DNA from: Malacoraja senta
Taxonomy: Eukaryota
Reading direction: 5' to 3'
Assembly (NCBI GenBank): GCA_038087875.1
Contig: JAXLNO010005863.1
Location: 496,001 to 554,298, forward strand
Length of the DNA: 58,298 nt
This document shows positions 1 to 58,298 of the stretch, in pieces (the stretch's first letter is position 1; every line of letters starts with the position of its first letter). The notes under the pieces are model-generated. The model was given only the letters and a program-made list of their open reading frames with translations. It had not been told where the DNA came from and made no database searches. Made by a program: the position numbers and the translations under genes.

Positions 1-439
1 TGACAAGGATTGCGAGCTCCATGATGGTAAGTCCACAGGCTCCTGCGATGGATCTCCCGGTCGATCTCTAGCAAAGGCCGCCATTCCTCAATGTTAGGCC
101 GCATTGTGGACGGAGATACGATACAGAAAATATCGCATCAACGTCGAGGTAAGAGATTAGGAAAAGTTTCCCACAACTCCCCCACCCCCCCCCCCCGCCC
201 AAAAAACAAGCTTAAGAACACTGAAGAATATACATTTAACACATACAAAATGGACACAAAGAAGGAAGGGACAGACATACTGTTGGCGAGGCAACCATTG
301 CAGCAAAAGGTGGATTGCTTAAGGATATAGAAGGGAATATGTGCTTGGAGTTTGTGGATATAGGCGAGGTTTGGTTTCACCAAGGAAGACATGTAGAATA
401 GTAAGGACCATTAATAGTAAGTACATCATAAAATCCTCC

Positions 440-1170
440 AACATTTCTACCACCTCCAATGGGATCCCACTACTGGTCACATCTTCCCATCTCCACCCCT
501 TTCTGCTTTCCGCAGAGACCTTTCCCTCCGAAACTCCCTGGTCAACTCGTCCCTTCTTACCCAAACCACCCGCTCCCCGGATACTTTCCCCTGCAACCGC
601 AGGAGATGCAACACCTGTCCCTTTACGTCCCCCCTCGACTCCGTCCAAGGACCTAAAGTCTTTCCAGGTGAGGCAGAAGTTCACTTGCACCTCTTCCAAC
701 CTCATGTACTGTATCCGCTGTTTCAGTTGTCAACTTCTCTACATCAGTGAGACCAAGCGCAGGCGCGGCGATCGTTTTGCTGAACACTTCCGCTCAGTCC
801 GTCTTACCCTACCCGATCTCCCGGTGGCTCAGCACTTCAACTCCCCCTCCCATTCCCAATCTGACCTTTCTGTCCTGGGCCTCCTCCATTGTCAGAGTGA
901 GGCCCAGCCCAAATTGGAGGAACAGCACCTCATATTTTGCTTGGATAGTCTATACTCCAGCGGTATGAGCATTGACTTCTAATACGTTCGATAGCCCTTG
1001 ATTTCTCTCTCCATCCCCTCCCCCTTCCCAATTCTGCCACCAGTCTTACTGTCTCCGCCGAAATTCTAACTTTGTCCCTCCCCTGACATCAGTCTGAAGA
1101 AGCTGCCTGACCCGCTGAGTTACGCCTGCATTTTGTGTGTCTCTTCGATTTTAACATCTGCAGCATCTGC
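440..1170 (+). mobile_element. Penelope-like element 3' part: GIY-YIG endonuclease end plus terminal repeat
   Basis: ORF 341-982 contains FQVRQKFTCTSSNLMYCIRCFSCQLLYISETKRR...RFAEH...PVAQHFNS, typical of the PLE GIY-YIG domain. It is followed by the CAGTCTGAAGAAG...GCTGCCTGACCCGCTGAGTTA terminal motif. Confidence 0.85.
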
Positions 1171-1299
1171 AGTTCTTTCTTACACATGGAGAATCAATGT
1201 GGAGAATGCTAACATGCAGGGACACTTTGAAGTTAAGCAAGAAGGAGATGTTGGATCACTTGAAGAGAAATGTGGATAAATCCCCAGGACAGAGGGGTG

Positions 1300-1730
1300 T
1301 AGTGGATGATAATAATAATCGTTGAAAACATTAGTGCCGTGCTGGTTTCCGATGGGCACGGTGACGGACGCACCACACATCTCTGTCCTCCATGCAGCTG
1401 GCAGGCGCCTCGTTTATCTCTACACATGCGTCTTCCATCAACGTCTTCACCATCGTCTTGATTGGCCATCCTGGGTCAAGTCTTCCATGGGTGGGTTCCC
1501 ACAGCACAACCTTGTTTGCTGGCATTTCTGGGTGGCGGAGCCAGAGACCTGCGAGCCTCATCCTTCTCAACGTGATCTTCTCGGTCAGAGGTGGATTCTC
1601 CCCATAGAGCTGGGCGTTGGTGATGTGGTCCCTCCATCTGCATTTTGAACTTTTCCGAGCATTCGGATGTAGGTACCATCGAGAGTCTAGGACAGTGCTG
1701 GAGTGAGAGTCCATGCTTCACACCCGTACA
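1300..1730 (-). mobile_element. RTE/RTEX-like LINE 3' coding fragment
   Basis: ORF 1331-1714 reads WRDHITNAQLYG...RRMRLAGLWLRHPEMPANKVVLWEPTHG, resembling the C-terminus of RTE-clade ORF2. Confidence 0.6.
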
Positions 1731-1920
1731 ATAATATGGTCTCTACAGTTGCACGGAAAGACAAATATTCAGGCTGTAGTTCAGTGACAAGTAGAGTTCT
1801 GCAGGGATCTGTGCTGTGACCCTTGCTACTTGTGACATATATAAATGACTTGGACCCTGGTGTTCAGAAATTACCCAGTCATAACAATTAATCAAATAAT
1901 GATTTTTATTTTTATTTCAG

Positions 1921-2196
1921 ATTATCACGACGTTCAAGGACAGTTTGGTTGTGAGGTGAACGATCACAGTCCCACTGTAGGGATATTGAAGTTGGCTTTT
2001 GATGGAAGTTATGCATTTAGTTTTGATAAGGACAAATTAAAGTGGACGGTGCATGATCCAATAGCTGAGCCCTTCAAAGAGAAATGGGACAAGAATGAAA
2101 AAATGAACCGTTATTTCAAGAGCTTGTTAGAACATGACTGTGTGAATCTATGGCTTACATACTATGCAATTGGAAAGACATTCCTGACCAGAAAAG
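1921..2196 (+). CDS. MHC class I-like alpha2 domain exon (non-classical)
   Basis: Acceptor TTTATTTCAG at 1911-1920 and donor GTGAG at 2197 bound 276 nt, phase 1-1. Translation (D)YHDVQGQFGCEV...AFDGSYAFSFDKDKLKW...FKEKWD...LEHDCVNLWLTYYAIGKTFLTRK has both alpha2 cysteines. Confidence 0.9.
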
Positions 2197-2469
2197 GTGA
2201 GTTCAGAACAAAGGATGTTGTTTTGCAATGGTAGGCAATGAGTAATATTATCTCTGACCCAATCATGACAGAGGGAAAGGTCATTCGGCCCATTGATTCT
2301 ATGCTAGTCTTCTACGCAATGTCGACAAACTGTTCCACAGCTCTCTCTCACAACTTGCACTCAGCTCCCTTGGATTCTCCTTGCATTCAGCTCCACGACG
2401 GATAATTTGCAATGTCCAACTAACTCACTGGCACGTCTTTGGTATATTGGACAAAACTGGAGCACTTGG

Positions 2470-4470
2470 AGGAAGCCAACTGAGTCATAAGGTCATAAGT
2501 GATGGCTGCAGCATTAGAACATTCGGCCCATCAAGTCGACTTCGCCAGTCAATCATGGCTGATCTATCTCTCCCTCCTAACCCCATTCTCCTGCCTTCTC
2601 CCCATAACCCCTGACCTGCATACTAATCAAGAATTAAAAATATCCATTGACGGACTCCACAGCCTTCTGTGGCAAATAATTCCACAGAATCACCATCCTC
2701 TGACAAAATAAATTCCTCCTCATCTCTTTCCTAAAGGAATGTCCTTTAATATTGAGACTATGACCTCTCGTCGTAGACTCTCCCACCATTGGAGACATCC
2801 TCTCCACATCCACATCTATCCAAGCCTTTCACTATTTGTTTAAAAAAAAATATATATTTTTATTAGAAGCATGTGCATATCATAATACAAACATTTCTTA
2901 TATATCAATCCTACTTTGCTAATAGGTGGGAATCCAGCTATCAAAATAATAGTGGTCCTCCTTTATCAATTGTATATTAAATCTGCTTCTATTTAGTTTT
3001 GTTTTATAGATAGAAAGTGAGAAATTTAAAAAAAGGCATGATAAAGAAGAATGGAATAATTTACCAATAATACAACTTTGGAGATAGGTCCGTAGGTTAT
3101 AAAGCATAACTATTCATCTAATCCTGAGCTTGGATTTCAGTCAGATTCCCATGCTGAACCAATTTACCCTTTCAAAAAATCAATAAATAGAGACCTTATT
3201 CTATTAAATAATTCAAGTTTGTCAATTAAGACAAGTCTAGTTCTTTCCAAATGTAAGGTCTCTGACATTTCCATAATCCACATTTTGATTGTGGGGGTTA
3301 TAGGACCTTTCCAAAATTTTAATATTAATTTTTTCCCAATTATTATACTATAATCAAGAAAGTTTCTTTGGTTTATTGTAAGTCTTAGGCTTTGTTCTGA
3401 CATTCCTAATATTATTAGTTTTGAGTCGGGATCCAATTGGGTATTGACTACTTCAGAAATTATTCTGAAAATGTCCTTCCAGAAATTTTTGATTTTTATA
3501 CAATTTACAAAGGTATGAGTTAAGTTAGCCTCTAAATGCTGGCATTTATCACAAATAGGAGAGATATGTGGGAAGATTCTATTTAATTTTGTTTAAGAAT
3601 AATGTAATCTATGTAATACTTTAAATTGTATTAAGGCATGTCTGGCATTTAACGAGCATTGATGTATATATTGTAGACTTTCGTCCCAAATATCTTTCGT
3701 TATGGGTTGGCCTAATTCATTTTCCCATGTGTGTCTATATAAATCCGTCGGCGAGACCTCACTATCTAAGAGGGTATTATAAATATGAGATATTAAATTT
3801 TCTGTATTAGGATGTTTATTCAAACATCAAGGATTTCTGGTTCCCTAGTTCTGTAATCTTGTGTATTTGATTTAATGTAATCTTTAAGTTGTAAATATCT
3901 GAAAAAGTTATTTGAGTGTAGTCCGTAAATCTGTTGTAACTCCTGAAATGAAAGAAAAGTGCCTTTCCTATAAAGATGACCAATCTTTTTAATTCCATAA
4001 TTTTTCCATTGTGTAAAGCCTTTATCCAACATGGAGGGTTTGAATAAAGGGTTGTTTATAATGGGGAGAGAGTGATAAATTATCCAATTTTAAAGTCTTT
4101 TTTAATTGTTTCCAAATTCGTATACCACTATATATTATAGGATTTTCACTATAGGTTTTTTAATGCAATTTTGTGGGAGAAAACATAATCAAACCAATTT
4201 CAAAAGGCAAACAGACTTTCACTATTTTATATGATTCAATGAGGTCCCCCCTTTATTCTTCTAAACTCCAGCAAGTACAGGCCCACTGCCATCAAATGGT
4301 CATCATATGTTAACCCATTCATTCCTGGGATCATTCTTGTACACCTCCTCTGGACCCTCTCTAGAGCCAGCACATCCTTCCTCAGATATGGTGCCCAAAA
4401 TTGCTCACAATGCTCCAAATGTGGTTTGACTGGCGCCTTATAGAACCTCAGCATTACATCCCTGTTTGAC
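2470..4470 (-). mobile_element. CR1/HER1-like LINE 3' end (2470-2837 plus 4216-4470), split by an L1 insertion
   Basis: The two pieces join into a continuous CR1 3' sequence (ALERVQRRCTRMIPGM...LEFRR, then GHSL...MRRNLF and tail). Confidence 0.85.
2838..4215 (-). mobile_element. 5'-truncated L1-clade LINE with 12-bp TSD
   Basis: Minus-strand ORFs include CSLNARHALIQFKVLHRLHY and LDPDSKLIILG...KKLILKFWK (zf-RVT region). The duplication CTTTCACTATTT lies at 2826-2837 and 4216-4227. Confidence 0.85.
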
Positions 4471-4784
4471 AGGGAGAAAGTGTAATTGATGTCTTTCATA
4501 GTAGTTAACCATGGATTTTATTGACCACAGTTGACAGCCCCTAATGGGATTGCATGTCTATCACACATTTCAAAAGAGCACAGCGTTAAGCTTCGAAGGG
4601 CAAAATTTACACGAGATGTGCAGGTCAAGTGTTTTTTTCACAGAGAGAGCTTGATACCTAGAATGCGCTACCAGGAGTGGTGGTAGAGGAGGACATGATA
4701 ATGGTGCTTAAGAAAGTTTTGGACAGGCTCGTGGGTATGCAGGGAATACAAGGATATGGATCACATGCAGGCAGTGGAGATTAG

Positions 4785-5075
4785 TTTTGGTTTAGTTTAG
4801 AGATAGAGTATGGAAACAGGAACTTTGGGCCACTGAGTCCACACGGACCAGCAATTGTCCATTCACTATTTCTGTCCTTCAAGCTAGGGACAATTTACAG
4901 AAGCAAATTAACCTACAAACCTGCACGTCTTTTGTATTTGGGAGGAAACCGGAGCCCCCAGAGAAAACCCACAGGGTGACAGAGAGAACGTACAAACTCC
5001 ATCCAGACAGCACTCTAGTCAGGATCGAACCCGGGTCTCTAATGCTGTAAGACAGCCACTCTATCACAGTGCCGC
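4785..5075 (-). mobile_element. tRNA-derived SINE (V-SINE-like) with LINE-type tail
   Basis: Minus strand shows a B-box-like GGTTCGATCC, the core AAAGACGTGCAGGTTTGTAGGTTAATT and a (CTAAA)n tail. A second copy is at 33165-33465. Confidence 0.75.
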
Positions 5076-5094
5076 TGTGTTGCCTTAGTTTAAC

Positions 5095-6040
5095 TTGGTA
5101 TCCTGTTGCTCTTACTTCAACTGTTGCTCTTACTTCAACTGTGATGAAGTGTTTTGAGAGGCTGGTCCTGGCCCACATTAAATCCTCACTCCCATCCACC
5201 CTGGATCAGCATCAGTTTGCATACAGAGCTAACAGGTCAACAGAGGACGCCATCAACATAGCTCTACATTCTGCACTGACTCACCTGGAGCGCCCCAGCT
5301 CATATGTGAGGATATTGTTTGTAGATTTTAGTTCTGCATTCAATACCATCATCCCCAGCAGAATGGTGGACAAACTGGGTGTAAATGCCAACACATGCAG
5401 ATGGATCAAGGACTTATTAACAGATCGCCCACAGACTGTCAGGATGGGGTCCAATCACTCCCCAGTCCTGCCGCTCAGCACAGGAGCGCCACAAGGTTGT
5501 GTGCTGAGTCCTATTCTCTAAACAATATACACCCATGACTGCACACCAACACAGAGCACAAACCGGATCATTAAGTTTGCAGATGACACGACTGTGGTGG
5601 GGCTGATAAATAACAACGACGAGTCTGCCTACAGAGATGAAGTCCAAAAACTGACTGTCTGGTGCATTAACAATAACCTGGTACTCAACTCAACCAAAAC
5701 AAAAGAACTGGTTATTGACTTCAGGAGGAGGAGAGAGGAACCTGCTCCTCTCTAGATCAAAGGAGACATGGTGGAGAGAGTCACTGGCTTTAAGTTCCTG
5801 GGTACATACATCTCCCAGGACCTCACATGGACAGTGAACACCATCACTCTTGTAAAGAAGTCACAGCATCGGCTATATTTCCTGAGGTCTTGCTGGTAAT
5901 ATGAGAGTTAATGTGTTTTTGTACTTTTAAATCTTTTTATCCTGTCTTTTATTGTATACAACTGAAGGAGATGCACTGAAATTTCGTTGTACAGTTGCTG
6001 TGCAATGACAATAAAACGTATTGTATTCGATTCTGCTGAT
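5095..6040 (+). mobile_element. Rex1/Babar-like LINE RT fragment and tail
   Basis: Translation VALTSTVMKCFERLV...DQHQFAYRANRSTEDAI...VDFSSAFNTI...GAPQGCVLSP, with KFADDT downstream. Confidence 0.85.
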
Positions 6041-7349
6041 TTGCATTTGTTGTTGTATTTATAGGTGTATCTTTCATTGCCATTTCCTGCTTGCTGTGTA
6101 AACTTCATCTGAATAAGGAAATGATTTGCAACCTATATATATATATAACCATTAACTAATCTGAATTTGACTAATTTATTATTTTGACATAAAATGGCAT
6201 AACCTCTGTACTCTCTTACACAACTAGATATCTTTTAACTGTATCATTAAGTCTGGCGCTGATCCCAGCAATCACTTGAAAGAGATTGTGGCCATCTTTA
6301 AGGGTGATCAATCCATTGTGCAGCCCCTTTCAAGATGTTCTTTGGGAAAGAGACTTTTAAAATTGGTTTCTTTTTTTTTTCCATTCCAATGAAGAGTCCT
6401 TGACCTGAAAAGTCAATTTTGTCTCACTCTCTGATCACCTTAAACTTTCTTTGGTTTAAAGAGATTCAGTATAATATACTGAGAAAGCACCTTGACTGGT
6501 GGCGTAATTGTATTGTGTGGCAATTCCAACACAGGAGGCTGTAGAGGGTGGTGACCTCATCCCGATCTATCAGTGGAACAACACATCTCACCATAGAAAG
6601 TATCTATATGAATCATCTCAAGTATGTGCCATCTGTCATCGTCCATGTCCACTTCTTACTGCTTCCGACAGGCTGAAGGCTCACACAACCAGCTTCAAAC
6701 CAGCTACTTTCCCACAACTTTCAGGTGTTTGAACCAACCTGCATAACCCTAATCCTGACTTGGCAACGGAACATTTCGGACCACTTCTTGCACCACCATT
6801 AATTCGTTTTTCTCATTGTGAACACTGATGTCCTGCTTTTCATATATTTTTTATTATTGTTCTTGCCTTTCACCTCTTGAGGAGGAAGTCAGAAATGTTC
6901 TCATAGAAGTTCAAGACACAGTTTTACTCCGTGCTGTTCATGATGTCAATGGCCAAACAAAATAACTTTTACTGAATACTTTAATTTTTATAAAAATAAG
7001 TGTAAAGTTTATTTCGTCTGATGAATGGTCTGATGACTTGTTGCACACGGAACAGGAGTGCGTGTAGAATGAATGGGTGTGGCATTAGATAAGGTGCACA
7101 GCGAAACTGGGAGGAGACGACTTCTCAATCAATGTTTGAAGCATTCATTCGTGCTAAATGTGACCAGGTAATATCAACAGCAATCTGTCTCCTGCAGATA
7201 ATGTCAAAGCTTCTCGACATCAATGAAAAGAAAATAATTGCAAATCGCAGGTAATTCAACGCCGTCGCGAACTCGTTTATGTTATTATGTTTTAGAATCA
7301 AATAAACTGTTCGTGCCTGAGAAAACTACCTCGCGATAAAAGCAGATAC

Positions 7350-7660
7350 AAGGAACCACAGATGCTGGTTGACAAAGAAAAAGACACGAAGTGCTGGAGT
7401 AACTCAGCGGGTCAGGCAGGCAGCATCTCTGGAGAACTTGGATAGGCGATGAATCTGGTCGGGACCCTTCTTCAGACTGAGTGTGGCGTGGAGGGGGTTT
7501 TGGAGGGGTAGATATTAGTATCTTTGGTAGATATTGGTGCCCCTAGAAACAGAATTTCCGACCAACCACCACAACCTCTCCAACCACCACAATCAGTCTG
7601 AAGAAGGGACTCGACGACAAACTCCATCTTATCGATGTTCTCCAGAGATGCCGCCAGATA
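7350..7660. repeat. Inverted pair of Penelope-type terminal repeats with degenerate hammerhead cores
   Basis: CCCTTCTTCAGACTG at about 7465-7480 and CAGTCTGAAGAAGGG at about 7594-7608 face each other. Flanks carry GCTGGAGTAACTCAGCGGGTCAGGCAG and AGAGATGCCGCC. Confidence 0.7.
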
Positions 7661-8349
7661 AAAGCTGCGGCTTTGAACTCTCGGAAGTAAACTGTTCGAT
7701 GGAGGGCTGATTCATAGAACTATTATTTCATGTGTTTTCGACAATATTTAAATCACGGGGCAGATCATAGATTGACTTTCACGATGAATGGCGTAACGCG
7801 AAATCAATATCACAGGTTGATCAATAAATCCGACGACAGGCGGAGAATTGCGGAGGTTGCGTGCGGATGTTTTACCCGGTGTCTTCATGGGTTCAGGGAC
7901 CAGAATATTAGACTATATTGACATTGGAACAAAGTGCAAAACTTGAGAGCTTCAGCAGAAATCATGTAACGAGACGGCCGGTGACCATTTTCTAACAGAA
8001 CACTGTACTTAACGTAGAGAAGAGACAATTACATACGAAACGTAACTAACTTCATACCAAAGATACTCCTCCAGTCCTTTGCCACAGTTCTTGGTTCTTG
8101 GTTTCTTGGTCCTCCAAAATATTCCAAATGGAATTTAAACTGGAGGTGGTGATGGGAGGACTTAAGCCAGAAAGGGTTTTTGGGAAGAAAGAGCTACCTG
8201 AAATTTAGTTGCATCTGGTTGGGTAACTATGAAGTTTTACTCCCACTGTCATTTTGTAAAGTTAACGTGTGAAGCCACGGGCGGAAACTCTCGAGCTCCT
8301 AATTGTTTTCATAGTTGTAGATGTACACGGGAGTGCGGGGGCCTCCAAC

Positions 8350-8451
8350 ATGGACAAACAAGCTACAAAAATAACCACTAATGTCGGACGATTCCTGATT
8401 GTGGCGTTGCTGGCACTGGCATTGGTATTTCTAAACTTGCGACATATAAAG
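8350..8451 (+). CDS. NXPE3-like: NXPE3-like exon 1 (type II signal anchor)
   Basis: Encodes MDKQATKITTNVGRFLIVALLALALVFLNLRHIK. Donor GTGAGT at 8452, phase 0. Confidence 0.75.
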
Positions 8452-8574
8452 GTGAGTAGAAAGATAAAACTAAAGGGCCTGTCCCACCAGCATGCGACTG
8501 CATGCGTCTAGCGCCACCTAACGTGGTGACTTGAGGCGTACGGCCGCGCGGGGCCGGTCCCACTTCCAACCGCG

Positions 8575-8795
8575 GGGCCGTGTGGAGTTGTGCGGGGCGT
8601 GTGGAGTTGTGCGGGGCCGTGTGGAGTTGTGCGGGGCCGTGTGGCGTTGTGCGGGGCCGTGCGGAGTTGTGCGGGGCCGTGCGGAGTTGTGCGGGGCCGT
8701 GCGGAGTTGTGCGGGGCCGTGCGGAGTTGTGCGGGGCCGTGCGGAGTTGTGCGGGGCCGTGCGGAGTTGTGCAGGGCCGTGTGGAGTTGTGCGGG
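8575..8795 (+). repeat. 20-bp minisatellite (GTGCGGAGTTGTGCGGGGCC), about 10 copies
   Basis: Directly visible tandem array. Confidence 0.95.
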
Positions 8796-8920
8796 GCCGG
8801 TCCGGTCCCGACATCAAACTCATCAATCAGCTGGGCAGGAGGCGGGCCGACTGAATCTGGACGTCGCACGGCGTCGGGCTATGACGTCAAGACGCTGCGT
8901 TCGGCGTCAAGACGCTGCGT

Positions 8921-10480
8921 ACATAGAAACATAGACAATAGGTGCAGGAGGAGGCCATTCGGCCCTTCGAGCCAGCACCGCCATTCAATATGATCATGGC
9001 TGATCATCCAACTCAGTATCCTGTACCTGCTTTCTCTCCATACCCCCTGATCCCTTTAGCCACAAGGGCCACATCTAACTCCCTCTTAAATATAGCCAAT
9101 GAACTGGCCTCAACTACCTTCTGTGGCAGAGAATTCCACAGATTCACCACTCTCTGTGTAAAAAATGATTTTCTCATCTCGGTCCTAAAAGATTTCCCCC
9201 TTATCCTTAAACTGTGACCCCTTGTTCTGGACTTCACCAACATTGGGAACAATCTTCCTGCATCTAGCCTGTCAAACCCCTTAAGAATTTTGTAAGTTTC
9301 TATAAGATCCCCCCTCAGTCTTCTAAATTCTAGCGAGTACAAGCCGAGTCTATCCACTCTTTCTTCATGTGAGTCCTGCCATCCCAGGAATCAGTCTGGT
9401 GAACCTTCTCTGTACTCCCTCTATGGCAAGAATGTCTTTCCTCAGACTAGAAGACCGAAACTACGCAATACTGCAGGTGTGGTCTCATCAAGACCCTGTA
9501 CAACTGCAGTAGAACCTCCCTGCTCCTATACTCAAATCCTTTTGCTATGAATGCTAACATACCATTCGCTTTCTTCACTGCCTGCTGCACCTGCATGCCT
9601 ACTTTCAATGACTGGTATACCATGACACCCAGGTCTCGTTGCATCTCCCCTTTTCCTAATCGGCCACCATTTAGATAATAGTCTTCTTTCCTGTTTTTGA
9701 CACCAAAGTGGATAACCTCACATTTATCCACATTATACTGCATCTGCCATGCATTTGCCCACTCACCCAGCCTATCCAAGTCACCTTGCAGCCTCCTAGC
9801 ATCCTCCTCACAGCTAACTCTGCCCCCCAGCTTTGTGTCATCCGCAAACTTGGAGATGTTGCATTCAATTCCCTCGTCCAAATCGATAATATATATTGTA
9901 AATAGCTGGGGTCCCAGCACTGAGCCTTGCGGTACCCCACTAGTAGAGCCTGCCATACTGAAAAGGACCTGTTTACTCCTACTCTTTGCTTCCTGTCTGC
10001 CAGCCAGTTCTCTATCCACATAAATACTGAACCCCCAATACCTTGTGCTTTAAGTTTGTATACTAATCTCTTATGTGGGACCTTGTCGAAAGCCTTCTGA
10101 AAGTCCAGATATAACACATCCACTGGTACTCCCTTATCCACTCTACTAGTTACATCCTCGAAAAATTCTATAAGATTCACCACTTTCCAAATGTGCTGCT
10201 ATCCCATCTTTAATAACTGACTCTAGCAGTTTCCCCACTACCGATCATAGACTAACTGGTCTGTAATTCCCCGCTTTCTCTCTCCCTCCCTTTTTAAAAA
10301 GTGGGGTTACATTAGCTACCCTCCAATCCTCAGGAACTACTCCAGAATCTAAAGAGTTTTGAAAAATTATCACTAATGCATCCACTATTTCTGGGGCTAC
10401 TTCCTTAAGTACTCTGGGATGCAGCCTATCTGGCCCTGGGGATTTATCGGCCTTTAATCCATTCAATTTACCTAACACCA
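8921..10480 (-). mobile_element. CR1/HER1-like LINE, 5'-truncated
   Basis: RT motifs LDFQKAFDKVPH, GVPQGSVLGP and KFADDTK, plus a (CTATGTTT)-type tail at the left end. Confidence 0.95.
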
Positions 10481-10854
10481 CGGCGTCAAGATTCTGCGTG
10501 CGTCGTGGTGGTGGTGCGTGCGGCGTTGAGGCGGTGTGTGCGGCCTCATTGCGGCAACAGACCAGCAGGACTTTGCCGCACGGAATTTTTGAACACTGTC
10601 AGTTTTACGGAGCCCCGTGCGATGTCGGGACCAGCTCCGCACAACTCCATACGGCTCCGGCGATCGAAGTAGGACCGGCCCCGCGAGGCCGCACGGCTAG
10701 CGTGACCACGTTAGGTCGCACTAGCTGCATGCAGTCCCATGCTCGTGGGACAGGCCCTTAACGCCCATGCCACCACGCATTAAATTGATAACTGTGAAAA
10801 ATAGAAAGATTAAACGAGAACTTACCGTTTGAAGTTTGATCTTGAAGTGCCAGA

Positions 10855-11000
10855 TGGGCATCAGCCTGGGTTGGGATGTAGACCGCGGTCAGGATCATGG
10901 AGGTGAATTCCCTCAGTAGGTAGAAGGAATGGCACTTCACAGCCAGGTGTTCCAGGTGTGGAGAGCAGGAGTTGGACAGGACTGCCACGTCTGAGCACCA
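10855..11000 (-). mobile_element. Rex1/L2-like LINE endonuclease fragment
   Basis: Translation HLEHLAVKCHSFYLLREFTSMILTAVYIP. Confidence 0.6.
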
Positions 11001-11074
11001 CACAGAGTTGTAGTAGGATAGTAGGGAGAGGGGATCGAAGTCACCTGCGCTTCAGTCTGACCTGAAATCCTGCC

Positions 11075-12248
11075 CGTCGGCCATGTTTCCGGACACAATT
11101 TAGCAATGTTACAAAATTTTGAGATTTTAAAAATCAAGTCTGCAATTTATCCCATCAGATAACACATAAAAAGAAGTTTAATTTGACACCTAATTCACCA
11201 TATCTTCAATATTAACAAAGTTATGGCCATTTTCATACTGGGAAATTACCATCTTGTTCCCTATTGCTTTTGCATTGACAACACAAAAGCTGTGATCGAG
11301 GACAGTCAAAAGCCCATAACTTTCTTAAAAATTAAGAGAACTGAATGCAATTTTCAGTTATTATAGATTGAAGCATTCTGAAACAAGTGAAAACATCTTA
11401 CTTGGATGACCTGAAATTAAAGCATATAATTAGTTAATTACCTAATTGTAGTCAATTACAAAATTGACCTTTGTGACGGAAATAGTAATAAACACCCAGA
11501 CTGCCTTGAAAATTCAAAAATGATATTCTCAAGATCAGAACTTTAATATTATTGTATTATATGCTGTAAGTCCGTAACAGATAGGTAAATAAATTGCAAT
11601 TTCTAGCAATAGACCAAGTCTTTATGAAGAAGATCAGTTGCTAGCTGGTACATTGGCATATCATAATCAGTAGCATCATCATACTCCTCAGATTGTAACT
11701 CTGTACACCTTGTTTTTCCTCAACTTTTCAATTTTGGCATTGTAAACTACAAGTTTTTGCTCTTCAAACCACGCATGACATGCCTTTCTGCCCACTACTC
11801 TCCCATTAAGAATGTCCTGTAGATTCCATTTCTTAAGAAAAGGATATTTTTTTAAAATAGCCTAAGTATCCAAATAACAAACTAATCCCAGTCACACAAG
11901 AATTCACAATATAACATGATTTTTAAATCTCACTGTCATGAATTCATATGCCAGATGGAAGGAATTTGAAGTTTAATTCCCATAAATTAATCTAGAAACA
12001 TCCACTCAATATAATCAAAAAAAATATTTTTTTGCACAATACATGGGACTAAAACTGATATTTAGTATAAAAATATTGACTATGGGTAGACAACACAAAA
12101 TATAGACTATTTAGATTGTCCATTATGGCACTGATTTCTGCTGTTTCTCTGATCCAGGTGAGTTGAGTGAAGCTATAAATAATTCTCTTCTGTTGAGCTG
12201 CTGGCAAAATGTCGCCACAGGCAGGCGCCATCTTTTACGGGTACCTTT
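11075..12248. repeat. Unclassified AT-rich interspersed repeat, probably DNA-transposon derived
   Basis: No coding capacity; ends in GGCGCCATCTTTTACGGGTACCT next to a CR1 junction. Class not established. Confidence 0.35.
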
Positions 12249-13270
12249 CTGAATGGCAGGCAGTGACTAGTGGGGTACCGCAAGGCTCGGTGCTGGGACC
12301 GCAGCTATTTAAAATATATATTAATGATTTGGATAAAGGGATTAAAAGTAACATTAGCAAATTTGCAGATGACAAAAAGCTGGGTGTGGACTGTGAGGAG
12401 GATGCTATGAGGATGCAGGGTGACTTGGACAGGTTGGGTGATTGGGCAAATGCAGTTTAATGTGGATAAATGTGAGGTTATCCACTTTGTTGGCAAAAAC
12501 AGGGAGGCAGATTATTATCTAAATGGTGCCATGTTGAGAAAAGGGGAAGTACAACGAGATCTGGGGGTCCTTGTTCATCACTCACTGGAAGTAAGCATGC
12601 AGGTACAGCAGGAAGAGAAGAAAACGAATGGCATGTTGGTCTTCATAACAAGAGGAGTTGAGTATAGGAGCAAAGAGGTCCTCCTGCAGTTGTACAGGGC
12701 CCTGGTGAGACCAGACCTGGAGTATTGTGTGCAGTTTTGGTCTACAAACTTGAGGAACGACATTCTTGCTATTGAGGGAGTGCAGTGTAGGTTCACAAGG
12801 TTAATTCCCGGGATGGCAGGACTGTCATATGTTGATAGATTGGAGCAGCTGGGCTTGTATACTCTGGAATTTAGAAGGATGAGAGGATATCTTATTGAAA
12901 CATATAAGATAATATGGGTTTGGACACATTGAAGGCAGGAAACATGTTCCAAATGTTTGGGGAGTCCAGAATCAGGGGCCAGAGTTTAAGAATAAGTGGT
13001 GAGCCATTTAGAACATAGATGAGAAAAAACTTTTTCACACAGTGAGTTGTTAGTGTGTGGAATTCACTGCCTCAGAGTCGGTGGAGGCTGGTTCTCCGGA
13101 TGCTTTCAAGAAAGAGTTAGATAGAGCTCTTAGGGATAGCGAAATTAAGGGATATGGAGAGAAGGCAGGAATGGGGTACTGATTGTGGAAGATTAGCCAT
13201 GGTCACATTGAATGGCAGAGCTGGCTGGAAGGGCCGAATGGCCTACTCCTGCGCCTATTGTCTATCTTTT
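12249..13270 (+). mobile_element. CR1/HER1-like LINE 3' part
   Basis: Motifs GVPQGSVLGP, KFADD and YCVQFWS, plus the CR1 tail. Confidence 0.95.
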
Positions 13271-13509
13271 TTGTTTGTTTATGATTTAATCTATAGAGTA
13301 CTGTGTTGCAAACCTGTTGTGCTGCTGCTGCCAGTAAGAATGTCATTGTTCCGTTCTAATACATATGACAAGAAAACATTCTTGAATCTTGAATAATAAT
13401 ATTCTAATCATGTTGTAAAAATTCTGTGATTGAAACTAATGTCTTGATGATTATAAATGCTGTAAAACTATTTGAAAAAAAAATTCATTGAATTTGCTGT
13501 TTTCCATAG

Positions 13510-14297
13510 TTCGCGCAATTTTCAATTTCCGGAGCAAAGACGGTGTGGATCAGATACCCAGCTCGGAAGAATCATTCCACACTACAGCAGGAAGTAAAAA
13601 TGCCAAAGACTGATTGGATCCACAAGCTGGTGAAGTATGGCTATCAGAATCATAGCTTCACCCTTGAAGAAAGAACAGAGGGTACAATACTGATGAAAAT
13701 GATTGAATGGCCAATGCCTCCCGATCCCAGTGTGCCCTTTAGGAAAAGCACCGACCCATTGCATACTTGCTTTATCATTTTAAATTCTGAGAAGACTTTC
13801 CACGTTGGCGATCAATTGCAAGTGATGCTGCGAATGTTTGACTTTGATGGAAATCCAAAACAATATGGAGGTGGCTATCTGCAAGCGCGGATTCACACCC
13901 CAGAGTTAAAGGCTGGTTCAGCAGGAACAGTTATAGATAACCAAAATGGATATTATTACATTAATTTTACTTTATCCTGGCCGGGAAAAGTCCAAGTGTC
14001 AGTTTCCCTAATTCATCCCAGTGAAGGGATCAAAGTACTAAAACGGCTGCGTGAAGAACGACCAGATCGAATTTATATCAAAAGCACTTTCAAGGCTGGA
14101 GCAATTTCAAAGACTACTGTTTGCAATGTGTTTTTAACTCCAACTAAACCACTATGTAACTTTACTGATCTCAGAACAGGAGAGCCTTGGTTCTGTTACA
14201 AACCAGAAAATCTTCCGTGTTCTACTCAAATCTATCATGCTGGACGTGGATATATAACAGATGTTTTAATCGGAGAAGAGAGGCTGTTTATCCAAAG
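13510..14297 (+). CDS. NXPE3-like: NXPE3-like exon 2 (neurexophilin-like/Ig-like region)
   Basis: Acceptor TTTCCATAG at 13501-13509 and donor GT at 14298. Translation ...STDPLHTCFII...FHVGDQLQV...PKQYGGGYLQARIHTPELKAGSAGTVID...LIHPSEG...EPWFCYKP. Confidence 0.92.
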
Positions 14298-14544
14298 GTA
14301 TTCCACCTACATTTTATCTTTTATATTTTGATATTTCCATTTAGTGTTTTCTGTTTTTATTTCACATATCTAGCAGCTGCAGCTTTTTGCTTTTAAGTTA
14401 CAATTCATTTTGGTTCTTTATTTATGGAGTTCTTATTGATTTATAGTATTTATTAACTTATTAATAAACATTTAGGTAGTCCAGTTTCCTCTCGTCTCCC
14501 AAGTACACGCTGGTTGGTAGGTCAGTTGCTTATTATTAAGGCTG

Positions 14545-15280
14545 CCTTAAAACACATAAAGGTGGATAATCCCTGGAGCCTGACTGAGTGTATCCTAGAA
14601 CATTGTGGGATGGGAGGAAATAAATTTCAGGGGTTCGGGCAGAGATATTTAGTTCATCATTAACCATAGGTAAGGTATCAGAAGACACAAGGGTAGCTAA
14701 AGTTGTGCCTTTATTTAAGGAGAGGATAGGCTAGGGAAGTTACTGAAGGGAATTCTGAGAGCTTGGATCCACCAGCATTCGGAAAGGCAAGGACTGATTT
14801 ATGGATAGCCAGCATGGCTTTATGCATGGGAAATCGCATCTCCTAAATTTGATTGAGTTTTTTCAAGAGGTGCCAGAGGATTGACAAGGGTGGGTTAGTA
14901 GACATTGAAAGCAGGGTATTTAGTGAGGTCTTTGATGAGCTCCCACATGGTAGGCTGGTCTTCAAGGTTAGATCACATAGGATCCAGGGTGAGCTAGCAA
15001 AATTGAATACCAAATTGGCTTGGTGGTAGAAGTCAGAGAGTGATAGTGGAGAGTTGTTGATCAAATTGGTGGCCTGTGACCCAGGGTATGCCACAGGGAT
15101 CTCTTGTTTCTCAACTATATGATTTAGCTGAACGTGTATGTGGCATGGTTACTAAGATTATGGATAAGACCAACATTTTTGGTATAGTGAAGTGAAGAAG
15201 GTTATCTAAGATTACAACAGGATGTGTATTAGCTTGGGCTGGGGACTGACAGATGGAATTTAAGTCGGACAAGTGCTAAG
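14545..15280 (+). mobile_element. Old degenerate CR1 fragment
   Basis: Residual motifs CAGCATGGCTTTATG, TTTGATGAGCTCCCACATGG and CCACAGGGATC. Confidence 0.75.
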
Positions 15281-17689
15281 TATCTCACCCTGGAAAAAAG
15301 ATTCTGATAATCTGGCCTATCATTATCTCTCATAAATTAATATAATTCTATATTTTTCTTGCGTATGGCGTGCACAGCCTAAAGTTGTAAGACAACTTGT
15401 TCTGTTTGATCTGTTTGTGCACGCCAGGTTGATTGCATTCGTTGAAACAGGGTGGACCACGTGAAGGTTGCAATCTCCCACCCCAACATAATTCTCTCAG
15501 GTAGCCCGTCAGCTTCTGACATTCCAGAGAAAACAATCCAAGTTTGTCCAACCTTTTCTTATAACCAATGGTCTTTATATTTAAATGATACTGTTTATTT
15601 ATATTTATGCTGCCAATGGGATGATATTATAATGAATGCTTCATGGGTTCAGGTAAAATGTATTTTTATTTTGTCTGTTTACCATTTTTCTCTACTCTCT
15701 ATTTGGAGGGTACTTTTTACATGCAGGGGTTCTGATCCATCCTGACAACATTGGTCTTATTACACATTTGTTACCTTGCACAACCATCTTGTAATTTGTC
15801 TTTGATTTTCTAAATGGTTCCTCAGTTGAACCCCCACTACCTTGGTCCACTCCTTGAAGTATTATAGGGAGGTATTTTATTTTTCAGCACAAAGTTAAGT
15901 AAGCCTCTCCTTATGGAACTGGTTCCTTCTCCCTAGGTGTTTACAGCAATTAATATGCAGCCTGCATTTGCCTCACAAGCCATGGATCTATCCAATGTGT
16001 TCACAAACAGAAGTAATCTCCATGGAGAGTGATGTCCGAACAATGCCACATTGTTGCTCCAAAACATTTCATAGTCTTTCTCACCACAATGTTGCACCTT
16101 ATCACCAACAGACATCCAGTTGGAATGCAGCAAATCTAGTCTTTGCAGGGATACATTTATACTGGCAAACCCTTTTGACTGTTAATCACAGCCTTACTTT
16201 ATTAACTTTGTTATCTGATCCCTCTGTCAAAGCAGGGAAGGTATACTGAGCACTGCTTGAGGTTGACTTGCAGAGTTTACGCTAACTCATCCAGTTTACC
16301 CTAACTTAACCCAACTAACAAGTTCTCTGCAACTCCTACTTGTTGTTAAGACATCTGCGTTGTAATGATGAGATGATCACTTGACATGTCCATCCAAGGA
16401 TGCTTACTGAAACCTCTGCAATGTGGGGGCTCAATTGATGTGGTGACAAAGAAGGCACTGACACAACTCAATCTTTATTAATATTCACATCAGTTTTAAA
16501 TGAGTTAAACTGTTATAAAGATAGTTAGATCTAGCTCGTAGGGCTAAAGGAATCAAGGGATATGGGGGAAAAGCAGCAAAGGGGTACTGATTTTAGATGA
16601 TCAGCCATGATCATATTGAATGTTGGTGCTGGCTCGAAGGACCAAATGGCCTGCTCCTGCACCTATTTTCTATGTTTTCTATGTTCTATGTTTCTAAATG
16701 TACAGGCATTTAACTAAACCATTCAACAAGAGCTTTGTAACTCTTAATCACCTAATTTACTGATATAGCTTTTCCTATCTTGCTGCCCAATAATTGAAAC
16801 AATACTTGGACTTGGATTCCAGATGTAAGATGAACTGGTTGGGAGTCCTTCAATGGGTTGTAATCTTCTCTGAGTTAAGAAGTCAGGGTTCGCCTTCTGT
16901 GCCAGTTGTCCTCGAGTAATATCACTCCTGGTGTATGATGTTTCTTTGATCTTTTCACATCAATCTTCTAGAAGCCTGGGGGTCCTCAAATCCCAAATGA
17001 GACAATTGGAAATTGGAGCTTGGATTTGATTGCTTCTGACAATATTCTCACATGGGTATCATAACTTAGTCTTCCTACATTGCTATTTCATCGTTTTAAC
17101 CTGTACATCTGGTTATTCCTTATTGCCATAGTGATAAATCCCTTTTTCCTGAGTTTGATGCCTTCGTTACTATCGGATTTTCTTGCCTTAATAAAACTAA
17201 ATGGTCACTGTTGTGTTTTCACTTCATTTTGCCTCTGAGCCTGGAAACCCTCTGAGAATGATGAGAAGATAGACTGTTACTTGCTTCTGCTTTTCCTTCT
17301 ATCATGATTACAGTCTGTCCCACATAGTTTAATCGCCATCGATGTCCTTTTGCAACAGTTCCTGATTCTCTATTCTGTGTCAATATTCTTCCAGTTAAAT
17401 TGTTGTTAATTATTTTGTTCTTCTCGGTAAACTTTATAGACCATGAGCTGAGCATGTGTGAAGTAATCAAATGGAAAATAATGTCCAGTCTATGTTTCAC
17501 GTTTGAGACCCTGCATCAGTTTCAATCTGAGACGACTATCCCTTTGGCTCCACAGATCAGCTTGACCTGCTGAGTTCTTCCAGCAATTTATTTTTTTGTT
17601 CCAAATTCTGGCCTCTACCATCGCTTGTGACTACCCTCTGTTCTGGAATGATTATTTTCAACAATTGTCTCACAATAACTTGCTTTGTA

Positions 17690-18200
17690 GAAGTTTAGTT
17701 GCTAGCCATGTGGTTACAATAGAGATACAGCTGCTCATACTTAACTACATTAAACTCCATTAGCAAGCCCTGGGCACATTTGCTCAGCTGATCAAGACCC
17801 GGCCATAGTTCTTGATAATCATCTTCATTGTTTATGAAACGACCTATTTTAGTATCATTTGCAAACTCGTTTATAATGCCTTGTACATTCTCATCCAAAT
17901 CTCAAGCAGATGACAAACTGCGATGGACCCCATACTGATTCCTGAGGCACACCACTATTCACAGATCACCAGTCCAAAAAGCAACCTTCTACCACCATCT
18001 ACTTCCTACCATGAAGCCAATTTTGTTTCCAGCTAGCTATCTCTCCCTGGATCCCGAGCGGTCTACTCTTCCAGAGCAGACGACCATTGGTTAACCTTCT
18101 ACAAAGGCCTTGATAAAGTCTATATAGTCTACATCTACAACCCTGCCCTCATTAACCTTCATAGTTGTTTCTTCAAAAATCGTATCAAATTCAGTTGTTT
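17690..18200 (-). mobile_element. Degenerate CR1 RT fragment
   Basis: Translation MDENVQGIINEFANDTKIG...MEFNVVK. Confidence 0.75.
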
Positions 18201-18734
18201 CCATGGAACAGGAAACTGAGGGGTGATTTATTTGAGGTGGATTAAATTATGAAGGCCCTGGAGGAGGAAATAGAAAGTGACTCTTCTCTTAGCACCATAA
18301 ATATTAAAATGAGTTACTGCAACAATTATTGGATATGAGTAGTTTTGTCACCCACATGTGCATGCAAAATTGTGACCTGCCAGGCTTCGGACCTTGTTCT
18401 AGAGAAGTAGCTTTGCTTGAATTGTGAATAATCTCTGTTTATCCTCTAACCTGATGTTTTAGTTGTTAGTTACAGAGTCTGATATTTTAATAAAATCAAT
18501 TGTTACCAGTAGAAATGTAATTTAACGTAGATCAATTTGGATTTAGATGGATTTGCTAAATTACAGGTTCCATACTATTCAGAAGATGACATTTGAAGCT
18601 AAAATTGTGGAAGCTACATTAATTGCATTGGGCTAGGTTGGATAAGTAGATTATTTGTATGACTTTCTTGGACTGTCCTTTGTATGCATTTTATATTGAC
18701 ACAGTGACTTAATGAATGGTATTAACATTTGCAG

Positions 18735-18808
18735 TAAAGTCAACGTCAACATGCCCATATTACCCTGTGCCATGGGTTATATAATCGTAGAGCCGTCACC
18801 TCAACCAA
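18735..18808 (+). CDS. NXPE3-like: NXPE3-like exon 3 (74 nt)
   Basis: Acceptor ATTTGCAG and donor GTAAGA, phase 2-1. Encodes (S)KVNVNMPILPCAMGYIIVEPSPQP and restores frame between exons 2 and 4. Confidence 0.8.
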
Positions 18809-20029
18809 GTAAGATCATTTTCAATCATGTCTAAAAAAATTATAGTCTAGTGTATTGGAGGAAATAATAATAGAATAGTGAAGCAGTTCCTCGCTATAAA
18901 TATGCAGACCTTACAAACAAAATATAACTTGACAGCATATGTAGTTCTTTCTTGAATTTGAAGAACATTTAAGTTATAATTTATTCAGCAAAATGTATAA
19001 GTTCCAGGGCTAGTATTGATTCAATATTATGCACCTGTCACTTCTCAACCAATACAATCCATTTATTCTTATAGGAGATATGGTTGCCAATTGTATTTTT
19101 ATAATTTTAATAGATGGTTGAAAATATAATCTAAGATAAAACTGCATTTTTCTGGGACTGAACCCTCTTTCCTGGTGTGGACCATCAGTAGTGGAGGCAG
19201 ATCATCACCCAACATACATCTAGTCAGTGCAGCTCTTCCATTGAGTTAACCGAGCCAGATCTCAACAGCAACTGTACCAATAAATGTAGGTGTTAACTAT
19301 TTGAACAGAAAATGTATGGGCTTGAAGTACTATTGGTTAACCTGCTACTAATCACTTTGGTGATATGACATTTTAAAGTAACAATTCTGTGACCTCCTCT
19401 GGCAGTTCATTCCAGAGTGAAAAACATGCCTCTGAGATCTTTCTTACACTATGCTCTCTAACTTTAGAATCCTCTAAGTTGGGATAAATACTGGGTGTTC
19501 ACTTTATTGTTGCCTCTCATAATTTGATATATTTTATTAAAGTAACTCCATCTGCAACATTTTACAAGGTTCTACTATTTACTGTGCAAGTCCTGCCCTG
19601 GTTGACACACCAAAATGCAATGTATCACACTTATCAGTTAAATTCCATTGGCCAGTCCTTAGCTCACCTCCCCAACTTATCTATTCTGTTATGTACTTCA
19701 ATATTACAGTGAGGTTTGAGAGAGCAAAGGGTAAGTAGGATCTCAGGCATCATTTTCACTCTGGAATGAGCTGCCAGATAAGGCTACAGAAGAAGATACA
19801 ATTGCTACTTTAATAAGATAAAAATTGATAGGAACGGTTTTGACAGTTATAGGCTAAATGTGGGCAAATTTGACTAGCTCAGAATCCCAGAATGATCAAC
19901 ATGGACAAAGTAGTCAGAAGAATCTGTTTCCATGTTCTAAAGCTCTGTGATTCAGCAGAATATGGAGAAAATGAGCTCTGTGTAAGTATTACTCACTGTC
20001 CACCATATCAGCAATTTAGGAATAAATTT

Positions 20030-20460
20030 ACTAACAATGTTAACTAACAGCAGTGGACCCACACTGACCCTGGCCATACACAACTGGTCACAGGCCGTCA
20101 ATCAGAAAAACCACCTCCACAACTACCCTTTGGTCTCCAAACCAATTTTGAATCCAATGTCTAGCCTACCTTGGAATCCACATGATCTGATCTTGCAAAC
20201 AAGCTTACCAATGTGTGATCTTGTTAAAGGCTTTGCTAAATTCCATAAAGAGAATATTCACTGCCCTTACCTCATCAGTCATTTGTTGACATTGAAAAAA
20301 ACCTGACAGATTCATGAGACACGATTTCCCACAACCAAAGCCTTGCTGACCATTCTCACCAATTCTGTCCCTTAGAATCCCTTCCAACAGCTCTCCCACC
20401 ACTGGCAGCTGGCTCGCTGGCCTGAAGTTCCCTGATTTGTCTTAGAGCCTTTCTCAAATA
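20030..20460 (-). mobile_element. Degenerate CR1 RT fragment
   Basis: Translation VGELLEGILRDRI...QQGFGCGKSCLMNL...MEFSKAFNKI. Confidence 0.75.
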
Positions 20461-20674
20461 ATGGTGCAACATTAGTCACCCTTCCAGCTTTCAGAAATTC
20501 ATTTCTGGCTAATGGATCTTAACAAAGGAACCATCCACCTAGCTGGCCTGGTGCCAACCTCATTGGCACAACATTGTTCACGTACTGCTCAGATTAGTTT
20601 ACTTTGTAAATCTGTCCATTCCACTCAAAAATGTATTGATAGCGAAAGGCAAAATGTTTCTCCTTAGATATGTT

Positions 20675-22720
<2,046 letters not shown>

Positions 22721-23059
22721 TAGTGTGATCCATCACTCTATACAGATTTGTCTGGCTTATTTGCCTATCCGTTTTATATCCAAGTACAAAACTGAAATAA
22801 GTAAAAGAGTTAAATGAGAAAGGAATTGAGAAATTTCAGCAATTGTGTGAGTAGCCAGTCTTAAATGTGGTACTAAAAGAAAGCAAGTGGATCAGTTAAA
22901 TGAACCAAAGTAATTGTAGACAATCATCTTACTGAAATAGTGTGGAATAGGGCAGAGATCGGTGCAGAAGTGATTTCGAAAAGTGCAATGCCAAGGACCC
23001 TGACGCAATGGTGTAGAAAGTTATATGACCTCAGGAGCATAGTCAAGGTCAGATAGACA

Positions 23060-23475
23060 CTAGACAACAGGTGCAGGAGGAGGCCATTCGGCCCTTCGAT
23101 CATCCCCAATCTGTACCCCGTTTCTGCCTTCTCCCCATATCCCCTGACTCCGCTATCTTTAAGAGCCATATCAAGCTCTCTCTTGAAAGTATCCAGAGTA
23201 CTGCCCTCTGAGGCAGAGAATTCCACAAACTCACAAGTGTTTCCTCATCTCCGTTCTAAATGCTTTACCCCTTATTGTTAAACTGTGGCCCTTGGTTCAG
23301 GACCCCCAACATCGGGAACATGTTTCCTGCCTCTCGCGTGTCCAAACCCTTAATAATCTTACATGTTTCAATAAGATCCTCTCTCATCCATCTAAATTCC
23401 AGAGTATACACGCCAAGCCGCTCCATTCCCTCAGCATATGACAGCCCCGCCATCCCAGGAATTAACCTGGTGATA
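23060..23475 (-). mobile_element. CR1 3' end fragment
   Basis: Translation MAGLSYAEGMERLGVYTLEFR, plus tail. Confidence 0.85.
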
Positions 23476-23869
23476 GTGTATCCTCATCTGTAATGTCCCA
23501 CTCGCCTTCTAATTCCTAATCATGTCATTCCTAATTCTTCAGTTCACATCTCACTTGATCCTCAACCTACAACTTCTTTTAATTTACAATGGTATAGATG
23601 GTTCCCCAGTACAAACTCCTTTTTCTCTTATTGGACAGCTAAGAAGTCAAGGCTAGCCAAGGCTAGACAGCTGAGATGGATTCACACCGCCACTTGATCT
23701 TTCATTCACTGTCACCAGTTTAAATACCGTAGATGTGTGCGTTAGATGTGGTATTTGCATCTAGCAAGTCACCAGGCATACAGTATGTAGTTTGCAGCCA
23801 GACAGGGAGAAATGGTAGCCAGGAGACAGCTGACTGCAGAGGACTTTACTGAAGACAACAGTTGGGCAG

Positions 23870-24590
23870 CTTGTAGAAGTACAGAAGAAGATAGACACAA
23901 AGTGCTGGCATAACTCAGTGGCCAGGCAGCATCTCTGGTGAAAAGGGGTGAGTGACATTCCGAGTGGGACCCTTCTTCAGACTGAGAGTAGGGGTAGTTG
24001 TTATGAAGACCTGGAGCCAAGAAAAGACCAGGACCGATCAGGGCTGGCCACAAATGACCCTCAGACAGGGCGGCACCCTGGTAGGCCCATTGTTGGCTAG
24101 GGAAGGTGTGATCTCAAGAGGGAAGCAATGTGGAGACTGGGGAACTGGTTAAATGACTAGGTTGAGGAAGCAGGGGAGAGGGGAGTGGAGTGAAGTATAA
24201 GTATAAGTTACTTAAAATTAGCGAATCATCAATCATACCATTGGGATGTAAGCTACCCAAGTGAAATATGAGGTGCTGTTCCTCCAATTTGCGAGTGGCC
24301 TCACTCTGGCAATGGAGGAGGCCCAGGATGGAAAGGTCAGTGTGGGAATGGGAGGGGTGTTGAAATGGTTGGCAATCAGATTATCCTGTCAGTCTCAGTG
24401 GACCGAGCGTACGTATTCAGCAAAATAAGTCTACGTTTTGTCAAGTATAACAAGTATGTTAAGTCGCCAAGTCTACGTTTGCTTTCACTGATGTACATTG
24501 GAGCCCACATTGGGAACACCAGATGTACGAGGTGGGGTTAGAAGAAGTACATGTGAACCTCCGTCTCAGATGAAAGGACTGTCGGGGTCC
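23870..24590 (-). mobile_element. Penelope-like 3' fragment (GIY-YIG end plus terminal repeat)
   Basis: Reverse complement resembles 650-1170: AAATTGGAGGAACAGCACCTCATATTTCACTTGGG and CAGTCTGAAGAAGGGTCCC. Confidence 0.75.
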
Positions 24591-25110
24591 TTCGACAAAG
24601 CCAAGGTTGGAGATGCAAGGACATTTGAGGAGATATATATCGGCTATAGGCAGTTGGGATCAAGCAAACCCCTCAGTGAGTATAAGAAGCGCAGGAGTAT
24701 ACTGAAATCAATCAGAAAGGCAAAAAGAGGACATGATCTGGCGGTCAAGATAAAGGCAAATCCAAGACATACCACAGGTGTATTAAGAGGAAAAGGGAGG
24801 CTAGAGAGAGAATAGATCCCCTTAGGTATTAACATAGCCATCTTTGTGTAGTGCCACAAGAGTTGAGGTAGGTATTAAATGAAAATGTCCAATCAGTTTT
24901 TTTTACTGAGGAGAAGGTCGTGGAAGCTAAGGAATTGGGACAGAGATGTTGATGTCTTGGACCATATATGATTTATCAAAGAGAAGGTATTGATGGTTTA
25001 AAGCACTTAAAGGTGGATAATTCCCAATAGCCTGACCAAGTACATCCTCTATAGAGTCTAGGTGGAATATCGATGCCTCTGGTACAATGGCAGTGTTAGA
25101 TGGGGAGCAT
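24590..25110 (+). mobile_element. Degenerate CR1 ORF2 fragment
   Basis: Translation YKKRRSILKSIRKAKRGH...IKANP, and a VDNS-like kinase-site remnant of DKSPGPD. Confidence 0.65.
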
Positions 25111-25399
25111 AAAGATGGTTGCATCACTTTTTAGTTTGGTACTTCAAACGCTCAAGAACGAAGGAGGATGCAGTAAGTGGTGGACATTGTTTAGCCCATT
25201 ACAGTTACTGTCTTCCCCACCACCCCCACTGTGAAAATTCTCTCCCTTTGTTCAACCTTTACCTTGGGTGGCCGGTAAATTGACAGCTCCCTTTGGTGTG
25301 ATGTTGTTTGGATTGAAGTGCCCATCCCAGTTTCTTCAATATTAACATTACCAATATTGTGACTTATCAATTTAAGTGTTTAGGTATTTTTCTGTTTAG

Positions 25400-25928
<529 letters not shown>

Positions 25929-26189
25929 CGACATCTGCTTACCATGCATCACCACAATTACATTGCAAATCATAGATCTATCTGTCTAAAACTGAATGTA
26001 ATTTTACATATTTTGAAAATTTTGATTTCTAGGTTTGTAATTCATCTTTGTCACTGTATCGTTTGAATTGATTCTGTTATTTTGATTAGTTATAATTCTT
26101 ACCTATTACCTAACATTAATAATGTTAGCTTTGATATTAAATCTTTGTTTGTGTGGAAGAAATTAATTTGGAAGGAAATTAAAGGAAAA

Positions 26190-26695
26190 CTAGACTAAGT
26201 GGGACCAGTTGGGTCCCAGTCACACGGGAGCCTGGTCCCCCAACGCAAACCATTCCCCAACAGGGGGGCGGGGATATGTGGGGGGTGCAGGGGACGGGAG
26301 GTGTGGGGGAGGGGTGTGTGTGGGGGGGAGGGGATGTGTGTGGGTGAGGGGGGGCATGTGGGAGAGAGGGGGATATGGGGGAGGGGAGGGGGTGTGCGGG
26401 CGAGAGGGTGTGGGTGAGGGGGGCTGTTGGGGAGGGGTGTGTGTGGGAGGAGGGGGTTGTGGGGGAGGGGGGTTTGTGGGGAGGGGCGTTTGCGGGAGGG
26501 GTGTGTGGGGGAGGGTGTGTGTGTGTGTGGGGGAGGGGCTGTGTATGGGATTGGCGGTGTGCGGGGGGGGAGGGGGGTGTATGGCGGTGTGTGTGGGGTA
26601 GGTGGGGTGTGTGGGGGGAGAGAGGGTGTGCGGGAAGGGGGGTGGGGTGTGTGGGGCAAGAGAGGGTGTGGAGGAGGGGGGGTGTGGGGGAAGCA
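26190..26695 (-). mobile_element. Helitron 3'-end fragment with G-rich low-complexity array (duplicated at 27645-28160)
   Basis: CTAGACTAAGTGGGACCAGTTGGGTCCC is the reverse complement of the hairpin + CTAG end seen at 56934-56963. Confidence 0.7.
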
Positions 26696-26759
26696 GTCAA
26701 CATGATCTAAGACCTTTCCCACCCAAGTCAACATGATCTAAGACCTTTCCCACCCAAGC

Positions 26760-27100
26760 CATTCATTCTTATCCTCACTCGGGCAGAAGATACAGAAGGT
26801 TGAAAGCGCTCACCACCATTCTCAGGAATAGCTTCTTCTCCTTTGGTATCAGGAAAAACCTTCCATAGGCTAGGGTACTGTCTAATTCCCCTCTACCTCA
26901 TTGCAAACGTTGAACCTTGTCTCTGGAACGGGCGCACTACAATGCTGAAAAGTATATTCTGCACTCTGGATTTTTCCCTTCACTTTACCTATTGTACTTG
27001 AGTTTGGTTTGATGGTATTGACATGTAATATTATCTGATTTAATTGGACAGCATGCAAAATAAAGCTTTGCACTGTACCTTGGTACATGTTACAATAATG
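26760..27100 (+). mobile_element. L2/Rex-like LINE 3' UTR fragment (duplicated at about 28230-28560)
   Basis: GAAGATACAGAAGGTTGAAAGCGCTCACCACC...ACAATAAT-type tail. Confidence 0.5.
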
Positions 27101-27155
27101 AACCTCGCCTGACCTGATGGCATACTTTGCAATTCTGTAATGGTACAGTATGTGA

Positions 27156-27380
<225 letters not shown>

Positions 27381-29625
27381 TAACGACATCTGCTTACCAT
27401 GCATCACCACAATTACATTGCAAATCATAGATCTATCTGTCTAAAACTGAATGTAATTTTACATATTTTGAAAATTTTGATTTCTAGGTTTGTAATTCAT
27501 CTTTGTCACTGTATCGTTTGAATTGATTCTGTTATTTTGATTAGTTATAATTCTTACCTATTACCTAACATTAATAATGTTAGCTTTGATATTAAATCTT
27601 TGTTTGTGTGGAAGAAATTAATTTGGAGGGAAATTAAAGGAAAACTAGACTAAGTGGGACCAGTTGGGTCCCAGTCACACGGGAGCCTGGTCCCCCAACG
27701 CAAACCATTCCCCAACAGGGGGGCGGGGATATGTGGGGGGTGCAGGGGACGGGAGGTGTGGGGGAGGGGTGTGTGTGTGGGGGAGGGGATGTGTGTGGGT
27801 GAGGGGGGGCATGTGGGAGAGAGGGGGATATGGGGGAGGGGAGGGGGTGTGCGGGCGAGAGGGTGTGGGTGAGGGGGGCTGTTGGGGAGGGGTGTGTGTG
27901 TGGGAGGAGGGGGTTGTGGGGGAGGGGGGTTTGTGGGGAGGGGCGTTTGCGGGAGGGGTGTGTGGGGGAGGGTGTGTGTGTGTGTGGGGGAGGGGCTGTG
28001 TATGGGATTGGCGGTGTGCGGGGGGGAGGGGGGTGTATGGCGGTGTGTGTGGGGTAGGTGGGGTGTGTGGGGGGAGAGAGGGTGTGCGGGAAGGGGGGTG
28101 GGGTGTGTGGGGCAAGAGAGGGTGTGGAGGAGGGGGGCGTGGGGGAAGAGGGGGAAGCAGTCAACATGATCTAAGACCTTTCCCACCCAAGTCAACATGA
28201 TCTAAGACCTTTCCCACCCAAGCCATTCATTCTTATCCTCACTCGGGCAGAAGATACAGAAGGTTGAAAGCGCTCACCACCATTCTCAGGAATAGCTTCT
28301 TCTCCTTTGGTATCAGGAAAAACCTTCCATAGGCTAGGGTACTGTCTAATTCCCCTCTACCTCATTGCAAACATTGAACCTTGTCTCTGGAATGGGTGCA
28401 CTACAATGCTGAAAAGTATATTCTGCACTCTGGATTTTTCCCTTCACTTTACCTATTGTACTTGAGTTTGGTTTGATGGTATTGACATGTAATATTATCT
28501 GATTTAATTGGACAGCATGCAAAATAAAGCTTTGCACTGTACCTTGGTACATGTTACAATAATGAACCTCGCCTGACCTGATGGCATACTTTGCAATTCT
28601 GTAATGGTACAGTATGTGAAGGAACATGGATGATGGCCATTTAGTAACAGTAAGGTCTTGGTCACTGGGTAGTGTTGAATGTTGTTCCTACTGTGGTGTA
28701 CTGCTTAATGACTGAACTCTATCCCAGTGCCATAAAGATTTTCTCCAGGCCTCTGAGCATTTCTTCTGTAGTTCCTCAAAATGACACGCGTCTCATTGAA
28801 ATCACCTTTTAATGTGTAATCTCCAGTCATACCCAGTCGTAACCCTGATGAGTCTTTCATCCCATTTATTTCAGATGTAGAATTAAATTGTCGCTCATAA
28901 GGAGCGGGACGGCACGATGCCAACCAATAAACATTTAACAGGGTGGTTCTCAAAGTGGCAGCTGCATCCCTGGCAGGCAGGATACAAGTGGGAGTGAAAG
29001 AGGAAGGGGAGTTGTTTTTTTGATTGAGAAGAACATCAAGGCAGTTGTCCAAAGCAACATTACCGTGAGGCTTTCTGGGTGTAGCTGAGAAATAAGAAGT
29101 GAATGATCACCTAGCTGGGAATTGTACTTTTGACACCCGAATAGTCAACAGGAATTAGAGGGAAAAATGTGCAGGAGAGATGGCATGGTTAGTACGTTTG
29201 CAGATGACTCTATAGCAGGTGGTCTTAGAGTACTTGAAAGAAATCCATATGGTCATGTGGAGTATGTTCAAACTCTAACCAGAAATGAGGTCTAGATTGC
29301 TGGAACAGTGAGACAACTGCATTATCTTGGTAGTTGGCAGCTATTCCACCAGCTGGCTAGCTTGGTGAGCTGGAGATACATGGGAGGTCACAAACCTTTG
29401 TTTTATACGCGCAACATGTGCAGATGTTCTTGGAAACAAAAATGTCACTGGGATCCTGGGAGGAAACGCAAGGTAGAGCTATATGGCTAAATGTGATAAG
29501 TGAAAAACAAGACTATCACAATCAGTAAGACTGGAGATGTGTATCATGCTGGTGAGTCTATCAATACCACAAACTAAGGGCAAGGCCTTTTTATAAGAAT
29601 CTTGCAAAACTTTTGAAGTGAGATT

Positions 29626-30260
29626 TAATAGAGAGATCAAATGAGAACTTACCAGTTTGAAGTTTGATCTTTATTTTATGAGAAGTTGCGATGAGGAATT
29701 ACGTGAAGAAGCCTGCCAGACCGCATGCGCGTCAATCTTCAAAGTAGCTGTATGAACCCACAGAATAGTTGCTGAACTAAGCTATAGAGAGATTGAAGGC
29801 TAAAACTACCGAATGATCTTTATGAGAATAGGGTTGGGAGGGCACGTAATCCCTCATCACAACTTCTCATAAAATAAACATCAAACATCAAACTGGTAAA
29901 TTCTCATTTAATCTCTCTATTTTATTTTGAAGTCCCGTGAGTGACTACGTGAAGATTTCAAAGCTCTGTGGTTTCATACTGTGACATAATCTGTGTGTGA
30001 AACACTAAACAGATAAACCATTAATGGCAGGAAAACATGAGGTATTAATATCACGACGCTAACTTGCATGCAAGGCCATTGCTCTAAACTGGCCTGTAGT
30101 TCCAATAAACTGTTGAGTTAGACAATAACTTATGCAACATTGTGCATAAATCTATCTGGAAACATCCAGACATATTCCACCAAATTTTATAATTTATTAA
30201 GCAGCTTTATGTAAACCTCATGCTGTATGATGAAAGGGAACCCATTGTATTGGCTGCTAA
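29626..30260 (-). mobile_element. DIRS1-type 3' remnant (ITR plus ICR), related subfamily
   Basis: GAGAACTTACCAGTTTGAAGTTTGATC is followed by its complement at 29841-29915, then GTCCCGTGAGTGACTACGTGAAGATTTCAAAGCTCTGTG, as in 35593-35950. Confidence 0.85.
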
Positions 30261-31709
30261 TGAGCCATCAGTAATATATTGAGAGTATTGAAAGAAAAGA
30301 ACTATCTTTCATATCATAGGCACTAGCAGCAGAGTGCACTTGTATACCTAATGACATCCCTGATCTCTGCTGTGGTGGGTATGCTGTCAACCTCAAATGC
30401 ACACAATCCTGCTCATTTGCTTATGAGATTATTTCTATAACAAGCTACCCTAATGTCAGTATGACGTGGAGACAAAGCCAGAGATTGAGCAAGGATGTGT
30501 TCTTGATGCTGAGATCAGCTGCTGAAAGCATAATCATCTTAAGATACTGGTCCCATTAGGAAAAGTTTTGAGGCATATTTGCATAACGTTATAACTGATA
30601 TGCATTGCACATTGCAATGAGTGTAGGCTATTAGAGTGGTTAAATGAAAGACACCCTGCATAACGTTGGAGAATAGTGGGTGAAGAACTAATCATTTATG
30701 TCCCACTTATGGTATTACCGAAATGTTAAAGCAGCACAAGCAATGAAAATTGTGCTGTCCCATAAAGTTTCTCTAGGTTCAAACTGGAAGCCACACAAAC
30801 CTCTGTTACTTCCGTATAGAATTGACTCACATATGTTGTTCACAAGCTTCTCATACAATCGTGCAGAGCTAGCTGGCCGAGAAGACAGGCTGTCCCAGCC
30901 ATCACACATGAAGGAGTAAATAAGTGTTGCTTCAGCCGTCTACCATGGCGTGACTGAATAGGTAAACTGGTACTGTTAAATTCCATGTTGCCTTAAATGT
31001 AATATAGCCAAAATATCTACCGACAACGCAAAAGATTTATCATTTGCAATTTTGCATAATACCCAAAACTCGGTGACATAATGCCCTTAATCTGAGAAAG
31101 GCAGCATAGGCTTTCACCACTAGCTTTGTTATAAAACAGCAGAAACTGTGCCTATGTGTATAGATATGACAGAGTATGCAACTACAAGATCGATTCTCTG
31201 AGTTAGTTAAATTGCAGACACCCAATCATCCATCTTAAACTGGGTAAGTGAACCCACAATTTGATTAGCTTAATGCTAACCCGATTAGGCCTGCAGCATA
31301 TTTCTGTAATCTTGAGAAATATACCCATCTAGTCATTGGTCAGACCACACATCCTCGAAATATAATTCAATACCCTCAGAGATTTTCATGAGTTTCACAT
31401 CTGATATTCACTACCAGAACTTAATGAAATGGTTAGTGACTCGAAGGTCATGCTGAAAACTCTGGTTAAAGGGTGCAACTTCATGTTGTTTTCTTTTCAT
31501 TGGGCGCTGAGGAATCAGTTAAGGTTTAGTTTTTTAGAGTTTAGAGATACAGTGTGGAAACAGGCCCTTCAGCCCACTTAGTCCGTGCCTTGCTCCAATA
31601 TAATAATGTTTTAAAAGCAATTATGCTGAGAACAGAAGGTCATTCTTAACAGAATAGATTCATAGATTCATAGCATGGACTTGACAACCTCTTTACCGAA
31701 TATTTATGC

Positions 31710-32160
31710 CTCCAAGGCTTAATGGATCTCCCAGTTGCTCTACATTTCAACTCTCTTTCCCAATCCCACACTGACCTTTCTTTCCAGGCCTCTTCCACTG
31801 CTAGAGTGAGGCCACATGCAAATTGGAGAAACGATACCTCATATTCCGCCTGGGCAGGTCGAAAACCAATGGTATGAATATTAAATTCATCAATTTGAGG
31901 TAACTAACCCACAAAGCCCCCTTCCCCTTTCCCATTTCCCCCCTCCCCACACTACCCACACTCCTTCCCCTGAACCCTGGCTATCCTTGTTTCTCCCCTT
32001 TCCCTGTCCATTTCTTTGCATCACTTCTGGCTACACAATTCAAAATGTTTCTATCCCCAAGCTTCACAATTCACAACCATTCATCCCTTTAGAGCTCACA
32101 TTTGTCTTCATTCTGGCCTTTGTCCAACAATCTGCCTATCAAAGAAAACCATCATCTGTG
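31710..32160 (+). mobile_element. Penelope-like GIY-YIG 3' fragment
   Basis: Similar to 820-980 (CCAGTTGCTCTACATTTCAACTC...AAATTGGAGAAACGATACCTCATATTC). Confidence 0.7.
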
Positions 32161-33100
32161 ATAGACAAATCCCCTGAGCCTGAAGATATATATCCATGGA
32201 CACTGTGGGAAGCTAGAGCGGAAATTAGAGGAGCCCTCTCGGAGATTTCTGAGTCATTGTTAAATACAGGCGAGGTGCCAGAAGACTGGAGGGTGGCAAA
32301 TGTTGTGCCTCTATCCAAGAAGGGTTGCAGGGAAAATGCTGGAAACTATAGGCCAGTGAGCTTAACATCTGTGGTTGGAAAGTTACTAGAGAGCATTCTG
32401 AGGGGCAGGATATACAGGCATTTCGATGGACAAGTACTGATTTGGGATAGTCAACATGGTTTTGTACATGGGAGGTCGTGTCTCACAAATCTGATTGAGT
32501 TTAGAAACATAGAAAATAGGTGCAGGAGTAGGCCATTCGGCCCTTCAAGCCAGCACCGCCATTCAATATGATCATGGCTGACCATCTAGAATCAGTACCC
32601 CGTTCCTGCTTGCTCCACATATCCCTTGATTCCAATTTTTGAAGACGTGACCAAAAAGGTTGATGAGGGCAGAGCTGTGGATGTTGTATACATGGACTTC
32701 AGCAAAGCATTTGACAAGGTTCCGCATGGTAGGCTGCTCTGTAAGATTAGATCCCATGGGATTCAAGGAGAGATGGCAGTATGGATAGAAAATTGGCTTC
32801 ATGGAAGGAAGCAGAGGATGATGGCGAAAGGTTGCTTTATGGACAGGAGGCCTGTGACTAGTGGTGTACCTCAGGCTTTGGTGCTGGGCCCATTACTGTT
32901 TGTCATCTATAGCAGTGATTTGGATGAGAACGTACAAGGCATTGTTAGCAAGTTTGCAGATGACACAAAAGTGGGTGGTATTGTGGATAATGAAGAAGGA
33001 TGGCAAAAATTGCCACAGGATCTTGATCAGTTCAGCTGGTGGGCTGAGGAATGGTTGATGGAATTTAATACAGAGAAACGTGAGGTGTTACACTTTGTTC
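32160..33100 (+). mobile_element. CR1 RT fragment with an inverted CR1 3' tail nested at 32503-32636
   Basis: The RT sequence CTGATTGAGTTT|TTTGAAGACGTGACC is interrupted by a reverse-oriented tail. Confidence 0.85.
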
Positions 33101-33164
33101 AGAAACTGCCTGTAGTTATTATCAGACTCATATCATCCATTCTGGAACATTATAGTATTAATGT

Positions 33165-33465
33165 TTAGTTTAGTTTAGAGATACAGCGCGGAAACAGGCC
33201 CTTTGGCCCACTGAGTCCGCACCGACCAGCGATCCCCGCAAATTAACACTATCCTACACATAATCGGCACAATTTATTCTTTTACCAAGCCAATTAACCT
33301 ATATACCTGTACGTCTTTGGAGTGTGGGAGGAAACCGAAGATCCCGGAGAAAACCCACAGGGAGAACATGCAAAACTCTGTACAGACAGCACCCGTAGTC
33401 GGGATCGAACCTGGGTCTCCAATGCTGCAAGAGTTGTAAGCCAAAAACTCTACCGCTGCGCCACT
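33165..33465 (-). mobile_element. V-SINE-like SINE, second copy
   Basis: Same head, core and tail as 4785-5075. Confidence 0.8.
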
Positions 33466-34942
33466 GGGCTGGCTTGTGTGGAAATTACTGAGCCAACCTG
33501 CGATAATTGCATTGATTGAACGGGCTGTAAAGTGCATTCATTTCTCTGAAGTTATTTAATTTGTTAGAATGAGCAGTGCCAAAGATTTCATCCAGTTGCT
33601 CTTCTGTGTGGAAACTGGGATTGGATCGTTTTGCACCGTCTTGTATTAATTCATAGTTCTAACAGCAAAGCAAATTGAAAATCCCAGAAACAAAGTGAAA
33701 GGAAACTCCTAGCTCATATTTCCAGTAATTTATCCAAAATTAATGTCAGTGTTTCAGTGATTCCAATAGGGTCCCAACTTGAAATGTCGCCTATCTATTC
33801 CCTCCAGAGATGCTGTCTCACCCGCTGATTTACTCCAGCACTATTGTGTTTTGTTCATAATCCCAGCATCTGTAGTTCCTTGTTTCTCCATTCCAGCAGT
33901 TTGAAATTACCTTTGACAATGTCTGAATAAACATTTAGAATGGGATATAGGTATCTGGACTATTGTTTGTGTTTATTTATGTGGAGTGTTAGCTTTGGAG
34001 GGTCATGTTATTTGGAGGGTTAAGTTATTTATATGTTATTAATGAAACAGATTGGTGTAAAAACATTTATTTTGCACTGTGTTTTTTTTGTGATGGTTTG
34101 TGGTGATATAATGTTCCCCTAAAATGTTGAATACTACATTTTCAATTAAATCAAAACATTAGAAAAAGATGACAAAAGTTTAAAATATATATATTTAAAA
34201 TTAAATGAGGCAACCAGGCCCTTAAACAGCTTTAACAGCAAGTAACGCCACCTGTATCTGTACCTTTTTGTCTTTAAAAAAAGCACTGATTTCATTCCAT
34301 TTCTTCTCATAGTGATAAAAATGAATGCTATCGAGGAACTATTTGGCTATTGGGGATTTCTGTGTTTTTCTTGGAAATATCTAAACATTTCCTAATATTC
34401 CAGTCAACGTGCTGTTCAATTGCCAAAGGACTCTTCAATGCAAATTTCCCATCTTCATTAAACTGGCATTAACAAAGTTCTGTGGTGAAACCACTCCCAG
34501 TTGCTATGAAAACACCATTTTTTTTCAGTGAAATCTTCCAGTCATCATAAAACTGTTATTAATAATGGTCTGTGGTTGCAGTTACGGTGGTGGGTTTCCA
34601 GCTCGTAGGGAAAAATTGTGATGTATTTTCCAGATTTGCAAAGTCATCTAACTGGGAATCACTTTTGTACCATTCTTGTTCGTCCTTCTCTCGTGTAAAC
34701 TGTACCAGATAGCTGGAAGGTTGTGAATGAGGAACACAGTAATTCTTAATGGTCTACCCAAACTACCTATAGAGTCATGATAAACACAGGTGTGCCTGGA
34801 TTGACTTCAAATTGATGGAGAAAACAAAGTGGGAATGACAGCGAAATACTGTCAGAAGGACCTGCAGATGCTGGTTTAGATTGAGGATAGACTCAAAATG
34901 CTGGATTAACTCAGCAGGACAGGTAGCATCTCCAGATAGAAG

Positions 34943-34980
34943 GAATGGGTAACGTTTCAGGTCGAGACCCTTCTTCAGAC
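34943..34980 (-). ncRNA. Minimal type I hammerhead ribozyme motif (Penelope-associated)
   Basis: Reverse complement reads GTCTGAAGA-AGGGTCTCGACCT-GAAACGTT-ACCCATTCC. Confidence 0.55.
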
Positions 34981-34984
34981 TCGA

Positions 34985-35028
34985 AGAATGGTCTGAAGAA
35001 GGGTCTCGACCCGAAACGTCACCCATTC
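34985..35028 (+). ncRNA. Minimal type I hammerhead ribozyme motif (Penelope-associated)
   Basis: CTGAAGA at 34993-34999, stem II GGGT-CTCG-ACCC, GAAAC, and a GTC cleavage triplet at 35018-35020. Confidence 0.65.
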
Positions 35029-35592
35029 CTTGGGTGATGTTGACTGACCCACTGAGTTACTACTGCATTTTGTCTTTTTCCTTAGGAACACAATCCACCG
35101 GTTTCCTTAGTTGATTCTCAACATTTTGATCTGGAAATGCACTTTGCGTACATTCCATTAATTCATCTTCCGCCATGTTACAGCAAATTTGTTTTGTCCA
35201 GTCCATGTAAAGGTTAAAGTCTCCCATAATTACTGTATTTCACATATCACATTTGCCATATCGACTATATATATGCCATATATTTGCCATATCATCTATA
35301 CCTCTCGTTTCACTTTTCCCTAACTAGTCTGAAGAAGGGTTGTGACCCGAATCGTTACCCATTCCTTCTCTCCAGAGATGCTGCCTGTCCCGCTGAGTTA
35401 CTCCAGCTCTTTGTGTCTATCCAGTTTAAACCAGCATCTGCAGTTGCTTCCGACACAGAGCAACTTGGTTATGGTGTTCCTTTTAACAGAAAGCAAGTTT
35501 TATTGCTGGGTTTTATTGACTTTTTAAATGGGGTCTGGTTGGTCTGCTCTGTGATGCTTTTGGCAGGTTCAGGCTGAACTAGATGAACATCT

Positions 35593-38500
35593 AAAATAGT
35601 AAGATTAAACGAGAACTTACCAAGTTTGAAGTTTGATCTTTATTTTATGAGGAGTAACGTTGAGGGATTACGTGAAGAAGCCCCGTCCAGCCGCACACGC
35701 GTCAATCTTTCAAAGCAGCGGAGTGACAATCACAGACGATAATTACTGAAGTATGATAGTAAGATGCATAAAGACTTAGAACTACCAGCTTGATCTTTTT
35801 ATGAGGGTGGGAGCGGAGGGCACGTAATCCCTCAACGTTACTCCTCATAAAATAAAGATCAAACTTCAAACTTGATAAGTTCTCGTTTAATCTTACTATT
35901 TTACTTCGGAGTCACGTGAGTGACTACGTGAAGATTTCAAAGCTCTGTGATTTCACACCGTGGATTCAAATCCAGGTGTTCACTGCATCGATTGACTCTA
36001 TTTGAGTAAGCACAATCAACAATGCATAACCACAACATTTGAATGTAATCAGTTAATGGTTTTATTTATTTTAATAAAAATAACTAAAATTAGGCCCATT
36101 TATAATATGGGGGATTTAATACTGTATCCAGCACGGCATCACCAAACCCTCTGAGATCTTTAATCTCCTTGTGGTAATACTTGTGAAACATCTGTTCACT
36201 TGCCCATCCTGCAGCCGCGAGAATAAGGTCTATTAGCACGCTGAATCCCTGGCCGCTGATGTTGATGCCGCCCTCGTGGAATGAGATTTAAATTTATCAG
36301 TATCAACACCTGAATATCTCAACACCTGTTTCAACCATCGTGAAATTGTTTGTGTTGATACTTTCTTATGAGGCTTTTTATGACTAATAAAAAATGCCAA
36401 TTCGGCACCTCTTAAAACTTTTGTTGTTTCTATGTAACATTTCACATATGTTACTACACACAGTCGTGAATCTGTCGGTAATGCTAAAAATTCCAACTTG
36501 CATCCTGTGGACCCAGGTCTACTTTGCTTCAGTAAATCATAGACATAGAATGTCACGGCATTTTGCCCTACTTTCATTCTATCAATTCTGAGTTTCTGTA
36601 ATGTTTGAACTCTCTGCGCTGAAACTAATGCCATGAGCATAACCAATTTCATGGTAATTTTGGATAATGACAGGGTTTCAACTGGATTCCAACTCCTTAG
36701 GAACATCAGTACATCTTTTACATTCCAAATTTCTGTATACCTGGGTCTGGGAGGATTAGAGTTGAAATTCCTTTCATAAACCTACAGACCCAAGGATGTT
36801 CTCCAATTGGAGTTTGTTCTGATTCACTGCTTAAATATGCAGAGAGTGCACTTCGTGCAGTATTAATTGCACTATAACTTAATTTCAATTCATAGTGTAG
36901 AGTTGAAAGAAACTCTATTACATCTGAAATTTCTACTGTGTTATATGCAATATTCTTTCCTGAACAAAACACCTCCCATTTCTTTATATAGGAAATGTAC
37001 TGCTTCTGGGTACTATTCCTCCAGGCTGCTGTCATAACCTCCACCGTACGGTCTGATAATCCTTTTCCAAGATATGCCTTCTTAGAATCTGCAAATCAAC
37101 AAACCAATACGATTATGTAAAGGATGTGATTCATTAGTCACAGGGTGTACAAGCAGTTCAATCTGCTTTGGAATAACCATAAGGGTTTTTTTGATCATTT
37201 TTAACACCAGTGGGTACCATACCTGTGTAGGCCAATCTGGTACTACCAAAATCCCTGAGGCTTGAATCTTGTTTAATTTTCTGTATGCATTTGTGGATTG
37301 AACAAAATGGTGGAAAAGCATACAGAAACATACCACCCCAATGTAGCGAGAAAGCATCCACCACTACTGCTCCAGGATCAGGTTCCTATGACACATACTT
37401 AGTCAACTGGTGGTTCAATCTTGATGCAACCAGATCACTTTCTGGCATTCCAAATTGTGTGATAATTTGTGTGAATATTTTCCGATTTAACATCCATTCT
37501 GTATTATCATTAAATTTACGTGATCTTTTGTCTGCAATTGTATTAATTTTTACCTGGTAAATATATTGCTGACAGCCAAATTTTTCTGCCAATACCCCAG
37601 GTCCAAATTTCATTTGCCAATTTATCACATGATTCTGATTTTATACCACCCATGTGATTTATGTATGCTACAGCTGTAGTATTGTCAACCTGTACCTGAA
37701 CATGCACATTTCCCATATCAGTGCAATAAGCTCTAAGGCCGTAAAATGCGCCTAATAGCTCTAGATAATTGATTCCCAGATTTTCCAGCAAAGGTACTTC
37801 ATTCACATTCCACCTACCTCCACAGCTGGAAATCATGTTAGTAGCGCCCCAACTCAGCACACTTACATCAGTCTGTAGAGTGACGGAAGGTGTTTCTACC
37901 AGAACTTTTCTGGAAGCATTAGAAACATTGTTAATCCACCATTCTATTTCTGTTATGGATTGAATTGTTAATTTCATGGGCCTATCAAAATGCCCTCTAT
38001 TCATTTTTAACGCTTGTACCTTAGCTCTCTGTAAACATTGATAATGCAATGGTCCAAACGTGACCGCTGGAAATCCTGCAATTAATTTGCCTAGCAAGCT
38101 TGCCACTTCTCTAATTGAAGGTGTGTCCTCGTTAATGAGTTTTATGCAACCTTCAATTAACTGCAGCTTTTTATCTTTTGGCAAAGTGATTACCATGTGT
38201 TCGGAGTTAATTGTGAACCCTAGCTAATCAATCTTTTTGCTTGGTAACAATTTAGATTTTTGTAGGTGAATAATGAAACCTAATTTCTCAAAATGTATTT
38301 GACTCTGGATACTGACAATTTTGCAGCAGCCAAAGTGTCCCGTACAATGAGGATATCATCTAAATAAGCCATTAATACATGGCCCTCAGCTCTTAACAGA
38401 GCTAAAATTTGGTTTGAGCAATTTAGTGAATAATCTTGGTGCTGAAATCAGACCAAGCAGAATAATATGCATTTTGCAGATCTATGCTTGCCTTATAGCA

Positions 38501-40564
38501 ATTCTTTGTGACTAGCTAAATTGCATTATTAAATGTTTCCATTTTGAAATGTTTCTATTGTACATAAAGGTTAAGATTTGTCAGATCGGAAATGATTCTA
38601 TATCCACCATCCCTTTTCTAGGAGAATATTCCTAGGAGAATATTTGACACAAACTGATGGTGTTGTTCTCCTGACATTTATATCATCCTTTGATTAACCC
38701 ATTCTCTTCCTTTGAGAAAATCCGTGACCAGTTTGAATTATGCTGAATTGGAGGATCCAAACATGGAGATAACTCAATTTTGAATCCTACAATGCTACAT
38801 AGAATAAATGAATCATTTGTTATTGATTGCCATTCTTTTAGGAAGAATCGTAACCTTCCCCCTATTTGTGAGTGTGAAACATTTGTTGTGTTTCTTACCA
38901 GACCAAGCCCCCTAACCTCGGGGTTTGCCACCGGCAGTTGTTGTCCCCTTCTAGTAGGCACATTGTAACCTCCACGTATCCTCGGTGCAGCACGTCAACG
39001 TGTATACGAGAATGATAGGATTGTTCCTTCTCCAGCACCACATTTCGCCTGTAGGGATACTGCCTTCTCACCGCTCTGCTCAGCACAGGTGATCCTTTAG
39101 TTTCTTTGCTAGATTTTCTCCAAAACAGATTTAGGCATTTGTATATTGCATGGTTTGCAGAGCCTGCATACTTAGGATGAATATTTGGTCTTATTGCATT
39201 TTTATGAATACAATTTATTTCAAAGTGCACACTACACATGAGTGCTACATTTTGTTGTGAATACGATATATAACCTTCATCCAAACCACTGACCCCAGAA
39301 ATTTCAGCACTTGTGTAATTTCAATTCTTGTGAGCGTAAACCATTGCTCAAATTCCCCATATCAAGTTTATTCACTGCTGTAACTGCTACAATTTCCCGG
39401 GTCTCATATTTTTTGATACTCTCATCCATGGTTAATTCCTGGGCTGATGGGAGAGTAGATAATTTATAGTCATAGCTATTTCCTCTCTCAAAGGTTCCCC
39501 TGTTACTCTGGGAACAGCAAAGTTTTGTGCCAGCCTTGGAACATTTTTGGCTCTGATAATGGGCTCTTGTCCTCATTTAAATCATCATCTAAATCTAGAT
39601 ATTCATTTTTATGTTGGGTAATTTCTGGCTCCCCTGTTTCAGGTAAGTCTCTGCCAGATTCCCCCTGCGCGGGCTCTCTTGTAGGCCCACGGACAGGCAG
39701 CCCTGCTTCAGGTGCTGCTGGCGCTGGCTCAATTCTAGGCCAACGCTTCATTATTTTTACTCTTTATATTTGTCGGTGCTGGCACATTTATCATTGCACG
39801 TTTGTGCTGCCTTTTGTTCAGGCATTTCTAGTACTGGCTCTCCAATAGGCCAACACATAACTTGCCTTTTTTCTGGCATTTTTGGGCACTGGCTCTCCTG
39901 TAGGCCAACCTCTTTAATGTTTCTGCACAGGCACTGATGGCTCTCCTGTAGGCCACCCTTGTGCCTGTTCCAAGGCACCTCCTGTGCTATACTTCATTGG
40001 CCAACACCGACTTAAATCCTCCTGTGGGGGTTCTTTACAAATCATCTGCCCCATAAGGAGTTAAAACGTTTTTGACCCTTGCAGTGTAATACTCTTTCCT
40101 GCCTGAGGAGGGCATACCTCCGGTTCTGACTCATCCGAGTCTACAGGTCGGGCCGATTTTTTTTTTCTCAGCCTTGCGCCCGCCCGCGGCGGTTTAACGC
40201 ACATTCGACCACAACGGGAGTTAATGGCTTCGCTGCCACTGACTCCCCTGACTGACGCCCGCTACCCTTAGGATCTGGGGTTTTACTACGGTGCGTCCCT
40301 GGCCGCCTCTCCTTCCCATTTCTCCATAATAAACTTGAGTGGAGCTCCACCAACAAGTCTAAATGGGAAGGAAACGCTCCTGTAAGTGAAAAGTAACTCC
40401 ACTTACCTTCCGACTTTTGTTTTACTTTTGTTTTACTCACCGGCTGGGGGAGCTCCTGCTCCTCCACATACGGTCATGAACGCTATGCGTCTGATCGACA
40501 ATGACGCGTGTGCGGCTGGACGGGGCTTCTTCACGTAGTCACTCACGTGACTCCGAAGTAAAAT
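35593..40564 (-). mobile_element. Structurally complete DIRS1-type tyrosine-recombinase retrotransposon, ORFs degenerate
   Basis: Inverted termini and a bipartite ICR at 35821-35934. ORF pieces: gag-like (about 40470-38900), RT (about 38960-38200), RNase H (37543-38196), methylase-like VDAF...YAFPPF (37082-37628) and YR (36150-37044; FKSHSTRAAST and GW...F..YY). Confidence 0.95.
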
Positions 40565-41890
40565 TAACATACTGTTCATGCAAGAAAACAAACTGTGAGA
40601 AATCAAGTACAGGGAAGGAAGATGCTCATGTCAACAGCATGGTGAGCCATGTACAGATTTATGTCAGTATGTTGACTGCAGAAACTCTATTACTGCAAAA
40701 GACTTGGAATCTGATGAAGAATATTCAGATGAAGATCAGATGTATTGTAAACAAATAAATTGGGGAAATAAATGATTATATAAAGTTTTATTTTAATGTC
40801 GATCGTTTCACTGTTTATTTGATCAAATTATTTAAACAATGAGTGAATATCTTATGATAATGGCGTGCTGGTGAATGACCCACCCACCCATCCACACATA
40901 CATACATACACACACATACGCACACACACATCCATCCGTACGCACACTTCCATGCATGCACACACACAAACATGCACACATACATCCACGCATCCACACA
41001 CACATCCGCACACACACACACATCCACATCCATCCGCACGCAGACATACCTGCACACATCCATCCACACATATACATCCACACACACACACACATCCACA
41101 CATACATCCACACATACTTCCACACATTTACATCCACACATCTACAGCTACACGTTTGACAGGTATACACAGACACACACACACACAAACTACAGAACTA
41201 CAGATACTCAAACAATGCAACCCTTTTAGGGTTCTTTTAGGTTAAAGCTAATAGCCCTCATTTGCAAAGGCACCATGGTGGGGAGGGGGGGGGGGTCCTC
41301 TAACATAAATATAGGCTCATTGTAGCATAAAAAGAATACTCATCGAGTAAACATCAGAGCATTCGATTCTTGGTCAGGATGTGACATTTACATCAGAAAT
41401 AAGACAGGTCTCTTACAGGACTGTCCCCCAGCCTGGCACTGCCCCAGTCCCACTATGGCCATGACCCCCACTATCCCCACTATGGCAGTCAGTGGGGTTT
41501 AGTAAATGGGGGATCCCAGAGGATCTGTCCTGACCCTTTAATTAGGCAGGTTCATGAGCCCTTAAAACCTGGGACCTCTGCGGCAGTCTCATTCATTTTC
41601 CTATTAAAGCGACTGGAAGATGCCTTGCAGGTCTGTCCCCCAGTCTGGCGCTGCCCCAGACCCACTATGGCCATGACCCCCACTCTGCACACTGGCAGTC
41701 AGTGGGGTTCAGTAAAGGGAGGAATCCACAAGAACTGCCCTCACCCATTAATTAGGCTGGTTCAGGAGCCAGACCTCTGGAGCAGTCTCATTCAAAAAAC
41801 ACTCACAATTATATTCATTATATTATTATTATATAATATAATTATACTTAATTATATATGATTACAGTCATATTTACGTCATATATATAT
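40565..41890 (+). mobile_element. 3' end of a Cys-rich (CXC-like) transposase remnant plus 3' region; left arm of the palindrome
   Basis: LTYCSCKKTNCEK, then after a frameshift CSCQQHGEPCTDLCQYVDCRN...ESDEEYSDEDQM. Inverted homology to 42195-43117. Confidence 0.6.
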
Positions 41891-43666
41891 GACGAGTTAT
41901 AACTGACGAGTTATGACTTCCTTCTCAATGTAGGCTGTGGGCCGAGCATCAAAAATGTGTCTGGAAATCAGTTTCCGTGACCCGTCACCAAACTACATGA
42001 AATTTTCCATAGATTTAGATGAAATATAAGTGAGAACGATGTTATAACTCGTCATTGCCAAAAGCTGCACATTAATTAATTAAACTAATTAGAAAATGAG
42101 ATCGGGAAAATAAACGCCATCTAGTGGCCAATGCCCATATTACACCATGGGCAGCCTATTTCCGTGTTGCAGTCCATTTAAACTATATATTATACATATA
42201 TATATATATAAAACTTGTAAATATGACTGTAATCATATATAATTAAATATAATTATATTATGTAAAAATAATATGATGAATATAATTGTGAGTGTTTTTT
42301 TAATGGCACTGTCGCAGAGGTCCTGCTCCTGAACCTGCCTAATTAAATGGTCAGGACAGATCCTCTGGGTTCCCCCATTTACTGAAACCCGCTGACTACC
42401 ATAGTGGGGAGAGTGGGGGTAACAGCCATAGTGGGACTGGGGCAGTGCCAGGCTGGGGGACAGTCCTGTAAGAGATCTGTCTTATTTCTGATGTTAATGT
42501 CACATCCTGGCCAAGAATCGAATGCTCTGATGTTTACTCGATGAGTATTAATTTAAAGCTACAATGAGCTTATATTTATGTTAGAGACCCCCCCCCCCCG
42601 ATGGTGCCTTTGCAAATGAGGGCTATTACCTTTAACCTAAAAGAACCCTAAACATGTTGCATTGTTTATCTCTAGTTTGTGTGTGTGTCTGTGTATACCT
42701 TTCAAACGTGTATCTGTGGATGTGTGTATGTACGTGTGGATGGATGTATGTGTGCATGTATGTGTGGACGTGTACATATATGTCTACGTGTGAATGGATG
42801 TGTGGATGTGTGTGTATGCGGATTTATGTGTGCATGTATGTGTGTGTTTGCATGCATGGAAGTGTGCGTACGGATGGATGTGTGTGTGGATGTGTGAATG
42901 TATGTATGTCTGTGTGGATCGGTGGGTGGAATGTCGCAGTCATTCACCAGCACGCCATTATCATAAGTAATTCACTCATTGTTTAAATAATTTGACCAAA
43001 TAAACAGTGAAACGATCGACATTAAAATAATCATTTATTTCCCCAATTTATTTTGTTTACATTACATCTGATCTTCATCTGAATATTCTTCATCAGATTC
43101 AAAGTATTTTGCGATAGTTCAAGTTCAAGTGGAGGGTCAGGCAGAGGCTACAGAAAAAAAATCTCATAGTCATTAAGTCTGCATGGACTTCAATTCATAA
43201 AATTTCAACCTCTTCTTAATGTTAATGAGAATAACAATAGGTTACTACCATAGAAAAATTAGTTCAAGTTCACATACACCAATTCATTTCTACAGAAACA
43301 TCAACCATTTCTGACCATTTCTCACTCCAATAGAAGCCTATAAAGTGCGATAAATATCCCTCCGTTTTTCTCCCGTGGTCGGGGCCTGGAAATTGGCTGC
43401 TGCGGACGGCACTATGTACAGCCTCCCCACCGCGGAAATGATCCAAACACACCCCGCGGCTCCGCGTTCGCGAATCGGCCACTTCTTAATTGAGACTGCG
43501 GCTTCACTATATCAAGTACCTAGGCCCCGCGGTCAGAGCACTTTTTCCCGGTAAGTTATCGCAGGCAGCTCCAAGATTAGATGTTAAAGACTTATTAGAC
43601 TACAACAAGCTGGCATTAGTGAAAATGTGTAATTTACTGTGTTATGGATACACATAGTTTAGGCCC

Positions 43667-43835
43667 NNNNNNNNNNNNNNNNNNNNNNNNNNNNNNNNNN
43701 NNNNNNNNNNNNNNNNNNNNNNNNNNNNNNNNNNNNNNNNNNNNNNNNNNNNNNNNNNNNNNNNNNNNNNNNNNNNNNNNNNNNNNNNNNNNNNNNNNNN
43801 NNNNNNNNNNNNNNNNNNNNNNNNNNNNNNNNNNN
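43667..43835. other. Assembly gap
   Basis: Run of N. Confidence 1.
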
Positions 43836-43888
43836 CTAATTTTTTCACATTATAAAAGGGTGCAATTAAATTAATTAAAGTCCATACA

Positions 43889-44404
43889 TGTGAGGAAGGG
43901 GTTAATAGGTATAGTTGATTTGAACTAAGCAGCACGAACACCTGACAATACACAGATAGATAATAGCCGTGAGTACAAATGGTGACATTTCAAGGATGGG
44001 AAAAAGGAGATAGCGACAACCCAGCAAAGAACTAGGGTAAGGGTCATGAGCAACTCTCTGTGCGCATGGGCAATGAACTTACATTAATATGTACACACGC
44101 CCATCATGACAAGTTGTCTCATTTAAATGCACATGCGATGTATGATCTGGGAGGTACCCTGGGCGTTGCGGGGCGTTACGGTTAGATTGTGCACCTCAGT
44201 GCTCTGATTGGAAGGAGCCCGAAGGGGAGGAATTAAAGGTGCAAACCACTGTAAAATGGTGTGAATTAAACAGAGTGACTTTCCTGGTCTCGGTGTGTCT
44301 TGATAGGGGAGACACCCGACTCTGCAGACTTGCTAATAAATAAACTTGTTTCTCTAAATTCTCTAGCATCGTGATTGTGAGCAATCAGTTTTTTGCACCT
44401 CACA
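43889..44404 (+). repeat. 5' LTR
   Basis: TG...CA termini and a polyA signal AATAAA at about 44335-44345. Roughly 97% identical to the 3' LTR by manual comparison. Confidence 0.95.
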
Positions 44405-44406
44405 GA

Positions 44407-44425
44407 TGGGGGCTCGTCTCGGGAT
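44407..44425 (+). promoter_or_regulatory. Primer binding site, tRNA-Pro
   Basis: TGGGGGCTCGTCTCGGGAT versus the canonical Pro PBS TGGGGGCTCGTCCGGGAT (one extra base). Confidence 0.85.
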
Positions 44426-44699
44426 TGCCACTCCGGCCAGCTGGCGGCGGTATACGGGAGAAGGGACGGTGCACCCCGCTGATTCAGCGGCCCTAGACCC
44501 CTTGCTTGCCGTCAGCGGTTTGAGCGAGTGATATCCCAGACCAGAGATTAGAGAAAAAAGTGGGAGTAGTTGGAAATCGCGAGGAGACAAATCGAGTGAT
44601 TCTTGTGCACAAGACCAGGGTAAGAAAACTGACTATTAAGTACTACTCGGGCGATTAAATAGATCGCGGGGAAATTCCGATCGGGAGGATGGTCAATGA

Positions 44700-44920
44700 A
44701 AACGGAAAGCCCAAAAGGGAGGGGAAGGGCGGTAAGCCCGACCCCCGCATTCTGCCTAATAGTCCGTTGGGGCGAATGCTGAGCCTCTGGGGGCAGAGAA
44801 ATACCCAGGGATTGGAGAAGACAAAAATGATTTGATTCTGTTATTTTGAGTTTTAATACATATAAAAGATGTTGCATTTATTTGAAGTAAGAATGGAACG
44901 AATGTGATTTGTGTGTAAAA
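44700..44920 (+). pseudogene. gag: gag matrix-region remnant
   Basis: Translation RILPNSPLGRMLSLWGQRNTQGLEKTKMI*FC, resembling class I ERV matrix N-termini. Confidence 0.6.
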
Positions 44921-46974
44921 ACCGGTTTGGAACGAAAGAGGAAGTTTATATATGTGATAATTATTTTGTTTATTCTATTTGTAGACCACATTGTAAGAGT
45001 AAGTAAGTAAGTAAGTTTTATTAGAATCAAAAATGTCCACTGTAGGTAGGTGTATGTTCCTTTAAATAAATCAGGTCATGGTGAAAGGCGACGAACAGCT
45101 GTAAGATAACGATTAATTGTTTGTATCTTCGTAACCTAGAAGGGGAAATTGTAAAATCAGCTTTTGGTTTTTCTGATGTTCTTTTAGATTTCTAGTCAGT
45201 AAAGATCATTTGGAAAATTGTTACTAGTGCTAGGAATTGGACATTTAAAATAGTGGTGAATATGGATTGAAATAATTGGAAATAAGTTAATTGGTAAACA
45301 TTCAAGTTTAGAAAGAAAGGAGAGAGAGGCAGTTAGAAGATAACAGAAGTAGAAAAACGACAGGCGTGAAAGTAATAAAGCAGGAGGAGTCAGTGGAAGA
45401 TTTAAAAAAGAAAGGTGAATGAATTTGCAAGGAGGCTAGAATATTTGAGAAACAAGAAATTGAGTTTAGAATAAGAAAGAAGGCATACCAGAAAGGATTA
45501 AAGTTGGAAGCATTGGGATAAAGTGATGAGACTGCTTTAAAGAGAAAAGAGAAGGACAGACACAGATTATCCCTTGGGGCACCCATAAACTGAGAGGGCT
45601 AAAAAAAGGATTAGGGCTTTGGAGGAGGAGAACGTGGGACGATTATTGATCATGGAAGATTTGAAGGCACTGTTGGTAAAAGTGATGGGAACCACTAAAG
45701 TGACAGAACTACTGAAGATGGATGGTATAAACTGATGCGAACAATGTAACAAGCAATGGCATACTGTTTGACACAGTCGGGCAGAGGGTATGGCAGGCCC
45801 TCAGACAATGTTACTCACTTAAGAGGAACCCCAAGGAACAAAGGGGAGATACACAAGGAAAGGCAAATAGCCTATCTGGAAAACCAGCTGAAAGGTGGAG
45901 AGTTTATTGATGAACATTATATTATGAACTACTGTGGTGGATGTCATTCTTCTTAAAGTCAAGCAGATTCAGCGAACAGTTGGTCTCTGCGGTCGAGAAA
46001 TATCACAAAGATAGGAAAAAGACTTGCAAACCAGCATGAGGAGCTGTTGTCAATAAACAATGGATCTAAGTGAATCCTATGACAGAACCAAGCAGGGCCA
46101 GAAAATTACATGCCAATAATGAATGTCTTTGGGGAACGTTTCCTCAAAAAGTCCTATCAGGAATGAAATTAATCTGGATATAAGCCCTAACAGGACTGGG
46201 GTCCCCAAGAGAGAAAGGGATTTAAAGGAGGATTTGTTGGTATTGTTCCATAAGTGAAAAGCGATGTAAGAGAGAGAGAGAGATTTAAAATATATATATA
46301 TATACTTCAGAATGTAGGACAGAGGATGATAACCTTGGGAAAAGGCAGGATATAGTACAGACTAGATTAGGTATAAGCCCTGTAGTGTCGTCTATGATGA
46401 ATAAGGTAATTAAGAGGTTTGGTAGACCTACAGAAATCAGCTTTGACAACGGATTGTTTTCATTTAGGGAGTAGCTAAATTAGCGATAGAGACCCTTAGA
46501 GTAAAATACACATTTGGGTATGTAACACCTGCAGTCACAGGCATGGTGGAAATAATAAATGGAACATTGAAGGTTAATATAAATAGACTTGAAGAGATGT
46601 TGCATGCAAACTAACCGAGCAGGTGGCACAATGGAGAGGTCCCTACAAGAGACAGAGTTTGGAACAGTTAAAGATAGAATTTAAAAAGTATATGAAACAG
46701 TTAATTATGATATACAAGTCTATTTATGAACAGGAAAAGTAAAAGCTGTTGGAGGTGGACCAGGGGGAAGGACCCTTTAAACCTGAAGACAAGGTATATG
46801 TATGAGTTTTCTAAACTACCGACCGATGTTCAGGTAGAAGGTTGATATACCTAGTACCATTTCAATAATTACATGAGGGCTGTCCCGCAGGTATGAATAG
46901 ATAATAGCCCTGAGGTAAGTGAAGAGGAGGACAAAGATGTGAGAAAAGAGTAGAGTTTTAACAAGAACGTTGTT

Positions 46975-47930
46975 TGACATCAGTGGTGGGCAAAATAATG
47001 GAAAGGATACTTAAGACAATATATAAGAATTTGGATCAATAGGGTAAGATTAGGAAGAATTAGCATGGATTTGTGATTGTGATGTTTGACTAATCTTGAA
47101 TTTTTTGAAAAGGTTATTAGGGAAATTGATGAGGGTAAAGTGGTGGAGGATGTTGTCTAGATGAACTTCAGTAAGGCCTTTGACAAGGTTCAATAAGGAA
47201 ATAAGGTTGGTTAAGAAGGGTTAGTAAGGAATAGCAAGATGGATTAAAAAGTGGCTGTATGGGAGATGTCAGAGAGCAATGGTGGATGGATGTTTGTCAG
47301 GTTGGAGGTCAGTGACTAGAGGGGTACCTCAGGTATGTGTGTTGGGTCCACTGTTGTTTGTCATGTGAATCAATAATCTGGATGTTGGTGTGGTAAAATA
47401 GATTAATAAGTATGTAGATGACACTAAGATAGGTGGTGTTGTGAATAATGAAGTAGATTTTAAAAGTGTACAGAGAGATTGAGATCATTTGGAAGAGTGG
47501 GTTGAAACATGACAGATAGGTTTAATGTTGATAAGTGTGAGATGATACATCTTGGTAGGACAAATCAAAATTGAACGTACATGGTAAATGATTGTGAATT
47601 GAGGAATGAAGTTGAACAGAGGGATCTAGGAATAACTGTGCATAGTTCCCTGAAGCTGGAATCTCATGAAGATAGGATGGTAAAGAAAGATTTTGGTGTG
47701 TTGGCCTTTATAAATCAGAGCATTGTGTATAGAAGTCGGGTTGTAATGTTAAATTGTACAAGGTATTAGTGAGGTCAATTGTGGAGTATGGTGTATAATT
47801 TTGGTAGGCATAATTATAGGAAAAAGGTCAACAAAATAGAGAGGATACAGAGGAGATCAATTAGAATTTTGACTGGGTTTCAGCAACTAAGACACAGAGA
47901 AAGGTTGAACAAGTTAGGTCTTTATTATTT
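46975..47930 (+). mobile_element. Heavily mutated CR1 RT fragment inside the provirus
   Basis: Residual motifs AGCATGGATTTGTG, AAGGCCTTTGACAAGGTT, GGGGTACCTCAGG and GTAGATGACACTAAG. Confidence 0.85.
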
Positions 47931-48324
47931 AGGAAAGATAGAAGGAGTCCCAACAATGCAAGGGAATGATGTGTTCCTGAGGAACTATTTACTGTCAGTG
48001 TCCCAATCTCTTGCAGAACTAAAAATTAAAGGATTGCTGGCCCAAAGCCCACCACTGGACTTCCCGATTCACTCAGTCAAGGCTGGAGACTGGGTATTAA
48101 TAAAAACGTGGAAAGATGAAAAGCTGCAACCTAAGTGGACTGGACCCTACCTGGTGTTACTAATCACCGAGACGGCAGTACGAACAAAAAAGAAAGGGTG
48201 GACATATGCAAGTCGAGTTAAGGGTCCTGTGGATGCCCCACCAGACAATATCAGCCCGTGGACTGTGCGCAAAGGAGAGGAACCATTGACTTTAATATTT
48301 ACCAAGAACCCGTGGGAAAAATGA
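47931..48324 (+). pseudogene. pol: pol integrase C-terminal fragment (GPY/F)
   Basis: Translation LKIKGLLAQSPPLDFPIHSVKAGDWVLIKTWK...WTGPYLVLLITETAVRT...SRVKGP. The stop overlaps the env ATG (ATGA). Confidence 0.9.
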
Positions 48325-50226
48325 AGATTTTGTGTTGGTGGGTCGTGTGTTGGGTGGTTACCCAACTCGTGAGTAATATAACATGCATAAAAATCACAAT
48401 ACCACAGAATAGAAGGTTCACCACCATCCCATTTGATGTATGTAAAGGAAAATGGTGGTGTGGCTATAGAATGTATGTATGCACCCATCCCTGTAAAGAT
48501 TGGCATGCGGTGTTTATTTAATCAAAATATGGGTGGCATCGAACCACCTATCAAACTGATAGGTGGAAAGTATATCAAAACCCGAACGAGGGATTGCCAG
48601 GACGCATATATGTGAGCATACAGAGTGTTCAAATGCAGGAAAGTGGTAGGTATTGGATATGTGCAGATAGAACAGGGAAGGACGCATGCCTGAGGTTTGA
48701 GATAAAAGTGAAGCGGGACGGGAATATGGTGAAATATGAGGATGGGAGGGAAAGGTTCCAGATAGATGACAGTCAGAGTAGGGATCCCTGGGCAACACCA
48801 GCATCACCGGTAGTCAGAAATGTCACCACGGAATATGAGCCTAAGGATTTGAAGATAATGATAGTAGCAGGAGAAACAGAATTAAGGCAATTATATGAGG
48901 AGGGAATACCTACAGGAGGAAAGGGAGCCAATACCTGGCTTGCCTGGATGATGTACACAGCCAGGAGTATGCAACACACCAATTGCTACGCCTGCGCCGG
49001 AGCTAAGCCCCAGCTGGTTCCAGTACCATTTCCCTTGAATTGGGATAGGACACCTGGGGCTATGTCATGTATACTACAGCTTTTCACGAATCCCATCCTA
49101 CCAAAGGATGCGACCTGCCAGAGTTATCATTACCTATTCCCGGCTAGCAACAACAATACAAAGGGCCGAAGGACAGACCCTCGACCTCCTCCATTTACCA
49201 CTCCCCTTGGGGAGGAGGGATTTGAGTGTTATACCAGATATAACCCAGATGGACAGGAAATGGGGGAGGTGCTCAACTGCAATCAGACGTACAACATAAC
49301 GGCTGAGGAACAGGGGCCTCTGTTCAAAAGCTCCTGGCTGAGAAAGCAGATAGTCAGTAGAGCTGATGTCTGGTGGTGGTGCGGGGAGAATACCCTGTGG
49401 CCCCGGTTACCGGGGTCATGGACGGGAACCTGTACCCTCACACAATTGATGATGCCCTTCACCATAGCAGTAGAACATGCTGTAGAACTCATTAAGGAAG
49501 CCGACGACAAAAGAGAGGGGTGAAAGGATCATTCGACACACACATATATATATAGATGCGATAGGGGTGCCAAGAGGGGTACCCGATGAATTCAAAGCCA
49601 GAAACTAGATAGCTGCGGGCTTTGAGTCCATACTCTTCTGGTGGTCCACAATTAATAAAAATGTGGACTGGATCAACTACCTATACTACAATCAACAACG
49701 CTTTATAAATTACACTCGAGATGCGGTTGAAGGATTAGCGGAACAACTGACAGATACCAGCCTAATGGCCTGGCAAAATCGCATGGCCTTAGACATGCTA
49801 CTGGCTGAGAAAGGAGGGGTGTGTGTAATGTTTGGGGAACAATGTTGCACCTTCATCCCCAACAACACTGCTCCTGATGGGTCAGTATCGAGAGCCCTAG
49901 CAGGTCTCACCTCCCTGTCTATCGAATTGGCCGAGAACTCCGGAGTAGACACCTCCTGGACCGGGTTTCTAGACTCCTGGTTTGAGAAATGGAAGCACAT
50001 CTTTACATCAGCCCTAACATCAGTGGTAGTTATGATGGGGTTGCTGTGTCTATTTGGATGTTGTATCATTCCCTGTGTACGGGGGTTGTCTCAGCGATTG
50101 ATAGAGACAGCCCTGACCAAGAATGACGCTGCCATGATGGCCTTTAGAACACAGTATGACCAGCGAGAGGAAGATAGGGAAGCGAGGATTCTGCTGTTAG
50201 CATTAGAAAAGGAGGAGATAGTATAA
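48321..50226 (+). pseudogene. env: env with signal peptide, V-set-like N-terminus, SU and TM; 2 stops and 2 frameshifts
   Basis: Stops at 48519-48521 and 49606-49608; frameshifts at about 49500 and 49553. Furin site RRQKR (49502-49516), IDAIGVPRGVPDEFKARN, immunosuppressive-domain-like WQNRMALDMLLA, CX6CC (CVMFGEQCC) and a hydrophobic anchor. Confidence 0.92.
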
Positions 50227-50261
50227 ATCAAAGGTTGCGTAGCAAAATTAAAAGTGTGGAT

Positions 50262-50788
50262 TCTGAGGAAGGGGTTAATAGATATAGTTGATTTAAACTA
50301 AGCAGCACGAACACCCGACAATACACAGATAGATAATAGCTGTGAGTACAAATGGTGACATTTCAAGGATGGGCAAAAAGGAGATAGCGACAACCCAGCA
50401 AAGAACTAGGGTAAGGGTCATGAGCAACTCTCTGTGCGCATGGGCAATGAACTTACATGAATATATACACACGCCCATCATGACAAGATGTCTCATTTAA
50501 ATGCACATGTGATGTATGATCTGGGAGGTACCCTGGGCATTGCGGGGCGTTACGGGGCGTTACGGTTAGATTGTGCACCTCAGTGCTCTGATTGGAAGGA
50601 GCCCGAAGGGGAGGAATTAAAGGTGTAAACCATTGTAAAATGGTGTGAATAAAAGAGAGTGACTTTCCTGGTCTCGGTGTGTCTTGATAGGGGAGACACC
50701 CGACTCTGCAGACTTGCTAATAAATAAACTTGTTTCTCTAAAATCTCTAGCATCGTGATTGTGAGCAATCAGTCTTTTGCACCTCACA
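50262..50788 (+). repeat. 3' LTR
   Basis: Matches the 5' LTR, with a first dinucleotide TC and one extra GGGCGTTACG unit. Preceded by a degenerate polypurine tract. Confidence 0.95.
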
Positions 50789-52084
50789 ATACAGATAGAT
50801 TTTCATAAATTCAGTCTTTAGATCTTACCTTTCAGTTCCAGTTGATTCACAAAGTTTCACTGGTTTCACAACTTTGTGTTACAGCACCTCAGCAGCGACT
50901 TTGCTTTCAAGGCTTTGTTCCTCTTCTATCCAGTTAGCAGCACATTCTTCAGACTTCTTAATGCTTTTCTCACTAAATTCAATTACCCTGCTGCAAGTTT
51001 CCACGACATGTATTCCACAGAACAACAAAGAACCTTCATTGGAGTCTCCAGTAAAACAGGCATCAGTGAAGCCCTCTCAGCCATGTTGTGTGCTCCCTGC
51101 CTAGCTAGCCTGAAACAAAGCGCATGATTGGCCAACTGGCTTACACCTCAATGTTAAACGTGCTTTGATTGGACTAAAAATACACTGAAAATTTTCCGTA
51201 TTTTCTCTAATTTAATAAAAATGTGCAAGTCTTGTTCATGACGAGTTTCAGGGGTGATTTATATAAATTTTTTACACAATATGTGAAAATTTCATGTAGT
51301 TTGGTGACTTGGGTCACGAAACACTGGAATAAAGCTCCTCGGCCCACAGCCTAATTATACTTCATCTAAATCTGTGGAAAATTTCATGTAGTTCCGAGAT
51401 GTGGGTCAGGAAAATTGATTACTAGACACATTTTTGATGCTCGGCCCACAGCCTATTTGACTTTTTACAGAATCCGGTCAATGCCAATGACACAATCAAA
51501 TATTTGTTCTTGTTGTAATTGTAGCGGCGGCGTGTTTGGTGCGCATCTGGTTTTTGGCTGTAAAATGAAGCACATAATATCAGAACAAACTCTCAGTTTA
51601 CCAGCAGTGAAGTGGTTGCCAAATATCCTCAATCGAGCAACAGCAATGAAAGTTGATCAAAACTTCCAGATTTAATTGCATTTGAAATCTACATGTGGCA
51701 TAGGGGGATTTGAACAAATCCCCTTGTTAGTTCAGTGCCCTCGATTTTTAATCTAGTATTTTAACAATGAGTCCATTACCATAACATTTGCAAGAATTCT
51801 TCTCGGTACTTTTATTTCCACTTGGGAGATCTTTTGGATTTGTGTTGGGTAGGTAATTTGATTCCTGTACGAATCACTTTATCGTCAAAAATTAGATTCT
51901 TAATGAATTACAATCTCTAATTCAATTTGACATCCTGTTATTTCAGCTCAGCACATTACTTAAATGCAATAATTTTTCTTATTACACCCACAGCTTATTA
52001 CATAAGGGAGAAATGAGAACAACACTATTCTCACGTTTTTTTCCCCCATACAAAATGCTTTTATTCAGAACAAACAAAAATACA

Positions 52085-52640
52085 AAGTAGTAACACGATC
52101 AAAGAATGCCTATATTGGCATTTTACAAAGTTATCATATTAAAATATTAACATTTTTATCAACAATACATTCGACCTCCCGTGGTGACCAGCGTTCACGG
52201 AAGGCTTCCAGAGTCCCCGTGGACATCGCGTGATCCCTCTCCAGGGACACGCAGGCACGGACATAACCCCGGAAAAGGGGCAGGCAGCCGACCGCTGTGC
52301 GGCCGTCGACTGCCTGCTGCCTGGACCCGCGAATGGCCATCTTGGCCAGGCCCAGGAGCAGACCGACAGGGAGACCCCCTACTCCCTCCCGACCCTCCCC
52401 CCTCTGTACCGGGTGCCCAAAAATCAATAACGTCGGACTAAAGTGGAGCCAAAACTTGAGGAGCAGCCCCTTCAGATACTCGAACAGGGGCTGCAACCTC
52501 GAACACTCCATGTAGACGTGGAACATGGTTTTCTATTCTCACCTTGGGAGGAACATATTGAAATGTTGAACTGGAAGCTACTTCCTTTTTGCTGTTACCT
52601 ATGATGCTTCCAGTTGTACATGGAAGATGGTCCAGTTCCT
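52085..52640 (-). mobile_element. Tx1-like LINE 3' end
   Basis: Translation HVYMECSRLQPLFEYLKGLLLKFWLHFSPTLLIFGHPV...LLGLAKMAI...FRERW. Confidence 0.8.
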
Positions 52641-52689
52641 GCAAAGAGATGTGGAAAATTCATTTAAGTATCAAATGTAAATTAGGGGA

Positions 52690-52850
52690 CAATATAGAAT
52701 CAAAGTTAGGTGATTAGTATGGGTGTCAAGGGTTATGGGAAGATGGCAGGAGAATTGGGTTAGGAGGGAGAGATAGATTATCCGCGATTGAATAGCGGAG
52801 TAGACTTGATGGGCCAAATGGCCTAATTCTGCTCCTATCACTTATGACAA
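52690..52850 (+). mobile_element. CR1 3' tail
   Basis: GGGTGTCAAGGGTTATGGGAAG...GGCCAAATGGCCTAATTCTGCTCC. Confidence 0.75.
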
Positions 52851-54314
52851 AAAGAAGATTCTTACTGTGTTTGGACGATTGTGGCAATGGCTGGCATCAC
52901 ATTTACATTGATCGCCACAATTAGACTCGTTCTTCCTGCATGTACAATGCTTGTTGGTGCAACAACCTCTACAGCCACACTGCAGAGGGATAGACCATAA
53001 GTAAAAAGGAATTCATTTAAAATGTTCCGATAATATTTTAGTAGAAAGTAGACATGGTCATCTAGTAAGAGACTAAATGGTCAGTAGGCAAGAACATTGT
53101 GCATTGCTACTCATTTAGTAGCTCGTCTATTTGCAAAATCATGTCTATTGATTTTTGGGCACTGAAACATCAAGATGACACAAAAACAGCAAAAGGGAGC
53201 CCAGAAAGTCAGTTAAAATAAGGCAATGATTTTCTGCAAACCAAGGACAGGCATTAGATGAAGACATTTAGTGGTAGAGATAAAAAGTAGACATATTCAT
53301 ACTTCTGAATAGAGTGAAACAGTTCAGTACAGTTTACAAACTGAAATTCTTTGTTTTGCAGTTCTCCATGGCATGTGGCGAATAAAAAAGCTGGACATCC
53401 AAGAATTCCCCACAGCTGATCACAACACAAGAGACTGCAGGAGGATGTTTCAACACAGCCGAGAAATTGTCAACAATTTCAAACTGTCACAGAAAAAAGT
53501 TTAACATGGTAAAACACATGTCTATTAAATCCACCATATTTCCTGCACACTGCTGTTTCAACTCTATGGTTGGAGTTGTCAAAGTGCAATTGATCAGTGA
53601 GTGAAGTTGGATGGTTGAGGATATTGATCAAGATAAATGGAGCATGCATTCAATTAAAAAAAAGCTGCAGATATTGGAAATTTGAAGTACTGTAAAAGCA
53701 GAAAATGATAGACAAACTCAGCAGGTCAGGCAGTTCTGACTTCAACCTAGAACTTTTAACTGTTTCCTCTACCAGAGGTATTGCCTGACCCACTGTGTAC
53801 ACGCACAGCATTTTGTATGTATTAACAGAACTTGAATTGGGTTGGAGGGAAGGAGATGCAAGTGGGTGCATATGGAAGACAGAATTATCGGTAGAGAATA
53901 TGGAGAATTGCTGGGATTTTGAAGTGGATTCAAGTACCTCGGTCAGATTTTAAAATGTGAGGCAAGATATACATCATATTCCAAACAGATACAAGAGATA
54001 ATGATTAAAAAAAACTTACTCGGAATTTAAGTCTTTCCAGAAGTTGTGCCTCTTGATCATGAGGGGAATCTTTTGACTGATTAGAGTTTTGGGGTAAGAT
54101 CTGAAAAGTGAAGGATTCATAAGATCACTATGGCAGTTTTAAATAGTTATTTATTATAAATCATTGGAGACATTCATTGTAGTGTAGATAATTGGCTCTG
54201 ACTATCCAAATATAGTAATTTGAATTATAATACTGGTTATGTGTAACAAGTTTTCTTCCCCTCATGTTCTTATCTTGCTATGGATTTTTTCACTGAATAA
54301 CATATAACAGGAAA

Positions 54315-54616
54315 NNNNNNNNNNNNNNNNNNNNNNNNNNNNNNNNNNNNNNNNNNNNNNNNNNNNNNNNNNNNNNNNNNNNNNNNNNNNNNNNNNNNNN
54401 NNNNNNNNNNNNNNNNNNNNNNNNNNNNNNNNNNNNNNNNNNNNNNNNNNNNNNNNNNNNNNNNNNNNNNNNNNNNNNNNNNNNNNNNNNNNNNNNNNNN
54501 NNNNNNNNNNNNNNNNNNNNNNNNNNNNNNNNNNNNNNNNNNNNNNNNNNNNNNNNNNNNNNNNNNNNNNNNNNNNNNNNNNNNNNNNNNNNNNNNNNNN
54601 NNNNNNNNNNNNNNNN
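54315..54616. other. Assembly gap
   Basis: Run of N. Confidence 1.
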
Positions 54617-55534
54617 CAATTATCTAGCAGTCACTACCTACAGAGTATAGAATTCCAGAGATACACACAGAGCATTAGTTGCAACACATCTTGGTTTTAA
54701 ATGACTACACTCTTTTGTGACACATGTGAAACATCACAACTATCCTATCATGCTCCTTTGGGATATTATGCATGTTAATAAAATCAGCTGTCATTCTTGT
54801 AAAGAATACAGGTCTAACCTTTTGTAGTCCTTCATAATCAAACATGTTCATCGTGCGGTGAGGTTAATGGCTGGGGAGGCACTGGCTAGTATCAGTGGCC
54901 CGGCCCTCCCTGTTTTGATCACCGCATCTCCCCTGGGAGAGAGAGGGGTGGAGCCTGGGCTGTGTGCGTGAAAAATTTTGGTGAGCCCCAGGTTCCCAGC
55001 CAAGGTCTGTAGAATCATAGAAATGCAAATAAAGTCTATTATAGGCTTTATATCTCTATGGTAGAATGGAAAGTAATCAAAATCTGAGCTTGCAAAGTGC
55101 CTGCGAGTGAATGGACCAAACAGATCGAAGCTACATCTATATTACTAAAAGTAAGATCTTGACCACTTCCTGTTTTTCTGTTTCATGATTTTTGAAAAAA
55201 AAACGCTGCCACTTATGGCTGTGATTTTTGGCCATCCTACTCAGAGTCCCCCTCCGCTGCGCAGGACAAGAGGATTTTTCCCATCGATTAAAATAAAAAG
55301 AGTTATTAATGTTTTTTAAATGTTGACATTCTCTCTGCTGCCCCTGCTGGTGGGAGGGGGAGGGACTATAAAACCAGGAAGTGTTGCGCCTCACTTAGTC
55401 TCTGCAAGATGGAGGAAGCGAGAGGGTCGTATCTCTCTGAGCTGTGAATAACACTGAACACATGTCTACTCAACACATGTCTACTCAACTGTGAGTGCCC
55501 TTAATGTGGTTTGAAAATGAAAATGTGGTTGCTG

Positions 55535-55835
55535 TACTGCAAATGGTTGTTCGTGGTGGTAACTGCTTTGAAATGCTGCACTGCAAATGGTTGTTGGTGG
55601 TGGTAACTGCTTTGAAATGCTGCACTGCAAATGGTTGTTGGTGATGGTAACTGCTTTGAAATGCTGCACTGTAAATGGTTGTTGGTGGTGGTAACTGCTT
55701 TGAAATGCTGCACTGCAAATGGTTGTTGGTGGTGGTAACTGATTTGAAATGCTGCACTGCAAATGGTTGTTGGTGGTGGTGGTAACTGCCTTGAAATGCT
55801 GCACTGCAAATGGTAGTTGGTAGTGGTAACTGGCA
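55535..55835 (+). repeat. About 44-bp minisatellite, about 7 copies
   Basis: Unit AAATGGTTGTTGGTGGTGGTAACTGCTTTGAAATGCTGCACTGC. Confidence 0.95.
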
Positions 55836-56214
55836 CAACTTCCTGTTTGCACTGTATATTGATTTTAGATAAAATGCTACCACTTACGGCTGTGATTTTT
55901 GGCCATCTTACTCGGTCACCCTCCGCTCATCAGGTTCAGAGGAGTCTTCCCATCAATGAAAAATAAAAGTGTTATTAGTGTTTAAAAAAATGTTGTGAAT
56001 CTCTCTCCTGTCAATCACACCATGAAGGCCACGCCCCTTCCAGTGGGAGGGGGAGGGATTATAAAACCGGGATGTGTGGGTGTGGCTCAGTCTCTGCAAG
56101 ATGGGGGAGGGAGAGGTCACGATTGTCTGAGCTGTGAATCAACTGAACACACTAAATGTCTACTGCACTGTGTATGTGGTGTTTATGTGATGTTTTGTGT
56201 GGTTTTATGGTGGT

Positions 56215-56665
56215 TTCACCCTGCTTGAAATGGTATGAATCTGCATTTGAATGTGGTGGCCTTGCACCCTGCTTGAAATGGTATGAAACTGCACTTCAAT
56301 TTGGTTGTCTTGCACCCTGCATGAAGTGGTATGAAACTGCACTTGAATTTGGTGGCCTTGCACCCTGCTTGAAATGGCATTAAACAGCACTGGCATTTGG
56401 TGGCCTTGCACCCTGCTTGGTGGCATGAAACTGCACTTGAATTCGGTGGTCTTGCACCCTGCTTGAAGTGGTAGGCAACTGCACCTGAATTTGGTGGCCT
56501 TGCACCCTGCTTGAAGTGGTATGAAACTGCAATTGAATTTGGTGGCCTTGCACCCTGCTTGAAGTGGTAAGAAACTGCACTTGAATTTGATGGCCTTGTA
56601 CCCTGCTTGAAATGGTGGGAAACTACATTTGAATTTGGTGGCCATGCACCCTGCTTGAAATGCAA
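56215..56665 (+). repeat. About 48-bp minisatellite, about 9 copies
   Basis: Unit CCCTGCTTGAAATGGTATGAAACTGCACTTGAATTTGGTGGCCTTGCA. Confidence 0.95.
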
Positions 56666-57239
56666 CTTCAAGGAATAGCCATGAGTCAACTGCTCGCCCA
56701 CCAGCTATGAGTGAGCTGCCAGCACATCAGGCTTGAGTGACTGAGCTGTCACCCCAAGAATCCATTTGGCTCACAATGTCCATACTAGCCCTCTGGAAAC
56801 CAGTCCCCTCAGCCCACAATACCCATACTAGCACTCCAGTAGCCCCCCCCGCCCCCCCCCCCCACTGGCTACCAATATTGGAATTGGTGGAGAGGTGGAA
56901 TATTGCGTTGGGGACCAGCCCTCCCGTGTGTACGTGGGACCCAGTGGGTCCCACTTAGTCTAGTTTTAATATAAAATTGCATACATGTAAGCCTACAAGT
57001 AACAAACAATATGCGTAGATCAACTCTGAAAAGTACACAGTTACAATACCACTTGTTTTAGTGAATGTGAAATGAAAAAAAAAATTAAATTAACTAGATC
57101 CTGGCAAACCAATAACTATTGGCGAAAAACCAGTCCAGGCATTAAATTTTGGACTTCAGCCCCATCCTACCCTTTGGGCTTCTACCCCATCCTAACAGTT
57201 GTGTGTGTGTGTTAGTTGTCTGTGCGTTATGTGTGTGTG

Positions 57240-57500
57240 TGAGGAGGGAAGGAGAGAAGGGAGGGAGGGAGGGAAGGGAAGGGAGGGAGGAGAGAAGGGA
57301 GTGCGGGAAGCATAGAAAGAAGGGAGGGAGGGAGGGAAGGAGAGAAGGGAAAAAAGAGAGATGAAGGAGAGAAAGAAGGGAGGGAAGGAGGGAAGGAGAG
57401 GTGAAAAGAGAGAGAGGAAGGAGGGAGGGAAGGAGAGGAGGGAGGGAAAAATGGAAGGGAGGGAGGGAAGGAAGGGAAGGAGAGAAGGGAGGGAGAGGGC
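57240..57500 (+). repeat. Polypurine (GGA/GGGA/GAA) low-complexity tract
   Basis: About 260 nt, almost entirely A and G. Confidence 0.95.
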
Positions 57501-57574
57501 CGACGGCGGGAGCAGGTTCCGGGGTCCGGGCGAACACGTGTGAGCTAAGGCCGGTTTGTAAACGTTGCTCCAAA

Positions 57575-57660
57575 CCCCGGCCCAGCCCTCCCTGTGTTGT
57601 TCACCGCGTCTCCCCGGGGAGAGAGAGGGGGGGGGGGAGCCGGGGCTGTGTGCGTGAAGC
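57575..57660 (+). repeat. Unclassified GC-rich dispersed repeat; second copy at 54895-54975
   Basis: CCCTCCCTG...TCACCGC.TCTCCC...GAGAGAGAGGGG...GGGCTGTGTGCGTGAA occurs in both places. Confidence 0.7.
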
Positions 57661-58298
57661 ACGGCGACTGGAGGGGCGGGAGCGCTGCCCTGGGACCGTG
57701 AAGGAACGACCCACCTCCCCCTTCTCCATTCCCCCTCTCACCCCCCTCCCTGTCGACCCCTTGCTTCCCCCTCCCTCCACTCTCCACCCGGGGTAGATCT
57801 ACCCGAGCCGAGAGTACATACAGAGATGGGAAGAGGGATGTAGGGGCTGGTGGGGAGTGGACAAGAATTATAACTACACCATTCTTGAGTACAATCTAGC
57901 CACACAATAGTATAATACTCTGAGTTAAAAGAAGAATGTGTTTTTATTCGTTGGTCCCTTACAAATTATGGAGAAAAGTGCAGAATGATAATAGCATCGG
58001 CTGGATGATCGGGCCTAGTTCCGAGCTTCAGGAAGGACCGTTCAGGAATCTGATAACAGAAGGGAAGAAGCTGCTCCTAAGTCTGGTGGTGCACGCTGTC
58101 AAGCATCTGTACCTTTCGCCAGACGGGAGCGGGGCGAAGAAGGAATGACCGGGGTGGGGCATGACTTAGAGTTGTACAGCACGGAAACAGATCCTTGGGT
58201 CTAACTCGCATACGCCGACCAACATGTCCCATCTACACTTGTCCCAGCTGCTCATGTTTGGCTCTTATCCCTCTAACCCTGTCCTATCCGTGTTCCTG

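Follow-up and report, generated by a model that had tools for sequence, protein, structure and literature searches.

Why does the envelope gene of a skate endogenous retrovirus (ERV) open with what looks like a host immunoglobulin domain? The gene lies in the window, a stretch of 58,298 nucleotides of Malacoraja senta DNA analysed here as a whole. In the initial annotation, the start of its surface subunit (SU) was read as a CD300/pIgR-like V-set domain recruited from the host and placed ahead of an otherwise ordinary SU, as a receptor-binding or decoy module. At issue are the identity of the domain, its donor family and the time of its capture.

The gene is part of a 6.9-kb provirus at 43889-50788 with paired LTRs and a 5-bp target-site duplication (Table 1). 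Its LTRs align over 516 columns with 16 mismatches, plus an indel, and its primer-binding site resembles what we take to be a tRNA-Pro site. The MLVIN_C remnant, the LTRs and the target-site duplication are class I (gamma/epsilon-like) ERV features of the window itself; sister copies elsewhere in the genome add further Pfam domains (Gag p30, RT, RNase H, rve and MLVIN_C). The stop codon of the integrase remnant overlaps the start of env, whose ATG is at 48321. From there the encoded protein runs through a leader, an IgV domain with a predicted fold, a linker, a C-domain with CXXC and a transmembrane subunit (TM) with CX6CC. NTWLAW and C-Y-A-C motifs occupy env codons 204-225. Such an order of parts is the layout of a gamma-type Env: as described in the available text of PMC9967133, these proteins consist of a receptor-binding domain (RBD), a CXXC-bearing part and a TM with CX6CC, and a proline-rich region is often present and poorly conserved.

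The env copy of the window is dead. Its RBD is interrupted by an in-frame TAA at 48519-48521 (codon 67), the SU C-domain ends at a stop at 49521-49523, and a frame break and another stop at 49606-49608 stand ahead of the TM frame; the furin region is broken as well, while the single sister frame inspected has an R-x-K/R-R motif at position 396 of env. A dispersed-repeat fragment (family D8) is seen near 47286-47435, inside the decayed interior, and an Rfam search of the window gave no match.

Table 1. Provirus and env features, in window positions.
Feature	Position	Strand	Basis or remark
5' LTR (TG...CA)	43889..44404	+	target-site duplication ATACA directly upstream
Primer-binding site	44407..44426	+	read directly
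Decayed interior, gag/pol reading frames gone	44427..47928	+	frames
Integrase C-terminal remnant	47929..48324	+	Pfam MLVIN_C, E 3.9e-10
env start and hydrophobic leader, codons 1-22, likely signal peptide	48321..48386	+	sequence
Compact RBD-C-type domain with predicted IgV fold, codons 23-132	48387..48716	+	profiles, predicted model, Foldseek
Tyr52-x-Cys54...Cys58-x-x-Trp61: RBD-C tetrad residues a and b, with Cys pair	48474..48503	+	profile alignment
E-S-G-R-Y tyrosine corner, Trp112, Ile113, Cys114, Gly119, Asp121, Cys123	48639..48689	+	alignments
Linker from RBD to C-domain	48717..48929	+	about 7% proline
SU C-domain with CXXC	48930..49520	+	C222-Y-A-C225 at 48984-48995
TM remnant, immunosuppressive-domain-like motif and CX6CC (49822-49848)	49609..50226	+	Pfam TLV_coat, E 2.3e-10
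3' LTR	50262..50788	+	followed by ATACA

The residues singled out in the initial annotation map to 48387-48710 (codons 23-130), with the in-frame stop and the cysteine pattern as described there. A C-x-x-x-C pair (Y-V-C-T-H-P-C) is present and invariant in all 30 copies checked. The core of the domain counts 93 residues, fewer than in any of 49 RBDs compared (median 127); host V domains have about 85. AlphaFold, given an alignment of 33 env rows and no host protein, predicted a seven-stranded IgV fold (pLDDT 84, pTM 0.78) whose structural neighbours are of IgV type, in line with the fold first proposed, with the reservation that RBDs in the input alignment may bias the model toward the RBD fold.

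Foldseek placed the EnvP(b)1 RBD first among the neighbours of this model, followed by pIgR, NKp44 and CD300a. In the VIA comparison the leading scores were those of CD300a (Z 11.3, rmsd 2.6, 98 aligned residues), the second domain (D2) of pIgR (Z 11.1, rmsd 3.0, 103 aligned residues) and the EnvP(b)1 RBD (Z 10.6, rmsd 2.7, 110 residues, 19% identity), the last having the most residues aligned and the highest identity among the top rows. Scores from Z 11.3 to 9.9 are effectively tied, so that these comparisons do not tell CD300/pIgR apart from domains of TREM2, TIM, MOG, butyrophilin or antibodies.

As a single sequence, the domain gave no V-set row in Pfam at E<=10 (host exons: 1e-11 to 1e-15) and no Ig match with phmmer against the PDB. 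A fold predicted from the single sequence had pLDDT 40, and its Foldseek list served as a lead only; so did an Atlas match for a related protein (V-set, 0.86, 163 shared features), which fell below the 0.9 bar. Word-index searches returned one protein with the domain and three with the C-terminal part of SU. Against 1.84 billion representative proteins, phmmer gave 46 matches, including the ERV family itself and P0013, a multi-Ig teleost-type protein with V-set domains. P0013 was the only real host-like match among the 29 scanned; the other 28 were beta-propeller repeats, discarded as summed repeat noise.

A search with the TM frame listed 120 longer Env proteins, of 482. Sharks, teleosts, amphibians, birds, a marsupial and primates are represented, EnvP(b)1-type proteins are included, and sharks account for several of the closest named relatives in TM. 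The N-terminal part could be excised for 81. An iterative profile seeded with the skate domain alone recruited 69 of these N-termini and left out 12; three primate EnvP(b)1-type proteins joined in round three at E ~1e-24. Alignment to the recruited N-termini is colinear from end to end. A profile of 41 ordinary RBDs, from which the skate ERV family and its four compact relatives were excluded, scored the domain at 21.5 bits, where reversed controls did not exceed 1.6. HHalign gave it 98.0% with ordinary RBDs against 94.1% with the host set (reversed alignments: below 1%).

The stretch thus aligns with the ordinary N-terminal SU domains of related ERVs, EnvP(b)1 orthologues among them, an outcome that the initial annotation had itself named as speaking against its reading. 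The domain is therefore the RBD, and not an Ig module added in front of one: a skate-specific add-on architecture does not hold, and what we see is a compact variant of a known domain.

The class to which it very probably belongs, the gamma-type RBD-C, was named in a preprint by Hotzel (10.1101/2024.03.17.585361), whose available text describes it as lacking the disulfide between strands B and F and as marked by a tetrad, Tyr119, Trp144, Trp154 and Asp217 of murine leukemia virus (MLV), next to the Cys121-Cys141 pair; this is not a general IgV feature. As far as that text allows the comparison, all six residues have counterparts in the skate domain, with Tyr52, Trp61, Trp72 and Asp121 aligned as the tetrad and Cys54 and Cys58 as the pair. 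None of them varies among the 30 genomic copies checked, and the corresponding columns of 49 full RBDs hold Tyr in 45, Cys in 47 and 41, Trp in 43, Trp or Tyr in 45 and Asp in 37.

The closest known system is the EnvP(b)1 RBD (6W5Y), of the Pb(1) type of RBD-C. Like the skate domain it sits ahead of CXXC, has an IgV topology without the B-F disulfide, carries the F-D-x-C, Y-x-C, C-x-x-W and G-x-D motifs and is followed by a TM of the same Env group. Its core is longer (129 residues against 93, at about 19-21% identity) than that of the skate domain, where loops are short, the E-x-G-x-Y corner is kept, and an extra Cys114/Cys123 pair and a CD300-type Trp absent from EnvP(b)1 are found. The RBDs of feline leukemia virus (FeLV; 1LCS) and MLV (1AOL) are of the Type-C subtype; an IgV topology was assigned to the MLV domain by IgStrand in the part of PMC12051499 available to us. 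Compared with these two, the skate model has neither the long VRA/VRB loops nor the extra N-terminal strand, and proline makes up about 7% of the linker. The expanded VRA/VRB/VRC loops of the Type-C and Pb(1) subtypes are absent from the 93-residue core, and we therefore assign the domain to neither subtype. Its likely role, judged from its position and homology, is receptor binding, and it would contact a cell-surface receptor.

If the domain is an RBD, where does its resemblance to CD300 and pIgR come from? Profile A1, built from 33 env rows without host proteins, EnvP(b)1 or Envs with canonical IgV domains, returned 33 PDB sequences at E<=10, of which 30 were Ig-superfamily chains and one was unrelated. 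First came the EnvP(b)1 RBD (3.6e-25) and then the FeLV RBD (2.1e-4), followed by CD300lf, with three mouse constructs at 1.7e-3 to 1.8e-3 and a fourth at 0.031, and by trout pIgR (0.036). The MLV RBD was not among the PDB matches of A1 or of A2, the profile made without the skate ERV family.

The same lean appears among host genes. A search of the skate genome with the P0013 domain found six env copies and five host V exons, the latter belonging to a large cluster of 149 matches, spread over contig C5 and unplaced contigs. We call the cluster CD300/pIgR-like from its motifs and PDB neighbours, not from annotation. When 68 distinct host V exons were ranked with A1, the top 25 all came from this cluster; medians were 13.4 bits for its 36 exons, 5.0 for 32 others (antibody-, TCR-, TIM-, butyrophilin- and nectin-like, classed by inspection) and -0.3 for reversed sequences, the cluster exons being non-independent paralogues reached through a chain of searches that began with the skate domain. 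With A2 the order was the same (7.8 against 2.2). In the opposite direction, a profile of the 36 cluster exons scored the domain at 9.1 bits, a value equalled by 1 of 2000 shuffles, and a profile of the 32 other exons at 1.7 bits, equalled by 125 of 2000. As for motifs, 28 of the 36 cluster exons carry [KR]-[YF]-x-C and seven carry G-x-D-P, whereas none of the 32 others has either; G-x-D-P is also found in 23 of 49 RBDs. PDB ranking, exon ranking and shuffles agree that the nearest host family is the one originally named.

Grading 82 env N-termini with the host profile put P0066 (34.9 bits) and P0106 (27.4) on top, then P0085 (15.1), the skate domain (13.5) and P0051 (12.8); the profile used here held P0013, itself found through the skate domain, which without it scores the 9.1 bits given above. 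Ten of the 82 reached 5 bits or more, against none of 82 reversed sequences and none of 82 C-domain controls, and EnvP(b)1, at about -2 bits, was at the bottom. At the level of sequence, the CD300/pIgR resemblance is real, but the host signal is weak: A2 reaches CD300lf at E 0.6 only, and A3, a six-row profile of the compact group, lists human CD300lf at 0.032, below designed TIM barrels.

It could be that the domain is an ordinary RBD-C whose donor was another or an extinct IgV family, the lean toward CD300/pIgR being a by-product of the fold, the short loops and the C-C' disulfide. The tied structural scores and the marginal E-values to CD300lf fit such an origin, as do the 9-12 bits that TIM-like exons and light chains reach on A1 and an AU test that does not reject monophyly of the host CD300/pIgR-like set (p 0.308). 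We regard it as unlikely: the lean recurs across PDB ranking, exon ranking, motif census and shuffles, persists with the skate family removed from the profile, and includes the FG-loop G-x-D-P that the other host exons lack altogether.

The resemblance to CD300 and pIgR can also be located. Host CD300/pIgR-like domains (CD300lf, CD300a, pIgR and the skate cluster) share with the RBD the V-set fold (rmsd 2.6-3.0 over 98-103 residues), the Y-x-C of strand C with a second Cys, the Arg of strand D, the tyrosine corner and the G-x-D of the FG loop. They differ from it in having the canonical B-F disulfide and a Pfam V-set match; identity to them is at most 29%, and the skate domain is part of a viral Env. 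In CD300lf, the available text of Nelson 2018 (PMC6166816) describes a phosphocholine/metal site formed by Tyr34, Cys36-Cys44, Trp89, Lys94, Gly96, Asp98, Met100, Gln41 and Arg42. Within the site so described, our profile alignment puts Tyr52, Cys54, Cys58, Trp112, Gly119 and Asp121 on Tyr34, Cys36, Cys44, Trp89, Gly96 and Asp98; its F-G portion is gap-free, with Gly119-Lys-Asp121 in register with Gly96 and Asp98, while Gln41, Arg42 and Met100 have no counterpart. With these six pocket residues matched, two tetrad residues (Tyr52 and Asp121, tetrad d) and the Cys pair therefore coincide with the CD300 pocket. The counterpart of Trp89 is found in just two of 49 other RBDs, and the [DE]-x-G-x-Y corner is retained in 14 of 49.

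Both canonical cysteines, of strands B and F, had been noted as replaced. On strand F this holds, as Ile113 occupies the Cys site in a gap-free match and is Ile in 30 of 30 copies; compared with canonical D-x-G-x-Y-x-C, the E-S-G-R-Y-W-I segment has its Cys displaced one position downstream. On strand B the replacement, by Phe38, is likely. MAFFT and HHalign place Cys41, not Phe38, on the site, and we dropped Cys41 as a retained B-strand Cys after a register test although the aligners still prefer it: a Gly lies seven residues upstream of the B-strand site in 25 of 42 RBDs and 24 of 24 host exons, and strand B of the model ends at residue 39. A coordinated remodelling local to this env, as first suggested, is not borne out. 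Of 49 RBDs, 42 have Leu or Ile at the F-strand site, so that the loss is clade-wide and, therefore, ancestral to the RBD-C class, for which the available preprint text describes it (10.1101/2024.03.17.585361).

A recent capture from the host's own cluster was rejected: the best DNA match of the domain to 100 host loci spans 24 nt (E 0.058), amounting to no DNA similarity, and protein identity is at most 28-29%. In a domain tree (60 rows, 111 columns, LG+G4, no mixture model, with a long-branch warning), 26 RBDs group together at 99/97, the skate domain and its two compact relatives being the first to branch, and the RBD clade adjoins P0066, P0106 and teleost-type domains (95/89). The capture claimed in the initial annotation therefore fails as a recent event in this lineage, and stands as an idea once moved back to the ancestor of the domain class.

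P0066 and P0106 show that the RBD slot can hold something closer to a host domain. Both belong to the same Env group and carry, in this slot, a near-canonical CD300/pIgR-like V-set domain (Pfam V-set 5.6e-7, above cut-off, and 0.0039, below; HHalign 97% with the host set against 23% with ordinary RBDs). Unlike the skate domain they keep the F-strand and B-strand Cys, lack the tetrad Trp/Asp and are missed by the RBD profile. A quick-search tree of SU-C/TM with 83 rows separates the two by a branch with SH-aLRT 99, each of them amid bearers of ordinary RBDs; in it the skate family pairs with P0051 as its sister (94), and both belong to a group, weakly supported at 85, that also holds EnvP(b)1, bird and shark Envs. 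The domains of P0066 and P0106 may have been captured later or swapped in, or may be ancestral forms that were kept.

Repeated capture or swapping thus seems to occur, which gives some ground to a scenario in which the compact lineage itself (the skate family and two related Envs) exchanged an older RBD for a CD300/pIgR-like exon that then converged on RBD-C. A separate origin of the compact trio with host-like domains is not rejected (AU test, p 0.168), and A3 lists CD300lf and, at E<=10 in the PDB, does not list EnvP(b)1. There is also a published precedent: according to the available preprint text, the alpha-like Env-Dbi acquired a SIRP domain recently (10.1101/2024.03.17.585361). There, as proposed here, a host IgV domain forms the N-terminal domain of an Env; unlike the skate case, as far as that text goes, the capture is recent and BLAST-detectable, the B-F disulfide is kept, the tetrad is missing and the Env has no CXXC. 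We nevertheless judge a later capture in the compact lineage quite improbable. The domain shares F-D-x-C, C-x-x-W, the second Trp and the loss of the F-strand Cys with RBDs, all absent from host exons; its 21.5 bits on ordinary RBDs stand against 4.9 to 13.5 on host profiles; and the single RBD clade and the lack of DNA similarity to host exons point the same way.

We therefore favour, as reasonably probable, one ancient origin: the compact RBD-C domain, with its predicted IgV fold, would be the receptor-binding head of a young class I ERV, derived from a single capture of a CD300/pIgR-like V exon shared with EnvP(b)1 and the leukemia-virus RBDs. An ancestor of the class would have captured the exon; the B-F disulfide would then have yielded to a hydrophobic pair, with new loop cysteines and two tryptophans gained. 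Most lineages would have grown long variable loops and lost the D-x-G-x-Y corner. The skate lineage would have retained short loops and the corner, and therefore a still legible ancestry. In the conserved Tyr, Cys-Cys and Asp of RBD-C, a remnant of the head-group/metal pocket of CD300 would survive, either structural by now or still in contact with the membrane; that the CC'/FG cleft still touches lipid is speculative. By analogy with related Envs, receptor binding by the RBD would trigger CXXC/CX6CC disulfide isomerisation, release of SU and TM-driven fusion.

A wider version, to which we give about even chances, extends this to the whole RBD-C class, that is MLV, FeLV, EnvP(b)1 and their fish, amphibian and bird relatives. 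All would stem from a captured CD300/pIgR-like V exon, with the tetrad as the remains of a phospholipid/metal pocket. The first capture would have supplied a C-domain-only Env with a head for lipid or membrane attachment, and fish ERVs would still keep the series, from V-set heads (P0066 and P0106, possibly repeat captures) through compact intermediates to loop-expanded RBDs.

The IgV-like fold of gamma-type RBDs was already known; what is new is sequence-level evidence for a named donor family, the compact domain likely pointing to the host family from which RBD-C came. The available preprint text leaves open whether RBD-C derives from a vertebrate IgV and calls the host donor gene unidentified, and the words 'CD300', 'pIgR', 'TREM', 'fish' and 'shark' are absent from its main text as available, though ZFERV is modelled there (10.1101/2024.03.17.585361). 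In a literature search with most subscription journals, preprint supplements and figures outside its reach, we found nothing linking RBD-C to CD300 or pIgR. With such a donor the conserved tetrad gains a testable meaning. If the origin is correct, an innate immune receptor provided the material for a major entry module of retroviruses, whose slot took up CD300/pIgR-like domains perhaps more than once.

The ERV family that carries the domain is young. In the host genome, at least 150 scored matches to the domain, from 380 candidates, are 66-100% identical; 118 of the 150 are stop-free within the match by hand count, and 15 lie inside frames of at least 600 codons. Among 20 long regions examined, some still have frames for gag and pol, and in others the interior has decayed. 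Leaving out duplicates of the window insertion, 9 of 13 loci have LTR pairs with an identity of 98.5% or more, and the family has therefore spread recently. Across nine insertions, picked for open frames and compared in overlapping pairs, dN/dS is 0.39 for the domain, 0.33 for the linker and SU C-domain and 0.16 for TM: in open copies, the domain is under purifying selection.

Could the domain have been kept because host or virus uses it as a secreted decoy for Ig or lipid, supplied for instance by the amplified copies? The window insertion was amplified with its flanks (the LTR-flank junction recurs in 19 of 40 scored matches), env is open in all four long duplicates examined, where gag and pol are gone, and among these four the domain has dN/dS 0.32. 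We think domestication or a decoy use of this kind very unlikely, and for the decoy module of the initial annotation we found no evidence. Many duplicates are broken, the window copy among them; TM shows dN/dS 2.1 among the duplicates, on very few changes; and independent young insertions have the domain precisely where an entry protein has its RBD. Contigs from four sequencing runs, whose RNA status is our guess, cover env at less than about 95% identity.

In window 43836-51300, the provirus lies within a multi-copy host repeat unit and was copied along with it. Both flanks and the ATACA target-site duplication are common to four long duplicates, and the inverted block upstream of the provirus is also present in the provirus duplicates. 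Among the 40 scored matches, the junction between the 3' LTR and its flank was found in 19, while the remaining 21 carry the flank without the junction. Part of these repeat-unit copies may be haplotigs.

Independent insertions of the same ERV family were also recovered: several have lost gag-pol, or keep it only in decayed form, and retain a long env frame; in others most of env is gone. Assorted non-autonomous forms occur side by side in this one young family.

Two related env proteins, P0066 and P0106, carry a near-canonical V-set domain. As candidates for having taken up a CD300/pIgR-like exon directly, they rank above the window env. The P0066 domain has short matches in the host genome at C1:247902350-247902484 and on contigs C2667 and C2673 (L062-L064; 42-44% over 34-45 residues), possibly representing another ERV or an Ig-related element. 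P0005, a bilby (marsupial) env that belongs to the window env's group, shares 34% identity with the window env over the C-terminal part of SU; the predicted P0005 protein is devoid of an N-terminal RBD.

In the host genome, CD300/pIgR-like V exons form a large tandem cluster on contig C5, at about 0.67-1.77 Mb (149 matches, further contigs included), in which the C-C' cysteines were lost from one subfamily. Separately, light-chain-like V exons continue in frame to a J-like F/Y-G-x-G-T motif at loci L097-L098, L108-L110, L130 and L135-L139, an arrangement that we take to resemble germline-joined genes.

Location of env domains, window repeats and additional host V exons
Feature	Location	Remark
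P0066 near-canonical V-set domain	residues 20-127	RBD slot of gamma-type env
P0106 near-canonical V-set domain	residues 70-195	RBD slot of gamma-type env
Inverted duplicated block with CA-rich microsatellite	window 40559-43112	upstream of provirus
Near-perfect direct duplication	window 25770-28440	spacing about 1455 bp
Further contigs with CD300/pIgR-like V exons	C5746, C3381, C2302, C1219, C1824, C1977, C4994
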